Assembly: GCF_006345805.1 (NCBI RefSeq)
Contig: NW_021836384.1
Location: 1-24,329 of the forward strand
From: Octopus sinensis
Taxonomy: Eukaryota
Length of the DNA stretch: 24,329 bases
Reading direction: 5' to 3'
Below are positions 1 to 24,329 of this stretch, piece after piece; within the stretch, counting starts at the first letter, position 1, and every line of letters starts with the position of its first letter. Both the position numbers and the translations under genes were made by a program. The notes under the pieces were generated by a model that searched no databases, had not been told where the DNA came from, and saw nothing but the letters and a program-made list of their open reading frames with translations.

Positions 1-23
1 TTGTTATTATTATTATTATTATT
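1..23. repeat. (TTA)n microsatellite at the window edge
   Basis: ttgttattattattattattatt read directly. Confidence 0.9.
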
Positions 24-910
24 AGAAGTAAGACTTGTGTATTTTGAAAGATTGCAAAGAAAAGCACTATACAAGAAATTGAAAATAATAAATCTGAAAA
101 TAGGTGGGTAAAGAAAAGAATGCATGGTCAGTTTCTTAGGGATGTTGAAGATAAGACAGACAGAGAAAATAGATGGCTGTGAATGACTAAAAGTGATTTA
201 AAACCTGAAACGGAGGCTCTAATCTGTGCTGCCCAAGAGCAAGCACTAAGAACAAACTACATAAAATACAGAATAGACAGCACAGCAGAAAGTGATAAGT
301 GCAGAATCTGTGGACAAAATGGTGAAACCGTATGGCATATTACTAGCCAATGTACACCGCTAGCCCAGAAGGAATATAAGAGTTGCCACGACAATATAGC
401 CAGGCTTGTCCATTGGACACTTTGCCACAAGTATGGACTTGACAGAGCAAAAAATTGGTGCGACCACAAACCTGAAGGCATCGTCGAAATTGAAATGCAA
501 AGATTCTATCGGATTTTATGATTCAGTGTAACCATGAGATGAGATAGAGAATAGGAAGCCGGACATAGTTTAATTGAGAAAGAAAACAAACTATGCTGGA
601 TCAAAGACATAGCATGCTCAGCTGAGAACAAGGTATGCGATAAAGAAGAAAAGTCGAGAGATATGACAAGTTAGCGTGGGAAGTTGAGCAGTTATGATCA
701 AGGAAAAGGGTAGCAGTTGTACCAATAATTGTCGGAGCCCTGGGAACAGTGAGCATAAATCTTGAGAAGTACGTGGAACAAATAGGGGCTGCAATATGGG
801 TGGGGCACTTGCAGAAAACAGAACTGCTTCGAACCACCCGAATACTCCGGAAGGTGCTCGAAAAATAAGAGGTGTTACCTTAGCCTACTGGTAGTGAACT
901 GCTGACACCG
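24..910 (+). mobile_element. 5'-truncated, decayed non-LTR retrotransposon with restriction-like endonuclease (R4/Dong-like), ORF C-terminus plus short 3' UTR
   Basis: Translation across stops and frameshifts gives W..KRMHGQF..WL*MTKSDLKPETEALICAAQEQALRTN, CCHC knuckle CRICGQNGETVWHITSQC, CHDNIA (RHD-like), RKPDIV..CWIKDIAC (PD-D/ExK-type nuclease) and VPIIVGALGTV...RILRKVLEK* (stop 866-868). Confidence 0.9.
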
Positions 911-945
911 TATATCTATATAAATATAAATATATGTATAAATAC

Positions 946-1137
946 GTCTTTGTGTTTGTCCCCCAACACCGATTGACAACTAATGGTGGTGTGTTTACGT
1001 CCCATTTCGGCAATGCAGATTGATAGATTAAGTAACAAGCTTAAAAAAATAGTTACTGGGGTCGATTTATCCAACTAAAAATTATTCAGGGTGGTGCCCC
1101 AGAATGTCCGGAATCTTATGACAGAAGACAGTTAAAG
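946..1137 (+). mobile_element. Decayed 3' half of SINE family A
   Basis: tgtgtttgtcccc..ttgacaac..ggtgtgtttacgtccc..ggggtcgattt..ggtggtgcccc aligns by eye with the reverse complement of 10023-10437 and with 7346-7520. Confidence 0.75.
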
Positions 1138-1629
1138 ACACACACACACACACACACACTCACTCACAGGCATATACCTCTCCGTTTATTCTGCCTGAGT
1201 TTAATCTACATTTGAGCGTATGTGTGTGATTGTGTAATACAAATACTATATATGTAACCATATATATGTAACCAGCACTGAGAAAACCACAATTAAAAGC
1301 GAAAATGTTGAAACACATGCACATGATGTATAACAGCAAAAGATTGCCATTTGCTCTGCTATCAAAACGAAAATGCAATCTTTTACCACGACTACATTAA
1401 GTAAAACTTGTCATAATTCCTTCTCACATAAAACTGCTGTCATAATGCTTTTCGTTGTACATTTAGAGAGCTTGCAACTTAAATTTCCATAAATATTGTT
1501 TGCTTATATTGAATGATGTATCAAATTCAATTGATGTAAAGAAGCAAAGAAGCTGTATGGGAATAAAGAAAGGGAAAAAGGAAACAAGGTAATATACGCG
1601 AGAGCTCATGGAACACAGCGGAAAAGAAT

Positions 1630-3210
<1,581 letters not shown>

Positions 3211-3923
3211 AAACAATGCCATTCGAATGAAATTCTAAAAAAGATGTATATATGGAATAAGATTGATCACTTTCTTATATTAACTTTCGTCTGAAAAAAT
3301 AGAGACCTGTTCTATGAATCATATTCAAAATGTTTTTGTCTATTTTGCGGTTTTGATATTGGAATTCAATCTGCCATTGAATAAATATTAAAAATATTTT
3401 GGACATACTGTTTTGGATTTGGATTAGCAAATTTTTCAATTCAGATGGTATTGAATGTCGATCTTGGATCCGTATTTTGCCAAAGAATATTATTTCACTA
3501 TAATAATCTTCGGTTCAGTTCTAGAAAAAAAATCGAACGATAATTTTAATTTGACATTCTTCTGTATAATTACAATTTTTCCATTGTAACTATTGTTTGC
3601 ATATCCAGACAATGTGACTCTGAATAAACAATAATATGTCACACTGGCCCTCAGCTCTGGGTGCACAGTTTCTAATAGCCAAAACAGCTGAACGCGATAG
3701 AAAGTGTTTATATAACTCTTGTTCATTTGTCATTCATTTGATAATATTTCGCTATGTACGGATCTATTGATTCATATAAATCTGGAAAGTGAAGGATATC
3801 TAATGATTAATGCCTCCTTGGCGCCAGAACTTATCACCGGAACTTACTAATACTGTTAAGTGTAAGAAGCCTACGAAATTCTATGTTGCATGGAACCGAA
3901 CTAAACTGTTTTAAATACTAATG

Positions 3924-4337
3924 TATGAGGGTCAGCTGTAAATTTCATAAGCTGGTCAAAAGTCCATAAGCTGATGGATTGGTCACTAAATGAGGTTTAT
4001 TTTTTTACTATAATCCTCCTTGCGGTCCAAACAGTTTTTCTATTTGTGTTGCAGTACTTGAATCAACAGACAACTTAGATATGTTTCGATCAAAGATTGG
4101 TCCAGGCCATGTGTAACTTAATAGCACCACCTTATGATCACGTCATCATCTCTGCAATACTAGTTCTCAGCCAAGTATTTATTCATGTTGAGAAACAAAT
4201 GATAGTCAGATGGAATCGAATTAGAGGAGTAGGTTGATCAACCATTTCAAAGCCACAGTCACGCACAGCAGCCGTTAAGACCAAGCTTGTGTGCTGAAGC
4301 ATTATCTTGATGAAACAAGACAACTTTCGCCAGCTTT
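3924..4337 (-). mobile_element. Mariner (Tc1/mariner) transposase C-terminal relic with terminal sequence
   Basis: Minus-strand translation with frameshifts: VLFHQDNASAHK..AAVRDCGFEMVDQP..YSSNSIPSDYHLF (decayed YSPDLAPSDYHLF)..IQVLQHK*KNCLDRKEDY; ends at a TA followed by tgagggtcagctg (3924 onward), like a mariner TIR. Confidence 0.85.
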
Positions 4338-4971
4338 GTCATACATCAACAAAAATGTCTTCGACAATAGGCTTCGGCGTTTGGTGCGAATTTCTGGTCT
4401 CATTTGTTGGTCAGCAAAGCACTGTATCTTGTCCTCTTGATCGTACACCTCTTTTCCAAGTAGTTTTCCCGTATAGGTCCTTTTGATTCCCCTAAATTTT
4501 AAACTTCTCGATCCACTCATACACACTTTCATTCAATCAAGTTATCCTTGGCCCGAAGATTTGCTTGCGGTATACACCTCGCCTGGATATTTACCACTTC
4601 TGAGGTTCCGCTCGCTATGAAACATATGTAGCCCGGATCTTATCAACTCAATTCCTATATGTATATATAAATATAAAAAACTATGTGTCCCCGTATTGTG
4701 CTAAATGCCTTCGATGAATTTCAGCACCTGACACACATTACGACCAGAGAAAATCGGATCATTACTCTTTGTTCTTCTTTGGTGCCCCTTGCTATTGGAG
4801 CAGCTATGCTTACTTTGAGAAATCAGAAAAAAAAATGGCACGATCAGCCTTAAACTTCGATCACCTGACCACAATAGTACCAACTATAAGCACGCATTCT
4901 CAGACTGCCGTGTGACAATAATAGGGATATATTATGGCGAAAGTGCCCATAATTTTTGAATTCCACTAGTA
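4338..4971 (-). mobile_element. Second mariner relic: N-terminal HTH region and part of the catalytic domain, internally deleted
   Basis: Minus strand: AAPIAKGTKEEQRVMIRF/LWS*CVSGAEIHRRHLAQYGD (about 4685-4806), ESVYEWIEKFK (about 4498-4530), KGPIRENYLEKRCTIKRTRYSALLTNK/MRPEIRTKRRSLLSKTFLLMYDKA (about 4335-4483); TIR-like end tactagtggaattcaaaaattatgggcac at TA 4970-4971. Confidence 0.8.
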
Positions 4972-4981
4972 TATATATATA

Positions 4982-5225
4982 AAAGGGTAAAGACCCCCTT
5001 CGGTCATGAATGACCATGGGATTGCACCTAGAAAGTTACCCTCCTAGACACAGGGCAAGGTTGTTTATGGAAGACCAGCAGTCGCCCATGCGTACCAGCC
5101 TCCCCTCTCCACGCCACCAGTGTTATCCAAGGGAAAGACAAAGGCCGATACAGCTTGGCACCTGTGACGTCGCAACTCATTTCTACAGTTGAGTGAACTG
5201 GAGCAACGTGAAATAAAGTGCCTTG
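4982..5225 (-). mobile_element. Headless SINE copy (family B central domain with a distinct 3' tail)
   Basis: gagtgaactggagcaacgtgaaataaagtgccttg is shared with 21480-21520, 8101-8130 and (reverse complement) 7285-7320; short repeated tail tttacccttt on the minus strand. Confidence 0.7.
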
Positions 5226-5404
5226 GTACTTAAGTTAAATGAAATAAGTATAAAAATGTACATTGTCCATATAATTAAAAAAATTCTATATGTGGCCGAA
5301 AATTGCTTTACATTTTAAAACTGATGTAATGCTTACATTGTTTAATACAATGAAGTAGCATGAAACGATTGTACTACACTACCTTGGATATCCTTGTGCA
5401 TATT

Positions 5405-5439
5405 TTGTGTAATATATATTATTATATAATATATATTAT

Positions 5440-5473
<34 letters not shown>

Positions 5474-5555
5474 GCGTGTGTGTGTTGTGTGTGTGTGTGT
5501 GTGTATGTGTGCGCATTTGTGTGTTTGTGTATCTTGAGCGTATGTTTGCGTGTGT
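5405..5555. repeat. (TA)n/(TG)n microsatellite
   Basis: Direct reading. Confidence 0.9.
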
Positions 5556-6050
5556 ACAAACACTAAAATGCATTCAAAGGCTAGAATAAAGACCGAAAGA
5601 AGGTGGGAACGAGCTGAGAGAGCGAAAAGGCTACCAGAAAAGTGAAGGAGAAAGACAGCTAGAGAGACTTAAGAAGCAAGAACTAGATGTATTATAATAC
5701 AGAGAAAAGTAATTAGCAAATTAAACATAATAAAACATCTCCTTCGATGGAGTAATCGTAATTAAGGGGACAATGCTACATCTGTATAAAAAGGGTGTGT
5801 GGTGAAAATTGAACTCTCATCGTCTGTGCACTTACCATCAAATTAAATTTTTGTTTTGCGAACGAAGCTTTTCATTGTTAATAAAATCATTAGCAAAACC
5901 TATTCGAGACGATGTAACAATTATACAAACAACAACTACTACAACAACAACAACATCAACGGGAAAATCACTCACGCCATCATAAGCAGAGTCGGAATCA
6001 GCACGAGTATCAAGCAACACCGGCAACTACAACGAAAACAACAACGCAAT

Positions 6051-6070
6051 GAATAATAATAATAATAACA

Positions 6071-6130
<60 letters not shown>

Positions 6131-6146
6131 TAATAATAATAATAAA
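6051..6146. repeat. (TAA)n microsatellite, preceded by CAA-rich low-complexity sequence (5925-6050)
   Basis: Direct reading. Confidence 0.95.
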
Positions 6147-6691
6147 ATATAAATCGACATTCTAATTAGAAAAATGGGCCACCTCCAATATATGTAATTA
6201 TCGACTTTTGAACTTTGCTTGTTCTTCGTGGCGTGCCCTTTTCTGCCTTGCAGATATATGGTAAAGATTGGGAACCGAAAAATACTAAACATTGCTAATT
6301 ATATTAATTACTAGATTGATATAAATATAATTGTGCAGAATAAATTAGGAACAATAAATTTGAAAAAGAAATTACAAAAAAAAAACAAACAAAAGTAAAA
6401 GAAAATAGTATCATTTTAAAAATAATTATTAAAGTAATTATAATTACGTAATTATTTCAAAAAGAAAACAAAGCCAAAAAAAAAAAAATAAATCATAAAT
6501 ACACATATTTCGAAAAAGGTAGATTCTAGAAAACAGAATCGATTTTAGGTTTCATCTGTGAAAAGTTGAGAATAGTCATATATTTTGATCAGTCAAATGT
6601 ATTTTATTACTTTCTAATATATTTTCTGTTTCAAGATTTTCCATTCTTCGTCAGAGAACTTGTCTCTTGATGGGGTTTGTATCACATGAGT

Positions 6692-7073
6692 GTGGAGGCT
6701 CAATGGCCCAGTGGTTAGGAGAGCGGACTCGTGGTCGTAGGATCGCGGTTTCGATTTCCAGACCGACTGTTGTGAGTGTTTATTGTGCGAAAACACCTAA
6801 AGCTCCACGAGGTTCCGGCAGGTGGTGCTGGCGACCCCTGCTGTACTCTTTCACCACAACTTTCTCTCACTCTTTCTTCCTCTTTCTGTTGTACCTGTAT
6901 TTCAAAGGGCCAGTCTTGTCACATCCTGTCTCACGCTGAATCTCCTCGAGAACTAAATTAAGGGTATACGTGTCTGTAGATTGCTCAGCCACTTGCATGT
7001 TAATTTCACGAGCAGGCTGTTCCGTTGATCGGATCAACTGGAACCCACGTCGTCGAAACCGACGGAGTGCCAC
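6692..7073 (+). mobile_element. Full-length tRNA-derived SINE, family C
   Basis: A-box tggcccagtgg and B-box-like ggtttcgatttcc; full-length reverse-complement similarity to 8213-8589; decayed TSD atcacatgagt (6681-6691) / atcataagagt (7075-7085). Confidence 0.85.
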
Positions 7074-7203
7074 GATCATAAGAGTATTTCATAGGAATCT
7101 TATACCTGTATCATATTCACGAGTCATACATGGTGTACCTCTCCAGAACCACTCAACCACTATGAAAATTGAAATCACAACTCTTAACATTGCTACACAA
7201 CTG

Positions 7204-7522
7204 GTGAATGTGCCTGGTTTAGTAGTTGGGGGTATTCGGCTTTTAGTCGTCAATACGTTAGTTCAATTCCAGGCGACGCGTTTTGTCCTTGAGCAACACA
7301 CTTTATTTCGCGTTGTTCCAACTTGACAACCGATGCTGACAATCGCTTGACAACCGATGCTGGTGTGTTTACGTTCCCGTAGCTTAGCAGTTCGGCGAAA
7401 GAGACCCGATAGAATAAGTAGTAGGCTTACAAAGAATAAGTCCTGGGATCGATTTGTTCGATTAAAGGCGGTGCCCACTGTAAAATGACTGAAACAAGTA
7501 AAAGAGTAAACGAGTAAAAGAA
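7204..7522 (+). mobile_element. Chimeric SINE: family B head and central domain joined to a family A 3' half
   Basis: tggtttagtagtt..gttcaattcc..ccttgagcaacacactttatttcgcgttg, then cttgacaaccgatgctg (twice) ... aatgactgaaacaagtaaaagagtaaa tail. Confidence 0.75.
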
Positions 7523-7794
7523 AATGATATCGATGGGAAATGCAAAAAAAAAAATGAAAAGGAAACGTTTTCAAAATTGTCAATATTTTCGTAGTCCAAA
7601 AATTGCGATTTATGACATAAAATGCCCTCTAGAAATTATCCAGAGCTAATAATGACAAACTTTAATTACTAAATACTGTTAAACACACCTCTGCAAATGC
7701 AATGTACATAAGCAATTCATTTTAAATACAACGAACAACCGGCTGTGAGACCGTTTTTCGCAGATCTCCAAATGGAGATTATGGCAAGCAATGG

Positions 7795-7902
7795 GTTATG
7801 GGTACGTATGTCTGTGGAGTGCTCAGCCATTTTCACGTTAATTTTATGAGCAGGTTGCCCCGTTGATCGTATCAACTGGAACGGACGTCATCGCAACCGA
7901 CG
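7795..7902 (+). mobile_element. 3' fragment of SINE family C
   Basis: tgtctgtggagtgctcagcca..gttgatcgtatcaactggaac..aaccgacg aligns with 6960-7065. Confidence 0.8.
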
Positions 7903-8100
7903 TAAGACTGGTTACTTAGTAATAAAATCAATCTATCCGTGTCCGACAGGTTGACATAAAAGCTCGAGTAATTTCAAACGAGAAAAACCGAATGAACTCT
8001 TCCCTTAGATAAAATTTTTACTATGATGCAAAAAATGTTTTACACAAGACACAGGCATAACATGTGTGTGTGTGTGTGTGTGTGTACATGTGTGTGTGTG

Positions 8101-8199
8101 AAATAAAGTGTCTTTCTCAAAGAGACACAACGTGGCATCGGATATCGAACTCACGATCATGATTTTAATATCCTAACAACCAAGCAGCATGCTTTCACA
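8101..8199 (-). mobile_element. Decayed SINE family B head fragment
   Basis: aaataaagtgtctttctcaaagagacacaacg matches 21500-21530; B-box gagttcgatatcc on the minus strand. Confidence 0.55.
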
Positions 8200-8212
8200 G
8201 ATAAATTGTATC

Positions 8213-8589
8213 GTGGCACTCCGTCGGTTGCGACGACGAGCGTTCCAGTCGATTCAATCAACGGAACAGCCTGCTTGTGAAATTAACGTGCAAGTGGCTG
8301 AGCGCTCCACAGACACGTGTACCCTTAACGTAGTTCTCGGGGAGATTCAGCGTGACACAGAGTGTGACAAGGCTGGCCCTTTGAAATACATGTACAACAG
8401 AAACTGGAAGATAGAGTGAAAGTTGTGGTGAAAGAATAGAGCAGGGTTCGCCACCACCCCTGCCGGAGATTCGTGGAACTTTGGGTGTTTTCGCTCAATA
8501 AACACTCACATTGCCCGGTCTGGGAATCAAAAGCTCGATCCTACGACCGGGAGTCCGCTGCCCTAACCACTCGGCCATAGTGGCTCCAC
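8213..8589 (-). mobile_element. Full-length tRNA-derived SINE, family C, inverted relative to 6692-7073
   Basis: Minus-strand head gtggagccactatggccgagtggttagggcagcggactc; flanked by gataaattgtat (8200-8211) / gataaattatat (8590-8601), a probable TSD. Confidence 0.85.
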
Positions 8590-8609
8590 GATAAATTATA
8601 TAGTGTATC

Positions 8610-8810
8610 AAAAGGTCAGTAGTTCGGATTATGGGGGGGGGGTTAAGTCGATTACATCAACCCTAGAATTCGACAGGTAATTATTCTATCGACCTCCCCG
8701 AGAAGATGAAAGATGAAATTAACCTCGGCAGAATTTGACCTCAGAATGTAAAGACGGGACGAAATGTCGCTAAGCATTTTGTCTGGCATGCTAAGGATTT
8801 TCTGCCATCT
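8610..8810 (-). mobile_element. Decayed SINE, family D
   Basis: agtcgattacatc..ttattctatcga..acctcggcagaattt..gacgaaatgtcgctaagcatttt..tctgcca shared with 11906-12122. Confidence 0.75.
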
Positions 8811-9562
8811 TTTATTTTTGATCTTCTATATAAATGAAGGTATTTCCTCCATCTGGCTGCTTTTCTTTTCTCCAAAATGGGAAGTTACATTGCGGAGCTG
8901 TTATTTTAATGAGTTGTATATATTTATCAGCCGACGACATACATATGCTCCGCCGGATGCTCCTGAATCAGTTGTTGAGTGTTCCACCCATGAGGGATCG
9001 ATGCTAGATGTATCGAAACAATTGTCGTGATTAATAATAAATTCTCGTATATTCCATCTTCCGTCTTTCATTTCACGCACACACACACATACACACACAC
9101 ATATATATAGAAGTGTAAATACGCACACACACACACACACACACGTGTGTGTATAACTTTATACATACGTAATAGCACATTATTAATGTTGTCCAATTTC
9201 TTCATACATAACTCGAGTCTTGTTCCAGCGTATAATTTGGTCGGCATTTTGAGAAGATACCTTTATACGTAAAAGGCGCGTTGTGAGTGAGTGTATGTAA
9301 CAGTTCTTATGCATGTATGCATGTACTATATACGTATATGCGTGGACTTGGTGGCTGTTTGAGTGTACGTCTATACATGGATGTATAAGGAATAATGATT
9401 TCCAATGATTTCCTTAATGTTATTAATGAATGTCTAATACCGTGTTGGCTCCAAGCCAAAGTTTATCTGATCAGTTTGACGATGAAATCACCGTTATCAT
9501 TGATATAGCTTCGCCGATTCCTCTCATACCAAACTTTTATTTCCCTAGTCATCCATAGGTGC

Positions 9563-9603
<41 letters not shown>

Positions 9604-9673
9604 GTGTGTGTGTGTGTGTGTGTGTGGTGTGTAAGTGTGTTCATTTAACTACGTATTTGCCATGTATGCAAGC

Positions 9674-9711
<38 letters not shown>

Positions 9712-9751
9712 CAAGCTAGCTATATAGATAGAGAGAGAGAGACAGGGAGAT

Positions 9752-9782
<31 letters not shown>

Positions 9783-10000
9783 CGGGAGGGAGAGAAAGAG
9801 AGAAGAGGGAGAGAGAAGTTGCTTTTTCTCAGTGTGTCCGTATATGCGCTTGTTTTGCGCTTCTGAATACGTATTTGCAATATAACGATATAATAATATC
9901 ATTACATTGAAAATTATGTAATGATAATAATGACGATGACGACGACGACAATGAAAGTGATGATAATGATGATGATGACAACAACAACAGCAATAATAAT
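9563..10000. repeat. Compound microsatellites (TA)n, (TG)n, (GA)n, (GAT/GAC/CAA/TAA)n
   Basis: Direct reading. Confidence 0.9.
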
Positions 10001-10022
10001 AAACCTTTCTATCAAATATATA

Positions 10023-10437
10023 TTTTTCTCTTTCTCTTTTACTTGTTTCAGTCATTTGACTGCGGCCATGCTGGAGCACCGCCTTTTAGTCGAGCAAATC
10101 GACCCCGGGACGTATTCTTTGTAAGCCCAGTACTTATTCTATCGGTCTCTTTTGCCGAACCGCTAAGTGACGGGGACGTAAACACACCAGCATCGGTTGT
10201 CAAACAATGCTAGGGGGACAAACACCGACACACAAACACACACACGCATATATATATACATATACATACATATATACGACGGGCTTCTTTCAGTTTCCGT
10301 CTACCAAATCCACTCACAAGGCTTTGGTTGACCTGGGGCTTATAGTAGAAGACACTTGCCCAAAGTGCCACGCAGTGGGACTGAGCCCGGAACCATGTGG
10401 TTGGTTAGCAAGCTACTTACCACACAGCCACTCCTGC
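10023..10437 (-). mobile_element. Near full-length, well-preserved tRNA-derived SINE, family A, with internal TA/TG microsatellite
   Basis: Minus strand gcaggagtggctgtgtggtaagtagcttgctaacc (A-box), gggctcagtccc (B-box-like), tttgggcaagtgtctt (resembles the start of the CORE domain), tail aatgactgaaacaagtaaaagagaaagag. Confidence 0.9.
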
Positions 10438-11233
10438 ATATATCTATATATATTATATATATATATATATGTGTGTATGTGTGTGTTGTGTGTGTGTGTG
10501 TGTGTGTGTGCGTACATGTGTGTGTGTTTGCGTGCGTGTGTGTGTGCAAACACGCTATCTTTAAGATAGTATGTACATAGTAACATTACATTGATATCAA
10601 TTTATCATTTTCGAGAGAGTCGACGTATTAACATATCGCATGGCGAGAACTCGCCAGCTCTCGTCGTCCTCGCAGCAGAAACCGTTCTAAGTCACAGTCG
10701 TCTAGTTCTGCTCCAACGGTTTCCAATCTCTGCTGGTACCATGCCAGATTTAAGGACAAAACCCGTCGATGTATCCAGCCCTGTTCGTTCAAGTTGTCGG
10801 GAAACTAGTCGCGGGAGATTTGGGCACGTTAATTTCTTCCCAGTAATTTTTCATCGCATTGTGCATTCTTTGTTAAGGATCGGGTGTCTAGCGAATCGTT
10901 CATGGTTGACACTGGATCCAGCTGTTCTGCTTGGCTTTTGAGTCTTACTTCAGACAAGCCGAGCAATCTAGAGTGTATATGTGTAAGTATCCATAAGGTA
11001 TGCATAGAAAAAACGCTTACAAGGCATGCAATATGAAGTATAGTCGAGCGAGAATTGCGGAATACCTAAAATACAGCTATGAAATGCAATTATGTTAAAG
11101 GACGTGCATTTAAAGGGTAATGAAAAATTACTGCATAAATTGTGCCAATAAACTTTAATACACACACACTTACACACACTCTCTCTCACACACACACACA
11201 TATGTATGTATACATATATAAATATATAAAAAT

Positions 11234-11656
11234 GGAACAAAAACGCAATAGAGGATAATAAAACTTTCGGATAGACGATACAAAGGCGGACAGGAGAAAC
11301 AATTAGAAGGACAGGGAAGAAAAGGACGGTTTATTCGTGGCCTGATTTCTTCAGTCAAGTAACCAGACGTCATTACCGTTTCGGGTAGTTACATTTGAGA
11401 CAGTTCGATCTGGTTGCCCCCAAAAAAGTCTAAGCTAAGAGCATTAGATTTTTTGTAAGAAAGCTAGCGAATGCGTACGGCAACAGGGACAAAAAACGTT
11501 GTTTGTCCCTGTTGCCCGAAACGGTTACTAAATAAAGAAGGCCACGAATGACCCGTCTATTTTCCCCCCTGTACTTCTAATTGTTGTTTCTCCTGTCCGC
11601 CTTTGTATCGTCTAAATGTCCGAATATTTTATTGTCCTCTATTGCGTTTTTGTTCC
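11234..11656. repeat. Long imperfect inverted repeat (arms about 11234-11343 and 11539-11656) with an internal 38-nt palindrome; probable Penelope-like element terminus
   Basis: 31-nt perfect reverse-complement match 11272-11302 / 11584-11614; 22-nt match 11234-11255 / 11635-11656; palindrome ggcaacagggacaaa-aaacgttg-tttgtccctgttgcc at 11479-11516. The Penelope assignment is inference. Confidence 0.85.
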
Positions 11657-11738
11657 TTTGTATGTTTATATATACATATAGCGGCGTACGCACACACTTG
11701 TGCTCACCTTATGTATACATACATACATAGAAACATAC

Positions 11739-11773
<35 letters not shown>

Positions 11774-11905
11774 TATGATGTATTTTTAATAAGTTAGTAT
11801 TCGTTACTATACACGATGTCATCGTAAATACCGTTCTCCGATGAAAAGCATACAACAGTGAAATATATAAAATTTAAAGAAGATTGTTGTAAGATAAAAT
11901 ATTCT

Positions 11906-12122
11906 TTTCTACAAATGGCAAAAATCCTGAAATTTCGGGTCGGCCTGTTAGTCGGTTACATCGCCCGCCACCCCGAATGCTCAAATGGAACTTATTCTAT
12001 CGATCCCGAAAGGATAAAAAACAAAGTAGACCTCGGCGAAATTTCTACTTGGAACGTTTAGACGGACGAAATTCTGCTAAGAATTTTTCCCGGCGTACTA
12101 ACGATTCTGCCAGTTCGCCGCC
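11906..12122 (-). mobile_element. Decayed SINE, family D
   Basis: Minus-strand head ggcggcgaactggcagaatcgttagtacgccggg; similar to 8610-8810. Confidence 0.75.
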
Positions 12123-12503
12123 GTTCTACGATAAAATATTTCAAAACAGTTGTTAACAGAACGTGCATTTAATATCTTTAAAAAATGATAAATAAATGAG
12201 GAATATTGGCTGTAAAAGGACAGTAAAGTAAACTTTGGAATGGCTTATATCACACAAGAATGGCAAATGAAGTTGTAGCGATATTCGAACATGGAATACT
12301 CGCCAAATAGCAATTCAATGAGAGATGTCTTGAATTCGCTCGTGCGCATAACCTGTAGCCAGGTCATGAATACTTTATTCGGCCGGGGACAGTATGAAAT
12401 AGTTTACTTTATATCATTGCAAATACGCTTTTGGAGGTCTGTAATAAACATGTTTTTTAAAAATAATATCAAAGATATGTGTGTGTATGTGTGTGTATCT
12501 ATA

Positions 12504-12541
12504 GGTGCGGGAGTAGCTGTAGGGTAAGTAGCTTGCTTACC
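12504..12541 (+). mobile_element. 5' head of a family A SINE, interrupted
   Basis: ggtgcgggagtagctgtagggtaagtagcttgcttacc matches the head of the 10023-10437 copy and then stops abruptly. Confidence 0.8.
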
Positions 12542-12542
12542 T

Positions 12543-13039
12543 CTTGTATTGACAGTCCAGAGTGGCCTCCGCAAGTGGCTACTCTTGTACTGGGAGGAAA
12601 GGAACTTTTCCACTTAACAGACTCCTTTTCAAGGGAGGATTACAGATTTCTCCGTGGGGGCCCCGACTTGCTGGTGCAGGATTGCTTGAAGACCGTAAGA
12701 GAGTTAAGCGGGGATTAGTATGAGAGGTTTATTGCCTCAAGTATGTGTTAAATTTGTAATGCACATTTTAGTCCAAATAAATTGTATGTGTTGAAAAATT
12801 GTAAGAGGTTTGATACCTCAATGTATATGTTTAAATATTGAAAAATGTAAGAGGTTGAATACCTCAATATATATTTGTGAAAGAACAATGTTATAGAGAA
12901 GCAGTGGGTCGGCGGGCGCTTTTTCTCTTCACCAATCCTTATCATTCTCGTATCATCATCATTCATTTCATTAATGTCTTGTCCAGCCCGCAAAGCTACC
13001 TAATCGTTGTACTGTCTTTATCACAAATACAATAAAATA
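12543..13039 (+). mobile_element. 5'-truncated retro-insertion (possibly L1/Tx1-like) bounded by a target-site duplication
   Basis: Flanked by identical aagtagcttgcttacct (12526-12542 and 13040-13056); begins in an open frame (..CIDSPEWPPQVATLVLGGKELFHLTDSFSREDYRFLRGGPDLLVQDCLKTVRELSGD*), then AT-rich UTR-like sequence ending aaatacaataaaataa. The clade is inference. Confidence 0.7.
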
Positions 13040-13056
13040 AAGTAGCTTGCTTACCT

Positions 13057-13358
13057 GGATTCCGGTTACCCAGAGTGCATTTGTTTTGTTGTTTGTGTGC
13101 GAGTCGGACGTTTTTGTTTTTTTTGCTGCTTTGAGGGCAGACATAATGTACTCAGACTTTAGCGGGTCTGAGTTGTCTTCGGCAGAGGAAGAGCTGGTAA
13201 GGGCGGTCATAAAGATGGACGGAATGTTGGAAAAGACAAGGAGTTTTGCTGAGACCACGGAGATGAAGCGAAGGGTGTTGGACTTGGCTGGTCTGAAGGA
13301 GTATGAGAAGATGGTACAGAAGGTGGGAGGCGACGTGCGGTCACAGTTTAATGAGTGA
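13057..13358 (+). mobile_element. Putative 5' end (UTR plus start of an ORF1-like frame) of a retroelement inserted at the same SINE site; 3' part deleted
   Basis: Non-SINE sequence follows the second repeat; ATG 13146 opens the charged, helix-like frame MYSDFSGSELSSAEEELVRAVIKMDGMLEKTRSFAETTEMKRRVLDLAGLKEYEKMVQKVGG, which runs into SINE tail sequence at about 13339. Confidence 0.5.
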
Positions 13359-13372
13359 AACAAGTAAAAGAT
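13339..13372 (+). mobile_element. 3' tail of a family A SINE
   Basis: ggtcacagtttaatgagtgaaacaagtaaaaga compared with ggccgcagtcaaatgactgaaacaagtaaaaga in the 10023-10437 copy. Confidence 0.7.
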
Positions 13373-13606
13373 GAAACATAAAATATAAAAGAATGCACAG
13401 ATAGATAAACAAGAAAAACCCAAAATCCCAAACTACAATGTTTGACACTGAGCCAGGGTTTTGAAGATGAGGGATCAATAAAAATGGACGGGTTTTGACT
13501 GGATTGCTCTTCTCGTTGCATAGCGGTATTTGCTTCGGTTCGTTGCATTCCGAGTTCGGACTTGTTTCAGCCTAGAGCAAGAGTACTAATATAAATATTT
13601 ATACAA

Positions 13607-13642
13607 AAATGCATGGTCTGGCAGAAATGCATGGTCTGGCAG
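13607..13642. repeat. Perfect 18-nt tandem duplication
   Basis: aaatgcatggtctggcag twice (13607-13624, 13625-13642). Confidence 0.95.
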
Positions 13643-13719
13643 GAGATAGACAAACTGGGTTTATAGCAATATATAATAACATACTATATGCTAACTGAAT
13701 TAAAGAGTATACTTTTAGA

Positions 13720-14049
13720 TATCTGTACGTGTATGCGTATGTGTATTTAGAAGTGTGTACCTTTCTATATATGCATGTGTATGTAAGCATAAATAAACAT
13801 ATATGTGCAAACACACGCACATACACATAAGATTTACACACACTGACATGCGTACACACACGAAAAGACACACGCACAAACACACACACACAAACACATA
13901 TGTTGGAAGATAACATATTTATCGGGACACAATTGTATTTCTGAAAACGGGTTCTATTTATGAAGATACAAACACAAACCGTCGCCAGCCGATTCGGTTT
14001 GTGTCTGGCTCTTGCTTTTTCTCCCTTTTTCTCCATGTGTGTATGCGTC

Positions 14050-14115
<66 letters not shown>

Positions 14116-14689
14116 AATACATATATATGTATCTGTGTATATACATACTTATACACACAGATTTCGAGATAGAGAGCACGAGACGTATGTAAGATGTATT
14201 ATTAGAGGGAGATACAAAGGGAGAACAAAAGCTTTTTCCCTATCAGATTGTTTGGTTGGCGGCTAACTGTGACATAGAAGCTACTGATAAAGAGCATGTT
14301 GAAAACATTACACACCAGTCACACCTTATCGCTTTGTTTTGTGTTCGCCTGTGAAACTCTGTACGTCATTATACACACATACACACATACACGCACACAC
14401 AACACACACACATACATACATACATACATGATATATATGTCAGTGTGTATGTGTCTGTGTGTGCATGTACATATAATATACGTATAATATATATATATAT
14501 ACATATACACACAACATATATATGCATATATATATATATATATATTAATAATATGCGTTTGTGTGTATGTATTTATATTACGAGTATTAATATATACATT
14601 TACATACTTGTGTTGTGTGTCTGTGTTTATGCACATATGCATACATACATGTATGTTTTAATGCATATAGATAAATAGCTATATGTATG

Positions 14690-14781
<92 letters not shown>

Positions 14782-15787
14782 TATGTATATTTTAAAGTAT
14801 TCTGTCTAACTTCCTATACCCACACACACACATACACATACAGACACACACATGTATATACATATGCATGTGAAAATATGAGTGAATATACATGTGTGTG
14901 TATCTGTTTGCATGTTTAAAGATGTGTATATATGCGTATGCATGGATTTCGGTATCTAAGTGTGTATATGTGTGGGCATGTTTGTGTTTACTCTTATGTA
15001 ATGGTGTGTTGGTATTTGATATGTAAAAGATTACATGTGTGTGTGTGTATGTGCATGTTCCTTCGTGTACGTGTGTGTATATAGAAGCTTATTTGCGCTT
15101 GTTCGCGTGCGTGTGATTCATATGTGCATTTGGGTGTATGTGTGTCAACATTTGTTTGTGTGCATGTATATATATGCGCACGTGTGCTTGTATATATATG
15201 AGCACGCCATTCTATGTATTTGCGTGAGTGCGTACATGTATCTACGTGTGTGTGTGTGTGTGTACGCTTATATAGTGTGTGTTTATATGTGTGTATGTGT
15301 GTGTTAGTCTGTTGCTTTACAAATCAAAGAAGCCATGAATCGTATTGTGAACACCTTGCCCTGTTATGTGTGTATCTGCTTACGCATCTATGTATGTGTG
15401 TATGCATGTATGTATGTATATATGTATGTATGCATGTATGTGTGTGTGCATGTAGTTATGTAAGCGTTTGTTTTTGCTTGTGTGTGTATGTGTGTATATG
15501 TGTATGTGCATCTGTGGTATTGCTTGTGTTGGTGTGTATGTTCACGGCATATTCCTGTATACAGGTTGCTGGAAATGAGAAGTGAGTATGCAAATAAGTT
15601 TATTTACACACACACACATACACACACATGCACACACCTATATATACATATGTGTGCATGTGCGTGTTCAGATGTTAAGTACAAACATATATATGTATAC
15701 ATATGTATATATATATATATATATATACACATGTGCACACATATAAGCATATATATGTATGTGTACGTCTGTGGAGCATTATATTGC

Positions 15788-15833
<46 letters not shown>

Positions 15834-15899
15834 ATGTGTGTTTGTATGTATGTATATATGTATGTATGAATATATATATGTACATATAAGTATATATTA

Positions 15900-15931
<32 letters not shown>

Positions 15932-17003
15932 AGTACCTTGTGTATATATAATATATATGTATATGTACAGGTATATATGTGAATGTGTGCGTGTGTATAC
16001 GTATGTGTGTGTGTGTGTGTTTGTGTGTAGAGTGTTTGATTTTATATGAATATTTGTTAGTGCGTGTGTATACGTAGTTTGTATGCACGAGAGACAGAAA
16101 CACAAATAAAAGAGATGAGACACACACACACACACACACACATAGAGGAGAAACAGAAGAACCATGAGAGAGGCAAAGAAAGAGAGAGAGAGAGAGAGAG
16201 AATGATGTAATGTGAGAATGGATGTGTGTTAGGTTTGCTTGTGTGGTGTTGTCAATGAGATGAGCTGATAAATATCCTTCAGCTATGAGTTCATAGAACA
16301 TGAAGTGTAATCAAGCCGAAAGAACCGATTCTTTACTGCAGATCTCATCTGGTATTTGGCAACGAATCACTAGTATCTCGTGTTCTGCTCCAGCCTTTTT
16401 CTTCTTCATCACATTCTTGTTGTTCTTGTTGCACGTCTATATTTTGTTATGCTTGTTTGTTATTTTTTGCTAGATTTTTTTATGCTGTGTGGTGGTATCA
16501 CACCGCCTTTCATTTTAGTTTATATATGTGGTTGTATGTGTGTGTTTGTGTATATGTGTGTGGGATGTATTTGTTTGTGTTTTGTTCGGTGCTGCTTTTT
16601 TTTATACTTTTCGTCTTATGAAGGTAGGCATGTATACTTTGAACATTTCAAATTCCCAAACGATGAAGAGGACAAAATAAATTTTAAAAAATAACAAATA
16701 TATAGAGTGAGAGATTTTTGAATTTCATTGGAGCTGACCGTAAACAAGTGTACCTTGATCAACACACTCTTGTATATGCTTTGTGTGTGCGTGTGTCCGT
16801 ATGTGTGTGTGTGTGTGAGATCGTGATTGTATATATATATATATACATATATACATATATACACATACGCATGTGTGAAAAGTGTATGTGTGCGTATACA
16901 CATACACACATGTATATATATATATATATATATATACGTGTGCGTGTATGTGTGTATGTAGATACACTTATATGTGTTTATATATGCATACAAACTACAT
17001 ATA

Positions 17004-17036
<33 letters not shown>
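13720..17036. repeat. Extended, degenerate (CA/TG/TA/GA)n microsatellite field with short unique islands
   Basis: Direct reading. Confidence 0.9.
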
Positions 17037-17057
17037 ATTCTGATTATCTTCACTCAA

Positions 17058-17305
17058 AACGACAACGACGACGACCATAATGATGATGGTGACGATGATG
17101 ATGACGATGATGACGACGACGACGACGGTGATGATGATGATGATGATGATGATGATGTTCATGACAACGATGATGATGATGATGTTGATGATGATGATGG
17201 TGATGATGACGATGATGATTTTAATGATGAGGATGGTGGTGATGATGATGATGATGATGGTGATGGTGATGATGATTATGATGACGATGACGATAATGAT
17301 GACGA
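17058..17305. repeat. (GAT/GAC)n trinucleotide tract
   Basis: Direct reading; produces artefactual poly-D, poly-M and poly-I ORFs. Confidence 0.95.
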
Positions 17306-17665
17306 AGGAATTAAAGAATAGAAATAATGCACAGGATAAAGTGAAGCTGATGTAACATGCAAACACTATCCGACACTTGCACAACGCAATGTTGTACATA
17401 ACCGCAAATACAGGGACATTCACCCGCTGGTGCAGTAGCGTCTCACATGGACATGTCGAAAGCAGAAGCTAACAGCAACAACAACTGCAACAACAGCATC
17501 AACAACAACAACAACAACTACAACTACAACAACAATTATAATCACGGCCAGAATCACCAGGAAAGTATTAGATAGTTGGATAGAGCTGATAGCGGGGTAC
17601 CATAGCCTGCAGATAGCAAGCCCGGTACACATTCAAGACTCTAAGAGCAAAAAGACAACGTGAGT

Positions 17666-17719
17666 TAATAATTGATAATAATAATAATGATAATATAATA
17701 ATAATATTATTATTATTAT

Positions 17720-17770
<51 letters not shown>

Positions 17771-17803
17771 CAACAACATAATAATAATAATATATAATAA
17801 TTA

Positions 17804-17834
<31 letters not shown>

Positions 17835-17949
17835 CTAATATATAATAATAATAATAATAATAATTATAATAATAATAATAATAATAATAATGATGATGAT
17901 GAGTGATAATAATAATAATAATATAATAATAATAGTAATAATAACAATA

Positions 17950-17980
<31 letters not shown>

Positions 17981-18046
17981 CATAATAATAATAATAATAA
18001 TAATTAATATAATAATAATAATAAATAATAATAATATATAATAATA

Positions 18047-18098
<52 letters not shown>

Positions 18099-18101
18099 TA
18101 A
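17666..18101. repeat. Long degenerate (TAA)n tract, first of five spacers (others about 18551-18652, 18997-19111, 20389-20529 followed by (GAA)n to 20562, and 21088-21134)
   Basis: Direct reading. Confidence 0.95.
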
Positions 18102-18550
18102 TCTGCTCAATACCACAGATGTGCTTGTCAGTTGTTTGACCTTAACCAGTTGAGCATGTCCCTTAGTGGCTGACGATATGTGCATCTCTGATCAGGAGTA
18201 GAAGTAGTGGGGGAAGCATCATAGCCATGTGTTGAGAGGGATTCTTTGGGGTTTGAATAGTTCACCTCTGGAAACATGGGTGGTTCTTTCAACATCCTTA
18301 AACAACCCTTATTCAGGGACCGTTTGAGCGGGATGGGCTACTCAACCTGAAGAAAATTCTAACTGGGCCCCACCTGCAAGGTCATGTGCTGTTTATTTTG
18401 ATATGAGATCACCACCATGTCCGCGCACATATGGTTGTGATGCATGTGCCTGGTGTGACCTTTATCAGACGGGTAGTCATGATGGGTATATTGGGCTTCG
18501 TATATTTTAACCCCAGTGTCACTTTGATGGCATGCACTGCTCTCTCACTC
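18102..18550 (+). mobile_element. Complex about 450-bp insert inside (TAA)n; probable 3' UTR of a 5'-truncated TAA-associated non-LTR element
   Basis: Higher-GC sequence with sharp borders, flanked by (TAA)n on both sides, no recognisable ORF; strand and identity inferred from neighbours. Confidence 0.5.
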
Positions 18551-18618
18551 ATAATAATAATAATAATATATAATAATATAATAATAATAATAATAATAAT
18601 AATAAAATAATAATAATA

Positions 18619-18651
<33 letters not shown>

Positions 18652-18653
18652 TA

Positions 18654-18996
18654 AGGCATCTCAAGGCGGTTACAATACCAGTGATCGTAGGAGCACTAGG
18701 AATGATCAAGAAGGGAACCGAAAATTGTATGAGAATGATCTCTGGCTTACCATCCCTGCAAGAAGTGCAAAAGATTGTCTTAACTGGTACATCACACGTA
18801 TTGAGAAGAGCATTGTCGATGTGAGAACTATTACTACCCATGTATTTTAATTTAACTTTAAAAAATAAATAAAATAAAATAACGAACTAGTGAGTTTAAT
18901 TTAATGGCCTACCAATGTATACTATGAGTTTCTTTGCCCTAGGAGTCGGGAAGACACTCGGCAAGAAATGGAAGCAAATTTAAAAGAAGAAAAAAA
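18654..18996 (+). mobile_element. 5'-truncated R4/Dong-like element (endonuclease C-terminus plus 3' UTR)
   Basis: RHLKAVTIPVIVGALGMIKKGTENCMRMISGLPSLQEVQKIVLTGTSHVLRRALSM* (stop 18822-18824); followed by (TAA)n. Confidence 0.85.
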
Positions 18997-19030
18997 TAAA
19001 ATAATAATAATAGCAATAATAATAACAACA

Positions 19031-19078
<48 letters not shown>

Positions 19079-19111
19079 TAATAATAATAATAACAATAAT
19101 AATAATAATAA

Positions 19112-20388
19112 GTTACAGTTACAGCTACAATATACTTAACTGGACACGAAATGAACTGACCAAAATAGATAGGAAAACAAGAAGAATAATGACAGGATCT
19201 AGGATACATCACCCAATCTGACATAGAAAGACTATATACAACATATAGAAGGTGGTAGAGGCCTATACAGCTGAAAACTACTATAAATAACCACCACAGG
19301 ACTGCAAAAATATCTACTTCAAAGGAAGGGAAACTGATCCAGATAGCGACAAAACACGAGCAAAACAAAAAACTGTTCTCAGTATTTAAGGAAGCTGACA
19401 AATACAAACAAGAAATCATACCACCTAATAACATGAAGAAGAAGAAGAAGATGAAGAAACAACAAAAGCTATAAAACAAATGAAATCCAACTAAAATAGA
19501 ACAGCAACGAACCATGATAAAACGATGGCAAGAAAAGCCCTTCATGGTAAATACTGGACTAAACTAAACGCAAAAGAAATAGACAAAGAAAAATCCCAGC
19601 AATGGTTGAGAAGCTCAGGACTCAAAGCAGAAACACAGGGATTTTTAATTGCAGCAGCAAAGACCAAGCCTCCCCACCAGAATTTAAAAACCAAACATGT
19701 AATGAAAAGAAATATATACAAACCTGCAGAATATGTGGAGATGGACAAGAAACAATAAGTCATATTATCTCTAGCTGCCCAGTCCTGGCTAAGAAGGAAT
19801 ATATTCACAGACATGACAGAGTTGGAACCTACATACATTGGAAGCTATGCCAACATTATGGAATAACAACAGAAAAAAGATGGTATAGGCACACCCAGAA
19901 AAGGTCACAGAAAACGAGAAAGCCACCATACTCTGGGATATGCCGATACACACAGATAGAGAAATTAAGGCCAACAGACCAGATATAGTTGTCAGAGATC
20001 ATGAAGAAAAAAAATGCTTTCTAATTGATGTATCAATACGGGCTGATGACAACGTGTCTCTAAAAGAAATGGAGAAACTCTCAAATACAAAGACCTGGAA
20101 ATAGAGGTAACTAGAATGTGGAATCGAAAACAGAACAATTCCTATCATAGTAGGTGCATTAGGCATGATAAAAAAATATTCAGACAAATACATAACAAAA
20201 AACACCAGGACTTACAAACACATATAACATACAGAAAATTGCACTACTAGGCACTGCACACATCCTACGCAGAACACTTTCCATACAATAACCATCAGAG
20301 CATCACAACAAATCACAGCACACGCCCAAGGCACACAGAGCTGCGCTCGGTAGTGAAGTGAACGCACGCTAAAAAAATAAAACTACTG
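19112..20388 (+). mobile_element. 5'-truncated R4/Dong-like element: post-RT region, CCHC knuckle, restriction-like endonuclease, 3' UTR
   Basis: With frameshifts: YSYNILNWTRNELTKIDRKTRRIMT..HHP.SDIERLY..EGGRGL, LHGKYW..WLRSSGLKAETQGFLIAA, CRICGDGQETISHIISSC, RHDRVG, ILWDMPIHTDREIKANRPDIV..LIDVSI..KYKDLEIE, IPIIVGALG..GTAHILRRTLSIQ* (stop 20289-20291). Confidence 0.92.
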
Positions 20389-20479
20389 AATAATAATAAT
20401 AATAATAATATAATAATAATATAATAATAATAATAATATAATAATAATATTAATAATAATAATAATAATAATAATATAA

Positions 20480-20560
<81 letters not shown>

Positions 20561-20564
<4 letters not shown>

Positions 20565-21084
20565 TGTCAAAGTAAAAAGACCTCGAAACTGAAGTATTCA
20601 AGATGTTGGGCAAGAAGATGAAGTTAATACCAGTAATAATTGGAGCACTGGGCATGATAAGAAAATACATTGACAAAAACGTAGAAGCTATACCTGGATC
20701 CTCAACACGACACACTATCCAAGAGATAGCCCTGCTAGGAACAGTCCACATCCTACGCAAGATTCTATCAATTCAATAATACAACCTAAACAAGACACCC
20801 AACAAACACAAGATGCACTCTATACAGCTATTATCCAGTGAAATAAACTTCTACCGGCGTCCATTCAACCAACGCATTACATACTCAATACACAATACAA
20901 GCAATAATACAACAAAGAACTGCACTCAAGAGAAAAAAAAAACTAACCCAAAACAATACCGGTAAGATTTTTCGCGCTCCCAACAACAGAAAAGAACACA
21001 CCATGCTGCACACACCCCAGCAGCACGGAGGAGCAGCAGGTGATGCAGTAGAAATTTGCCTCAAACTATCAAATGCTAAAGAAT

Positions 21085-21087
<3 letters not shown>
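20561..21087 (+). mobile_element. 5'-truncated R4/Dong-like element (endonuclease C-terminus plus 3' UTR)
   Basis: KLSK*KDLETEVFKMLGKKMKLIPVIIGALGMIRKYIDKNVEAIPGSSTRHTIQEIALLGTVHILRKILSIQ* (stop 20777-20779); (TAA)n at 21088. Confidence 0.85.
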
Positions 21088-21135
<48 letters not shown>

Positions 21136-21168
21136 GAAACAAAAGAGAAGAGTGCCATTGTTATCAAG

Positions 21169-21207
21169 TGAATGATATTTTGACATCTCGTGTCTTCTTC
21201 AGGTTCA
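21169..21207 (-). ncRNA. Decayed minimal type I hammerhead ribozyme motif (Penelope-type)
   Basis: Minus strand UGAAC-CUGAAGA-A-GACA-cgaga-UGUC-aAAA-UAUC-aUUCA: stems I and II pair, palindromic AUAU stem III; two G>A changes in CpG context. Confidence 0.55.
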
Positions 21208-21360
21208 AAAAATGAACTTGTCAATCAGCTTCATTTTGGCAATGTTTAACAAAAAAAAGGCGTTGTTATCAAGTGAACCTTTTTTGCTTCTATACCTTCT
21301 GGAAGAGTAACATCAATCCAATAAATAATAATAATAATAATAAATAACAAAAATAATAAA

Positions 21361-21609
21361 TGCGCCCTTTTTAAAGCCTAGCTATGCTCATGCGCGCGGT
21401 ATCCCGGTTTCTATGGCGAATGTGTTCCCCAGCTGGACGGGACGCCAGTCCATCGAAGCATTACTCATTTTTGTCAGCTGAGGGGACTGGAGCAACGTGA
21501 AATGAGGTGTTTTGCTCAAGAACACAACGCGTCGTCCGGTCCAGGAATGGAAACCACAATCTTACGATCATGGTGCTGACACTCTAACCACTAAGCCACG
21601 CGCCTCCAC
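21361..21609 (-). mobile_element. Full-length tRNA-derived SINE, family B, with (TTA)n-like tail (21322-21360)
   Basis: Minus strand gtggaggcgcgtggcttagtggttagag (A-box), ggtttccattcc (B-box-like), gttgtgttcttgagcaaaacac..cacgttgctccagt central domain. Confidence 0.85.
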
Positions 21610-22086
21610 AGATAATAATAATGATGATGATAATCTGTCCTCAAATGAAAAGATAAAACAAATAAAAAATATAAACAAACAAACCAGCTTCCAAGATTCT
21701 GAGAAGAAATAGGAGTATAAATCATTGCATGGCACTGTCTACGGCAACAGGCAAACAACTGGATGTTATAGCAGGTTTTAAAATACGAAGGTACCCAAAG
21801 TTGCACTAAGAGATAAATATCCCATAATACTCCTCTGAGAAATGCATCTAACCGAACAAATAATGTGTACCTAACTGACGATATAAGACAAATATAAAGA
21901 AACAGAGCCAAACAGACAAGCCTGTAATATATTAACGAAAAATGAAGGCAAATAATCCATCAGAACCAAGGACTCTGATATCGACCAGACACTCAGCCAT
22001 CAGCAGTTTGCATGATCTGGTCTTTAGTCGAAACCTGAAGGGTATATAATTGCTGCACAGAATCAGAGCCTTCCAGCGCGCGAGCT

Positions 22087-23000
<914 letters not shown>

Positions 23001-23824
23001 ATCATCGTATTTTTACGTACAAAGACCGTCTTGAAGAAAAGGAGCGAAATAATGGATTTTGTTGTATTAGAGACAATGTTAAACTACTTTACGCAACAGA
23101 AAACACTTTGTGGTCCTATGTTTGAATATACATCTAAAACGCATATCATACTTATGTACATAAATTTCATTTTTCTCTATGCTAGTCATCAATATATTTT
23201 CACATTCGCCTTTCAAGCATATATATGCTGCAAGAAAATAATATCTTGAACTTAGTGTATGTTATGAATACTCTTTTAAGAAAAATTCTTTCCGTTTTTA
23301 TATCTCAAACTGCTTAGACAGTATACAGATTACATAATACATAATTCATTTAAAAATTGAGAAAAAAAGGATTAATTCTACAAATATTGACAATGAAATA
23401 TATAGACCACTAACAGATGTTAATTCACATATTGTATTGCAATCGCTTTTCTATATTTGAATATTTATTTCCTATACGTATACACTTATTTTTTGCAATC
23501 TTTCTATATTTCTGGCAATTTTTATTTTGTATTAATTTTTTAGCTACACTTTTCCACGAAGAACGCTCATTGTTTCATGAAATAGCTGTTTCCTTTTCCT
23601 TTTTAATGACACAGTTACTTGTATATTGTATATTGTATATTGACAAGATATTGACGATGCTCATTGACCTCATACTTGGCGAGAAAAACAATTACGTACT
23701 TGTGGCATACGGAATTTTGATTATCATATGATACATACATACATACATACATGCATACATACATTCACACACACGCGCAAACGCATACACATAATTATAC
23801 ACACACATGTATATAAATGTATAT

Positions 23825-23867
23825 CTGATGAACCCTACAATAGGGTAAAAGCAGAGAGACTTTGCTA
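23825..23867 (+). ncRNA. Hammerhead ribozyme-like core, probably inactive (G12A, stem I eroded)
   Basis: CUGAUGA-ACCCU-acaau-AGGGU-aAAA-GCAGAG-aga-CUUUGC-UA: 5-bp stem II, 7-bp stem III including A15.1-U16.1, CUA cleavage triplet. Confidence 0.6.
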
Positions 23868-23935
23868 AAACAAATCGGTTATTAATATACAGCGACCTGT
23901 ATTACTTCCATTTCATTCTCTTTGCAAACTGATTC

Positions 23936-23974
23936 AATTATATACCTATGTATGTACATTTGCATACGTTTATA

Positions 23975-24014
<40 letters not shown>

Positions 24015-24329
24015 GCACACAATTATTCATGGTTATATATATATATACATACATGCACACAAATATTTATGCTTATATATATATATATGTACACATATTT
24101 ACATATATATGTATACATACGCATAAATACATTTGTATATATAATCATATATGCAAGTGTGTATGTGTGTATGTATATAGTTATATATATATACTCTAAC
24201 ATATACATAAAGTACTTATGTTTGTATACAGTGTGTATATATAAAAATTGTGCGTGTAAGTGTGTGTGCGTGTGCGTGAGTGCATGTGTCCATCTACCAG
24301 TGAGCGTGTGCAGGTACGTATTGGTGTGT
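23936..24329. repeat. (TA)n/(TG)n microsatellite field
   Basis: Direct reading. Confidence 0.9.

Follow-up and report, generated by a model that had tools for sequence, protein, structure and literature searches.

Two ORF1-only retroelements probably landed at one base of an octopus SINE head, likely mobilised in trans by a Tx1-like LINE

Some LINEs insert at fixed positions in multicopy sequences. Among the target-specific members of the Tx1 clade, Tx1L inserts into Tx1D, Keno into U2 genes, and Tx1-Mar into Mariner-N4 (PMC4494074). The targets listed for this clade in the parts of the same source at hand are DNA transposons, LTR elements, U2, U5, 5S, satellites, and microsatellites; SINEs are not among them, and the supplements may hold more (PMC4494074). 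Other LINE derivatives have given up autonomy. HAL1 (half-L1), HeT-A, and Ag-Sponge keep ORF1 and the 3' end and are proposed to use the proteins of a partner; the origins named for such ORF1-only derivatives, in the parts of these sources at hand, are Jockey, L1, and CR1, not Tx1 (PMC5753468, PMC5786205). In R2, the RNA starts within the upstream 28S sequence, and the proposal is that it primes second-strand synthesis after annealing to the target; occasional duplications turn into inherited 5' extensions (PMC3774820). Genes for tRNA are also targeted, by Dada DNA transposons (PMC3706591) and by NeSL-1_TV and LIN15/LIN25 (PMC4640811).

The octopus system described here resembles the target-specific Tx1 LINEs; the targeting of other transposons, ORF1-only derivatives, and tRNA-gene targeting are all known already. 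It was found in a window of 24,329 nucleotides of Octopus sinensis DNA, the whole stretch that was analysed. In the preferred reading, to which a probability of about 0.85 is given, one SINE head was hit at a single base by two ORF1-only retroelements, first B and then A, which were likely trans-mobilised by a Tx1-like LINE. A literature search, with Repbase, Dfam, and subscription papers outside its scope, found no report of a LINE with a SINE head as its target, or of these octopus families, and the accessible portions of three octopus repeat papers (PMC13282606, PMC9115989, PMC8967140) make no mention of SINE-head targeting.

Positions 12503-13383 contain, in order, a SINE head, a 17-mer, 497 bp with an A-rich end, the same 17-mer, about 284 bp, and a SINE tail. 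This is the order that a first-pass annotation had claimed, and all of its parts are present in the sequence:

12503..12525, plus strand: 5' portion of the SINE head that serves as host, its A-box-like motif decayed; it can be aligned to the intact minus-strand SINE at 10021-10440 and to SINE heads from four other loci
12526..12542, plus strand: first (upstream) of the two 17-bp target-site copies that flank element A
12543..13039, plus strand: element A, a 5'-truncated ORF1-only retroelement with the last 58 codons of ORF1, a 3' UTR, and an A-rich end (repeat matches, full copies elsewhere, open frame)
13013..13025, plus strand: 3'-terminal 4-bp hairpin common to the ORF1-only and two-ORF families, one pair of which is broken here
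13040..13056, plus strand: downstream copy of the 17-mer, comprising the original target and the start of the target-like leader of B
13056..13340, plus strand: element B, the 5' end of a second ORF1-only family, with a layered leader (13056-13063), a 5' UTR, and ORF1 from the ATG at 13146 (repeat matches, full copies elsewhere)
13341..13383, plus strand: 3' tail of the host SINE, of which 13344-13383 is an 85% match to SINE positions 369-407
10021..10440, minus strand: intact copy of the same SINE with the target site empty, a comparator and not part of the insertion (alignment, 16-nt core match)

The head segment 12503-12525 stops at the base where all insertions begin. The stop codon of the element A ORF1 lies at 12716-12718, and the ATG at 13146 sits in an open frame spanning 13041-13358. 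The two plus-strand copies of the target word agree over 17 bases, and a 16-nt core of this word has three matches in the window at up to three mismatches (12526, 13040, and, with one mismatch, 10403-10418 on the minus strand), compared to a mean of 0.11 in shuffled sequence, where none of 100 shuffles reached three. As the annotation had also noted, and as is seen in the alignment, the SINE does not resume directly after the second 17-mer copy; its tail returns only at about 13341-13344. Contigs from two other organisms bridge the junctions, one from run X4 spanning the head-A joint (12512-12641, four other letters) and others from runs X4 and X8 spanning the A-B joint (12992-13174, three other letters). 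The head-A and A-B joints are therefore not assembly artefacts, and, given the three to four differences in these contigs, they predate the split of these organisms. The joint between B and the tail at 13340 is bridged by none of the 32 contig pieces listed, and many short-read contigs run upstream into SINE sequence at 13339-13344; the rest of B and most of the SINE body would have been lost in a later deletion running into the SINE tail.

The host SINE is abundant, with 56,553 exact intact heads genome-wide, and three of its subtypes serve as hosts. The target lies just behind the A-box-like motif of the head. The A-box and B-box labels are presumptive, being assigned by resemblance to the general box consensus, and no tRNA was called in the head by ARAGORN or Rfam. 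Many copies contain the word CCTTGGG, described as a conserved CORE/Ceph word (PMC5786205), and octopus OR2 has been classed as a CORE SINE (PMC4758252), as far as the available parts of these sources go. The targets of Dada, NeSL, and LIN elements resemble this one in being tRNA-type internal promoters, and some Dada duplications fall in the A box. Dada, however, is a DNA transposon, the NeSL and LIN elements use a restriction-like endonuclease, and their targets are real tRNA genes, whereas the octopus target is a SINE present tens of thousands of times (PMC3706591, PMC4640811, in the parts consulted).

Other repeats lie in the same window. Another SINE-like repeat forms two inverted copies at 6692-7076 and 8210-8589, which are 82-89% complementary and about 1.1-1.6 kb apart. 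Decayed LINE 3' parts with a C-terminal nuclease-like motif and frames like those of L071/L072 are found beside (TAA)n at 30-870, 18660-18830, 19150-20380, and 20560-20780; they are probably Dong/R4-like elements, which target (TAA)n, and the window would then hold another targeted family besides. Elsewhere in the genome, at L106 (C7:83.51 Mb), a SINE head and its remainder enclose a whole SINE copy followed by a short family-A 3' end; the enclosed SINE may have fused with the tail of the element or been carried along by it.

Both inserted pieces are dispersed repeats, piece A with at least 46 matches (40 scored of 1589 candidates) and piece B with at least 40 matches of 175 candidates (40 scored). 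An origin of the pieces from a host gene or a tandem repeat is thereby ruled out, and reading the flanks of the copies, as the annotation had proposed, led recurrently to SINE heads. Full copies of family A (L012, L078, L075) are 1780-2161 bp long, end in the A sequence, and contain an ORF related to that of B. Full copies of family B are 1.4-1.5 kb long and carry one ORF between a SINE head and the SINE remainder; L096, for example, has an unbroken 402-aa ORF in a unit of 1478 bp, with the SINE head on one side and the rest of that SINE on the other. Units of this type have the features of ORF1-only elements, namely one ORF1 homologue, no ORF2, a LINE-type 3' end, and duplications of their own. 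No ORF2 match was found in A and B units. The annotation had asked whether the two pieces belong to one element with ORF1 and APE-RT, and the copies show that they do not. The A and B ORF1 proteins are only about 18-27% identical, so A and B are two families and not parts of one element, and APE-RT resides in a third, two-ORF family. A single element comprising A and B was also ruled out by the long stretches, none of 20 of which joins B to A as one unit. The more general claim, that one SINE site was hit twice in succession, by a 5'-truncated element and by another that was 5'-intact and later cut short, is matched by the other copies.

The ORF1 protein contains a CCHC knuckle (zf-CCHC, just below the Pfam cut-off), and its structure model (pLDDT 77) gave tandem-RRM matches in Foldseek, the best at an E value of 5e-5 and with low TM. 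It is thus predicted to be an RNA-binding protein of Type I (RRM-RRM-CCHC). A Type I ORF1p with RRM and a CCHC knuckle is consistent with Tx1 in non-mammalian animals, according to the part of PMC5203782 consulted. A search with part of ORF1 returned at least 150 matches (148 scored of 16,289 candidates), and homologues are named from Octopus sinensis and O. bimaculoides. Protein-atlas clusters of an ORF1 homologue, which serve as leads only, are CCHC and ZCCHC3-like at 0.87-0.90. No Transposase_22 match was found in ORF1 at E values up to 1. HAL1 proper, which is mammalian, L1-derived, and equipped with a Type II ORF1p, is ruled out by the lack of Transposase_22, and the octopus families are HAL1-like in their working. 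They differ from HAL1 in their Type I ORF1, in comprising several old lineages, and in their sequence-specific SINE site.

The ORF1-only lineages appear to be long-lived. Between B subfamilies, dN/dS is 0.13-0.26, measured on copies picked for open frames, with L145 and L112 being the same locus; such values suggest that ORF1 is useful to lineages that lack the enzyme. The ORF1s of the two-ORF family and of B are 30-37% identical, which indicates that the ORF1-only elements are old lineages whose historic partners may differ from the family found here.

Relatives and variants of these families were seen at further loci. Younger relatives of the ORF1 family at L141-L160 (e.g., L142, L143, L152, L155) have many open frames and a different hairpin and tail; they are arranged head to tail, up to six or more units in a row, with two-ORF copies intermixed and at sites outside the host SINE. 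At L146-L147 (C7:10.44-10.46 Mb), ORF1-only units follow one another in a long chain at one site, all with C at target position 9. L273:962-9546 and L274 (C3 and C8) are three-unit stacks in which the third unit differs. A family-A copy has a (TAACCC)-like long repeat tract in its 5' UTR (L075:1779-2348), and a satellite array of about 100 bp breaks a B copy that lies outside a SINE and keeps a target-like leader (L060:1990-3195). L045 and L060 are seemingly off-SINE copies that kept the tag and lost their 3' ends, and both were excluded from the counts.

A family of two-ORF elements of 5.3-5.7 kb came to light through L110, an ORF2 fragment with its end at the same target. Their ORF2 has an APE domain (PF03372, 8e-12) and an RT domain (PF00078, 4e-29) in L197 and a zf-RVT domain (PF13966, 3e-8) in L206, and their ORF1 has zf-CCHC. 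The best solved-structure relative of ORF2 is human L1 ORF2p (E 2e-54). In an RT tree (FastTree, 38 rows, no named Tx1 or L1 sequence among them), the element groups with octopus copies and unnamed proteins. Judged by these sequence features, it would belong to the L1 clade as a Tx1-like LINE. Target-site duplications, variable 5' truncation, and a fixed 3' end are all present, and nine copies (L191-L194, L196, L197, L199, L200, L202) have the SINE head upstream and the SINE remainder or a further element downstream. None of the fetched copies was shown to have both ORFs unbroken, the longest ORF2 frames seen being 793 and 822 aa. Like the target-specific Tx1-clade elements, the family is an APE-RT LINE of the L1 group that uses one site in a multicopy sequence, shows sequential same-site insertions, and shares its target with a non-autonomous partner, as Tx1-Mar does with SINEU-3 (PMC4494074, in part). 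In octopus, by contrast, the LINE inserts into the promoter region of a SINE head, and its partners are ORF1-only families that code for protein.

Families A, B, and the two-ORF family finish with the same last bases and have in common a 3' hairpin whose stem changes are compensatory. Stem variants were TGCC/GGCA (48), CGCC/GGCG (22), TGTC/GACA (at least 9), TGCT/AGCA (1), and GGCT/AGCC (1), counted among 215 pattern-called ends that include some false calls; the off-target table of the loose end-finding pattern, which yielded false ends, was left out of the counts. The hairpin is likely the signal read by the reverse transcriptase, and the shared end and shared site suggest that the two-ORF LINE likely mobilises the ORF1-only families in trans. 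At L069:517-2484, a chimeric unit starts as a B-family ORF1 (5' half) and continues as the 3' part of an element with ORF2; a later unit contains a piece of ORF1 in inverted orientation, and template switching between partners is a possible cause. In the limpet Patella caerulea (P0014 cluster), the locus tags of ORF2 relatives lie next to one another in a run on a single contig, which would fit a tandem array formed by a related element in a mollusc other than octopus.

Full-length octopus copies begin with target-like leaders that are specific to each family and in some cases layered, much as R2 carries 28S sequence, and the octopus RNA would likewise start within the target. The two systems differ in that R2 relies on an HDV-like ribozyme, acting on an rRNA co-transcript, and on a restriction-like endonuclease, whereas the octopus elements have APE, duplications of 9-19 bp, and no Rfam ribozyme (0 matches at the gathering score across 6 loci and 44 kb, where a divergent ribozyme could escape). 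The RNA start is probably set by a promoter. A DPE-like word has 16 matches at leader positions 28-30 among 62 leader types and 7 at position 25, a count that has no control, and it is absent at positions 28-30 from the leader type of B in the window. No RNA run is listed among those that cover the window. A young stack is covered by contigs in four runs; that these runs are of RNA origin is a guess, and the contigs show no start.

Across 22 long single insertions, the upstream and downstream targets differ at 6/176 of positions 1-8 and at 20/154 of positions 9-15 (p 0.0017). The leader changes at target positions follow the element subfamily, and an extra T in the target-like word tracks one LINE subfamily through three loci with two different neighbours (L271-L273). 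These observations favour a leader taken over from the target and inherited. The leader might also be a fixed 5' end of each family that drifted towards the target, instead of being re-acquired from the duplication of the mother copy, an explanation that suits its constancy within subfamilies. Layered tags, in which a second, decayed target word stands in series with the first, make this explanation the less likely one. They occur in 12/62 leader types, including that of B in the window, compared to a mean of 5.5 in shuffles, 2/300 of which reach 12, and at least two of the 12 tags are chance-like. Layered leaders with the words of two SINE subtypes are common to independent loci (L056, L057, L084, L089; L163, L176, L178; L292-L295), which argues that target sequence was taken up at least several times.

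A pattern for the 3' end that is free of target sequence had 53 matches, and the target (at most two mismatches in 13) came next in 29 of the first 30 in contig order. This set mixes two-ORF, ORF1-only, and short copies, includes one tandem locus twice (L212 and L213), overlaps earlier loci at about ten of the 30, and was found with a pattern modelled on ends that had initially been noticed next to the target. Within the 579 kb of DNA fetched, SINE heads account for 14/108 YAAGTAG and 14/60 YAAGTAGY sites, and for 6-23% of core sites of 6-8 bases overall; against a null of 0.23, 29/30 has a p value of 7e-18. Sequence-specific insertion into a multicopy target, typical of Tx1 elements if not universal among them, is thus found here at 29/30 versus 6-23%. 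Genome-wide there are 515 exact end-plus-SINE junctions, compared to 0 in the control, which corresponds to about 0.9% of the 56,553 intact heads, and the shared end was present in all 30 exact junctions that were read. The 5' ends of B lie behind a SINE head, or behind the end of another element and the target, at 23/29 loci by script and at three more by eye. Copies with 5' truncations, 71 bp to 5.7 kb long, sit in SINE heads with their own duplications of 9-19 bp.

Family A behaves differently. On hand scoring, 11/26 scorable copies are on the SINE site (29 loci, 3 unscorable), which differs from the target-free set at p 9e-6; among the off-site copies, 10/15 start with A(A/T)GTA. For this family much is thus explained by a short motif, with p 0.02 against a null of 0.23. 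Target-like words also open several off-SINE copies that have duplications of their own (L002, L005, L008, L017, L083, L088, L221). These copies, and the 11/26 of family A, are what would be expected if only about Y|AAGTAG(Y) were read, nothing past 6-7 bases mattered, and the SINE were merely the commonest carrier of the motif. Such a short-motif preference is improbable as a general account, given 29/30 against an expectation of 6-23%, the 23/29 of B, and the distance between A and the target-free set; it suits family A only, and, provided that the 579-kb null sample is representative, it is already ruled out for the two-ORF family. The endonuclease likely reads a short core, with the two-ORF and B families more selective than A. 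The earlier proposal of an abundant SINE as the landing site accordingly holds for B and for the target-free ends, and only in part for family A. That a targeting system exists and that this is its site can be stated with high confidence.

The order of the two insertions is read from one base. The last base of the upstream copy (12526..12542) is T, which is not the SINE base and equals the first family-specific base of element B. At four other loci (L292-L295), each behind a SINE head, B opens with these 17 letters too and continues with an identical word, while the SINE has A at this position; the 17th letter therefore belongs to B. The sequence of element A itself has a different base at position 17 of the 17-mer. 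The T in the upstream copy is most simply derived from a target that already held B, so B likely inserted first and A second. The 17-mer, once held to be external to the element, is indeed a target duplication, and it is also partly internal to B, as the four other loci show.

A single event might also have produced this arrangement, with A and B co-copied from the read-through RNA of an older stack and 5'-truncated inside A. Stacks are common, and the first two units of L273 match those of L274 (98.9% and 98.2%) although the flanks are unrelated, which is what co-copied dimers would show. A single event would, however, have copied the A of the SINE, unless a chance base was added, whereas the upstream copy ends in the T of B. 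No second locus was found with the exact A-B junction, the B leader stands behind a SINE head in its four other copies, and the first units of L271/L272 are not each other's closest relatives. A single event thus has little probability, comparable to that of the short-motif preference. Least credible of all is hitch-hiking, in which one SINE with its cargo, or a composite SINE subfamily, was amplified as a unit with no targeting: SINE head and tail are both retained here and L041 also joins a cut B to a SINE tail, but there are at least three families, many subfamilies, three SINE subtypes, off-SINE copies with duplications, and an insertion that splits the internal promoter boxes, and it is ruled out because truncated copies (71 bp to 5.7 kb) have independent truncation points and their own duplications.

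Two successive targeted insertions, B and then A, may be accounted for by a mechanism that draws on the observed site, families, shared 3' hairpin and end, 9-19 bp duplications, and stacking. An APE endonuclease would nick the bottom strand at the pyrimidine-purine step opposite Y|AAGTAG, and ORF2p would bind the shared 3' hairpin and reverse transcribe from the nick. The full-length RNA would start inside the upstream target copy, so that the end of the cDNA could anneal to the top-strand overhang of the new target and prime the second strand, a step that seems fairly probable. Annealing in register would give a clean junction, and annealing out of register a new tag inherited by the daughters. 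Each insertion would leave two target copies, and chains would grow. By parting the A and B boxes, an insertion likely silences that SINE copy, probably at little cost to the host.

More tentatively, these elements may form a LINE guild on the internal promoter of the commonest octopus SINE, consisting of one enzyme lineage and several long-lived ORF1-only lineages with one landing base, whose RNA starts in its own landing site, and so passes on target information that is updated with the SINE subtypes. If this reading, somewhat less likely than not, is true, targeting by APE-type LINEs would be part protein and part heritable RNA tag, and it would be redirectable by changing about ten bases.

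The SINE promoter joins the known landing sites of sequence-specific LINEs, and ORF1-only partners under purifying selection share it. With more than 500 exact junctions, and empty sites in the tens of thousands, this one genome offers a natural data set for the LINE 5' junction and second-strand priming, in an APE-type element rather than in R2. Insertion between the promoter boxes would make the LINE a brake on SINE activity, and thus a measurable conflict between mobile elements.
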